Notes under the pieces: generated by a model | Told to the model about the DNA's origin: nothing | The model's input: only the letters and a program-made list of their open reading frames with translations | The model's database searches: none | NCBI GenBank assembly: GCA_039545335.1 | Contig: BCIN01000007.1 | Location: forward strand, 1-64,000 | Length of the DNA stretch: 64,000 bases | Source: Kondoa subrosea | Lineage: Eukaryota | Direction of reading: 5' to 3' | Shown here: in pieces, positions 1 through 64,000 of the stretch | Layout of the letters: each line of letters starts with the position of its first letter | Position numbering within the stretch: the first letter of the stretch is position 1 | Position numbers and translations under genes: made by a program

Positions 1-94
1 AGAAGTGAGCAAAAGTCAAGAGTAGGCTAACATTATCTCTAATGTCGCCTATGTTTACTAATCTATTGCTACAGTCTCATTCCAGTATGCCACA
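1..94. repeat. End of an LTR-like repeat (family B), copy 1, running off the window edge
   Basis: Matches 2561-2654 with 4 mismatches in 94 nt. Both copies end in ...GCCACA and similarity is lost within a few bases. Confidence 0.8.
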
Positions 95-1059
95 TTGCCT
101 TTCATTTCAGTACTAAGACTTTGCGACAAGAAGCTGAAACGTCCCTCTTGCTCTTGAGACTCGGCAATGTTTGCTTGAATGCCAGGTTGCGGATTGTGAG
201 CACCAGAATCTTGCTTAGATTCATTGATTCGAGGTTTTCGATCGTTGGGGTATTTCTTGAAGCATCGAAATCTGCCTTCTCCATCACCATCCAACAAATG
301 ACCGTTTCGTCCACAACCAGTGCATTTCATTCGAGCTTTGACATGACCACCTGAAATACCTCCTCTTGCAGCCAACATTGCAACTTTTTCATCTTTCATG
401 CTTTCCCTGATCTCAAACTCTGAGATCTTGGCTTCGACATCAGCCACGGATAGAGAGGTCAAGGTATTGATCATTATCTCGGAGATGATAGCACACGATG
501 ATGGAAGGTTGAAGATCAAGAGATACTTGTGGATAACTGCTGGAATGGGAATATCGACTTCTTCACAATGTCGTTTGGCATCTTGAACAGCAGTAACGAA
601 ATCTTTGAGAGAATTGTGTTGATCTGGTCTACAATTGAAGAGTGACGAGAGGCGCTGAAAAGGGATTGCTCCTCCTTTGGGGTCAAATTGTTCTTGTAGA
701 ATTGACCATGCTTCTGATGCCAAAGTACAANGCTCAATACGCGGACGAATGGAAGAAGTGACGTTGAGACGTAATTGAGCTAAAGCATCTGAGTTCTTGT
801 AGTTGAAAGATTGAGGATCTTGGGTGTTGGACAAAGTTTCTGAGCCATCCAAGATATTGAATAGGCGTTGATGAACCATGATGTCTCCTATCATAGATTT
901 GAAATTCCTCCAGTTGCCATCTTTGAGCTTTTGATCTTCTGAGAAGATGATCAATTTTGGCTGTTGATAAGTTTGCAAAGTCATCCTTGTTTGAGTCCCT
1001 TGAACGTTTGAGGGTGTAGCAATGATCTTTGATTCTTCCTTTGACTCGTCTCCTGCCAT
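58..1059 (-). mobile_element. Ty1/copia-type retrotransposon gag ORF, truncated at its 3' end by a second repeat
   Basis: 333-aa intronless ORF with copia gag-like segments (KLKDGNWRNFK, ALAQLRLNV, ASEAWSILQEQF) and a CxxC-x4-H knuckle. It is preceded by a copia-type PBS. The last codons (VAYWNETVAID) come from the 1-94 repeat. Confidence 0.85.
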
Positions 1060-1257
1060 TCGACTGACTTGAAGTTGATTGGAATTTAAAGGAGTTGAAT
1101 TGAGATTCTGCTAACTACTGACTCAAGAGAATCTGCAAAAGAGGATCTGACAGTGAAATGAGAGTGTGAAGTGACTGAAGGTGACTGGAGAAGGATAGAA
1201 TAAAGGTTCTTTGCGCAGGTGAAGATTGTTGGAGTGTTCAATCTTCGAGCTCTTCAA

Positions 1258-1268
1258 GGCTCATAACC
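1258..1268 (-). promoter_or_regulatory. Primer-binding site complementary to the anticodon arm of initiator tRNA-Met (half-tRNA priming type)
   Basis: Minus strand reads ...GTTACA gaa GGTTATGAGCC, which is complementary to GGCUCAUAACC of tRNAiMet, 3 nt after a CA LTR end. Confidence 0.8.
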
Positions 1269-1271
1269 TTC

Positions 1272-1509
1272 TGTAACTGCAATCCTTCTCAATATATAGT
1301 TCAGTTATGTCTGTATTATGTACACTTACCTGCAATCCTTCTCAATATATAGTTCAGTGAAGAGAAAGGATTGCAGAATTCCGGATCTCCATCTCTTGAT
1401 TAGTAATATGAGACTCTTGTGACTTTTGGATTGAGTCGACCCTCTACACCTTATACGTCCAACTCTTCTTCATCTACTTCGCTCTCCTCATGCTCTAGAA
1501 GTCTCATCA
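1272..1509 (-). mobile_element. Probable 5' LTR of the copia element (right boundary uncertain)
   Basis: The CA end at 1272 abuts the PBS. It contains a 29-bp direct repeat (1277-1305/1330-1358). The distal end is only guessed from a TG at 1509. Confidence 0.45.
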
Positions 1510-1794
1510 TGGCAAAAGAAAGCAGCTACTGTAGATGGAATCAATTGAAGTAAAGTAGAACGGGGGATATCTCGCTGTACGTAGAGTAATGAGTTGATTG
1601 AACCAATGCTAGAAGTCTGTTCAAAAGCTTTTCTTGGTAAATCGAGTCGAGGTTTGAAAAGAAAGGGCTTGACAACTTTTTCCGATTCAAATCGAGTCGA
1701 CCGATATTTTCATCAGGTGTCACTTGACCTTGAACCATCATGACTTTCTCTTTCGATCAGACTTAACGTTTTTATACCCTCTGCTTATTGAGGA

Positions 1795-2654
1795 TGTGAA
1801 CATACCCGCCGCTGGTGAATAGACAGCAGGAATACGAATGAGAAAGAAGCAGAGAAATCCAGCTCCAGGCAAAGGCGCTCAATGAGCTATAGCTATATGG
1901 ATTGATTGTTGCTACTTTGGAAACGTTCGGATTATGGCTACTNCACCTGNTCGCGTTGGANANTNATGCCGTTCACTCGCTCANATACTCAATCTCAATG
2001 TCACTTGNTCCCNTTGCTTCTATTACTTTATTCTGCTTGCTTGAGTGTCATGTGTATCTTCAAGTGCGTTATACTGCTTCACACACATAGTACTCAGCTG
2101 ATTGCAACGCTCAGATTGANAGCTCTCCAGTACGGGCTTCACTTACTGACAGGTTGTAAGGCACTGATGCTGAACGCTGTGAACAGGCTTGGACGTAATG
2201 ATCGTGTTGCACGGATGCTACTTCGATAGACTAAAGAAATGGAGTATGATCAGTGAGAAAGAGTTGGGGAAAAGAAGGTGGTTTGAAAGCGGTTTGATTG
2301 AAGAGAAGCTTACCTCCAAGCATGCCTTGAAGCCCTTGTGAGCTATACGCGCACATCGCTATCTTGCTTCATTACTGATCAGTCACTGTCGATGTGGCAG
2401 AGCATATCTATGGATGGACAATACTTTGCTTATCCCCTGCTAGTAAGTCACAGTCACATAAGAGGGCACTCTCGAGAGCCTTTGAGACGAAATCTGAACA
2501 ATGGATTGTAGGACATACACCTATGTCTGCAGTCATGTGGAAATAATCGTATTAGGATTGAGAAGTGAGCAAAAGTCAAGAGTAGGCTAACATTATCTCT
2601 AATGTCGTCTATGCTTACTAATCTATTGCTACAGTCTCATTCTAGTACGCCACA
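1795..2654. mobile_element. LTR-like repeat (family B), copy 2 (left boundary uncertain)
   Basis: Right end is shared with 1-94. A TGTG...CACA terminal match results if it starts at 1795. It has no long ORF, and the N bases clustered at 1942-2120 suggest a multi-copy or polymorphic sequence. Confidence 0.55.
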
Positions 2655-3179
2655 CTGGCAGCATTATCGTCATTTTCATTTTCAGAGGGATCTTGTTCTA
2701 TATCAGAGCTATCCATAGAGCTGAAGCAAGGCTGATGGAGTGGTACGCTGCGCATCTGTACGCCTACTGCGGTCAATGAGGGCAAGAGGGAAAAACTACA
2801 AATTGCTGTCAGGTTACGTAAGAACTGTAGAGACATAACGCAATTGCGTTGGATTTCAACGGGTTTGCGTGTCTCCGGCTACTCAACTGCAATAGCCGAA
2901 ACACTCAACTGCGTATCTCTTAGATGCATAATCCTTGGTGAGAAAGGCCGCTGATATTGTTTGGCGCGATTTAGCGCAATTTCGGCGTGTAATAGCCTGT
3001 CGTATCTGACACGTTGATTTAGCGCGAGTTCAGCCGTTGGGCGCGACCTGCGACTACCGGGTTTGACCGCCAAATTTCCTTTGCGCTCCTCACCAACCCA
3101 TCAAAACGTACATTTTGCTTGTGTAATGCTGATGCTGAATATTATGATGGTGTGTATACCCAAAATGCTTATGTACGGT

Positions 3180-4324
3180 ACTTGTCAAAAGAAAGAAAAA
3201 ACACCCAAAAGAGCTGAGGCGTTCTTAGGCACGGACGAGATGGTGCGAAGCAAATACTCACTAGGAGGTCTGGTATGGCTCGACACGTAAACCATGTGAC
3301 AGATATCATCGTCTGGATGCACTCACAGCCCGTCCATCGGTGGAGGGAGGATTAGCCGAATGTTGAGGTTCTGGCTGCGAATCGATCACCGAAATCCGAA
3401 ATTTGCTGGGCTTGAGGCCATTATGCGCGAGTCTTGTACATAGGTATTGAGAGAGAGAATTCCTGTGCCTGGCAAAGCTCACATGTATAGAAAACCCTTT
3501 GGCCTATACCGATGTGCTTGAGGGCCAAGGCCGATTACGTAATTCGATCTACAGTATGGTGTCAATACAATGACAAATAAAAGCCAGGATTGGACCAACA
3601 GGATACACAGAATGATGCATAGATACTAGCCGCATATGAATTGGCAGCCTCCGTTTCGACGAGAAGCATTGAGACCGCGGCACATGAGGATCAGATGGCT
3701 GTATTTTTTCGACAATTCTTCGGCTGCGTTCCTCCACGAGAGTAAGGTCGGCTTGCGTCTCGCAGAGAGGTTCTTCAGCCAAAGAGCGGTAGCGTCCATA
3801 CTCGTCATCGGCTTCGAATCTGTCCGTATCGGGATTGTAATCCAGCTCGGCATTCGCGCAAGGCCGGGCGCGGGGTGAACACACTTGCCAAAGAGGCAAG
3901 TCTCCTCGAGGAAGAGGTGGCGGCTTGGGCGGCAATTTTCCCCTTCTAAGCGTCTGCTTGTTGGACGGCTTTGATGTCGTTTTGGCCCGTGAAAGAACCT
4001 AAACGAGACTGAGCTGGGCTCACTAAATGCTATGTTGTATACTAACAGATGAAGACGCAGGTATAGGCTCTCTCTCGTCGATGACCTGAGCTTAAAGCAG
4101 TCAGTATAGGCTAGGTATCGTAGGGATTTGGACAATTTACAGAAGGACTCGAAAGATGAGAACCACTGCTAAAGGTAGAGGATGTGAAGTTGGACTTCTG
4201 AGAGAAGGAAAGCAAGAGCATAATTAAGTAATAGGAATGGATAAGTAAGATGAAAAAACAAACGCCATCTTCTGGTTCAGCCTCGTCTAAATCATACTCT
4301 ACGACTATTTTGCTCTCGCTCATA
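3180..4324 (-). CDS. Hypothetical multi-exon protein; ends approximate
   Basis: ATG at 4324 (MSESKIVVEYDLDEAEPEDG), several GT..AG segments and an open exon at 3626-3990. No recognisable domain. Confidence 0.35.
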
Positions 4325-4560
4325 GTATTTACAGACGTAGATAGGAGCGTCTTGCACAGCATAGAAGCTCAAAATTGTAAGAATGGCATGTTGAATGGAA
4401 AATGGTGAAACAGGTCAACAATGGAATCGAAAGCAAGATCAAAACAAGGGGGACATAACATAAATATGTTAAGCACGCTCTGCCACAAATCATTTATCTT
4501 AGGTTTTGGAGCTCAATTCAACTAGTGGATTCTCCCTTAACAACGAGAAGAAGGGCAGGA

Positions 4561-6362
4561 ATGGTGCTCGCAAGAGACAACAAGGTAAGCAAGAGGCATT
4601 CTAGCCAGCTGCTATGCTGATCTCTCCGTTCCAAGGCTTTGAACGCGTGAGTCGCCAAGAATGATGTTGTGATGACCCTCAATCTGACCAACCCTTGTTG
4701 GGCCGACAGCAAGCATGCACAGTTGGTGACGCACATCTAGTCAATGTGCGGTCCATTGACAAACAGCCGGGCAGAATTCTGCGGGAGATGGTCAGATCAC
4801 CAGACAATAAGATTTGTGCAGAGTAAGCTTGAAGTCAGATAATCTGGCGCGGGCTCTGATACGCTCCTTCTCTAGCTGCAAGAAGAACGATGCTCGTTGG
4901 GCCAGTACCAATATTGTCAGTATAATTGCATTCAGCTGGAACAAAGCGCTGATGTTGCTTCTGCCTGCCGGACAGGGCTGCTTGTGAGTATTTGTATGCA
5001 TGAAGACTTCTGCAGTCTTATCCCTCATAGCATGTGCATACGATGTTCAGGTTGGCTTCTCAGAACTTGATTGCATGTTATTGACTCATGAATCTCTATG
5101 AACAGGCATTCACCGGTCACTAGGTGTACACAGTGAGGCTCAATGCTCACTACCACCGCATAGCTAAAGTCGTTTTCGCTCTAGTTACCAGAAGTACGTC
5201 AACTGACACTCACGCGGTTGACCTGCTCAAACATAATTCTCAATAGTCAAATCAGTCGATCTCGATACATGGCTACCAGAGCAGATTGAGGTACATGACA
5301 ATGATCTTGTCTCAGGTACTGGCTCATTCCTTATCTGTATGGCAGAATGTCCAACGATGGGGAAACAAAAGAGCAAATTTGTATTGGGAAGCTCATCTCA
5401 AGCCTGGTCACATTCCTCCTGATCAGTGTGTTCCATCGCTTCATCTTGCACATCGGACTCTGATCCGCTTCGTAGTAAAATGGAATCGTTCATTCGCTCA
5501 AAATACGAAAGCAAACGATGGGCTATGGAAGGTCCTATACCAGATCCGGAATCATTAGATGCTTCCGGAGAGGTATGGTCCCTGATGCTTCAATCCTTCC
5601 TTCGTTGATTGATTTCGCTAGACCGAACCTGAATCAGCTAGATCTACACAACCAACTGTGTCGCAGAATATAAGAACGCCGGTCGTCAAAGCGGCTGTAG
5701 CTACGGATCTGTTGGCAGACCTGAACTCTTCTGCCGCTGCACCTGTAGCAGCATCAGTACCCAAAGCTTCGCCTGCTGTACCTAGTCTCACTTCTACAGC
5801 AACTTCTAGCAATGAACTCTTTGATCTTGTAACGCCGCCAGCAGCAGCTCCGTCCACTGGTCAGCAATCTAAGCAATCAACGCAATCTTCCGGCTCTTCG
5901 AAAGCAGATATTCTGGCCTTATTTTCCATTCCAGCTCCAGTACCGGCGCCAAGACCTCAATCTCAAAGCTTTGTCAATGATTCCACAGGACCCGCGACGC
6001 AACATCAGTCGAGACAATCAATTTCTCAATCGCAGAATCAGTTCCAACAGAATCCGATAGCAGATATCGGTAATAGTTTTGCTGGCATGAAGTTGGAACA
6101 GGGTCAAGGACATTCAGCGCAAGGATCGGATCCATGGGGAGCCTTCGGTCAAGAATCCTATGCAATATCTTCCCAGCCAACCTACTCACATAATCAGCAA
6201 TCAAACCAACAGCAAGGTTTCTCATCGTTCGGTACGAGTACCACTACCGCCTCAAACCCTTCCTCTGCCTTCTCAGATCTGTTCAGCTCACAAGATGTAT
6301 GGAGTTCAAGTAAATCTAAGCAGTCTCGGGGAAGCGACGACATTTGGGGCGACTTCAAGTAG
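4561..6362 (+). CDS. ARF GTPase-activating protein (Age2/SMAP-like), many small exons
   Basis: Spliced translation MVLARDNKALNAKHAQILREMVRSPDNKICADCKKNDARWASTNIGCFMCIRCSGIHRSLGVHITRIKSVDLDTWLPEQIE...WGNKRANLYWE...FIRSKYESKRW contains the ArfGAP C4 zinc finger and the catalytic Arg. Low-complexity tail ends DDIWGDFK. Confidence 0.93.
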
Positions 6363-6478
6363 ATCGCAGAGCTTGCTTGTATACACACACGTGCTTCTAG
6401 CTATTTACGGATCTACATACATCTTGCATTAATTAAAGTTCATAATCCTTACACTGTCTGCGGCGCCACTCTAAATGC

Positions 6479-8435
6479 CTAGTAGCCATAGCCTTGAAAT
6501 TGCTGAGCCATCATTGGACGACCAGGTTGCTGGAATTGCATCGTAGGATTCGGCCTCTGCATCATTTGAGGTGGATATTGTTGAGGCATCATCGGCTGCC
6601 GCATAGGCGGACCTCGCATCATTTGTTGCTCTATTATGATGTTAGAATCAGTGACGATCAGCTCAGCAAGGCTAAGCGTACGCTGAGGGAAAGTCGGTCG
6701 CCCTTGAGGCATCATCTCTAATGTAGAATAAGACAAGACTTCTTTCGACGAAGAATTAGCGAGCTCACGTATGGGTCTGGGCATGGGTCGCTGCAGCGCC
6801 AGTTGCTGTTGCTGAGTAGGTTGTCTTGACATAAAGGCATAAGGATGGACCAAAGTAATCATCAATCAAACCAGAACTGACCTGAAAGGCATTTGCATAG
6901 GAACTTGCTGAGGCGAAATTGGATTATCGTAGTAACCGGATTGTTCCATTCTAGTGACACGTTCACTTTGAAGTAGTCGCGTTTGGCAGACTGCACTTAC
7001 TGAGCCATTTCTTCTTGTTTTTGTCGTTTGCGCGCCGCTTTCATTCTTCTGCGCTCTTCCAGTTCTATCAGTTCTCTTTCACGCTCTTCCAGCTCCTTGG
7101 CCATTTCAATCTCCCGTTCTCTCAGCATCTGTTGTTCTTCTTCCAATTCCCGCCGCCTTTCTTGTTCTTCCTTGCGTTTGCGTCTTTCTTCCTTCAGTCT
7201 TGCAGTCAACTCTTCTTGTTCTTGTTGCATTTCGATCTCCGCTTGCTGCAACCTCTCGAAATTCTCGCGATCGATCTCATCGCGCTCAAAGTCCTCTTGA
7301 ACTCTTCGATCTCGTTCTTTCAAGCGCTTCAATCGGAGCTTCTCCTCTTTATCTCGAAGCATACGTTCTCGATCAGCTAACTCTTCTTCTTTCTTCTGTC
7401 GCTTGATTTCGCGCTGCCGTTCTCTGCGTTCCGAAATTTCTGCCTTCTTGCGAGCGAACATGCCACTGGCAGTAGAAAATCGCTTGTTTAGTAATTGCTG
7501 TTCTACCTTAGGTGTAAGAGGTGTTTTAGGCATGCGTGGTGAGGGTTGAGGGCCTTCTCGAGCTTGAAGAGGAGGTCCAAAAGGATTGCCAGCCGAAGCA
7601 GAGCGAGGACTGAGCTCTTCGTTTCTGCGACGAAGAGTCGGACCAGAAGAACTTGGTGTTTCAGGAGGGAAATCCTCCTCTCCTTGGGGCAAAGCAGCCA
7701 GGGAGCGGCCAGGAGCGGCCGATCTTTCTAATCCGGTTCGTGAGATAGGAAAACGTTGAGGACTCCGTCCACCAAAGCCAGTCTGAGGAGTTCTAGCAGA
7801 ACTTGACAGAAAGGGTGACGGGGTAGCTCGGGCGGATTGAGAAGACATCGGAGGTTTGCGACCAGAGCTGCGTGTCATGCCAATTTCATCTCTGTTGTCG
7901 CCTGCAAGCTCTCTTGCTCTTTGTAACGCTTGCTGACGAGCGAAATCCCTTCTCAACTGTTCAGTCTGATGTTTCTCTTGATTTTCTTGCCTTCTTCTCG
8001 AAGCTTTCATTTCTCTTGAAGCCAATTTCTTTGCTTGCTTCACTCGCCAAGCCTCTTCATCGTCAGGTCGAGGCATACAGCTGTATGGAAGCAAGCAGCA
8101 GCCAGCCAGAAACCAAAGACAAGTTTTGGACCTATCTCTGCGCTGTGAAAAATTACTTACGAAGACGCTAGCAGAGAGCTCACGAATGGATCCTTAGTTC
8201 TGAGACACAGCAACGCAAACAGGTGAGAGTGAATGCGTACAGGATGACCAAGAAGACAACGCCGAGTCTTTTGGATCAAGCAACTCATTAGAGCCCTACC
8301 CGACACGATGACTAGGCTTACATACCCTATGACAAGAGGTAGGTGAGAACTGGCGAATGAGATAAGTGTGGGTACTTTGGCAGCTGAAAAAATTGTATCG
8401 GCAGTCCCTGCAATACCGTCGCTGGATGCAGCCAT
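6479..8435 (-). CDS. Hypothetical protein: N-terminal hydrophobic segment, long E/R/K coiled coil, Q/P/M-rich tail
   Basis: 365-aa central exon (6997-8094) with charged coiled-coil composition. Short upstream exons encode a hydrophobic stretch (LPLVIG/LGVVFLVIL). Start is uncertain. Confidence 0.6.
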
Positions 8436-8916
8436 TTGTAAAGATGCCTTGTTCTGTTCTTTTGTAGCGATGTCATGACCGAGCTCTTGGTCAGAGTCCG
8501 ACTGTAGACTGTTCCGATGTAGACATGGCTGTCGTACGGACAGCTTGAAGCGACCGGAAGACGAGAATTACAAAGCAAGAACAAAGGATAAAAAGAATGT
8601 TGAGAGCTGTAGCTCTCTGCGCTAGAGCGAAAGCAAGCACGACAGACTAGATCTGCTGAAGTAATAGGTACTGCATAGTAAACAGCGACGGAGTAAATTA
8701 GAACGCGTTCCAATACCAATGAGAAGCTTCAGATGCGAGCTTTGCAAATCACTGTCTATTCTGGTCCGCAACGCTGCTTGTTATCAAGATTGCTTGGTCC
8801 CAAGGCAGGCAGGAAGATTCGCCAGGCGGCCTTCAGAGGGCAAGAAGATTTTTACAAAATTTGAAATTGGGTCACTCTCCAACGGTCTTCTCTAGATACC
8901 ACAGTTCCGCACAATA

Positions 8917-11900
8917 ATGTCGGGACAAGATCAATATGTGCAGCATCTGCATGCTACTGTCAGTTGAACGCGCGAAGGGACAGATAGATGTCAAGGGCTG
9001 AAATTTTGCATGACTTTAGCTGGCACATGCAGCAGGCTTGGGCAATCAGGCTACAATCTCTCAAGATGTAAAGGCTGCTACCGTCGAGTTAGACAACATT
9101 TTCAAATCTCCAACAATGGCTGTACCAGCTTTGGCTCAGATTTCTTTGACTGTCGAGCAACCTCAAATCAGGCAACTTGCTGCTGTAGAGCTCCGCAAGG
9201 TACGAGTAGTGTCCCAACAGGAGCTACTGTGGGTTCTCATCATATGGTGCGAATAGCTGGTGAACCGCGTTAAAGCAAAAGTATGGGCAAAGTGTCCTCA
9301 GGCTTTAAGAAGCCAGATCAAGAGCCAATTCTTGGAAAGATTAGCATCTGGACAAGAACCTAACAAGCTCGTTATTCATTCCATTGCTCGCTGTGTCGCA
9401 GCTATTGGCAAGATCGAAAATGCAAAAGGGTAAGATAATACTCGACAGCGCCGCATTGCTGTGCTCAATATTCATCAGTCAATGGCCTGAACTCCTGCCG
9501 TGGCTTTGGCAATCATGCTCGAGCTCAACTGTTGGGCAACGAGAAGTCAGCTAACTTATGACTACATTGTGAATTATGCTCATTGCCTCTAGGTCGGCAT
9601 GTACGCATTGTTCGCCTTGGTCGATACCTTTGTCGACAACGGCGGAGGAGCTTCTTTCTCTCACCATACACCTCAGCTCTTCTCGTTGCTCACTAAAGCT
9701 ATAGTCGATCCAGAGAGTTTGACTGTTCGGGTTTTCGCAGTCCGAATAGTTGGTAAAATGTCGGATTACATCTCTTTGGAAGACGAGAGCGATGTGGTGA
9801 GCAAGCTCTGTCCCTTTCTTTTGCGTGGTTGACGTTCTTTCTTTGGTCAGCGAACCCTTCAAGCGATCATCCCTGCCATTGTGCAGGTCTGCCAAGCTTG
9901 TCTGGCCGCTGACGATGAAGAATCGATCAAACACACTTTTGATGTCCTCGATACTCTCAGCTTGAGCGTAAGCTGCTAAAGCGCAAATATGCATATGATC
10001 TCAGCCATCGGTTGTACAGGATGCAGCATTCTTTGGTCCTCACTTCCTTCAACTGGTCAACTTTCTGCTGCAAGCTGGAGGCAACAAAGAGTATTCTGAC
10101 GAAGCGCGAATGGCTCCATTGAATGCTTTGCTCTTCTTAGTCAAATAGTAAGTCGCAAGAATTGTTCTTAGTCCAAAGCTAACACCGAACCTTTCACAGC
10201 AACAAGACCAAAATTCAGTCTCTACAGCTCGCGAAACCTTTGTTAGAAGGTCTTCTACCGATCGGAGCTCAGGAAGAACCAGAAGACCACGAGGAAGATG
10301 CACCTCCGAGAGTCTGTTCTCTCTTTCTTAAGTTTGCGTTCCATTGTTGATTCGTCATGCAGGTTGCTTTCCGCATCATCGATGCATTGGCAAACGGTCT
10401 TCCACCCGCACAAGTGATCAATCCTCTTATCCAGCTATGTCAAACTTACGCTTCTTCACCTGATGCCGGCATGCGCAAATCCGCAATCATGGCATTCGGT
10501 GTCACCTTCGAAGGCTGCTCAATCTACATTGTCTCGCACATCGATGCTCTTTGGCCATTTGTCGATCAATGTCTAGCGGATCCGGATACAACTGTTCGCA
10601 AAGCTGCTTGCATCACGCTTGGTTTCATGTGCGATATGATACCTGATGATTGCGGTAAACGACATGCAGTCCTTCTTCCATATATCTTTGAATTGGTCAA
10701 CCACGAAGCAACACGTCGCCATGCATTAAACGCTCTAGACAGCCTTCTTGAAGTTCTCGGCAAAGACATCATTCCTTACCTTCCGACTCTTATGGAACGT
10801 CTCACTCAGCTTCTGCCGAATGCTGAGATTCCTCTTCGCGGGTCGATTGTCGGCGCTATTGGATCTGCTGCACACGCTGCAAAAGCTGAATTCAAGCCCT
10901 ACTTTGCTGCAGCCATGAGTCTTCTTATCCCTCACCTGGCTCTGACTGAAGAAGGTGAACAATTGGAGCTCCGAGGCATCACTCAAGATACTGTCGGTAC
11001 ATTGGCCGAAGCAGTCGGCAAAGAAGAATTCTCTCCTTACTTCCAACAACTCATGCAACTTGCTTTCGAAGGCACTACCGTCGAAAGCTCAAACATGCGC
11101 GAATGCTCTTTCATTTTTTTCGCAGTCATGTCTCGAGTCTACAAGGAAGAATTCGCTCCTTTCCTGCCCACTATTCTGCCTATGCTTTTGGCCAGTTTAG
11201 GTCAGGATGAGACAGCCGGTAATGCCGCAGTCGCGGCTGAAGGTATATCATCTATCTTTTCCTAATTCCCTTGCTCATTTCGTTCGACAGCTGCCGGTTT
11301 TGGTTCAAAGGTTGAAGCCACATCTGCTACCGCTTCGAATGGCCTAGGCGACGATGATGACGAAGATGTTTTCGAAGATATGGACGAAGAAGATCTGGAA
11401 GATGCTTTGATGGGCATGAACACCGGGATTGCGACCGAGAAAGAGACAGCAGCCGATGCATTGGACGAGCTCTTTTCGAATACCGGTACCCATTTCCTTA
11501 CCTATCTAGAATCAGCTGTCAAGGCACTGAAGATGCTCTTGGTTGACTACAACGAATCTCTTCGCAAAGCCGGTTCTTCGGCTCTTCTCAGCTTTATCTC
11601 TACTGCCAACAAGCTTTCCGGGTCACCAAAGTGGAATGCTGGTTTGAATCCAGAACCGATCAATGCCGATGTCAAGGCTCTTAATGATTCAATCATTCCT
11701 GACATCATGGAGATGTGGGAAGAAGAAGATGATAGGTTAGCGATCATCTCCACCTTGTCTTTCCATCTCCTTTTTGCAGGATGAGCAACCTTACTACCCA
11801 GCTCACTACGACTGCTCTCGATTCAGAGACCGCAGTGTGAAATCACAGTATACTATCAGCGCTGATATTCTTTCGAAACACTCTTTAGTTCTGTTGTGAA

Positions 11901-13040
11901 ACATGCTAACATTTTGCTTCGACAAACAGGGATGTTGTGACAAGTCTTTGCGATGCGTTATCCTCTGTCATAACAGAAGTCGGCCCTGCTGTCGTTGCTC
12001 CAGCTCGTAAGCTTTTGTATCCTGGTCTGGCAATCAAGCCTTATTTGCAATGCTAGACTTGGAAAAGCTCTGCAAATACCTTCTGGACTTATTGGAACGC
12101 AAAGCACCCTGTCAACAGGAAGAAGTTGAAGAGGAACAGCAGAGTGCTGCAAATCCTTCAGCTAATGCGGAACTCTCCGAATGGGATGCTCACTTGATTC
12201 GTGGAGCAGAAGATTTGGTCAGCTCGCTTGCAATCGCCATCGGTCCCGAGTTTGCGCCGGCGTTCAATGCGTTCTTACCAGCCCTGTCCCAATATGTGGA
12301 TCCCCGCAGACAGCCTACTGAGCGATCGACGGCAATTGGCTCACTAGCAGAATCCCTGAATGGTCTCAAGTCTGGTTCTACTCAGTTTACCGAGCCGGTC
12401 ATGGCTCTTCTCACAGCCAGCTTGAAAGATCAAGATCTGGACGTTCGAAGCAACTCTGCCTTTGCCGTTGGATCTCTTGTCTTCCAATCCGATATTGATC
12501 TTTCATCTCAATATGGCAATATTCTGTCGGCACTGTTCCCTCTCTTCGACAGAGAGACTGACTCAAATGACTCCAACCAAGCATGTGACAACGCATGTGG
12601 GGCAGTTGCAAGGCTGATACTCAAAAACATCAATGCTGTCCCATTGGAACAGGTGAGTAATACTCTATTCTCGTCGAGATCTTCGCTGATATTCAGTCTG
12701 TTGAAGGTGCTGCCGATATATTTGGGCCACTTACCAGTTCGCGTGGACTTCATCGAAAATGTTTGTGCTGCTATGCTCAACACTCAAATTCGCACTAATG
12801 TGCTGCCCTCAGGTCAAGGTTTTCGACTCACTCATACATGTTCTACAAAGTGGCAAGGCGCCAGCTCATACAGACACAATTCTTCGCCTGTTTGCCACAG
12901 TTCTTGATCAGCAAGCGAAAGCAGTTGGCGACGAAGCCAAGCCACTATTGGCAGAATCACAAGAGAAAGTCGTTTCTTTGCTCAGAGCAATGCCAGCCGA
13001 TCAGTTGCAAGCAATGGGTCTGGCTGACTATGTCCAATAG
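8917..13040 (+). CDS. KAP123: Importin beta-4 / karyopherin Kap123
   Basis: IBN_N-like motif PQIRQLAAVELRK, HEAT repeats (AIGSAAHAAKAEFKPYF, ERSTAIGSLAE, DNACGAVARLI) and an acidic loop followed by EKETAADAL. Confidence 0.9.
11778..11865 (+). ncRNA. Candidate intronic box C/D snoRNA
   Basis: Lies in a 194-nt intron (11736-11929). C-like AGGATGA at 11778, ACCCAGCTCAC at 11796-11806 complementary to the conserved LSU rRNA GUGAGCUGGGU, an internal hairpin, C'-like GTGTGA at 11835 and D box CTGA at 11862-11865. Confidence 0.65.
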
Positions 13041-13255
13041 ACAGGCGAAGAGTTCGGATCAGGCTTGGGAGTTAGACAGTATATTCCTTAATTGGGTTGA
13101 GATCACCGTGCTTTCGTTAGCATGTTCAGTATAAAGATATCCAGCACGCATTGCAATGGTATAACATAAGTTTCTTGTACAAAGGTCGCGCATTCACGCC
13201 TTTTCGACGCCTTGAGCAATAACAACAACAATGATGCTTTGACAGGATTTTCAAA

Positions 13256-16200
13256 ATGTCCATCAAAGGTAGTCCAGACAGCAGGTATAAGTACAAGTCA
13301 CGTTGATCTCATCAAGTCATGCAGCGATTGATCAAGCTTCCATCCGCAATCTCACTTCTGGGCAAGTTATTCTCGACTTGACCAGCGCAGGTCTGTCGCG
13401 CATTAGAGGTTGAGAGGTTATCAAGGCTCAATCAGTGTAGTCAAAGAGCTGGTCGAGAATAGTCTAGATGCGGGAGCAAAGAACATAGGCAGGCATCAAG
13501 ATTTCTTATGTGCTGCTTTAAAGCTGAATTGGTATTTCAGAGATTCGGTTGCGAAACTATGGAGTGGAGTCTATTGAAGTCGTGGACGATGGAACTGGAA
13601 TCATGGCCGACGATTTCGAGACGATCGGTGCGGCATGTAATTGTCAGCCAATTGAACGCTGCTTGAAGTCTCGCCATAAGGACAAAGATCGCACACCTCA
13701 AAGTTGGCATCTTTCGAAGACTTGCAGGCTGTCTCGTCTTTTGGCTTCAGGGGAGAAGCTTTTCACAGTTTATGCGCTGTTGCCAAAGTTCGCATGACTA
13801 CGTCTACTGAAGACACTCAGCCTCGCGGGACATCTCTGATCTTCAACTCTGACGGATCGATAGCGAGCCAGTCTGCTGCAGCTAGATCTGTGCGGAATAC
13901 TTGAGGCCTTCCTGATTGGCTCTGATAATTCTACATAGCGAGGGACAACAGTGATTGCTTCAGATCTATTCCATGCTTTGCCTGTTCGCAAACGAGACTT
14001 CGAGAAGAACAGTAAAAGAGAATTCACCAAATTACAAAAGCTGCTACAAGCCTATGCTATCATTTCCCTTGGAGTTCGAATTGCTGTCTCTACTGTCGGG
14101 CCAAAAGGGTACGTTGGCATTCTATTGAGTATGAACAATCTTAACTATTTGATAGCAAGAAGACCGAGCACATCAAAACCTTTTCAAGCAAGAGTTTAAA
14201 AGCAAACTTTGCCGCTGTCTTCGAAGCCAAATCAGCGACCTCGTTGCAGGAATTCAACTTTACATTGGATGTTGAAGCAGAGAAATCTGCTTTGAGAGGG
14301 CTCAAAACTCGTCGCTTGTAAGGCTCACCATCCCTCAATCTGTATTGGCTGACTACTGGATTGTAGCCTCATCAAAGTCGACGGACTAGTCTCTAAGCCT
14401 CTTGCTGGCTCTGGCAGAGCCAGCTCCGACCGACAATTTTTCTACATCAATGGACGACCTTTTCAGTCGGATAAGGTAGATCCCTCGCAAATTGTTCTGG
14501 ACAAAGCTGATTGACCCTCAGCTACAAAAGGCATTCACCGAGGTCTACAGAGGCCTGAATCCAAAGGAGGTCCCTGTCCTTGTCGCTAGTCTGCATGTGC
14601 CTTCAGGTGAGTATAGCATTTGATCACTGGAACCTTCAATTGATATTGTGGCAAGATGAACTCGATGTCAATGTTAGTCCCGACAAGCGAACTATTCTTC
14701 TGCACAGCGAAGCCAATATTATTGAAGCTCTCAAAGTGCGTCTCAATGTAGCTGAACATATGCGGTCTGATCGGCTTGCAGACGACCTTCACCTTCGAAT
14801 TAGGCGGCGCATCTTCCGTTTTCGAAACACAAACACAGAGCAAACAAGTACAGCGGGACGAGCAGAACGACAGTTCAGATGATCAGGAGATTATACAGCT
14901 TCAAGCATCTCAGCCTACTCAGAGGAGATCATCGCAAGATATGCCTGAAGTAACAGCTGGTGATGCGACTAACAGTCAAACAGCTGTCTCGCCTATACTT
15001 CCTCCTTCCAAGAGAAGGCGACTTTCTGCTCCGTCTTCAGACTTCATGGAAATCGCTCCCCCAGTAAAAGGCATCGAAAATCCTCCTATCGCTACTTCGA
15101 AACTACCCGGAACGAGTGTTACTGATTCCAAGGATGATCTTGTAGTTCAACATCCTCGCTCGTCCAACACCAATTCCTCTCCCTTGCCAGAACCTCGACC
15201 AGATTCGTCTTTTCGTCGTCTGCAGGATCAATCGCCAAGCCCTGTAGCCCAAATTCAAGCTGCTCTGGTATCGCCCGATTCTTGTCGTATTGCAGCTATT
15301 TTGGATACCGGTCAAGCTTGGAATGATCTGCCAACTCCTTTTAACGATACGCCGGTCGTTGACTCACTTACAGAGACCATTGAAGATCCTCATTCTCCGA
15401 TGGAACACATTTCCTCTACTCCTGCTTCGATGCTTTCACCCTCGTCTGCTACAAACACTGAAACGGCATCGGCAAAAGCGACTCGTTCTCGATCTGCGTC
15501 GCCCTTGACAATAGCACCTTCTGCTTCCGCAAAGCTTGTCAATACTCTTTCCGTTTATGATGAGCACACCGACAGGAAATCTCGAGCTCTGCCAGTAGAT
15601 TTGGCTAGTATACAGCGAATTTGGTACAAGCGGACAGCTTTCTCTTCATCAGAACGTAACAATGCGTCAGTGATTGAACATGGTACAGATGCTGGTGTAG
15701 AAGCAAGCCTTCAAGAAGCTGAAGCTGCTCTGTCTCGATTGGTCATACAGGAAGATTTCGCGCAAATGTCTGTCTGCGGGCAATTCAACAAAGGATTCAT
15801 TATCGCTCGACGGAGGAAGCTTGGCACGGACAAGATTACGGCAGAAGATGATCTTTTTCTTGTCGATCAGCATGCCTCGGATGAGAAATTCAATTTCGAA
15901 ACATTGCAGGCAGAGACGGTCGTTGAGTCGCAAAGGGAATTAGTGTAGGACGCTTCCACTTCTGTAATTCTGCAAGACTGATCTTTGATGCAGCCCGAGA
16001 GCATTGAAACTCTCGGCCATGGAAGAACTGATAGCTACCGAACATCTCGAAGTTCTCCGAGCAAACGGATACCAACTTGAGGAAGATGAAGATGCAGAAG
16101 CGGGTTCTCGATTGAAGCTCCTTGCTCATCCTGTGTCACAGAACACCCGTTTCGACGATAATGGTATGCCGTGTACAAACTCATGACGAAGAGCAGCTAA

Positions 16201-16602
16201 AATGGGAGTTAGATCTAGCTGAATTGCTGCATATGCTACAAGAAAATCCAAACGCAAAGATGATAAGGCCGACAAAGACTAGGGGAATGTTTGCATCTCG
16301 AGCTTGCCGGCGTAGTGTCATGATCGGGACTTCTCTATCTCATGACAAGATGACTGGAGTGAGTAGAGCTTTTCTTGTGAGTCAACGACCTCTCAATCGC
16401 CTTTCAGATCGTTCGGCATATGGGAACAATGAAACAACCTTGGTCTTGTCCTCATGGCCGACCTACTATGCGTTGGGTAAGCATTTCGAGAGGAGTACAA
16501 TATCGTTTCTGAAATGCGCCTGTATGACAGCTATCCTTGGTAACGCATGTTGTAGACAGCAGAGAAGTCGTTGATCTCTCGCTGACTCTTCACGGACTGT
16601 AA
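13256..16602 (+). CDS. PMS1: MutL-family mismatch repair endonuclease Pms1 (PMS2 orthologue)
   Basis: VKELVENSLDAGA, SFGFRGEA, DVNVSPDKR, GQFNKGFII, the DQHASDEK endonuclease motif, FASRACRRSVMIG and WSCPHGRPTMR. Confidence 0.95.
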
Positions 16603-16746
16603 CTATTGGTAATGCTTCTCTCCTTAGGAGAATCAATTCACAATCCCACCGTGATCTAGCTGCATGCTTGAGTGTCCGAAAGAAGTGCTGACATAATGAG
16701 TGCATAATGTAGACTCAGTTCAACCTGTGTTTGTAACGGTACCGCC

Positions 16747-18145
16747 ATGAGCAGTTTGTGTCGGATGTGAGAGCGCCATTTAACAGCTATCACAGAATTT
16801 GATATCCATACGATACACAGTTGCAAACGTGTATCGTCTCGCTACACTTGTCCCAAATGCAATGTTATGTATTGCAGTCAAGAATGCTTTCGGTCGCCTG
16901 TAAGTACCATTCTCTCACGATAAGCTGCTGCTTCATGAAATACCTACTACAGGAACATGGAAGCTGCTCAGAAGATTTCTATAAGCAAACTATCAAGCAG
17001 CACATCAACGAATACAAGACTAATGATCCAGAAGAGAAGAAAGCTATGATGGCAATGTTGCGTCGTATCGAGAATATGGATGACGACGACATAGGTGAAG
17101 AGGAGGAAGAAGAGGACGTTGACAGTCCCGAGTACAGAATGCGACACCTTTTTAACGGCCAGAATATTGGTGGGTCTCTTTAGGCAACATGTTTTGCGTT
17201 CTGTACTGACAAATTACAACAGCGAATCTTGACGCAGCTTCTCTTGAAGCCATGTTGTCGCCCGAACAATTGGCTGAAATCCATTCTCTCTTGAGCGATG
17301 AAACTAAAGCTCGAGAATTGCTTGAAAATCAAGGTGCTTTGGTAGCTACTCCATGGTGGGCTCCGGAAGCAGGGCAATATGTACCTTCTCGTCCTAGACC
17401 CAAACCGATCTCAGGCTCGATTCTTCCTCCTTGGGATCGGACTAGAAAGGCCGATAAGCTGCTCTTCAATTCCATAGCTATACTGTGAGTCGTTCGCTTC
17501 GAATCAAGATAACATTACTGATGGTAAGATCGCAGCTTGAGCTATGTGATTACATACAGGACCTTTGATGGATTAGAAGACGATAAAGCACTAGCTATAG
17601 CTATGCTGAATATCAACACGCCTTTCATCTTCGATAGCTCGACGTTGACACTGAATTCTATAGACGAGGTCATGCAATACATCTTTTCCAGATCAGGGGT
17701 TTGTCTTGGAGTTTGCGTTTGGCTGCTCTAGCTAATCTCATGATAGGAGGACGACCCTGAAAGCAGAATCGTCTTTTTGCGTGATCTGCAAATCGTCACC
17801 AGACCTTTGCTAGTATCATCCCTTGATCAAGATCAGCATTCAGCAGCTTTCTTGGCTGTATCCGATTTATACAATCTTTTCACCAGCTCAGCACATGTTA
17901 AAGAATGCAAAGCTGGAGCTCGCAAGATGGCCTTTTATGCTGCTATCTTTGCGGCTAACGCTTTTCCTGCCACTGGCTTCCTGCAAGTCAGCAACCAAAT
18001 AGATTCCAAACGCGAACAACTACAAGCGTCAATCGACCCTCCTGCTTTGGATACATTGACTGTCGCGGACACACCAGTCGCCAAGAATGAAGCTCTCGTA
18101 CCCTCGATGAATCAGCAAAAGAGCAAGATTGAGATTATTCCATAA
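16747..18145 (+). CDS. HIT-type zinc finger protein (ZNHIT2-like)
   Basis: CRIC...YTCPKCNVMYCSQECFRS..EHGSCSEDFYK followed by EEKKAMMAMLRR. C-terminus is KIEIIP. Confidence 0.75.
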
Positions 18146-18247
18146 AGGCATTTTATCCGCTTCATGTATCTATCGACCAGTGCATTATATATACCTTCAT
18201 GTTGTTTCTGAAGCTTTTTGCATTCATGCGTCACTAATCGATTTGCC

Positions 18248-20957
18248 TCATGCAATTTTGCTTCTGTTGCGAGAGGATTCCAGAACTTGCAACCCCAGAT
18301 CACCTCTTTGCCAGAAAGCTTCGCTCGGTCCATAGCTCGGCTCGTCAAAGCTTCTCTTCTGTTCGTCTTGCTGTTGCTGATGATCATTTTCTAGACCCAT
18401 AGCTGATACGTACTGACTTTTGAGTTGCAGCTGGCTTTTGGCCAGAGAGGCTGCTTCTGCTGTTTGTTTCCAGAAGAGCTCTTCCAAGACGTGTTTGGTA
18501 AGAGCACGCAAGCCTTGATAGATTCGTTCGGAAGCCAATCCAATTAAAATAGCAGTAAAGAGGGTTGTGCGAATGTTGTAATAGCTTGGGCCCGGCGCCA
18601 CAGTAGCTTGATGGATTCGGGTAGTATGGAAAGGATGTACTTGAGACATGGTCACGTCCGTCATATTCACAGCACTGGCTGTTGCATTTAGGCCGTGAGC
18701 AAATTTATGAGCTAGCTGAGTATAAGTTGAAAGTTGATGTGATAATCTGGGCTGAAACATGTAGATCAATGAAGCATTTGTCAGGGCTGCGACCCAAGTC
18801 AGAGCTCCCTTTCAAAGATGTAAGCGATCATTCATCATCTGCAGGATAGACATACAAGCAAATCAAGCCAAGGACCAACTGATTCAACACGTTTCGGTGA
18901 TGTGCGGCGCTGGTTGATGCAGATTTTGAAGGCGTCACCACGAAGCTCGAACTATACGAGCAGCGCTAGTGAGCTCGCAAATAGCACTTCTCATGTCTCA
19001 ACATACGAAGTTATTGATCAGAGCTGCTACAGGGCAGAGCGGCCAGGCCACAGACCACAAGCAGACATATCCGAACTAACCGGCAGTATTCATCAATTAC
19101 AGCTAAAGCAAGGGTAGAAACTTACTTGTTGAACCATTTCCGCGTAATCCAAGAATGTGTTGTATTCAGGTAAAGCAGCTTCTTTCCTGATCCTTTCTAA
19201 GAACTCTTTTTCTTGCGGATCATCTATGTGAGCAGCATCAGTACTTCTCTTTTCTCCTCTTGCTTCCCTTTTATCATTGACTTTGGTCGAGATGAACCTG
19301 GTAGCGAAAGGAACAACAACTTCGTTGAAAAAGCCGATGATTTGTGTGGTGGTCGACAGAGCGAAAAGAGTGTTGGTGAGACGTTCAGAATTGATGCTGA
19401 ACCCGCGAGTCATGGCCGAAGAAGTAACATCTGGGCCAGGCGAGCGATGTATGAACGATAGAATGTCTGGCACCAGAAGAGAGCCGAAAGGGACTGCAAG
19501 ATTGAAATGAGCGATCTAATTCATTGCTTGAGAGCTGAAGTGAACTTACTGTATACGTATGCGGTCAGTGACAGAGTGCCAACTGGTATTGCCTTTAATT
19601 CTGAGTCTATCAAATGAGACAGACCGCTCACAGGCAACAATAGCATTTAAGGCAAACATCTTGAGAGTAAGGGATCTATCAAAAGCTGGGCTCGTCTTGT
19701 GATTTTCATATTCAGTCAAGCTGATAGCAGTTTTGTGACCAAGTGCAACAACCTAAAAAAACTATTATTCCCGTGGGAGATTCTATGCAACAAGCTTACT
19801 TGAGGAACGATTCCAGCAAAGCCGATGGTAGGTAATAAGCTGAGGAAAGTCTTGCCCTTGCCATCGTAGACTTCATTGATCAATCTATAGCGACAACAGG
19901 GCATTAACTAAAGCTGATGAATGATGCAGACGATTTGGCCTACACCTCGCTTGTAAAGATGATAGCAATCAAAGCGACCAATGCAGAAGCGACAACAAGC
20001 AGAACCGGAATACTGCTCATCACCCGGAGATCACGCAGATACCAAGGGAAGATTCCTTTGACACCCCCGTTAACTCTGTCTGGCGCTTTTTCCGTTGGTT
20101 TGAATTGAGGTCTTTCTCTGCTCGTTGCGGATTGGGAAACTTTGTATGTTCCCCATCTCACTGCCAACATCCGTTCTCGAATTCTCCAACCTTCAACCAT
20201 GAGCAACGACCAGGTCACGATTATGACTGAATAGATGATAGAGTATGTGCCAAGAGAGATCCATGTCACGAAGCCGATACTTGCTGGGATGAGAAGGGAA
20301 GAGAAGTAGAATCTGTTGATGTGTAAGGGCTGGGGATAAGTACAGATCTTACTCGTGCTTAGGTTTCACCAACCTGAGAAATTCGAAGTACAAAGCAATG
20401 CCTTCACCGAAATGATTCTTGATCTTTGTAAGCTGATCTTCAGGAATCGCAATCAAAGTGTCTTTGTTTAAAGCAGTCCAAGATTCGAGCCAGTGCTTGT
20501 TGAAAGCTGGATCATGAGGCGGGAAGATTGCAGTGACTGGTTCATAGGGAGCTTGCTTGACAACTATGCCTGCTCCATCCACGCCATTGATCATCTCATA
20601 CACAATGCGCAACTTCTCGCTCGTTGTAGGAGGTTCGACAGAGAAATCCCGACGTTCCCTTGGATCAGGTCGAGTTGAGAAGACACCATGCATCCAGTCG
20701 TCTATTCGCTCAGCTTGCAGCGCCTTGTGAATTTTGGCTTCACTCGCTCGAACAAAGATGAGGATTTCATTGGATTTGGCTCCACCAGGTCTCGACGTAG
20801 CTTGAAGGCCTACTCGTTGAAGTGAGGAGAGAACAGTCTGGTAGCATTTGGCAGCGGATTCATGGGAAGCGTCGAGGACTATGCAGTAATCTGCATGAAT
20901 GGATGTCGCATTGGCAGTGTTTCCTAAGACAGACTTCTGCAGGTATGAAGTCGACAT
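18248..20957 (-). CDS. Anoctamin/TMEM16 family (Ist2-like) scramblase or channel
   Basis: IFPPHDPAFNKHW, IKNHFGEGIALYFEFL, LPEYNTFLDYAEMVQQ and ELRGDAFKI motifs, with multiple hydrophobic exons. Confidence 0.88.
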
Positions 20958-21270
20958 TGCTCCTTTCTAGTGAGTCTTTGGCGCTCTGGACTTGGCTGAA
21001 ATAGAAAGAAGAACGAATTCGCGAAAAACGTCATGCCCGAGCTCAAGCTTCTTACGCGACAAAGATGATAGTGTAGAGAGATGATTGGTATGAGAAGACT
21101 ACATTACTTTTGCGGAATATACACGGGGAATCAAAGAAACAGTACTAGTCAAGCACCTTGACCTATCTCACTACTTGTCTGTCCCAAGCATGGAAGAGAC
21201 GCGAGACGTCTTGAAACAACGCCCTTGATCTGAAGGCAGAACCAAGACGACGCGCAACCGAACCGAACTA

Positions 21271-22246
21271 TCAATTACCGCTGCTGTTCTTGAATCTGTC
21301 AAAATCATGATTTAGCGGAAGATTGTATTGGACGATGGCTGGACTTACTTGAGATGACTTTCAAAGCTGTACAAGATGCATCAGCAAGTTTAACAGTATA
21401 AAAACTAGAGACCCACAAAGCAATGACTTTCTGAGGCGCTCTAGTATAAATCAAATCGCTCGCAACCCAGGCGCGACTTCCATCTTCCCTGTTGAGGGTG
21501 AATGTATAGCAGCATCAGAAGATGTCTCTTACTACCGACAATTCAAACTGACCAAGTCACAAATAACCTCAAAGTGTTGGCTGTTTCGTCCCTCTCGACG
21601 GTAATGACTTGATTGACAGCTTCTTCCCAATCTAATGTGTCCATATACTTGTTGATATCCGTTTCAACACCTTCTCCGCCATCCTCTTCACTCTCTGACT
21701 CTTCTTTAGGTAAAGCAATGTTTGCTTTGCCATTCGTTGAGCCGTCTGAACTATCCTCTTTAACCTTCTTACGAGCAGGCTGAGAACGGGCAGACGTGCC
21801 GTTGGGTAAAGATTTGCGCTTTTTGCTTGCACCTGAAGCTGGAGCGGAACCACTCTTTTTCGCCTTGAGTGCAGGATCACCGCCTTTTTTTGCCCAATAG
21901 GCTTCCAACAAGTCTTTGCAGGATCTGTCAATCAGTCGAGCACATCAGCTGAAGAATGATGTTAAGCGACAATGCCTGACTCGAGATTGACCTCCTCAGT
22001 CCCTGCGACACTGCATAAGCAGACACGCTGAAGTTGCACCATAGACACTCACAGCTGTTCTCAGATGGTGGATAGCCGACCCAAGCTACCAGATACATGC
22101 GATTCTTGTGCTGCACCGAAAAACATATAAGTTCGAGCACCTTGTTATTCGTGCTTTTGGCTTACCTTGCCCTTGTGATCAATGATCCTGTCTACTTCAA
22201 ATTCTTCGTCATCAGAGCTCTCTACTTTCTTCTTGCGAGGTGCCAT
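21271..22246 (-). CDS. Chromodomain plus chromo-shadow protein (HP1/Swi6-like)
   Basis: EEFEVDRIIDHK...YLVAWVGYPPSENSWTEEVNL chromodomain, a basic hinge, and a DWEEAVNQVITVER...RAPQKVIAF..ESHL shadow domain. Confidence 0.85.
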
Positions 22247-22724
22247 TGCAATTCGAATTTGAAGATGTAGAAACGAGAAAAGGCGGTAGTATTAGGCTAC
22301 GAAGTTTGAGCTAACAGAAGACCGTAATACCACAGAGCGAGCCTAGCAATCCGTAACGCGCAAGCGAGCGTCGACAATATATAAGCGCGACTTGCTTTGT
22401 TTGCGAAATGCAGGGGAGTCGTCGTTCACCTCATGAGGTTGATGTCGAATCATACCCCGGATTCCTAATCTCCATGCACTCTTCGCTTTCTCTCTCGCTG
22501 TCCACTACTCTGGCCCATCCCATACATATATTTCACAGACAGAGGCTGCAATAGGCACAGCAGCTCTGATCTGCCGGCATCGTTGACTTGCCTTCATCCA
22601 AGTCCGAGCACAAGCGATCTTATCTTTATATCTGCTCACTGCCTGCTTCCGCCGCATCTTGGTCCACAAGCATTCTGCATTCAAGAATAGCACACTTTAT
22701 CTGGCAACTTCATAATCGCACATT

Positions 22725-24524
22725 ATGGTTACCCTCCTGGACTTCACTTCCGAGCTCTTGGAAGACATTCTCGTTCGATGCGCTCCAAGAGATGTAGCTA
22801 GATTCTCTCAAGCCAACAAGGCAACCTACCAGCTCATTTGCAGACCTGCCGATTCCCATTTCTGGCGGAATCTCTACTTAAGCAACTATGATGACCCGAG
22901 AATTATCGCAGCTCAATGTAGTTCAGAAAGTACTATTGACTGGAAAGCTGCTACACAAGCTCTAACGCAAGCGGAGAACAGACTCAAACAACGCAATGCG
23001 ACTTCCACCGATTTAGAAGCACTTCTATCCCTCTTATCTTCCTCTGTTTCCTACTCAGCCCATGATTCTGAAGATGAATCTCAGAACATTCCTTTCCTTA
23101 CAGCACTTCTTGATGATGCCGACATCCGAGATTACGTCTTATGCAAGAATCGATTCCATACTTTGGCGGCAGCGGCTAAATTACGCAGACAAGCTTATCT
23201 CGCTTCTCCCGATTCTGCACCTATTGTTTCTGCTCCAGTACCTTTCTTGCTCGATTCGGTAGCTTCTTCAAGACTATCCATCTTCTATGGCTTGCATCCC
23301 GGAAATGAAATCAGTTCCTTCGAAAGAGGTGCTGCGAGAGCGAGAGTGTATGATTTATCGAGGTACAAGAAGAGAAATGCATACGGTCCTTTCAAGGTTG
23401 TGAAGCATCCTACTCCGAGAGAAGAGGGAGAGACTAGATTGGAAGTGGATTGGTTACAGCTTGAAGCGATCAGTCTAGTAGCAGGTAAGCCAAAGTCAAT
23501 TGTTTAGTCTGGATACTTATACTGTGTCGTAGGTTCAAATGCTCTGGATCTTTTTGGCACACAGATCGAAACTGTTTTCCGTATGCTGTCCTCGCGACTC
23601 ATTATTTTGCCCAAAGTCATTCTTTGCGCATAGCTTTGGGCTTGAAATATGCTAGACCTTTCTCTGCGCCTCCGGCAAAGACCAAAGAGGATTGGGCAGG
23701 TGTCGAAGGTCATTATCATCGACTTGTATCATTCCTGGACTACCGGGATCTCTTCAGTAAGTCTAGCTGTTGTATGTTACGCTTAGTTGCTGACGTACAG
23801 CAGATTACAATGTACGTAGGCTAAGTGCATGCAAATCTTTGGCTGAGTTCCATGTCCCCACTCCTCACAGATCAGACGAAGTAAGCGGTTGTTATCTATC
23901 ACCTTCGTACCACTGATGTAGCCCGAGCAGTGAATGGGCAACGCGATATTTGTCTGGATGACTACGAAGAAGCTGTTCGCTTGCTACACCTCGAACTCAA
24001 AGTCACAAGCTACGGAGCGGAAGACGATGAACCTGGCACGCCTTGGCCTACCATTCATTGTTCGTGTTTACTATCTTGCTTCATCGTCTACGTGTGCTTA
24101 TCATTCGCGCCAGTCACTGGCAAAAGCGAAGGAGGTTCTCCTCACGAGCACGTTTGGCCTAAGCAGGCTTTCTTCTATCCTTCTTAGTCGAGTACTGATT
24201 AGAGCATTGCAGGTCAAAGGTCCGGGGAACAGTCAAGAAGATGGAATGCGGCAACATACGCTGGTCTTTGATAAGTAGCTTTGAAGGTATCGATCGATGG
24301 AGCTCAGAAGGCGTTCAAATTGGCGGTCAACAATCTGGGCAAGGGATCCATGGTATATGGACGTAAGTCAAACCTCGCTTACGCTGTGTCCATGGTTGCT
24401 GATGTCACTTCTTCCTTCTCACAATAGAGGGTGCGATCATGAGATAGAAGATCCAGCTGGACCCTTTATATTGTGGCGAACAATGGATCCAGATGAAGAT
24501 ACCTCAGAATCCGGAAGCAATTGA
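22725..24524 (+). CDS. F-box domain protein, fungal type
   Basis: N-terminal LLDFTSELLEDILVRCAPRDVARFSQANK F-box; ARARVYDL, DWAGVEG..VSFLDYRDL and DPAGPF motifs. Confidence 0.75.
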
Positions 24525-24913
24525 GCAGCTCTCTTTGATAGCATCACATACTTTAAGGTCTCGTATTGTGTATCTCGATATGTATGATATTTTTGGCAAG
24601 TGTTGTTCCGTATACGATTCCTATGTAGCACTACCAATTGTATATAGCATTCACCATACAATGTACAGCGTTTTGTCTATCTCTGTATCTAGCCCTCACT
24701 GTAAGCTCCATTATTGATGCGAAGATTGCAAGCAGAAGAAAAGCAGAAGGACAAGCAAGTCGTTTCTAAGACAAGCATTCGTATGCCGGCTTGGTCTGCG
24801 AACAACAATCAAGCAGGGATTATGAGATTGCAGCGATTAGAACTCACCATACGGGATCGCTCATAAAAGCCCATCGCTCGTTTGGCTTGATGCAAAGTGA
24901 ATGGACAGTACAT

Positions 24914-25940
24914 TTATTCCCAAATGAGTGCTAAACAGATCACTTTAGGTAGCTGATCGAGATGCAAACGGAAGACTCGCCTCCAGTATCTGAAACCGCT
25001 GCACGCATCCCACCGCTGACTTCCTGACTCTTGATCCCTTTCGCTTGTCTTGCTTTAGCTCTTTGTCTTTCTTCTTCTGCCATCCTCGCTCTGCGGTGTT
25101 CATTGAGTCTAGCTTGCCTTTCTACTTCAGCTTGCTGTTTGGCTTCTTTCATAGCTTGAGCTCGAGCTGCGTTCTGCCTTGACTTCTTATCCGATTGAGA
25201 TCCTAGACCAGGTATTGTACGTTGAGGGGAAGCAGTAGGCGAGGAAGCTGCATAAGAGTCGGAAGCAGTACCTGTGAGATGAGGTCGTCTTTCAGCCGCT
25301 ACATAGCAGGGCGACCTTCGACGCACGTATAGATATGCTCTTGTTACTTTTCTTGGGTACTTCCTCCCATTCTGGCTCTTTCTCCGGGACAGGTTCGAAA
25401 TCCTCAGTTGCATACGATGCTGGTACTTCTTCTGTAGCAGGAGATAGTTCAGGTTCAAGCGAAGATACTTGCTTGGCTGGATCCACAATCTTCATGACTC
25501 GAGCATAAGAAGGGCCTTGTGGATCTTTGAGCATATCATCGACTTTAGTCTTTCGAGCTTTCCCAGCTTTCCGTTCTGCTAGGGGTCTCTGGATAGATAC
25601 ATCCTTTGACTGTTGCTGCTGTGCTGTAGCTGGCAAGGATTTCTCAGGCGATGATTCTGGTTTGACTTCAGGTTGCTCAGGCTGAGTACTAGTTATCGAA
25701 GCTTTGGCTTTAGCATTTGCACGCTTCTTTTGCTTCTTGAGTCCATTCTTGCTCACTTGACTTGATTGTGCACTGTTCGCTGTAGCTAATCCACGTGCAA
25801 TCAAAGCGACGGAGCAAACAACAGCAATGCCAATCTTTGAGACAGACATCAGCTCGTATGCAAGCGAACGCAGCTAAAAGAGTACACACAGCTGCATTGC
25901 TCAACGTCGAGCCCAGGCTAGCGAAAGAGGACTCAGACAT
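24914..25940 (-). CDS. Hypothetical protein with N-terminal TM segment and basic coiled-coil C-terminus
   Basis: Spliced ORF ending ...KKSRQNAARAQAMKEAKQQAEVERQARLNEHRR...DTGALIWE*. The last intron is GC-AG. Confidence 0.65.
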
Positions 25941-26006
25941 GAACGAGTCGCGTTTACAAGGTAAGAAAAGCGAGAACAATATGACGCTTTGATATTGCTA
26001 TGTATT

Positions 26007-28684
26007 TTACATGAATGTTCTAGCTAAGTTTCTCGCCAGTGCCTGCCTGACGACTTTCAATTGCTGTAGAGCAATGGCCAACTTCCTCTCTTCTGAAAGT
26101 TGACCTTTTGTTGCCAAAGTTGCCAGCCTTCCTAATAGCTGTAGTGAACCGGCTGAGTCTCTTCCACTGACTATTACTGGTCCAGTGATGTCTTCCATGC
26201 AGCGCATAAGCTCATAAGTATCTTCAGAATCGAAGAGCGGTTGTTCGTCTATCGGTTTCAAATTAAAAATCAAACATAACACAGTGCAGAGTGATGTAAC
26301 GACGGACCATCAAGCAAAGGTATCGCATCTATCAACAAAACAGCATTGAATCTCTTCGGCGAAACGCCCGATCTGAGCAAATTGACCAATTGTTCCGCAG
26401 CTTGTAATCTTGCGCCTTGTGCAAAGAAAGCATGAAAACCTCTGTACTGCGCCAAGAAGCTGATTTTAGTCTGAAAGACTGAGTAATTGATGGGCGACGG
26501 CTTGCTCAGACCGGAAAGAATATCGTTCTGATCTGCTAAAGAAGCATCTGGATTTTGATCATCTTCTTCCATGTTGAGATCACCATTGACTTGTCTGCCT
26601 ACGGGAGAAAAGAGTTGTGGTCGGAAAGTTGCTGCTTCGGGATGTAGCAGTTTAGTTGGTATCGAATCGACCAGTCGAGCGAATTCATCTTTGCCTGTCC
26701 AGCGAGATGGCACTTCAGCACCCAGGAATCAAGGAAGTAAACCTGACAAACCGTGTTCAATGTACTCTTCCAGCAGATAATCCGCTATTCTCGCTATCCG
26801 CCTCGAATCGCTCGCCTGCACACAATAAGCAATAGCTTTGCCATATTCTCGATTGCTGATCAGCTTCTCAGCGACTTTCTGTGCGCGAAAGACTTGGGTT
26901 AGACTCGCATGAAGTCAAAGATCATCAATCAACGCACCCGGCATATCGCTTCCGCTTCCTGTTGCAAACCATAATCATAGCAAGCCTTGATCACATCATG
27001 TACCGTCGTCTGTTCTCCTTTTGCTCCTGAATCTGTCGTGGCATTGGAAGTAGGGTCGGCATAAGGTAAATGCAAGATCAATTTCGACAATCTCGTTCGA
27101 CCAGCTTGACCGGCGAAATGTAAGTAGTGTAGCGTCATTCGCCAGAGACCTGGATCAGACTGGAGTTGATCGGTATAGCGCAGAATAAACCATTCACGGA
27201 AAGTATAGTCAGCTCTGCAAATTGGTCCTTCGTCAAACAAAGCTGGAAAGGCAACGAGAGAGCCTACTCTGGATCCACTTCTATAGCATTGACTTTGTCG
27301 AGGATATCCGTTAGGTGAGTGGAAAGCCAAAGATCCATTTCGTCGCATTTTGGCAAAGCCTGTGAATTATGAAACAAGCTCAGCCAAAGTCTTTTGGCTC
27401 GGCCTCGGATTTACCAGCGCTGGATTGCCCATCAATAGATGTTTCTGAATCTCATCAACAGTGGAAGCAGGATCTGGCGGTATTGCATCAAAGATCAGTT
27501 GCGCGACTTCTCTGTCGGGCACAGTGAGTATTTAAGCTCAATGCGCCTACTTCAATCACCAAGACCGACCTCAGATCATCCAGTACCAACGTCGGCCTGA
27601 CAAGAATACCCCAACAAGCCAAAGCCTCTCTCCAATCTTCCGCTTGTTCGAGAATAATATCTTCCTTTCCATTGAGCATGTTGAGAATGATGGTATATCT
27701 AGCCAACCAAAGGTTCTTTTCATCTTCGCTCACTTCCTCTTCATCTCCACCTTCCCAAGCAGTAGGGTCATCGATATTATCCACCATTTCCCTGATTGCA
27801 TCTTTAACCCTTCTTTTGTATCTATGAAACTCTCTAACGAAATCTTCAGGAGCCATGATAGTTTCATTGAGTGAAGTAGTGTAATCTTTGAGTTGAGGGA
27901 AAGTGGAAAGGAGTTGAGCTAGAGTCTCTGCACCTTCGCTAACGAAAGGTAACGGATGATCTCTCAATGATTGGATAAGTGTTGCAGCTGATCGAAATAA
28001 ACCACGCAATACACATCTTGGCACGTAGGACCAAAACAAATCTGCGTTTTCGTATGGTATTGCCGATGAAGCTAATTCGAGACCATCGGCATTGGAAGGT
28101 GCTGGATCTGATTTATTGAGCCATAAGAGTAGTTCAGGACCAATGGGAGCTTTGCCTTCTCCGTCTTCAGGTAAATAGAGTAATTGAGCCAAATGAAAGA
28201 TTGTGTAAATGGATTTCAAATGCAGGCGTTCTTTGAGTAAAAGATTGAATCTGTCGTCGTCGTCTTCTGGTACAGCGCTCGATTGCTTTTCTAGTCTTTC
28301 CAGATGAGACATGATATTTCCACGATAAAGCGAAGCGATTCTTGAATACTGATGGCATCTTTCAGCTGAGGGCATGCCATAGCGTTGATGAAGATCATCT
28401 TGCTCGTCTTCTAGTCCATATTGCGAATCAGGTGTAGCTGCTATAGATTGCAGACCAGCAAAGACTGTGTATGAGTCTGCAATAAATTGCCTTCTTTCAG
28501 GTGGGATCTGATCAAAAGCAGCAAAGTAGATGTTTGCTTCAGATTCTTTGCTTGCTGATGGAGCTTGACTAGAATTGCTTGAAGTGCTTGCAAAGACAGC
28601 AACCGAATTGCTCGAAGGAATCAGACAGGCTGATAATGAAGTCTGTCCCTCAATAGGTGGGTCCAAGTACGTGATAGGGCCCAT
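26007..28684 (-). CDS. NUP85: Nucleoporin Nup85
   Basis: FWSYVPRCVLRGLF, DWREALA, LWRMTLHYL, FDSEDTYELMRCME and RQALARNLARTFM motifs typical of fungal Nup85. Confidence 0.8.
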
Positions 28685-28907
28685 CGTCGCGCTTCAAAAA
28701 CTGATGCTCAGAACCCTTTGCAGAAGTTCAGTCAATGCAACTCAAAAGCTACAAACTCCACGTGACGTTTTGTTGTTTCCAAAGGATTTCTCTTTGTCCC
28801 TCTTTCGCATCGCATTCCAACATCTGACTGTCCTCCCAGTGAACTATCCGGTGCAAGTGTAAGCAGTGAAAAGCGGCGCGACGTATCAGCAGCAGGACTT
28901 TGCAAAC

Positions 28908-31333
28908 ATGGGCATCAATTCTATCTCCTCTGGCTCAAGCAAGTCTGCAAGTCAAGGCAGCAAGTCTACTACCACTGGCAATGCAGGCGGCTCATCACTT
29001 CGTACCATGTCCCGTTCTTTCTCTCACAACTCTGCAGTCTTGTCCAACAAACCAGTCAACGTACCAGCATCGAAACCATTGGAGAGCATGTTTGACGATG
29101 ACGAGGATACTCTCTCTGCTTCACAATGGCCTGCTTCTCCGCCTCCTGCGAAAAAAATGTCAAGCGTTCTCCCGCCTGGTTATAAAGCTAAACCAGCTGT
29201 AGCTTTGGGTAACAACAAGGGAACCAACAATGCTGCTGCTTCGAGAGCTCATTGGGGTCAAAAAGCAGCCAGTACTTCCAATCTCAATAACCCTTCTGTC
29301 TCTTCCGCTTCTTCTTCCGTTTGCAAACCAATTGCTGCAAAACGTACCTATCCTTGGGAAACCATGGCAGATCCAGTCAAGAAACACAAAGCTTCAGCTT
29401 CAGATGGCGGGAAAGGTGCTTTCCATACTCTTTCTACTGGTACTGGTGCAGCAGCTGGGCCTTCCAAAACCAACATGCTTACCGACAACTCACTCAACAT
29501 CAAACAGAAAGTCGTTCTCTCTTCTGAACAGCAGAAGATTCTCAGCATGGTTACCACCGAAGGAAAGAACATCTTCTTCACTGGGTCTGCAGGTATGTCC
29601 ATCATTCCTTTTTTACCGTCCAGGACACGTGCTGACGTTGTACTCTAAGGAACTGGTAAATCTGTACTACTGCGAGAAATCATTCAATCCCTCAAACAAA
29701 AGCATCGACGAGCAGAAGCTGTTTGCATCACCGCTTCAACTGGAATGGCAGCTTGTAACATTGGCGGAACGACTATTCATTCTTTTGCTGGTATAGGCTT
29801 GGGCACAGAATCTGTTCCAGAACTAGTAAACAAGATCAAAAAGAACAGAAAAGCAGTTTCACGTTGGCAAAGAGCTCTATGTTTGGTGATTGATGAAATT
29901 TCTATGGTGGATGGAGATTTGTTTGACAAATTGGCCGGAATCGCTTGTGCTTTGAGAAAGAAACCGGATAAACCTTTTGGTGGTTTGCAACTTATCGTTA
30001 CTGGTGATTTCTTCCAATTACCACCTGTTTCAAAGGGAGGGAATGCGAAATTCGCTTTTGAAGCAAAGCAATGGAAGGACTGCATTGATCATACAGTCAA
30101 TCTCACTCAAGTTTTCCGTCAAAAAGATACTGGTATGTTCTTTCTCCCTTATAACCCTTTAATATCATACTCACAGTGAACGATAGAATTCATTGACATG
30201 TTGAACGAAATGCGATTCGGAAGTCTCTCTGCAAAATCGATTAGCAAATTCAAAGCCTTAGCTAGAGAACCTTCTTATCCAAATGATGGGATCGCTCCTA
30301 CCGAGCTCTTCGCCATGCGAGCCGAAGTCGATAAATCAAACAACGGTCGCCTCTCAGCTTTATCTGGTGAAACTCAAACTTACGATGCAGAAGATTCTGG
30401 TGTTGATGCTGGACCTGTTTTGGAAAAGTTGTTGGACAATATGATGGCTCCTAAACGCTTGGTTCTGAAAATTGGTTGTCAAGTCATGTTGATCAAAAAC
30501 AAAGATGAGCGTTTGGTCAATGGTTCAACTGGGAAAGTCGTTGCTTTCGCTCCCCCTGGTGCTGGGCCGAATGGAGATGCGGATGATTCGGATTCGGAGG
30601 ATGTCCAACCAAAAATCAAATTGGAATCTAAAGTTGACTTGACTGGTATGGCTGGATTGAAGAAACAAATCATTGGACCAAAAGGAACTACCGAACTTGT
30701 ACCTTGGGTCGAATGGCAATTGCCTGATGGGCGCAAGCTGTCTCCTGAACCAGTCGCAAGAGAAGAATTCAAAATCGAGCAAGGTGAAATCGTCAAGGCT
30801 AGACGCAAGCAGGTAAGCTATGTCTGTCTATCTGTACCTCATAGTATTCTGATGCGTGATCTTGTAGTTCCCTATAATTCTTGCCTGTTTGTTTTTCGCT
30901 GTTTGCATACAAGCCGATAATAATCCGGTTTGCAGGGGCTGTGTCCATTCACAAAAGTCAAGGTCAAACACTTAGTCGTGTTAAAGTCGATCTTGGCAAG
31001 GTCTTTGAAGCTGGTAAGTGCGTTGCTTCCGTTTCGAAACTGTTTCTCAGGTTGTTTCTAGGTCAATCTTATGTCGTGCGTTCGGTACGAAGAGGCCTAT
31101 GGAACGCTAATTAGGCAAACAGGCTTTGTCTCGAGCTACTTCTATGCAAGCTTTACAGGTCTTACGATTCGACCCTAGCAAAGTAAGCTCACTTATGATT
31201 CGTGGCCTTCTGCTCTGATTCTAAACAGGTTCGCTGCCATCCCAAGGTGAGCTGCGTTTACTATGGCAGCTCCATTGTGCTGAATTTGTTGCAGGTCAAG
31301 CAATGGTCAGAAAGCCTTGAGGTGCTGGACTAG
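28908..31333 (+). CDS. PIF1: Pif1-family 5'-3' DNA helicase
   Basis: [66 protein letters not shown] and GQSYVALSRA. Confidence 0.95.
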
Positions 31334-31563
31334 GCATCATCTCTAAGAAATCTTAATCTCGCTTCGTTATTCGCATTCATACTTTCTCGTTCTGCATTCG
31401 TAATTACGCATACCATTGTCTCTCTGTAGAACTTGCATACCTCACTGAAAATTGGAAAAGGAATGGAAATGCTATAGCCATTGTATTCTGCACATGATCT
31501 GAGTGTGAAATATGCTCTGAAACTATCGAAAGGCGACCCCTGAATGCTTTACTGATGCTACTG

Positions 31564-34368
31564 TCACGATCTAACCGATGTTTTTGCCTCGTCGAGTTTC
31601 CCTGAACTTCTCTTCATATTCAATGCTGGTCTTGAGGGAGATTTCTTGGTTGTCCTTAGTGAGAGTGAAGCAGGAGGCGACGTTGACTTTGGTGGGGACA
31701 GAACTGGATCCGAATTCGGTCGACCTTTAGTATTTGGAACATCGATAGCTTGAGCAGAAGGTGGTATAGCAACGGGAGAGGGTAAAGAATCCATTGAAGC
31801 TGCCGGAATCGAGCGCATGGGTTCAGCACTTGACATCCATGCACTTTCGGTTTCCTTCGATCTAGCTTTGACAGATCGAGGAGCCGGAGCAGCTGATTCC
31901 GAGACCACCCTTCGAGACGAAGATGGAGCTGGGGAAGATGAAGAGTCTTTCGGGGGGCGATGGACCTCGAAGCCTTCTCCACGAGATGTTGTACGCTTGA
32001 CATTGATTAGAGGTGTTGTAGAAGCAGCTAGGGAAGCTGATCGATCAGGTTTGGAATGCACCAGTCTTGCGCTCGGTATGACTTGTTCTGTCTCTATTTC
32101 TCGTTTTCTCAATGGCTGATCATCTGTCGGATCATCTACAGGATCGGAGTGATTGCTTTCGATTGAAGCAGTGTAAGCTGATGCCGCATAGCCAGAATCA
32201 GTGTCGTTCATTTGCTCTGGTGTATTAATCTCAGGTACTGGTATTGGTTTGGGAGGAGGCACAGATGAGGGTTTCGGCGTAGCTGGATGTTGCGGTTTGT
32301 TGATGACTGATAGATACCAGAACATGAGGTTCCTGTGAGCCAAAGAATCAATACAGCAATCAATCTGTCGAGCTGATGCCATGCTTACGAAATCAAGACT
32401 TGTTCATATAAAGGTCTTCTCGGATTGGCCAATTTGATATGACTCAATCGATATACCGCTCTTTCGACATGTATAGGTAAGCGATAGAAATTAGTGTACT
32501 TGCCGTTCTTGCCCATCATACCACTTGCAGTCGGTGAAAGAGCTTGAGCAGGCGGTGTTGTGCTCCCTCCAGCTTCATTTTCACCATGGGACGGACGTTT
32601 CTTGAAGAGGCCAAAGAAACCGCTGCCCTCTTTCTCCTTCTCTTTCTCCTTCTCTTTGCTCGTCGTTGTAGATGATGCAGAAAGGTTCCGTACTTCATCG
32701 ACCACCTCGCCCATTGATTTCTTTCCTCTTTTCTTCTTCTTATCCATCACTTCATCTTCGGCAGGCGAAGTAGATGTTGGGTCATCATGCATTGTTACAG
32801 AGGACGACGAAGCAGTCCGACTGAGACCAAAGCGTGCCCAAGTAGACTTCTTCTCCTTTTCCTTGTCTTTCTCTTTGCTTGAAGGAAGTGAAACTGCATT
32901 GATCGGTTTTGCGACTGCTGCTTCGGATATCGGTGTACTAGAAGTAGACGTTGATGCTAAAGGTCGAACTTGGTCTTCACTGTACCGTCTGCTTGCGCTC
33001 GGTCTAGGTGGAACAACTTCACGAGGCGGAGAAGCATTTCTTCGACCAGGATAAGTTTGGAATTGCTGTTCTATTTGGGGTTCAGCAACTATTGCGCCAA
33101 ACTCTGAAGTAGAGGGTTCAGAAGGTTGTTGTTGAGGATCGAGGAAAGAATCGCCAGATATGGACCTTTGATGCTTTGGTGTAGGTCTTACGGGAATAAT
33201 TGTGACAGGTGGAGCAGTCGTAGCAGGAGCAGAAGAAGAGATTTCAGGAGGTTCAGAGTAAGAAGCGGAAGTTGGTCGATGATAGCCGGCCGAAAGACGT
33301 GCTGCGGCTTTCGTTGGCGAAGGACTGGTAGGGCTGACAGTTTTAGTCAGAGGTTCTCCGAACTCTTTCTCAGGCGTAGTAGGATCAGCAGACTGATCTT
33401 CGACGGAAGGAGAGGCAGCCATTTTCGTCCGACGAGAAGCAGCAAAACGATGACCGTTCCCGTCTCCAAGCAGTGAAGGTTTGCGAATCTTTGTGCGAGC
33501 TGACCTACGAAGAATAGAGCCTGGTGCTGGCACGATCAAAGGAGAATCCGCCGCTTCCGAGTCTTGGTCTGTTCGTTTGCAGCAATTATTTAGCTTCAGA
33601 CATGAAGCACAATCACTTCTAACGAACCTTCTGACGACCTCGACTGATCAAGAGAGAGACTTCTCCGCAGCAGATTGGTCAGCCTTAACTGACCCTGTTC
33701 ATCTTGACCGGTTTCCTGCGCAGCTTGAGCAGCGAGCTGTTCCAATCTTTGCAAATCCGATATAGTCAACCCTTCCAGTCCACCCTGCTTCTTTTTGAGC
33801 GATCCCCGACTTTCCAAAGGACTGGATTCATCTTCTGAAGATAAAGCAGAGTCCGGATCTACTTGTCTTGACAACATAGATTTCCTTCTGTCCAGACCAC
33901 CTCCAAATGATTTCCCACTTGTCCTTCTTTGTAGATTTTCAGGTTTAGTCTGTTCCCTCAGGAATTGCTTGAATTTCTGGGGAGCGATTTCAGGATGCAA
34001 ATGAGCAGGTAACCAAAAGAGATCGGATAAAGGTAAAGCTGTGTCGGAATCTGAAGAAGTGGCGATATCATCTGATGGTAGACCATCTAGGACTTCAGCT
34101 GTTGGTGAGATTGGGTAAGAAAGGTTCGAGATTGGTCCTGCCGCTGGAATTGCTGATGTGGACGGAATTGAAGGAGTTGAGGAAAGCAGGTCTGGATCAA
34201 GAAGACCTTCGGAAGGCTGAGAAAGAGATCTTCTTCGTAAGTTCCGAAGACTGTTAAGTTCAGCTTGAAGTTCGCCCGGACTGGATTTATATGGAGACAA
34301 TTTTAGTCACGGCAATAGAATAGAATTGCAGTGAATACTAACGTGATGAGATGATCTTCATGCTCCAT
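31564..34368 (-). CDS. Zds1-like protein (Zds_C domain)
   Basis: RLPIHVERAVYRLSHIKLANPRRPLYEQVLISNLMFWYL Zds C-terminal motif and LFWLPAHLHPEIAPQKFKQFL N-terminal motif. Confidence 0.88.
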
Positions 34369-34797
34369 GATTGCAGCGCTGTCAGCAGCCTGGGCTGTTC
34401 AAGCAGGAGATCCAAGTGTCGACCTTGATAGGCGTGCCGAGAGAATGCTGGCCCAGTATAGCGCGGATAGTTCTCCGTTTTACACAATGAGACAGATCAC
34501 AGCATTCAGGGTATAGCCTTGTTGCTCCTCCCAGTCGCAGATACAGCCCTTGATTGATGAAACAAGACTTCAGGTCAAGTCAGCCGAATTCCAGATTCCG
34601 CTCCAGCAATTGTCAGCTTCTCCTGCTGAGTCTTGAGCGGGTCAGAGATCCAAGGCCTGGGAGAGGAGAGCTGCACACAGAGGGGGATACTGAGATAACT
34701 TAACAAGGAAGGATAATATTTGAAAGCCTTTGTTGATTCGAGGCAACAACATCTCTTTCTCTTTTCTCTCTCTCTCCCCTTCTCTCCCACAAGAGGA

Positions 34798-36958
34798 ATG
34801 GTGAAGGTTGTGGCTGATCAGGCTACAAGTGGACTCTCGCTGGACACCTGCAAAGGCTTGCTGGATCAGTTACCCGACTTTGGTCAAACGCAACTTCGAC
34901 ATTGGTGCAAGACAGCTGGCTTGTCTGCTGCTGGATCTGTTAGTCACATCTTTTGCCACTTTCTGTAGAGTGCCAATTGCTGTTTTGTTAGAACGTTGTG
35001 ATGCAAGACCGGCTCAAACAATACATCACTGACAGGCTGAGTGAACAAGCTCCAGCACCTACTGCTCCAGCGCATATCATCACTATTCCTGTGGTATGTA
35101 GCAAATCTTCTTCCTTATCTTCCAAAGCATTTCCGCTTCGAGCAAAGATTCCCTCTCTACGCTCACACCCTTCTTCAAATCTCGACGACTCTTTCGCTAT
35201 CATTGAGAGCGGGTCCTTAGGAATAGAGCAACCAACTGCTATTGGACAATCAAGACAAAACTCGCCTTCTAGCAGAGCACCTTCGACCTCGGCTTTATCA
35301 CCTGTTCGGCATGCAGCATCTAAGCCTTCAAGTGCATCGGGCTATCCTGGTTGGACTGAAGACATGACCCGTGATTCTATTAAACCAGATGAATCGAATT
35401 CTACTCTTGACCCAGCCAACATTTCCGATGCATCGACCGTTTCCAACTCTGATCCACAGGATGTAGAAATGGCAAAAGAGGAATCTCTCTCTCCTGCACC
35501 AATTCTTCCTCAGATCCGTCGAGTAGTTTCCAGGCCACTGCCTTTCCTGACTTCAGACCTCACACCCAAATCAAGCAAAAGAATCGCTTCCACCGTTTTC
35601 TCTCCACCACAACAGATTACGTCTACTCCCAATTCAGCTTCAAAAGCTTCTGCAGCTTTTCCCATTTCGCCTGCACCATTCCAATTCGGTTCACCTAACC
35701 CTCAATCCAAATTCACTTTCTCTCCTCCCGCTATAGAAACAGTCCAAGAAAAGATAATGACTGAAGTTAATAGACGAATAGAGCAAGATGGAGGAGTGAA
35801 AGTTGGGGTCAGCTATACTACTTTATACCCTCAAGCTAGAGATGAGGAGATGGAAGTGCTGCATGATAAAGGAGGAGCAGGAGATAGATTCGGAGCAGCT
35901 CATGCTAAAGAGTTTGAAAGGTCTTTTTTCTCCCTTACCGTTATTCATTGATATGAACTGAGCAGGAGTTAACTAGAATGCAATCCATTTCTTCGCTCAA
36001 AGGAAAACGGAAAGCTTCGGCTGAAGAAGCATTAATAACAGAAGGAGGGATGAAACGATCCGCATCAGCTACTTCTCTTCTCGAACGAGCGTCAAAAAAG
36101 ATCAAATTCGGATCCGGTTCTTCCAAACCTGGCCTCGAAGCGAAATTAGCCAATGGACTGAGAGAAGGTGGTTGGGCTGAAGATGAGGCTGTAGACAAGA
36201 GAGTCAGGGTGAAAGATGAACGATTAAGAAGCGAGGCGGATCGAAGAGCTGTACGAAAATCTCGACATTCGGTTGGCGGAAGAAGAAAGAGTTTGAGTAA
36301 GCATCTGCTTTCTTTGACAGAAAGTAGACAAGCTGAGATATTGGCTGCAGTCGAAATCAAGAAGAAATCTTGGCTTACAAAAGCGACTGATAAATTCAAG
36401 TCAGCCTTAGGCGTTACAGCAACATCAAACCCACCTCAAGCATCTGCTTCTGCTACAAAATATACCTACACTCATCCTGCCATGGTCTCAAATGATACTC
36501 ATTGTGGTACACTGCCTCGATTTGCTTTACCCACCACAGCGTCTGTTGCTAAGATCAACACGGTCAAGAATAAGCCCAGAGGTAACTGCTCTTTCTTCGC
36601 ATATCGGCTCATGAAGCTGAATTGTTATTCGCAGACATTTCTGGACCTTCAATACGAGCAGTAACTTCACCTATAGTAGATGATGGTGAAGTCCAACCTC
36701 CGTGCTTTAGGCATTCGTTGATTCTTTGTAACAGCAATGGCATCTCCGGAAAAGCGTCACATAGCAGCAAAGGCCAGACGTGTAGCCCTGCAGGAAGCAC
36801 ATTCCTCACTGAAGCTCAATATCAAATCACCAAATAGAATCAATACTTCTACTCCTCGGAAGGTCCGTTCAACTACGTCGACTCAGCACAGCATGAGGAA
36901 GACTACGCCTAATCCAAGCAGTGCTGGGATTGGTCTTGGTCGACCAGGTTGGAAGTAG
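34798..36958 (+). CDS. Hypothetical low-complexity S/P-rich protein with possible N-terminal SAP-like motif
   Basis: QLRHWCKTAGLSAAGS..MQDRL resembles a SAP motif. Long exons at 34998-35920 and 35978-36581. Confidence 0.6.
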
Positions 36959-37389
36959 GCTATGGACATTTTTTTACCTGATTGGCTGTGTATGTTTGAA
37001 CGCTCACGCTGTACTCTTTGCATCTCGTTGTATACCAATCATATTGTATGCCGAATTTTAGGCCTTGTCTTAGATTTCGACCACGCGCGCTACTCGACCT
37101 GGAACCAGCATCATTTCGACTTTCCCAAAGGCTCTTCAGTCTGAACCAGCACAGTCCAATTTGTAACTTGTATCTCTTGTACACTAGTCCTTTTCCCGTG
37201 CACCTACAAAAGCCAGCTTATCCTCGTTCGGAACTCTTTCCCTCAGAAGATCAAATCAGCAAGGCACTTTCATTGGCATAAGTCACCTACTTTCCCGCTC
37301 CGACCTGGTCGATCTCTCTTACTTCTCTCTGCATCTGTCTGCTCGTTCCAGCTCCCGTTCTAGACCAAGTATTCAAGTGAAGCTGAAGC

Positions 37390-39118
37390 ATGGCGACTTC
37401 TTCCATAATATCTACTTCTGGCTACAACCTGGATGTGGTCAATATAATAATGGACAACCTACATCTCAGTAACATGGAGTACGACGAGAAACGAGCGGTA
37501 CCATATGCAACATTTGCAAGATTATGCAGAATCAACAAATCTTGGCTCAGTCTAGGTCGAGCCCATCTCTTTCGCAGCATCTACGAAGAACGATTGCAAA
37601 TGGATCGTATCCTCAAATTACTGAAGCTTTTGGATGAGAAACCTGCTTTCGGCAAATATGTCAAGAACTTGCGTTGTGGTCTGATTCGCTCAGAACGGGA
37701 AAGACCAGTACATGTTCCACCTCCTGATTCATTCACTCCTCAACCTGTTCTTCGTCAAGATGTGATGGAAGGCCCTTTCTTACCTGAATCATTCAGTCAC
37801 GCCATGTTCAAGCATTTACTTTCTCATCTAACCGATCTCAAAACCCTATCTATCAACGGTTATGAATATTCTACCCACCCTGGTATTGATATCAGTGCAA
37901 TTTCCTCTTCTCTCATTGAATTTGGCCAATTTAGGACTTTGACCAAGATTGATCTATCATACGTCGGTTTTCCTACACGCAAATACCTTCAATCTACCGA
38001 ACCTGAATCCATAGCTGCAACTCATCGGCAATTCAAAGCTCTTCTTTCGCTCAATAGTATGGTATCACTTGGAATGTATTGGGAAGATAGCCCAAGTTTC
38101 TACTCGGCTTGGGAATGGCAATTGCCTTTATATCCTCGCATTAACGCAAACGCTGTCCCTACTTCAGCTCTCAGACATCTCGTCCTCTGTCACGACCCAA
38201 ATTTACCTGCGCTGATGGATCATATTCCCTCAACCTTGGAAAGTCTCACCATCATACGCACATCTACCGGAGATGCACTCACTTTGGCGCAAATTATGGC
38301 CAAGCTTCATCTACTTCCTAATCTTCGTGATCTTTTGTTACTATCATATTGTTAGTGCATCTCCTTTGATTCGTGCTTGTACTGCGCTCATACATATCTT
38401 TTTAGACTTTATTCGATCGCCAGTCATGGCAACTATATTCGATGCTATCGCAGCAAGCTTCATCGAAAGATTCGCTTGGTCATCCCGAATCAGACCAGAA
38501 TCTTTGGAAACCTTTTTCCGAGGCCCATCAAGTCTGAAAACCCTTCGTCTGAGAGTTTCTCAAGCCGACATTGAGAGAACTTTATCCCATATCATGACCC
38601 AAGATTGTCCTCGGCTCAATGCAATCATACTCGAAGACCAATCGGATTCTATTGGTTCACCAACTTGGGAAGAATACCATAAATATCGATTACCTTATAT
38701 CCAATCTCTTGAAGCTTCTTACGCCGATATGGGGATCAAGGTGGATTGTCGTTATAAAGCAAGAGTAGCTTATCTGGCTCATACAGCTAAGCCATCTGCC
38801 ACTTTGGAAGAAGTACAGCAAGCTGCCTTGAACGCTGAAAGACTTGAAGAAGGTCTGGAAAGGAGAAGAACGGAGTATCAACGGTTGGAAGCGGAAAGAT
38901 ATAGGAATACTATGGCAAGAAGGAATGCTCAAGCTGTGTCAACCGCGCGTGGGATTCGTCCTACAAACACATCGAACTCTATTGCTAGCGGTAGTGGGCC
39001 CTCTGCTGCGACTGCTGGTCCTTTATTCACGATAATCACTGACTCAGTCGATGGTAAGCCCATCTCTTGTCTCTATATTTGTGAATCGTGCTGAAGCTAT
39101 TCAATAGATCTCGCTTGA
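37390..39118 (+). CDS. F-box-like / RNI-like leucine-rich repeat protein
   Basis: FARLCRINKSWLSLGRAHLFRSI F-box-like end and LxxLxL repeats. Two introns. Confidence 0.65.
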
Positions 39119-39419
39119 CTCCTAATGTGGGCAGTAGTGACTGCCACACTTATGATTAATGTTTTCACTATACTTCTTTACCTTGACCGCGTCAGCGTTC
39201 GTCTTACAGAATGATCTTGTTCAGTTCAATTCTCTTTGTACTAGTACAGTAGATGTATTTACGCGTAATAGAAACTCTTTGAGTACCTTTCCATGCTTTC
39301 TCTTTGAACTTTGAAGGCATGCCTTGTCTGGGACCGGAAGCGACTGATCTTCTACCAACGTCGACACGAGTACTCCTCTGCTGCATCGATCCACGTTCGT
39401 TGCTACCGGCTACTGGCTT

Positions 39420-40856
39420 ATGAATGAACTGCCAATAGAGGTGATAAGCCTGATCGTTCACGAAATTGAAGATTGGCAATCTGAAAATGGGCAGATCTTC
39501 AGCCGCAGAAGTCAACTAGCTTCTCTGGCTCTGACATCCTCAACGACACATGGGGTCACTCTTCCTGCTTTGTATCATGAACTAGATGCTGGAGATCTCC
39601 GAAACGAAGCTCTTCTGCGAACTTTCAACAGAAATCCTTTACTAGCAGACCATTGCAAGATCGCTCATTGGCAGCTTGGTGCTTTTGTTCCGGGTGAAGA
39701 TTGGTATGCGTCGACTTATCCTTCTGTTCAGTCTCGCTACGAGGCGGTCAAGCTAGCAGTAGCTCAAGAGATAGTACTTCTGCATTTGGCTCTGTCAATC
39801 TTGGGTCGCTGCGTCAACCTAAAGAGTCTGAGTATCAATGTCAATGTAGAAGGATTGATGGGCTCGTCAATGTTGAAGGATATGATGCCTAAGCAAGAAC
39901 ATTTGGAGACACTTCCCTTCTCTTCAACGCTGAAGAGCTTTCGCCTTTCTGGTGCAATGCGAGGCGCCCCCGTTTATACAGCTGCTACTATCTGCGGATG
40001 GATAACATCATTCAACGAGCTGGAGTGTCTGAAAGTAACTGGTATTCCCTGTCTAAACGATCTGAGCAATTTCGATTGGTGTCCCACCAAACTTCGAAAG
40101 CTCGAGGTACTTCAGAATATGAATTACTCGTTGTCCTCCTCTGATCCATACTACCTCTTTGCAAGTCGAGTCTTGAATAACAATGCAGTTCAACTACAGC
40201 ATCTGGCTGTAGACTGCGATTATAGACTTAGCTCAGCCGATATATCGCCTCCTTCTTGCTCACTGAATAAAGTCAACGCCCAAATGCTGAGAAGGCTGGA
40301 CTTACACGCTGTGGTACCGAGTGCAAGCTACAATCTCACAGCTTGGCAAACACTCTTTGAATGCTGCCACAAAGTTCAAGATCTTCGTATTATCTCCAAA
40401 TATGATCAATATTGCTTGCTTCCGGAAACGTCACTACAATCTGCCCGCTTTTACAATATTCTGCTTCCAATCTTCCTCTCCTCGCCCATCACAACAAATT
40501 TGCAGACGTTGACCATCGATCAATGGGATCTCGATTCTGAACACCATCTCTTCCTTCCCATATTAAGCAATCTTGACACTTTTCCCAATCTCAAAACACT
40601 GCTCATCACCGCTTGCTCGAAAAATCCAGAGCCAATTTTCGATTGGATAACACCCGAAGAAGTGGATGCACGAGTTGAAGTCTTCTCTTCTTTCTTTCGA
40701 AGACAGCTTAAGAACTTACCAGAAGAGATTTCTACAATCGTTCAAGCGCGGTATTGGCATCGATTTGAAGTGAGGCGAATGAGCAATGGAAGCTTACAGC
40801 AAAGAGTGCCGGATCCAAGAGCTATTGATGAGGATTCAGGATGGGTTGATGCGTGA
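39420..40856 (+). CDS. F-box-like / RNI-like LRR protein, intronless
   Basis: 478-aa single ORF starting MNELPIEVISLI..LASLALTS..LPALY, with repeats such as NLKSLSI and NLQTLTI. Confidence 0.75.
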   Translation: MNELPIEVISLIVHEIEDWQSENGQIFSRRSQLASLALTSSTTHGVTLPALYHELDAGDLRNEALLRTFNRNPLLADHCKIAHWQLGAFVPGEDWYASTYPSVQSRYEAVKLAVAQEIVLLHLALSILGRCVNLKSLSINVNVEGLMGSSMLKDMMPKQEHLETLPFSSTLKSFRLSGAMRGAPVYTAATICGWITSFNELECLKVTGIPCLNDLSNFDWCPTKLRKLEVLQNMNYSLSSSDPYYLFASRVLNNNAVQLQHLAVDCDYRLSSADISPPSCSLNKVNAQMLRRLDLHAVVPSASYNLTAWQTLFECCHKVQDLRIISKYDQYCLLPETSLQSARFYNILLPIFLSSPITTNLQTLTIDQWDLDSEHHLFLPILSNLDTFPNLKTLLITACSKNPEPIFDWITPEEVDARVEVFSSFFRRQLKNLPEEISTIVQARYWHRFEVRRMSNGSLQQRVPDPRAIDEDSGWVDA

Positions 40857-41510
40857 AAGAAAGGAGTGAAGGGGGAAGGGTGAGAGTCGATCCAGGAAAG
40901 AGGGAATGAAGGATCCAACAATCAATAGATTCAACACTACTACCTGTTGCTTCATCCCTAGCCTTGGCGCTGCTTCTCCTTGTGCAAACTTCTTCATGTC
41001 ATCGGAGCAAGATAAGGTATGTTTTGGTCTTTTGGGATAATCTGTTGATGCTCATGGTGTCGGAGCAGGGTCTGACTCGTCTTCCGGCCCATGAAATGCG
41101 AAATGATACAGGCATACAGCCATACAATGCATACAGTACTACAACTTGTAGCTTCTTCGGCTTTCAAGCTCGCTGCAACCAGCTCATAACGGTTCGCCTA
41201 CGGACATGAGAGCAAGGAAATATCAAGCAGAAAGTACGGTAACCCTAGCTGTGACTTAGTTTGATTCAGTACGCTCAAACATAAATCCTGTTGGTTGCCT
41301 TACTACGTCGATACCTAAGACACTATACCCGTTGCTCAGCCTGTAGAAGGCTGCCGGAGCTACTTTATTGGTCTAGACGGCGCAAGAGGAGGAGGAGGCC
41401 CAGAGCTGGAATAACGGCCTTCGCATCAGTTGCATTTGGAAACCATTTATCGTAAGCCTCGCTCTACTCGGATCAGCTGCAATCTGACTGCCTGCCTGCT
41501 TGTAACAGCA

Positions 41511-42800
41511 ATGCATTCATTACCGAACGAGCTCGTCGCTGAAGTCTTCTCTCATATCTCTGGCCAAACTTCGGCAACTCTTGCAAAGCTATGCCTCGTT
41601 AACAAGAGCTTCTTCTGTCATGCTCGGCCTCTTCTCTATCAGCGCTTGTATCTCACCTATCCTATGGACAAGCTACTCGATACGCTATGTGCAAGCACAG
41701 CTGGAATTGAGTTGGGCGCAATGGTGAAGGAGGTCGATTGGGACATTAGGCTGCAACTGCGGTCACTATACACTGGGACCACTTGGCTAGATGTGGAGCT
41801 TCAAGCTGCGGCGCGCATAGCGGAATCCAAGGAACGCGCTCAATTGGCCATTTTGACTCTTTGCGCCAATGTGCAAAGGCTGCACATTAGCATCGATGAC
41901 GATAGGACGAGGGATATGTCAAATATGGGAGAGAAAGTACCGACGCCGAAGAGCAAAGACCTACTAGAACTACCGTTCCTTTCCTCACTAACTTTTCTGC
42001 ATCTTTCTTCTCCTGATTTCTCTTGTGCTGATTATCAAGGCTTCGGCCACCTTCTTGTGGCGGCTCCTGCACTGAGAACTTTATCCCTGCATCTCATTCG
42101 CGCTCAAACATTGTTCGATCCGATACAAGATCATCTGCGCAATCCAGCTGCACCTAGTCTTACTCTTTCGACTCTGATTCTGGACTATCAAGTCGACGAA
42201 GATGAAGATGGAGATCTGGAAAGTACCTCTGCGCTGTGGAAAATGATGAGTCTACCCACAGTCAAGACGCTGGAGATTCGAGGAGATCATCAGGTTTTCC
42301 TGGACGTCGCGGTTGACGATAGTCGCATTCTGGAAAACATCACTCATCTTGAAGTCGTTGAAGACATGCGATTCTGGATGGTAGCACCAATAGAGCGTGT
42401 CTTCCCTTCCTTGGTTCGGCTCGGGATATACCTTCGCAGACCTCCTACACTCGCCTTATTGAGTTCTAACTGGAATTTGGCTTCGCTAAAGTATTTGCAT
42501 CTGAGCCTCGGCTTCTTCCATCGTTCAGTACATCACGGCGAAGATACTTTCGACGCTTGTGATACTATTCGTCATTTTATTGATCCTGTCCGACATCCTG
42601 TTTTAGAAAGCCTGGACGTCGTCATAGAAGATAAAGAAGAAGAAGATCATGCGGGTCTCCCTGCGGAAGAAATGCTACAGATTTGGCGATGTTCAGACGC
42701 GAGTTCCTGTCGACTTACAATCACATTCAAGCGGTTAGGAGCAGCTGATATCACTTTTGACAGGCAGGATGATGGGTTCTTCAGGGTGAGGGAATATTGA
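41511..42800 (+). CDS. F-box / RNI-like LRR protein, intronless
   Basis: MHSLPNELVAEVFSHI..TLAKLCLVNKSFFCHARPLLYQ F-box followed by LRR-like repeats. Confidence 0.8.
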   Translation: MHSLPNELVAEVFSHISGQTSATLAKLCLVNKSFFCHARPLLYQRLYLTYPMDKLLDTLCASTAGIELGAMVKEVDWDIRLQLRSLYTGTTWLDVELQAAARIAESKERAQLAILTLCANVQRLHISIDDDRTRDMSNMGEKVPTPKSKDLLELPFLSSLTFLHLSSPDFSCADYQGFGHLLVAAPALRTLSLHLIRAQTLFDPIQDHLRNPAAPSLTLSTLILDYQVDEDEDGDLESTSALWKMMSLPTVKTLEIRGDHQVFLDVAVDDSRILENITHLEVVEDMRFWMVAPIERVFPSLVRLGIYLRRPPTLALLSSNWNLASLKYLHLSLGFFHRSVHHGEDTFDACDTIRHFIDPVRHPVLESLDVVIEDKEEEDHAGLPAEEMLQIWRCSDASSCRLTITFKRLGAADITFDRQDDGFFRVREY

Positions 42801-43023
42801 GGAACATCGATAGGGCTTTGCAATCAGCAAGAGCGTTACAAAGAATGGCGAGGTGGATCATTCGGTTGCCAAGGATTAGCAGCGCGGCTTATTGGATTGG
42901 ATCTGTATCGCTTTCTTTGTATTGCAAGTATCTTAGATCTCCTCGAGGAAACAGTGTGATCATAGCTTTTTCCAAATGTCCAAGGCAAATGGACATGCAA
43001 TATTTCGCTTGTCCACGACCGCG

Positions 43024-43836
43024 ATGAGCTCACTCGTATTCTACGATATTGCTTCAGCAGAACCGCTGCGGACCTTCGCACCTAACCCTTGGAAGACTCG
43101 CTACGCGCTGAACTTTAAGAAGCTGGACTATCGCACTGAATGGACTCGATTAGCTACTATCCCGGAAGTCTGTCAATCTCTAGGCATACCTGCAAATAGA
43201 ACACATCCAAATGGAAGTCCATATCATACTCTACCTGCCCTGCATGATATTGGCAACGGAAAGCAGATTGGCGACTCGTTTGAAATCGCTGTCTACCTGG
43301 ATACAGCTTTCCCTGATTCTCCTTCTCTCTTCTTGCCTGGTACCATTGGTCTGACTGCAGCTTTGAATGCGCAAGTCGATGACCTCTTTACAAGACATGT
43401 TGCTTTGTGCTCAAGAATGCCTATTGCACTGGACGAGATAGAAGAAGTCATGGCTAATTTCACGAAGCGTCTCTCTTTTACCTCTATAGCACCGCCACCT
43501 ACTCAAGCTCCGGAAGCAAAAGAAGCTTTGTTCAAGAACTTCGAGCAATCGTTGGGTCGTTTCAGTAAAGCTTACATGCATGTTGGAGGAACGACCGACC
43601 ATGTCTTACACTCTGCTGGCACATCCGCTGCTCAATTTCAAAGGTCGCCAAGGAGTGAAGTTGGGCCTTGGCTGGATGGTGATAAGCCTCGATATGGTGA
43701 TTTAATCGTTGGGGCTTGGCTTTCCATGTTTAGCGAGAGTTTGTCGGAAGAGGATTGGAAAAGGCTTCGCGGATTGCAAGATGGGTTGTGGGGTAGGATA
43801 TATGATGCGTTGGAGTCGTTGAGGCAAATGCGTTGA
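43024..43836 (+). CDS. Glutathione S-transferase, fungal etherase-like (GSTFuA/LigE-like) type, intronless
   Basis: VFYDIAS...FAPNPWKTRYALNFKKLDYRTEW, YHTLPALHD, IGDSFEIAVYLD and GPWLDGDKPRYGDLIVGAWL. Confidence 0.85.
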   Translation: MSSLVFYDIASAEPLRTFAPNPWKTRYALNFKKLDYRTEWTRLATIPEVCQSLGIPANRTHPNGSPYHTLPALHDIGNGKQIGDSFEIAVYLDTAFPDSPSLFLPGTIGLTAALNAQVDDLFTRHVALCSRMPIALDEIEEVMANFTKRLSFTSIAPPPTQAPEAKEALFKNFEQSLGRFSKAYMHVGGTTDHVLHSAGTSAAQFQRSPRSEVGPWLDGDKPRYGDLIVGAWLSMFSESLSEEDWKRLRGLQDGLWGRIYDALESLRQMR

Positions 43837-44650
43837 GGGGAATACAGTAGTGTGTCATTCCTTCGTTTGGCGCATCAATACTGATCTCTTTTGTTTAGAG
43901 GCATCTGCAATGTTTGCAAAAGGCTATCTTTAATCGAGCTGCGAGACAGGACACGTCTACTGCATTTTTTTATGAACCATCTCTCGAAGCATGCTCTCGT
44001 TATCTTGTTTCAGTCTTTGCGAACTTGTTTCTTTGTACTTCTACGCTTCAGTCGGCTCAGTGCTGGACCTCTTTCCCGTGACTCTGGTTTGTTCAATGTC
44101 TTTCTCCTCCAGTCCTGCTTGTCTACCGAGGCAAGTGGCGACTACTCAGCACGATAGATGCTTTAAGCTTTTCCGACAAGCTCTTATCATGTCATTTTCC
44201 CTCTATGCTTTCAGATCACCGCACAATTTGATAAGCCTGGATTTTGTAAGTGCTCGCTTTACTGAATAACTTTGGCAGAGTGTTTTAATCGCCTCTACGC
44301 GCTTTCTTGAGCGGATCTGACCCGCCTCACGCGCGAACACCACGATCTCCTAACAGAGGTTTATCGCGCACACCAATCATATTCGGGCGCTTCGTTCGCA
44401 TTTTATCCAAGTGCGTTCCATGAAGCTAGTTCGATACGGATAAGAGGATGCAGTCTGCTGTACTTTCAATAACATTATGGTTTTCAGGTAATTGCTTGAA
44501 AGAGGTTCGGATATGCGAATTGGTTGGTCTCAAAGCCCTAATTCGGCCTCCTTCGAATTTTTACATTGGGGACCCAGCAACGATTCTCCCTGATGACTGG
44601 CGACGTGCAAACCAGGGCAAAAAGGGAAAGCAGGCCTGTGGAAGACCAGC

Positions 44651-44655
44651 AAAAA
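44651..44655 (-). terminator. RNA polymerase III oligo-T terminator of the tRNA gene
   Basis: TTTTT on the minus strand 5 nt after the discriminator base. Confidence 0.7.
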
Positions 44656-44660
44656 GAAGA

Positions 44661-44798
44661 AGGACCCAATGTGGTTTGAACACATGACTACAGATGGATG
44701 TAAGAACTTGTCGACGAAATTGATTTGCATCGAACGTACCCTGCCGCTATCGCTGTACATGACTGCAGGCGGCCGCTCTACCACTGAGCTATAAATCC
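44661..44798 (-). tRNA. tRNA-Cys(GCA) gene with two insertions: 14-nt tRNA intron (44749-44762) and 52-nt spliceosomal-type intron (44688-44739)
   Basis: After removing both: GGATTTA TA GCTC AGTGGTA GAGC G GCCGC CTGCAGA GCGGC AGGTC ATGTG TTCAAAC CACAT TGGGTCC T. All four stems pair, the A and B boxes are present, and U73 is the discriminator expected for Cys. Confidence 0.88.
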
Positions 44799-44952
44799 CG
44801 CGGCATATATTGCACAATTGTTGTCAATTCCAATTGAGCAATTTTGATTTGCGATAGAATCGACGATTTCTGTTTCTGTTCCTATAATCTTACATTTGTA
44901 AGATATGCGGGCCATTTTCCTGTCGCAAGTGAAGCCAACCGAGGATCTTCTT

Positions 44953-45531
44953 TCATCTCGTTTCATTAAGAAGCATGAATGGAAAATCTCCTTTTGTCGA
45001 ATCTCGTTTCATGCGTTTCCTCGCTCGTTGAATATCGCCGCCAAGTGGTACTCCTCTCTCTACAAGCCAGTGGGATGAACAATAGCTAACTGTTTGAGCA
45101 TAATTGATGCCTTCTGTGAAATCAATTGTTTGCAAGCATTGTCCCAATTCCTGACCACTCGCTTTGGCTATCATCTCAATACATGTCTTTACAGTCAGTT
45201 CGCGCTTTGCTAAGCACTGACAGAGCTTGCGCATGAATGAATCGAGGAGATCGTAATAGTGAATCGGCAAGCGGCTGCTTTGACTCCGGTCTACTCTCGC
45301 TTGACCTGATTCTCTCGTTCCTTGAGCTCAGATTAATCACTAACCCAACAGTCGTTCGGGTCACATCAATATGTCCGACTCCCTCAATTGATTGCGCTCT
45401 GTTCCAGCCAATATTGGTACGCGAAGAACATCATGTTGGGCTTCAGGCGACGAACACCATGTTGAGAAATACGAACTGATAGATTTGCTTGGATCAATGA
45501 GAGTGTAAGGTGGGAATTTGCGGGTCAACAT
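44953..45531 (-). CDS. Possible short multi-exon hypothetical protein; structure unresolved
   Basis: ATG at 45531 (MLTRKFPPYTLID), overlapping open frames and GT..AG segments. No domain recognised. Confidence 0.3.
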
Positions 45532-45719
45532 CGCGAGACAATCGAATTAGATGGACGAAGAAACGGGAACAGGACGATAAGAAGAAGAGCAAGAATTGAG
45601 CAAACAATGATTTGCGCGTTGTAGAGAGAGTTGTAATGGCTGCATTGTTTTGGACACTTTGTTTCATTTTGATCCTTTAGTACATAATTCCGTTTTCAGG
45701 CTTCTTCACCTTTGCCATC

Positions 45720-46582
45720 TCAAGTTGAGTGCACAACACTAGTAGCGTTGGCCGAAACACCGCAAGACATCATTTGCTGAACTTGTGAAGTAATGTTGCC
45801 TAAAGCAGCTTCATCTGCAGATAAAGATTGTCTCAGTTTTTCGACTCATGACATCCTTGGATGAAAGACAAGAACGTACGGACTGCCTGGAATGCGCCAG
45901 CGGAAGTAGTTGTGTTACTACTGCAGATCACAACATCCCATACAAGTAAAGTTTGACAATCAGTGACCGGATAACTCCTTCATACCAATCATTCATAAGT
46001 ATACTACCATCAGCAACGGAGAGAACACATACTGCAAATGCTCCAAGTAGGAATAAAGAGTCACATTGCCCAATGCAGCAAACGATAATGGAGCATTAAC
46101 AAATTCCCACATTTGCGAATAGGCGCCAGTTGAGTTGGTTGAGTTGAAAGCGATCAATCTTTCGACTAAGACTTCACCGGCTGCTGAGATTGTTCGAGTA
46201 GCACTGTATGAGATCTATGTTAGATGTATATCGGAAACAGGAATTCGAGATAACGAAACTTGATTGCATTCGCTGAACCTGTTGTGTTGACTATCGGTGA
46301 TTGCCAGGAGATATCTTGGACTGTATAGACCTCAGTTAGATAGATGTCGAGGCTCGCGACAGTAGATACTAACAAACACCAGTCAAGCTATACGAAATCA
46401 GCTCGGTACTAAAGATACAAGGATGAAACCTACTTGGAGATCTGTTTAGCATTTGTCCCAATACTGGCTACAGTAGTCAAGTTGGACAAAGACCCTTGCG
46501 AGCAAGTATAGTTCTTCAAAGAAGTAGCAGATTGGGCCAGAACAGCGGCAGGTAAGAGTAAAGCAGCAAAGGAGATCCTCAT
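45720..46582 (-). CDS. Small secreted protein, multi-exon
   Basis: Signal peptide MRISFAALLLPAAVLA, several N-x-S/T sites, and a last exon ending ...MSCGVSANATSVVHST*. Confidence 0.65.
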
Positions 46583-46941
46583 CGTAGTAGTGGTTGACGA
46601 AAGAAGACCGTACGAGTATGGGAAAGACAAGAATAGAATAAGCATTAAGAGAGACATTGAGGGGCAATCAGAAAGTCGAGACTTGAGCGGGAGAACTGCA
46701 AACTAGAAGCGCGCCAATGAGCAAGTATCAATGCGGCGAAGATGTACCTTACCTTGTGCAGGCTAACAAGTGCCGAGTGGAACAGAGCGATAAGGTTTTG
46801 AGACCACAAAGCATAAAAAGAAGTGAAAGCAAAGAATGAAGATCATACAACCAATGGCGTTAATATCCATTACAAACGGTAAGGTGAATACAAGTAAAAA
46901 GGAGAATACGAAAGAACAACCAGCCAGCACAACTCTTCCTT

Positions 46942-47723
46942 CTATTTGGACGAAGAGTATTCTGTAAACACAACAGGTTAGCATAGTCTGTGAGCGAGAG
47001 AAGATCTGATTTACTAGTAACACCCTCTGCAACGAATAGGTTAGCGTGTTATCAAAGTCGTGGAAGAAGATGTTACGAACTTGTTCCTTCAGAAATAGCA
47101 TGCTTGGAAAGTTCACCAGGCAAGATCAAACGAACGGCAGTCTGGATTTCACGAGAGGAGATGGTAGACTTCTTGTTGTATTGAGCGAGTTTGGAAGCTT
47201 CGGTAGCTGCACTCGTTATGAGCGATAGACTATAACACGAAATCATGCAAGCATACCGATACGTTCGAAGATATCGTTGACGAAAGAGTTGAGGATCAAC
47301 ATGGCCTTGTTAGAGATACCAGTGCTGAGAATAGGCATGAGCGAGAAACACAAAAGACGCGTCCAAAGACCTAGCAACGTACTCTGGGTGAACTTGCTTA
47401 AGAACTTTGTAAATGTAGGTAGAGTAAGTTTCCTTTCTAGTCTTGTTTCTCTTCTTCTTCTTCTCGCCATCAGCTGGTGCAGCTTTGGTCTTCTTGGCTG
47501 CAGTAGTCTAGCGCGAAGAAAACAAAACACAATGAGTCTGTGAGGCGAACAATGCATCTGACTCGAGGACTAACCTTTTTGGCTGCAGTGGTCTTGGAGG
47601 CAGGTGCTTTGCCAGCGGTAGAGGCAGGCTTCTTTTCTATAAAGAGCGACCAAAAAACATTGAGCATGAGATTGGAAACATGAAAGCGCGATTGAACATA
47701 CCGGCAGCAGCTTTAGGAGGCAT
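46942..47723 (-). CDS. HTB1: Histone H2B (6 introns)
   Basis: MPPKAAAEKKPAS...[48 protein letters not shown]...[36 protein letters not shown]. Confidence 0.97.
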
Positions 47724-48101
47724 GGTTGATTGATTGAAAGTGGTAGTAGAGAGAAGCGTGTGTAGGGTTGATTTGAACGTCAGGGTTAAGGAAAAGAGAG
47801 GATTGGAGATCACGCGAAGGAATCCGTTTGTTGTTTATTTGTTTTTATCGAGATAAACTATAATACTACAGAGCGATTATTCGCAAAAAAAATTCCTCCT
47901 GCTCTGGCTCCTGCGCGTGCCTATGTGCCTATGTGCTGAATATAATGAATGATAGGGCATATCTAAATCGTTAATGCGAAACGTCCGAATTAGAATTACC
48001 GTTGATTAAAGGAAAGACATGAGATGGGAAACAGAAGAGCGCAGGGGTTCAATATGATGCAGCAAGGAATAGCTGTTTTGGGATTGCATGTATAGTAAAG
48101 A

Positions 48102-49757
<1,656 letters not shown>

Positions 49758-49963
49758 TGCTGGCTTTCAAGGGACTGCAAAGGTGTTGGTGTAAGAATAC
49801 GTAGGCAAAGTCATCAAATTAGACTATGACTTCACGCGGTCCGGTGGAGCGATAAGCAAAAAATCGCAGAGAAACGCGAGCAGAAATGTAGAACGTGTGT
49901 ATTACATGCTGGTATGTCATGCTATTCTTCGAAAAGTCCCAGAACCAATGTCCTTTGAACAAA

Positions 49964-51688
49964 TCATGCCAATGAAGCATCATTACGAGTTGCCGTGTAA
50001 GCGTGACCCTTCGTAGCTACAGAGGCCTGAGTGTCATGGACTGGCAGAAGACCGCTTTTGTTCTGTTGCGTCCCATGCCGCGTTGTAATTCGAGGTTCGT
50101 AAGGAAGATGACAATCTTGATGTGTGAGACATGGGTAATACAGGCGATAGCTCTGTTCAAGAGCTCAGTCACAGTTCAGTGCGCTTTTTAAAGGACTCAC
50201 GAAGTAGGCAAGCGAAAACCCGAGTCCAGAACCAGCAAAGACATCGCTCTGTCAAACGGTTCACAGAATGTCCAACAGGAATGGACAGTCTCGCGCACCG
50301 CATGATGTCTGTAATCCATAGTACGAGTGACCGCAATCAAAGCCTATGCTCGTGAGATCAGCTTCCAAAAGACATTTGCGAGGCTGAAGACGTACAGCTA
50401 TAATGAGCGGAGTAACGATAATCCAAGCAGGAGAAGTCTATCAGAAGTTGACGTCTTCGAAACATGCTAAAGAAGCATCTAACTGACGTATCCTCTTCGA
50501 TCAAAAACATCTGTGAATGGAAATCCAATTCAGCTGAAATCGTCAGTTGTGCTCAAAGCTCAACTCACGTAGTTTCCCACCGAGATATAGCGAGAGAAAG
50601 CCCAGACCAGCAAAAGCAGCTGTATAAGAGTGAGCTAACTTTCGTACCTTGAGACAATGGCAAACTGACAACTAGAATGTCCAGAAGGGAAACTTCCTGT
50701 ACGTTCCAAGAACACAACCCGCATCAGAACAGGTCTGATGGCATTCGTCTCAGCGTACGAAACCCATCTTTCAAGTCTTGAGTATTCGTGCATATCCGCC
50801 AAGTCGAAAGTCCATACATAGCAGCATCGACAGCTCCATCAATAGGGATACATCGCCTATCGTGTGTATTAGTGGACCACTTGGGTGATCAAAGAAAGAC
50901 TTACGCAATGAGATCTGGCCGAGGTCGACCAACAGTCAATTTGAGCGCGTCCGTGCAAACCCAAGTGATGGCTTGAGATCTACATTCCAGCATCAGTGAT
51001 TACTCTTGAGGACACAGATTCGACTGACAGGACAAGACCCAGCAGTGCTACATGACTGTTTCAACGAATCAGCTTCGGTCTAGATTTTCGAATAGCAAGA
51101 CTGACAAATGCCAGAAGGAGCGAGAAACGCCCAAGCCTATGATAGCGAAGCATATAACAGGTATCAAACCAGCGCAAACAGCTAGTAGCCACATCGGTAT
51201 TCGTCCAGTTTCAGCATGTCTAAGCGCAACGAATGAGAAAGCAGTTCGGGTGAAGGTGAAAAGAAGTCAACCAACGGGTATTGAAGACTTGTATCCGTCA
51301 AAGAGAACTGTCTTCTGTCTGCACCTTTCATTAGTATTTGCTGTACCACCGATGCAAACTCACAACCATCTTTTTCATCTATCCTGTTCGTTTAATTGGC
51401 TTGAGCAGAGGTCGACATTGTGAAAAGGTACAAACTAACAATGCGAAGACAAGCCATAAGATTCCAGTCAAAATCCTATGCATTTCTCAGCTTCCAATGG
51501 TCTCAAACTCAGCTGGACGGGAACTGACCAATCAGCTGAATAAGAGAATACGAGCTGTTTGAGTTTCTGTCGATCTATAGCAGGTCTATCGGTCGGTGGT
51601 CGAAGATGTGTCCAGACCTGTGTTTCACCAACTTGATTGAGTTGCTGCTTTCGCGCTTAACATGCGATTGGTAACGAACTTTCACCAT
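49964..51688 (-). CDS. PAP2-family lipid phosphate phosphatase (Dpp1-like), tandem copy 1
   Basis: Spliced: YSADW..RRQFSLTDTSL, KLTVGRPRPD (C1), SFPSGHSS (C2), VTRTMDYRHHASDV (C3). Missed by the ORF track because the exons are short. Confidence 0.88.
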
Positions 51689-52135
51689 CGGACTCTTATC
51701 GCTTCAGTATATCTTTTGAGCTGATATCAGCAAGGAGAAGAGCCGTCTCCAGGAGAATGCAGGCTAATGCAGAAGAGTGAAACACCGGCGAAAGCAGGGC
51801 AACGCCTCGTCTTCAAAGCACAGGCGACAACTGACACAAGATAACACAGACAAAGCAAGCTAGAGCTGTAATTTGGCAGCTTGACAGAAAATCGAGAAAT
51901 GAATCATTTCGCTTGTCAATCCACGCCAAGCATTTGCAAAGCACTGCCGCGGAGCTGATTACGTAACAGGTCGCTCGATACACATGATCAGAAGTGATGG
52001 AAGCGCTAATCAGGAGAAGGTGATTGATACGAGAAAACGAGTGCTATTCTATGCAATGCGTAAAGTAATGTCATAAATAAAAGTCCTTCCCTTTCTGCAT
52101 TCCCACACTATTCCCACTCTTGCTAGAGCGCTATC

Positions 52136-53990
52136 CTAAGATGTTTCTCTCCCAGGTCTAGGAGTCATATGGTCACTCCCCTTTCTTCCATTCATAGAAG
52201 CTCTATCATCTGCAGAAAGAGACTCTCTGGAGGTGTGAAGAGGTAAGATCTCGCTTCGATCTTCGTCAGCTTGCTGTCTTGTTGCGATACGTGGTTCATA
52301 GGGTAGATGACAATGACGGTCCGAGAGAGTTGGGTAGTAGAGCCGATAGCACTTCGAAATTGATCTTAGCACGAGAAAAAACAAAGTATATAGAGGCTTA
52401 CGAAATACGAGATAGCTGTTCCCAGCAGAGCTCCAGCTATCAAGTCAGTCTGTATGACATGTCAGATTAGCATAAGCCGTGTTTGAGAAGAACCTACAGC
52501 ATGATGGCGATCTAATTATGACATGAGCACGTTTCAACAGAATCCAGATAGGCAGCTTACAATCCATTGATCGCGAAACAGCAATCAGAGCCTGTGATGG
52601 CAAATAATCGGCATTGCTCATAATTTAAGGGGATCCCTAGAACGTACAGCTCCGAGGAAAGGCGTGACCGCAATCCAAGCAGGAGCGGTCTGTTAGTATC
52701 AATGGATCAACACACGCAGGCGTGTGAGCAAAATGAGACTAACATAGCCTCTTCGGTCAAACACATCTGCGAGTCATCGATACTATTAGCTGGTAGTTCA
52801 GCAAAGCGACTCTTCCACTCACGCAATTTGCCAGCTAGATAGAATGCGAGGAATCCAAGACCAGCAAAGGAAGCTACATTGAAGAGATCAGTGACATTTG
52901 TTTGCCGAACCGAAGAGCTACGAACAGCTCGAATGACCAGAAGGGAAACTTCCTGTAAGAAAAAAGAACGGACTTAATCAGCAACAACACTGAGAAGTGC
53001 ACGCCCTTCCTTACGAAACCCATCCTTTAGCAAAGACTGATCTGTGCAGATTGTCCAAGTCGTCAATCCATAAACGGCAGCATTCATTGCTCCTTCGACC
53101 GGTTTGCATCGTCTGTTTTGGATTTATAATCTCAAATCGTGAGAGAGAAAGATGCGTACGCTATGAGATCTGGACGAGGTCTTCCGACTGTCAACTTGAT
53201 AGCATCCGTGACGACCCAAGTAATGGCTTGAGCTCTTCAAATCAATTCGATCAGCGTTGCTAAGTTAGTTTAAAGCGAGAACCCACAGGATCAGACCCAA
53301 GCTAGCTACATGCCTGTTTCTAACGATCAGCGACCTCCATGATGAAGAAAACACGACTTACCAATCCCAAAATGATCTCGAGATACCGAAACCAATAATG
53401 AAGAAAAAGGCAAGCGGTACAAGTCCCACCAACACAGCCAACAACCAAACAGGAACTCGTTCATGGACCGTATACCTGACATGAATGGCAATATTCAATG
53501 AAACGTGCTTGATCGGACGATCAAAAGAAGGTTGGCGAACGTGTGTTGAATCGAAGTATCAGTCAAAGAGAATTCTCTTCGATCTTGATCGTCCATCAGC
53601 TTCATTTTCTCGCCCAAGAAGAAGAAAAATACTGACATCCATCGATTTGATCAACTCTGTTCGATACCAGAATCAGCTTACAGTATCCCCATGTGAAAAT
53701 TGGAGGACAAACCCGATGAACAGTACCCATACTGCTATAGTCACCACCCAATCTGCTGAATAAGAGTATACTAATTGTTTCCTCCTCTCTGCATCAATAG
53801 GTGGTCTAGTTTGATTGCAGCGAAATGCTCAGCCAAATCAAAACTTTCTATAGCAATGTATAGCCTCACCTTTGATCTGAAGGACGTAGATGATCAGGAA
53901 CCTGAACATTCACATCACAGGCAGAAGCATAGGTAAGCGAGAAGGCTTGGAGAATCGTGGAGTTTTAAACAAACGAACGAGTAGACCCAT
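52136..53990 (-). CDS. PAP2-family lipid phosphate phosphatase (Dpp1-like), tandem copy 2
   Basis: Spliced: YSADW..RREFSLTDTSIQH, HERVP, KLTVGRPRPD, SFPSGHSS, VSRSMDYRHHA. Confidence 0.88.
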
Positions 53991-54268
53991 TTTGCTTCTT
54001 GCTATACTATTTGAATAGGGCTATTCTCTTGAGATAGGGCAGACCTGCTGCTTTGGCTGTGATTGCAGACAGATGTTATGGCTGTAATGGGAAGACGAGA
54101 TTTATGAGGTTACAGCCTCGCTAGCTTGGCGACTGACTACGACTAAGGGCATTGCTTTAGCGTATACCCAGCAGATCAAGAGCAGGATATACACGCATCA
54201 GCAGACCCAGATATACCTCAACAACGCGAAGACTGCTTCTTTGACAATCAATCAAAAGCAGTGATATC

Positions 54269-55495
54269 ATGACTTCCTTAGGCTCGCAAGAGAACATGTT
54301 CACCAGAGCTGTCCGCTACTTCTACCTCTATATCGAGTCGCTCTATCAGCCTCGCTCATATTTGCAATACTTAGGATACTGGAGCGAAGTACTTGGCATA
54401 TCGGCCAACTTACCCTCCAGCGCTCTATGAACACATCTTATCGTATCATGATTCTTCTCCTTCTGCTGCAAGAGATTTCTGTATTGATATTGGTTGTGGA
54501 CCTGGAATAGTCACAAGAGCTATTGCACCTAGCTTCAAAAGAACTTTAGGTGTAGATCCAAGTGAGAGTATGATTCAGGCTGCAAAAGGTGTAGAAGACC
54601 AAGAGGGGATTGAATATGTGGTTGGGAATGCAGAAGATTTGAAGGATGTGAAAGATAGTAGTGTGGATCTGTGAGTACTTTCATCAACATCTATAGGTGT
54701 GATATCTGAAAGCATTTACACAGAATTATTGGCGGAGTGAGTAAGCTAGCGGGCTACTCAATGCACTATTAACTAATATGGCCAGACAATGGCTCACTGG
54801 CTGGATCCTGAGCCTTTCTATAAAGAAATGAGTCGAGTCCTCAAACCCAACGGAACGATTGCCGTCTTCACCTATGCTTGGTCAGTGTTTCTTCCTTAAA
54901 CATTGTCTTCTAAACCGTCTAAGATGTGTCGGACGGACATAGGGCACAACCTGCGCATTCTACCAAGAATTATTCTGAACTCAAGAAATTGGTCGATTCG
55001 ATGCATAACAAAATCAATACCGAAACAGGTCAAAGAGGGTTCGTCTGTCTTCCTTCTTCTTCTCCTTTCGTAAATCACCAATCAATATAATGGGTAACAG
55101 AAATCAAATTACTCAAAGCATGTATAGAGAATTAGCTCGGCCTTCAGATTTCGACTCTACTTCCTCATTATTCCAGGAATCGGTTTATAAAGCTTGGGAC
55201 TCGGATGAAGCTTATGAGAAGGGAGAAGAGTATTTCATGGCTTTTCCAATGAATATGACAAAATTCATGAACTGGATGAGTGCGTTAAAAGATTCCTATT
55301 AGTAGAATGCCATTGAGAATGTGATATAAAGGTACGGCTGGTCCGATGGTCAAAATGGCTGAAGTGAATCCAGAAGGAGCGAAAAAATACATGGAAGACA
55401 TGAAGCAGAAATTCATGGAAGTTGGACAGCTAACAGCAGAAGATGAGATTACGATTGTGAGATCAATTGGGTTGGTGATGGTGAAGAAGAAGTGA
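54269..55495 (+). CDS. Class I SAM-dependent methyltransferase (Crg1/Tmt1-like)
   Basis: YLAYRPTYPPALYE, IDIGCGPG, GVDPSESMI, AHW and RVLKPNGTIAVFTY. Confidence 0.88.
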
Positions 55496-55590
55496 TATTG
55501 CATCATTCCCGTAGCCAAGCAAGATAAAATGAAATGATTTCAGACTAATACAGCAGGGAAACAGCATGCTATTCAATCGTAAACAACAGG

Positions 55591-56074
55591 TTAATGGTCC
55601 ACTTCTACTCTACTCGTTATCTTAGCAGGACAGCCGAGCGCGCCTTGTCTGTGAGTGAAGCGCGTGTCATGATGTTCATGACGATTCTCGCAATCGGAAC
55701 ATGCCTCCGCTGGACAATTGTTATCGTTGTGACCATAGGTGAGACAGCGTCCGCATCGAACAGTAGCGGTCGCATTGGCAGCATCAATTGCAGTCTGTCT
55801 CGCCATTCGTCTGTGTTCCATAGCAGCGGGCGAGACAGCGGGCGAGACTTTGATTGTTGGTACAGTATGATGGGTCCAGCCTCCGAACTTGGGTATGACG
55901 TGTTGATGGAATGAGGGCTGCTCGGTCTGCGTCTGTCGAGAAATATGAGTCAGCCGCATAAGTTATGTCGTCGTAAGACAAAGACTGCCTTACTGCTGTA
56001 TACGAGGGTACACCTCCACCTCCTCCTCCGGGAGCTGCATGCATGTGTTGTTGAGGCTGTTTGCAATTGAACAT
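55591..56074 (-). CDS. Small CCHC zinc-knuckle protein (one intron)
   Basis: A GTAAGG..GACAG intron joins the two ORFs in frame. CGRCLTYGHNDNNC fits C-x2-C-x4-H-x4-C and is followed by CSDC..H.HH. Confidence 0.6.
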
Positions 56075-56744
56075 TAGAGGGATCTAAGATTGGCAAAAGA
56101 CCACTATACAGGTGAATAAAATCCGGTCGCCGTCTATATCCAAAGCTCTTGTTACCGAGACTGGAATGTATAGATCATAAAATAGCTTACAATTTGTGGA
56201 GCCTGCACATGGACGGGCTGAGGATGAATTGAGGCGGGCGATTGCTACAAAGCCGGCACATCAGATTTGTCAATAACGGAAGAATGCCCGAGCTGACCAT
56301 ATGAATCTGTCTAATAAATCTACAGTCGACGGCATGGTCCTCCCAAGGCATGGCGGTGCAACATCGCTTGTCAGTCTATACAGATGAGATCAGAAAGCTG
56401 ACGATAGCCCACTGCTGGCCACGGAATTCGTACCATTTCGACCGATGATAGAGAAGGAGTAGTGAAAGTCGCGAAACAGCGATAAGAGACGGCTATGAGA
56501 AGGGATCAAGAGAGAAAATATCGTTTTCTTGAGAAGCTTAGTCATTTTATACAAAGGGAACTTGAATATATAGCTTGTTCTGATCTGCCAAGCTACATCG
56601 TGAGTCAGGAAGAGTCAAACGTGCCATGGACTTGGAGATGAAAAAGAAGAGCAAAGAAATTCATAAAGTAAGATGCGAAAAACAATGCAATAATCGGAAG
56701 AGAGAATCTAGTAAGAGGTCAGGAAGAGCTACATAGTGCGACCT

Positions 56745-57490
56745 TAGCCACGAGGGTGTAAGCCTTCACCATCTATAACAGAGAAGCATGAGCAAAATTG
56801 TATGCAGGCGAAGCTGACATACGATTAGTTGAACGCATGTTGGTAAGAGTGATATAGTTATTGCTACTGTGGCCGAAGGCAGAGAGAACCTTTTTGCCCT
56901 TGTCGGTATGAATAGCCTGATATGTTGTTAGCCATACAATTGCTCAAGGAAGATTGTGATAACGAACAAAAAAGTGTGTTGCGCCATAAGAATTGCTATA
57001 TAATACTAGGATCAGTATCTATCTAGTACTCGGTGGTTGATTCTTACCCGAGACACATAGCTATAGTAACCAGCTCGTCGATGACAGTGTGACTGAATGG
57101 TTCGCCATATTCAGGCTGACCGAAGGCAACGGAATATCTAGCTTTCCCTCTGATATTGCCATAGCTGTAACTTGGATCATGCAAGCGCATACTGGTCTGG
57201 TATAGAATGATCATGTTTGATCCGTGCTGAAGGTGAAAATGCAGGTCTGCGACAGATGATCCGTTCTTATCCACGGCCGCTAAGGTGAAGTAGACGTATG
57301 CAGCCGAAGTTGCGGCGAAAGTCGCTTTTCCATGAGCAGGAAAGGAAGGGCGAAACGAGACATAGGGAATAGAAGAAGCCTGGCTAGCATTGGCCAAGTA
57401 CTGCTGCTGAATAGACAAGGTTAACCCAAGTTGAGCAAGTCTTGTCTCTGATGGATAGAATAAGCATAAACCTAAGAGCAACGCATACAT
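56745..57490 (-). CDS. Hypothetical multi-exon protein; ends approximate
   Basis: 148-codon open stretch plus downstream exons with canonical splice signals. A CT-rich leader lies upstream. Confidence 0.4.
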
Positions 57491-57581
57491 TCTTACCAGA
57501 AGCAGTGAAAGACGCCTGATTTACGTGAGCGGTCATCTAAATGGTCAAGTGCTGAGATATGGATTGAAAAATAAATTGGTC

Positions 57582-57665
57582 GAGAGATGGAGAAGAAGAG
57601 AGAGAGAGAGATACGAGAAAGAAAGAAAGAAAGAAAGAACGAGCGAGCAAGCAAGCGAGCAAGAG
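57582..57665. repeat. Purine-rich compound microsatellite (GA)n/(GAAA)n/(GCAA)n
   Basis: Directly visible simple repeats. Confidence 0.8.
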
Positions 57666-58149
57666 GCTAAGCCTGGCAACTTACCGGGAAATGATTCCGT
57701 TTCAATAAAAAGGGCGTCGGGAAGTAGAAGACGAGTACGGCACAAGACCACTATTGGTCTAGTATTGGACTTATACCTCTTGCTCTATTATCGTTCTCCA
57801 ACATACCAGAGCAGCACAAGAAGTATAGACATAGTTGGCATACCTTGCCGGTTCTTGAATCCGCCCGGAGGCAATGCAGCAAGCAGTAGAGCTTCCCGGC
57901 CGGTCTTTCGAAGATTACAAGTTCAGCAGACGCAAATACGGGAGTATGCGAACGAGAAAAGAATTGCAGGCAATTAAGTATCCAATGACTTTGGCCTAAC
58001 GAAAAAGAGCGATGGAGGACAGGAGAGAGCGAAAAGGCTGCCTGACATCTGCGTCCGGCGCTGTCAGATGGGGCACACGCTGTCGAACGAGAAGCTCATC
58101 GTCGCATCGCGTCAAGAACATCTCGAAATTATCTTGAATCAAGACCGCC

Positions 58150-61100
58150 ATGTTGGACAGGATAGGCAAGCCCAAGCTACCTACAACTTACCAAACCTAA
58201 TCTACGATCATAGAGGTCTTCAATTTCAAGTCTTACAAAGGGTTCGACCTTGTTTTATTTATGCACATCTCTCTTATGCGTGACAGTATAGGCATCAGAC
58301 GATTGGACCTTTCCATGCTTTCACTTGCGTTATTGGTCCTAATGGATCAGGCAGTACGTGTTTCTGCTTGAAAGCTATCATCTGGAACTCATGTCATGCG
58401 GATGTAGAATCCAATCTCATGGACGCAATCTCTTTCGTTCTTGGTGTCCGATCAGCTCAATTACGTTCTACTCAACTTAAAGACTTGATCTATCGAGGTG
58501 GCCGACAAACAGCTCAAGAAGGTGAAGAAGATCAGGAGGATGAAGGTGACGCTTTACAACAAGAAGAAGAAGAACAAGCAAAGACTGCTTCTGTCACTGC
58601 AGTTTATACCGAAAATGAAGAAGAATGGCAATTTCAAAGAACGATTACAACTTCTGGTTCTTCAGAATACAAAATCAATGGTCAAACAATGACTTACGCA
58701 AAATACAATGCCGTTCTAGAAGATCACAACATTCTGGTCAAGGCGAAAAACTTCTTGGTCTTCCAAGGAGATGTGGAAGCTGTTGCAGCTCAAGCACCAA
58801 AGGATTTATCTAAATTGATTGATCAGATTTCTGGCTCAAGTGAATTAAAGGATGAGTATGAGAAAGCTAAAGTCGCTCAAGATAGAGCTGTTGAATCTTC
58901 CACGAGCGCTTTCAACAAGAGGAGAGGAATCAATACTGAGATCAAGCAGTTTAAGGAACAGAAAGCTGAAGCTATTAAGTATGATAAGCTAAGAGAAGAG
59001 AGGGTCAGTACCTTCTGATTTAGGTCTGCACCAGTCTCTAACCATAGTAGTAGGACGCTGCGGTCATTCATCATCTCGTTTGGAAGCTCTACCACATCAA
59101 TCAAGGCATTGAAGAGAAAACAACAGCGATTGAGAAGAAGAATGAGTCTATCAAATCTCTTCGATCAGACCAGGTTCGTGAGATTTTACAAAAGCTGTAT
59201 TCAGCTAAGGTTCTATATTCATGGTCAGACTGAACATGAAAACAAAGCTAAAGCTGCACGCAAAGAACAAGCGAAAGCTCAAAAAGAAGTTCTCAAGCAA
59301 GAAAAACTAGTTCGAACTCGAGAGAAAGAGCTAGATGACAAGGTTCACTTGTGTCATCACTTCATCAGGCTATAGCTGATAAGTGAATTCGTTTGTGAAC
59401 AGAGACCTAATTTACTCTCCATCGAAACGAAGATAGCTCATGCAACGAAGAAAGCCAAGAACGCACAAGATCTGAAAGGAACTGTTCAGAAAGATCGGGA
59501 CGCTAGAGCTGCTGAACTAGCAAAGTATTCGAAAGATTTAGATGCGGTCAGAAAGCTAGTACAGCAGCATCAAGGTCGGTTGGATTGGCATGAATTCAGT
59601 GTTATAAGCTGATAATTCTCTATCATTTGATCGACAGATCAAAGGAGGAAAGCCAGTCAAGAAAAAGGCTTGGAATTGAATGAAGATGATTTGAAAGAAT
59701 ATCGTCGACTGTAAGCATTGCATTCGACCGACATCTTATTGTCCTTGACGAATACCGCTATAGGAAAGGCCAAGCTTCGGCTAAAGCAGTAACAGAGAGA
59801 CAAGCTTACGAATCGCAATCCCGAGAAGCAAGAGCTAAGAAAGATGTGCTGGCTGGTTTGACAGACAAGTTGGATCAGGCTCGACATCGATCTTCGAAGC
59901 TAGAATCGGAGCAGACTACTTTGAATACTCGTCAATCTGAGGTGAGCTTGTGTTACATTCATTCGAGGAACTTGTAACAAAAAAGCCTTTATTTCAACAG
60001 ACGTCAAGTAAGACCAAATCCCTCACTGAAGATCTGAATCGAGTGAAGAGAGAGCTCAACGATTCTGTTGCCGAAAGGACACGAATAAAGTAAGTGCTAG
60101 ATCTCTTCGTAAGTCGAGTTGTCCAACGATCTTTCGTAGTCAAACGCAGACTGAACTGAACGAGAAACTGCAAGAATGCTACTCAAAACTCTTCCAAGCT
60201 GGTGCTGATCAACGTGAAAGCGAAAGAGAAGTAAAGCTCAAGGAAACGCTCGCCAACTTACAGAGATCAATGCCAGGTTCGTACTACTCTTATCACATAC
60301 TCGAACAAGAGCTGAATACGAACAGGCAAGGTTCTCGGTCGAGTTGTTGATCTTTGCAAACCAACTCAAAGGAAGTACGACGCTGCTGTTTCTGTCATTC
60401 TTGGGCGACATATCGATTCGATAGTGGTCGACAGTGAATCTACAGCTATTGCTTGCATTCAAGTCAGCATAATTGTCTCTTGCTGTCAAATGCTCACGTG
60501 ATTTTTGCAGGACATGAGAAACGCTCGAACCGGAACAGCTACCTTCTTACCTCTTGACACGATACAAGCTAAGCCGATCAATGACAAATATCGATCCCTT
60601 AGTCGTGGCGCTCGCTTAGCAGTCGATGTCATCCAATTCGATCCTTCAGTAGAAAGAGCTATGCATCATGTTTGCTCGAATGCTTTAGTTTGCGACACTG
60701 TTGAAGTTGCCAAGTACATTTGCTACGAAAAGAACACTGAAGTGAAAGGTCCGTCTATGCTTCTGAGAAAGACTCGTCCCTTGCTGACTCAACATGGCTA
60801 GCTGTTACGCTGGACGGAACAGTCTTTCACAAGGCTGGACTCATTACTGGAGGCAGCACAAATGCCGGCACAGGCAGAAAATGGGAAGAAGCACAGGTCA
60901 CTGGTAAATGACAGCACTCTGCTTTTGGTATCTACTTATTGTTGTTGCAGGTCTAAAACGTCTAGAAGAATCTCTCAGACAGCAGCTTGCTGAACTCACG
61001 AAGTCTCGACCGAGAGGCAACCAAGATGATCGCTTAACAGCTGAGATCAGTCGATTGGAGACTGAGTTGACAGTAGCCAAGGATGATTTGGTACGTGTTT

Positions 61101-63112
61101 TGTGCCTGTGTCTCGATAGCCATTGACATTATGATAGAGCGCAACACGGAATCGTCTGAACGGCATCACTACGGAACTTGCGGTTTCTCAGAAATCTGTA
61201 ACCGATCTTTCAGCGAAAGCAGAACAAGTGCGTTTGACCGGTCCCGATTCAGGGATTTCTTCTGATTACTTTAAAGGTATCCGGAGAGCTGGCAGAGCTA
61301 CAGACAGCTATCGATGATCTTCGAGCTGTCATCGCTAGCGAAGAGGAAAGCATTTTTGCCGATTTCTGCGAACGAGTTGGAATTGCTGATATTCAAGAGT
61401 ATGAAGACAAGCAGCTGCGTCAAGCTCAAGAAGAGGGCGAGACGGATCTGAAGTTCAAAACTCAGATCAGCAGACTGGAGCATCAGTAGGTCCTGTTCAG
61501 CAGGACTTCCCTTCTTACTAATCAATTTCCATACAGAACTTCTTTCGAGACTGAACAGCTGCAAGGCATAGATGAGCGACTCACATCGCTTCAAGCGACA
61601 TTAGACAAGCACACTGCCGCTCTTACAGCCCTGCAAACCGAAAAGACAACAGCAGAACAAGAACTCGTTACTGTCGAAGAAGAGATTGAAACAATGCGTG
61701 ATGAACTCAAGAATTTAGAAGATGAAGCTGCTGCCAAAGTTTCTGCGACGGAGCAATTGAAGAAGACTAGCAGCAAATCGAATTCAGCTTATCAAAAAGC
61801 AATGAAAGAGATCAGTAGTTGGGTGAGTACTACTCTTGACCTTGATAAACCTTATTCATCTCGATGGCAGAACGACGACATTGAGCGATTCGCAATTGAA
61901 CGCTTTTCGATTTATCGAAGGTGTAAGCTGGAAGAGATTGGATTACCTATCTCTACTGGTTCGCTGGACGATGTGCCTATCGAAGAGGTCAGTCTGGCAT
62001 TTTCACTGCTTGAATCCGATCTGAGCAGTATTCGAGCAGAATCTTCGAGATGCAATGCCGATGGATATCGATGGTAACGACGAAGGCACACAGCAAGTCG
62101 CTAATGTCAACGACTATGGTCTGGAAGTAGATTTCGCTGAGCTCGAAGAAGAAGAGCAAGAGGTAAGCGTCTACCATTGCTTCCGCAGCGTAGGAATTTA
62201 TCAGTTGAACAGGATGATTCGCCTGATATGGATGAACGTCTGAGCAAAGAGATCAGTCGGCTGATTGATGAGATCCAGAAGATGTCTCCTAACATGAAAG
62301 CGATCGAGAAGTGAGTCGCGCTTGTGCATCAATCGTATCGAAATTGAGCGGCATTTGCTTCATTACAGACTTGATGATGTCGAAGCTAAGCTCGCAGCCA
62401 CGGATAAAGACTTTGATGCGATTCGCCGAACAACAAAGAAAGCCAAAGACACTTTTAACGATCTGCGGAAACGAAGATGCGATATGTTCAACAAAGCTTA
62501 TGCTCACATTTCTGAGCGCATTGACGAAGTATACAAAGATCTTACAAAGGGTAAAGCAAGTCCAATGGGTGGTGTAGCTTATCTCAGTCTGGAGGATTCG
62601 GAAGTATGTCAAAACTCGCACAGTTCATTTGCGTTGTTTGATGTTATTTGACAGGAACCTTATCTTCATGGAATCAAGTACCATGCCATGCCTCCTATGA
62701 AGCGGTTTCGAGATATGGATCAGCTGTCCGGAGGAGAAAAGACTATGGCTGCTCTCGCTCTGCTGTTTGCTATCCACAGCTATCATCCTTCTCCTTTTTT
62801 CGTTCTTGATGAAGTCGATGCTGCACTGGATAACACTAATGTTGGACGTATTGCCAATTAGTAGGTCTCCTGATGCTACAGAAATCATAAGCTGATCCTG
62901 TCTGTTCAGTGTTCGTCGACGAGCCAGCCCTTCCTTCCAATTCGTGGTTATCTCGCTCAAAGGTGCCTTCTACGAGAAAGCTAGAGGGCTTGTGGGTATC
63001 TGGCGAGATGTACCAGCTGGTAGCTCGAAGACTTTGACTCTAGATGTGAGTGCTTCTTCGCACAAAGAAGCCTGAAGCTGAATCTTCTTCCCAGCTGGAC
63101 AAGTATGAGTAG
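58150..63112 (+). CDS. SMC1: Cohesin subunit SMC1
   Basis: [28 protein letters not shown]alker [17 protein letters not shown], hinge ATFLPLDTI, and [42 protein letters not shown]. Confidence 0.97.
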
Positions 63113-63233
63113 ATCTATTCTCGTTTGTTGTAACATTAAGTCTTGTAACTGTAAACACTTGCGAATCGCCTCGGCAACTCTTGATCTTGAAAGTGCCACA
63201 GTTTGCTTGACTTCGAACATCCATCAGATAAAT

Positions 63234-63980
63234 ATGCCTGTACGCTACAGCGGGATGCGCTTCGTAATACAGCTGACTTTCTCCACTGTAGCGCTCGTCC
63301 AGGTCATCAGGCGGTAGATCTGCTCCAGCTCCTCAACGGAAATCATCAGTACCTGCTCAACCTCAGCAACAACAGCGTGGTAACAGCAATGTACCAGCCA
63401 TGCAGACTCAACAACAGCAGCCATCGATGCTAGGTGGAATCATGCAGGTAAGCTTTTATTGCATTGATCTGCGAAAATGGTTATTGACAATTCTTATTCT
63501 GCCAGACTGCTGCAGGTGTTGGCATGGGCTCAGGTATGCTTTGTTGCATTGGTCTGCGAATTATGGAGATTTACAATTCTGGCATGAGCACAGTTATCGG
63601 TCACGGTGTTTCATCCATGCTGTATGGCTTGATTGTGCCCATCTCTGAGTGCGACCTGATGTTCTGGAATAGATTTGGTGGCTCTTCTGCACCTCAAACA
63701 GTCCAAGAACCCATAGCGCCTGTCAATAACAATGGATCGGAACAAGCTGCTTGCAGTATTCAGGCAAAGGAGTTTACACAGTGTTTGAGTGCGTCACGGG
63801 GTAGAGAATGCTGTGCTGCTTGTGCTGAATCCAGATATTTAGACGCGACCAACAACGACTTCTCAGCTTGTTCATTCTATTTGGACAGGTATGGGTTTTC
63901 AGCGAGAGCTAGGGAGAGTTATGCTAAATCTTCCACTGGACAGCCTTAAAGCTTGCCAGCAAGCTGCATCTCAGTACTAG
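63234..63980 (+). CDS. MIX17: Mitochondrial IMS twin-CX9C protein Mix17/CHCHD2-like
   Basis: MPRSSRSS...MQTAAGVGMGSVIGHGVSSMLFGG...CSIQAKEFTQCL..CSFYLDSLKAC. Confidence 0.9.
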
Positions 63981-64000
63981 ATCTGGCGTAATTGACAGTT

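Follow-up and report, generated by a model that had tools for sequence, protein, structure and literature searches.

Identification of the interrupted tRNA-Cys gene

The minus strand of the stretch of DNA analysed here (64 kb; the window) carries at 44798-44661 a tRNA-Cys(GCA) gene that is interrupted twice, and it raises the question of whether a tRNA precursor can depend on the spliceosome as well as on the tRNA splicing endonuclease. The gene was recognised by the Rfam tRNA family RF00005, which matched the whole of this interval over model positions 1-71/71 at 39.3 bits (cut-off 29); no other Rfam match in the window reached the gathering threshold. The full-length match bears out the initial annotation, in which a tRNA-Cys gene on the minus strand was described as split by an insert, 44739-44688, inside the variable loop AGG/TC. 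On the plus strand, 44802-44883 resembles snoR117, but at 17.8 bits (E 0.64) the match falls below the cut-off of 42 and was attributed to chance. The features of the locus are listed in Table 1.

Table 1. Parts, splice signals and polymerase III elements of the tRNA-Cys locus (coordinates are those of the window).
Feature	Position	Strand	Description	Basis
tRNA-Cys exon 1	44763..44798	minus	36 nt: acceptor 5' strand, D arm, anticodon stem 5' strand, loop to G37, anticodon GCA	Rfam alignment, ARAGORN
A-box-like TAGCTCAGTGG	44791-44781	minus	within D arm, exon 1	
Canonical tRNA intron	44749..44762	minus	14 nt, between positions 37/38	ARAGORN, after in-silico removal of 52 nt
tRNA-Cys exon 2, AGCGGCAGG	44740..44748	minus	9 nt: A38, anticodon stem 3' strand, variable-loop A44 G45 G46	
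Spliceosomal-type insert	44688..44739	minus	52 nt, between G46 and U47; interrupts variable loop	sequence
GTACGT donor	44739-44734	minus	start of 52-nt insert	
Branch-like CTTAC	44704-44700	minus	ends 10 nt before final AG; A 13 nt before 3' end; pyrimidine-rich tail after	
TAG acceptor	44690-44688	minus	3' end of 52-nt insert	
tRNA-Cys exon 3	44661..44687	minus	27 nt: U47 C48, T arm, acceptor 3' strand, discriminator U73	
B-box-like GTTCAAACC	44681-44673	minus	within T arm, exon 3	
T5 run, candidate RNA polymerase III terminator (role inferred)	44651..44655	minus	starts 6 nt after discriminator base	

The discriminator base U73 is a CysRS identity element. The two internal blocks resemble the A-box and B-box consensus. 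With these blocks and the T5 run, the gene has the anatomy of a polymerase III gene and not that of the usual polymerase II host of a U2-type intron, which is no absolute bar to such an intron given the precedent of U6 (see below).

The tRNA might instead be part of a longer minus-strand polymerase II transcript, from which the intron would be spliced and the tRNA then released by RNase P and RNase Z, and this would avoid the need to splice a polymerase III transcript. A multi-exon gene for a secreted-looking protein does lie upstream in the same orientation, its exons running from ~46580 to 45700 or lower, and the tRNA gene is located between it and a GST-like gene. However, several hundred bases separate the tRNA gene from the nearest clear coding exon, the ORF at 44953-45327 has no Pfam match, and the tRNA gene has A/B-box-like blocks and a T5 run of its own. 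Release from a host transcript is considered highly unlikely.

Mature tRNA predicted after removal of the inserts

Removal of both inserts in silico gave a cloverleaf with 21 of 21 pairs formed, the anticodon GCA, U73 and an AGGTC variable loop. The expectation that exact GT-AG removal would restore this loop together with the T arm and the acceptor stem agrees with this fold in full. The predicted spliced junction G46-U47 reads ...GCGGCAGG/TCATGTG... 

The check by a tRNA finder was run with ARAGORN. When the 52 nt were removed, its intron mode made a clean call of tRNA-Cys(GCA) and placed a 14-nt intron at 37/38, the standard site to which a separate intron of this length had been assigned. 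With both inserts removed, Cys(gca) was reported up to 115% of the default thresholds, compared with 120% for an intronless control (L001). On the unedited sequence, 0 tRNA genes were found in the window in the default mode, and the intron mode wrongly called a 47-nt intron and left a giant unpaired variable region, in keeping with the prediction that standard finders would miss or mis-call the gene. The call obtained with just the 14 nt removed was rejected as a false fold, in which intron bases were used as the T arm with mismatches. If the 52-nt insert is spliced, the miss in the default mode implies that tRNA gene counts may be too low.

The control L001 is an intronless tRNA-Cys (63.9 bits) on a metagenome contig of an unrelated marine eukaryote. 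A single metagenome scan, made with a word of 20 exon bases, recovered this locus only, and it serves as a reference for the mature form, not as a relative. The two tRNAs match at 61/72 bases, including all bases of exon 2, and an identical run of 43 nt crosses both insertion points; hence, the junctions predicted here are the natural ones. The two sequences diverge at five pairs, in four cases at both bases, and pairing is kept in all. A scan of prokaryote genomes gave two loci, both lacking a tRNA and regarded as chance matches in GC-rich MAGs, and a viral scan gave 0 loci.

The condition of the exons bears on the possibility that the gene is a freshly disabled copy, i.e. that an intron-type sequence has entered one of several tRNA-Cys genes, whose unspliced 124-nt product would be discarded and which would be too young for decay. 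The exons speak against this, with 0/72 bases showing a disabling change and all pairs retained, as do the intact A/B-box-like blocks and terminator. On the other hand, three G-U pairs follow one another in the acceptor stem (4:69, 5:68 and 6:67 in standard numbering), which is therefore weak, as might be expected of a disabled copy; the G-U pair at 4:69 is common to L001. tRNA genes are usually multi-copy, and one disabled copy would be tolerated.

Splice signals of the 52-nt insert

All signals that had been reported for the 52-nt insert were read in it, namely the GTACGT start, CTTAC 10 nt before the terminal AG and the TAG end. The donor fits the GTNNGT consensus of this genome. No further AG intervenes from CTTAC to the terminal AG, and exon 3 also lacks one. 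An intact donor, branch-like site and acceptor with no competing AG are further points against a disabled copy.

The probability of finding such a set of signals by chance was estimated using shuffled window sequence, in which 14 of 1,278,760 52-mers combined a GTRNGT start and a YAG end with CTNAY in the branch zone, a frequency of 1.1e-5. As two boundary placements yield the same product, the estimate becomes ~2e-5. The initial annotation had also pointed to the lack of a T4+ run in the insert. TTTT is indeed absent from both the 14-nt and the 52-nt insert, but this is weak evidence, since 86% of the 52-mers of the window also lack TTTT. The 52-nt insert is very probably an intron-type sequence and not a chance insertion.

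For comparison with other introns of the window, 16 candidates were taken from a stricter ORF-joining screen, a set that may include false positives and is not RNA-verified. It replaced a looser screen of the same kind, whose 162 overlapping candidates were too noisy. The length of 52 nt proved to be typical of the window, as had been stated, the 16 candidates having a median of 55 nt and a range of 41-67 nt; 38 candidate introns found by regular expression are mostly 42-60 nt long. The intron of S. pombe U6, at ~50 nt, is near the same size. The branch types among the 16 ORF-joining candidates were CTRAY in five, CTYAY in four and neither in seven. CTTAC is thus not of the commonest type, CTRAY. 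It is found, also 10 nt before the AG, in the intron 20373-20313 of the TMEM16 gene, which lies between the Anoctamin_N and Anoctamin exons.

Counted over both strands, the window has 21 occurrences of the hexamer GTACGT, and introns of the SMC1, H2B and ArfGAP genes had been said to use it. This was upheld for H2B, in which the intron 47382-47325 starts with GTACGT and includes CTCAT, and its removal restores the H2B reading frame. For SMC the claim is plausible, the region of the SMC_N gene having GTACGT candidates at 58354 and 61091, and for ArfGAP the ORFs tried at 49964-50888 gave no Pfam match.

Bulge-helix-bulge test and fold of the precursor

With the 14-nt insert in place, the anticodon stem is paired at 4/4 positions and position 32 pairs with intron position -3, forming the first pair of helix H. 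Assignment of this insert as an ordinary 37/38 tRNA intron of the endonuclease (TSEN) type is supported at the level of sequence.

The 52-nt insert could also be a non-canonical tRNA intron, cut by the tRNA splicing endonuclease or by another endonuclease-ligase route, in which case its GT...AG ends would be coincidental. Introns at unusual positions are not without precedent: the available part of one review (PMC4090602) includes excision confirmed by RT-PCR in some eukaryotes and archaeal introns at 45/46. An hBHBh' structure, however, fits neither of the two boundary choices that give the canonical loop. For the choice (0,0), the central helix H has 1/4 pairs, h 2/4 and h' 1/4; for (-1,-1), H has 3/4 pairs, h has 3/4 that are not contiguous, and h' 0/4. 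No full BHB motif for the 52-nt insert was found within 4 nt either way of its boundaries. Shifting the 5' cut by one base allows a relaxed 4-bp helix, GCAG/CUGU, which lends this route some support, but this alternative leaves a 6-nt loop and poor flanking helices. The full spliceosomal signal set would have to be present by chance, at the ~1e-5 level estimated above. In addition, fungal TSEN is thought to gauge its cuts from the mature body of the tRNA and not from BHB motifs (in part after PMC4090602). Removal by an endonuclease route is accordingly rated as very improbable.

The non-canonical introns described in that same part of the literature are either short (3-24 nt in Guillardia) or BHB-bearing and are cut by the splicing endonuclease (PMC4090602). 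In contrast, the 52-nt insert is without a BHB and has GTACGT, CTTAC, TAG and the length of an mRNA intron typical of this genome. Its sequence supports the assignment of the anatomy of this genome's spliceosomal introns, without the BHB anatomy of endonuclease-type tRNA introns.

The minimum free energy fold of the 138-nt precursor (-32.6 kcal/mol) keeps the four tRNA arms and sets the insert apart as a two-hairpin domain of its own. Such a fold would also suit a tRNA that retains the insert and works with a giant variable region of 57 nt. If the boundaries are shifted by one base, the insert falls at 45/46, the site of the long arm in class II tRNAs. Retention would leave the spliceosomal signals unexplained and would part G46 from U47/C48 in the tertiary core, and we know of no tRNA with a variable arm of 57 nt. 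A functional tRNA with the insert retained is scarcely credible.

Proposed maturation of the tRNA-Cys precursor

The reading preferred here is that the 52-nt insert is spliced out and the tRNA-Cys gene works, with a probability of about 0.45. Maturation would then need, in series, the spliceosome for the 52 nt and TSEN with a ligase for the 14 nt, an order of steps that is proposed tentatively. A precursor of ~150 nt would keep its acceptor, D, anticodon and T arms, and within the variable region the insert would form a domain of its own. Cutting at AGG/GTACGT...TAG/TC, the spliceosome would join G46 to U47, restoring the AGGTC loop and with it the tertiary core. TSEN and tRNA ligase would remove the 14-nt intron afterwards, because TSEN is believed to gauge its cut sites on the folded body.

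Some general features of polymerase III transcripts count against a working gene. They are reported as unspliced in mammalian cells, and end-processed pre-tRNAs may exit the nucleus fast, which would oppose processing by the spliceosome. That the gene is a freshly disabled copy is almost as likely as that it works. Such a copy could have arisen by reverse splicing with retro-insertion, through a mobile introner-like element, or when intron cDNA was captured at a break. Any copy-in mechanism gives exact boundaries and intact signals regardless of function. The intactness of exons and signals does not discriminate between the two readings, since a fresh intron copy brings perfect signals and leaves the exons intact either way. 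As stated in the available part of PMC4090602, unusually placed insertions in tRNA genes of eukaryotes are mostly found where many synonymous copies exist, in just one of them, and are regarded as pseudogenes; this also favours a disabled copy.

If the insert is spliced from a working gene as preferred here, it would probably derive from an existing intron that was transposed: reverse splicing would have carried that intron into an abundant small RNA, and reverse transcription and recombination would have followed. The same origin has been put forward for mRNA-type introns in the U6, U2, U5 and U1 genes of fungi. Other modes of insertion were considered. The two boundaries of the insert have just AG in common, and in the absence of a longer target-site duplication there a transposon-type insertion is unsupported. 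Introners or introner-like elements of fungi and algae are ready-made introns dropped into unrelated genome sites, for which a tRNA gene would be as easy a target as a coding gene. Introner families are defined by many near-identical copies. The 52-nt insert differs in being single copy within the 64-kb window, where a blastn-short search with it gave the self match only; there is thus no sign in the window of a recently active repeat, which is a point against a disabled copy. At 52 nt, the insert has the size of a regular intron and not that of a typical introner-like element.

Comparison with introns of other small RNA genes

The initial annotation knew of no established case of an mRNA-type intron in a tRNA. 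This agrees with the literature search, in which a spliceosomal intron in a tRNA gene was looked for and none was found described. Eukaryotic intron classes are treated in reviews as separate, each with its own substrates, judging from the available text of one of these (PMC12530127).

The closest parallels are in fungal snRNA genes. According to the accessible part of PMC5855946, the spliceosome splices U6 of S. pombe, which is transcribed by polymerase III, up to four spliceosomal introns occur in U6 genes of fungi, U1, U2, U5 and rRNA genes also carry them, and U6, U2, U1 and U5 genes with multiple introns are present in Rhodotorula hasegawae. This fungal precedent for splicing of a polymerase III transcript weakens the case for a disabled tRNA-Cys copy. 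As far as that part of the source goes, the snRNA introns resemble the arrangement in tRNA-Cys in that a short intron with 5', branch and 3' sites lies in the gene of a small structured non-coding RNA, in that U6 has an internal polymerase III promoter in the host gene, and in the likely origin by reverse splicing into an abundant RNA. U6 genes are given there as the only polymerase III genes with known spliceosomal introns, and this is explained by the closeness of U6 to the catalytic centre (PMC5855946). Unlike an snRNA, a tRNA is not part of the spliceosome, and proximity to the catalytic centre cannot therefore explain the insertion in tRNA-Cys. The tRNA-Cys precursor differs from U6 further in having a TSEN-type intron as well, so that two unrelated systems would act on 138 nt. 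Splicing has been demonstrated for U6, whereas the tRNA-Cys insert is known here from DNA.

Multiple interruption, with one intron outside 37/38, is shared by the tRNA-Cys gene with tRNA genes of Cyanidioschyzon merolae, of cryptophyte and chlorarachniophyte nucleomorphs and of archaea, as described in the available part of PMC4090602. Among these, the archaeal non-canonical introns include the position 45/46, and a nucleomorph tRNA-Cys(GCA) is one of the multiply interrupted genes.

If the preferred reading is true, this would be the first mRNA-type intron spliced from a tRNA. Splicing would mean that the spliceosome can act on an uncapped, fast-folding tRNA precursor, and that intron transposition can reach RNAs outside the spliceosome, tRNA genes being colonised as fungal snRNA genes were. 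The gene would then offer a small, naturally occurring substrate on which to examine in which order and in which compartment the two splicing pathways act. Were the gene dead, it would still be a rare record of the copying of an intron into a target other than mRNA and would bear on how new introns arise.

Assembly, gene copies and host lineage

Logan contigs of two DNA runs covered 44400-45100 with 0 differences at word depths of 170 and 68, the runs being from one sample, possibly the source of the assembly, and not independent. Since the contigs of both runs carry the 52-nt insert unchanged, a slip in the deposited assembly is ruled out. A search for paralogous tRNA-Cys among the contigs of the two DNA runs listed for 42500-47000, at 80% likeness, returned only the locus itself.

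The host fungus is a basidiomycete and probably belongs to the Pucciniomycotina; its genome measures about 19 Mb. R. hasegawae, with its multi-intron snRNA genes, belongs to the same phylum and probably to the same subphylum. For an importin-beta exon, all named matches were from Basidiomycota, with Mixia osmundae first (63%), followed by Microbotryomycetes and Ustilaginomycotina.

Organisation of the tRNA-Cys gene

When the whole window was scanned, a single Rfam match was found above the gathering thresholds, a tRNA (RF00005) at 44798-44661 on the minus strand, scoring 39.3 bits (cut-off 29) and covering model positions 1-71 of 71. In the Rfam alignment, the anticodon loop has 17 bases as compared with the 3 expected by the model, and a 53-column insertion is present in the variable region. 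The first, 14-nt insert leaves the anticodon stem intact, and position 32 pairs with intron position -3; judged by its sequence, this insert has the features of an ordinary eukaryotic tRNA intron.

Features of the tRNA-Cys gene and of the sequences used for comparison
Feature	Position	Strand	Details
tRNA-Cys exon 1	44798-44763	-	36 nt, anticodon GCA, last base G37
tRNA-Cys first insert	44762-44749	-	14 nt, site 37/38
tRNA-Cys exon 2	44748-44740	-	9 nt, AGCGGCAGG
tRNA-Cys second insert	44739-44688	-	52 nt, variable loop
tRNA-Cys exon 3	44687-44661	-	27 nt, last base U73
T5 run 3' of tRNA-Cys gene	44655-44651	-	read from sequence
H2B intron	47382-47325	-	58 nt, GTACGT start, CTCAT branch-like, CAG acceptor
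TMEM16/anoctamin intron	20373-20313	-	between Anoctamin_N exon and Anoctamin exon
L001 intronless tRNA-Cys(GCA)	585-656		63.9 bits

The conserved core bases U8, A14, G18, G19, U33, G53, T54, T55, C56, A58 and C61 are retained, as are the combinations G15:C48 and G26:A44. Also present is U73, on which recognition by CysRS mainly depends. With three consecutive G-U pairs the acceptor stem is weak, and one of these pairs is shared with L001, an unrelated marine metagenome contig that carries an intronless tRNA-Cys and was the one contig matched in a metagenome scan with a 20-base word from exon 1.

The initial annotation predicted that a tRNA finder would miss or mis-call the gene, and this was borne out: ARAGORN called no tRNA gene in the window in default mode, and in intron mode it wrongly assigned the native sequence an intron of 47 nt and left a giant variable region unpaired. 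In-silico removal of the 52 nt led to a clean tRNA-Cys(GCA) call, with the 14-nt intron placed at 37/38. When the 14 nt were taken out as well, the gene was still called at up to 115% of the default thresholds, as against 120% for the intronless L001 control.

This in-silico mature form is identical to the L001 tRNA at 61 of 72 positions, including 43 unbroken bases (linear positions 8-50) that extend across both insertion points, and differs from it in the acceptor and T stems. All 21 cloverleaf pairs are formed in both; five differ between them, and in four of these both sides have changed with pairing kept. As the run of identity spans the insertion points and all pairs form, the proposed junctions G37-A38 and G46-U47 are the natural ones. 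In sequence, the exons resemble those of a tRNA under structural constraint.

Intron-type signals in the 52-nt insert

The insert begins with GTACGT, ends with TAG, and includes CTTAC at 44704-44700, 10 nt upstream of the terminal AG, exactly as first described. TTTT is absent, as also claimed, but this is uninformative, since 86% of the 52-mers in the window lack it as well. No competing AG occurs between CTTAC and the insert end or in exon 3. Within the 64-kb window the insert matched only itself and is not a repeat there. In shuffled window sequence, the combination of GTRNGT, YAG and CTNAY in the branch zone was found in 14 of 1,278,760 52-mers, and in the real window in 4 of 127,444, counting the insert and any real introns of the same length. 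As two boundary placements yield the same product, the chance of the insert's signals is ~2e-5.

A search with the pattern GTRNGT/CTRAY/YAG gave 38 candidate introns in the window, mostly of 42-60 nt. A stricter screen (GTNNGT...YAG, at least 60 open codons joined on each side) gave 16 predicted introns, which may include false positives, with a median of 55 nt and a range of 41-67 nt. Five of them have CTRAY, four CTYAY and seven neither; branch sites in this fungus thus seem unusually degenerate, with fewer than one-third of the 16 candidates carrying the classical motif. The GTACGT donor is indeed shared with H2B, removal of whose intron gives a continuous H2B protein sequence; the adjacent ORF has a Histone Pfam match (E 9.8e-6) at 26.3 bits, just below the 26.4 cut-off. 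The H2B gene (exons at about 47000-47600, minus strand) has at least two short introns. In the TMEM16 intron, which is followed by an exon matching Anoctamin from its first residue, the only branch-like motif is CTTAC 10 nt before the AG, the same arrangement as in the 52-nt insert. Judged by sequence, the length, donor, branch type, pyrimidine-rich tail and acceptor of the insert are thus all within what is seen in the real introns of this genome.

Excision of the insert by the tRNA splicing endonuclease was assessed by a search for a BHB motif with hBHBh' geometry (3-nt bulges, 4-bp helix) at all boundary pairs within 4 nt. AGGTC is restored by two boundary choices; with these, 1/4 and 3/4 pairs form in the central helix, and neither choice gives sound flanking helices. 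The 5' cut has to be shifted by one base for a 4-bp helix (GCAG/CUGU) to form, which would leave a 6-nt loop and poor flanks. As these boundaries fit no BHB motif, excision by the endonuclease is very improbable.

An artefact of the deposited assembly, raised initially as a possible explanation, was rejected. Logan contigs of two DNA runs, with word depths of 170 and 68, carry the region unchanged (0 differences over 44400-45100); both runs come from one sample, maybe the source, and represent re-assembly rather than independent material. At about 18.8 million letters in total, the Logan contig sets point to a genome size near 19 Mb.

Proposed maturation and precedent

Polymerase III would transcribe the 138-nt body from the A/B-box-like blocks, and transcription would end at the T5 run. 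The spliceosome would then excise 52 nt, which would join G46 to U47 again and re-form the tertiary core, and TSEN and ligase would afterwards excise 14 nt. The spacing of the blocks exceeds the usual one by about 66 nt, which is within the range of known eukaryotic tRNA introns (6-133 nt; PMC4090602). In the predicted minimum-energy fold of the precursor (-32.6 kcal/mol), the acceptor, D, anticodon and T arms are kept and the insert forms a separate two-hairpin domain. Retention of the insert as a giant variable arm is extremely unlikely.

According to PMC5855946, mRNA-type introns occur in U6, U2, U1 and U5 genes, in Rhodotorula hasegawae and S. pombe. S. pombe U6 is described there as a polymerase III transcript spliced by the spliceosome, with an intron proposed to stem from reverse splicing and subsequent reverse transcription and recombination; the introns of U1 and rRNA genes are noted there as evidence that closeness to the active site is no requirement. 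S. pombe U6 is the precedent for spliceosomal splicing of a polymerase III transcript. No spliceosomal intron in a tRNA gene was found in the full-text literature searched, mostly non-subscription main text judged by titles and the openings of abstracts, although an older report could exist, or mentioned in the available portions of PMC12530127, PMC4090602, PMC5855946, PMC11146597, PMC5647799 and PMC13578239. The insert would belong with the spliceosomal introns of small non-coding RNA genes, with a tRNA as a new host.

If it is not spliced, the gene would probably be a fresh pseudogene, a disabled copy in which an intron-type insert has landed. Undamaged exons and splice signals are what would be expected of a working gene; for a disabled copy, the lack of damage in the 72 exon bases or in any splice signal must be blamed on youth. 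However, an intron newly copied into a tRNA gene looks identical on arrival whether or not the gene works, and as tRNA genes are usually redundant, a disabled copy would be tolerated. Insertions at odd positions in eukaryotic tRNA genes are generally taken as pseudogenes (PMC4090602). A disabled copy is scarcely less likely than a working gene. Polymerase III transcripts of mammals reportedly escape splicing, and the processing and export of pre-tRNAs are quick. For all these reasons, the reading that the insert is spliced out and the gene is working is held at a probability of about 0.45. Splicing of a read-through polymerase II transcript as the substrate is considered quite improbable.

Host lineage and gene context

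The window codes for fungal housekeeping proteins (SMC_N, importin-beta repeats, Nup85, Pif1, Zds_C and TMEM16). Among the 120 matches listed for the importin-beta exon, every named one is from Basidiomycota, led by Mixia osmundae (63% identity), then Sporobolomyces, Rhodotorula, other Microbotryomycetes and Ustilaginomycotina. The host is read as a basidiomycete, probably of a deep Pucciniomycotina lineage with no closely related species sequenced. This lineage is relevant because the classical mRNA-type snRNA introns come from R. hasegawae, which belongs to Pucciniomycotina, and S. pombe. In contrast to the importin-beta exon, a GST-like gene at 42937-43836 (plus strand; GST_N_2/GST_C_7) has its best named matches in Dothideomycetes (Ascomycota; ~55% identity), which may reflect horizontal transfer or a patchy family distribution.

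The minus strand also carries, upstream of the tRNA, a multi-exon gene (about 45700-46700) whose product begins like a signal peptide (MRISFAALLLPAAVLAQS...) and is rich in N-x-S/T sites; two ORFs tried gave no Pfam match. Four large consecutive ORFs at 37387-42800 on the plus strand (322, 292, 502 and 461 aa), two of them with N-terminal F-box-like motifs seen by eye (LPNELVAEVF and LPIEVISLIVHEI), resemble a family of lineage-specific proteins arranged in tandem. The ORF at 58-1110 (minus strand) encodes a copia-type LTR retrotransposon gag domain (Retrotran_gag_2, E 2e-12), and ten single N positions adjoin it at 731-2120.
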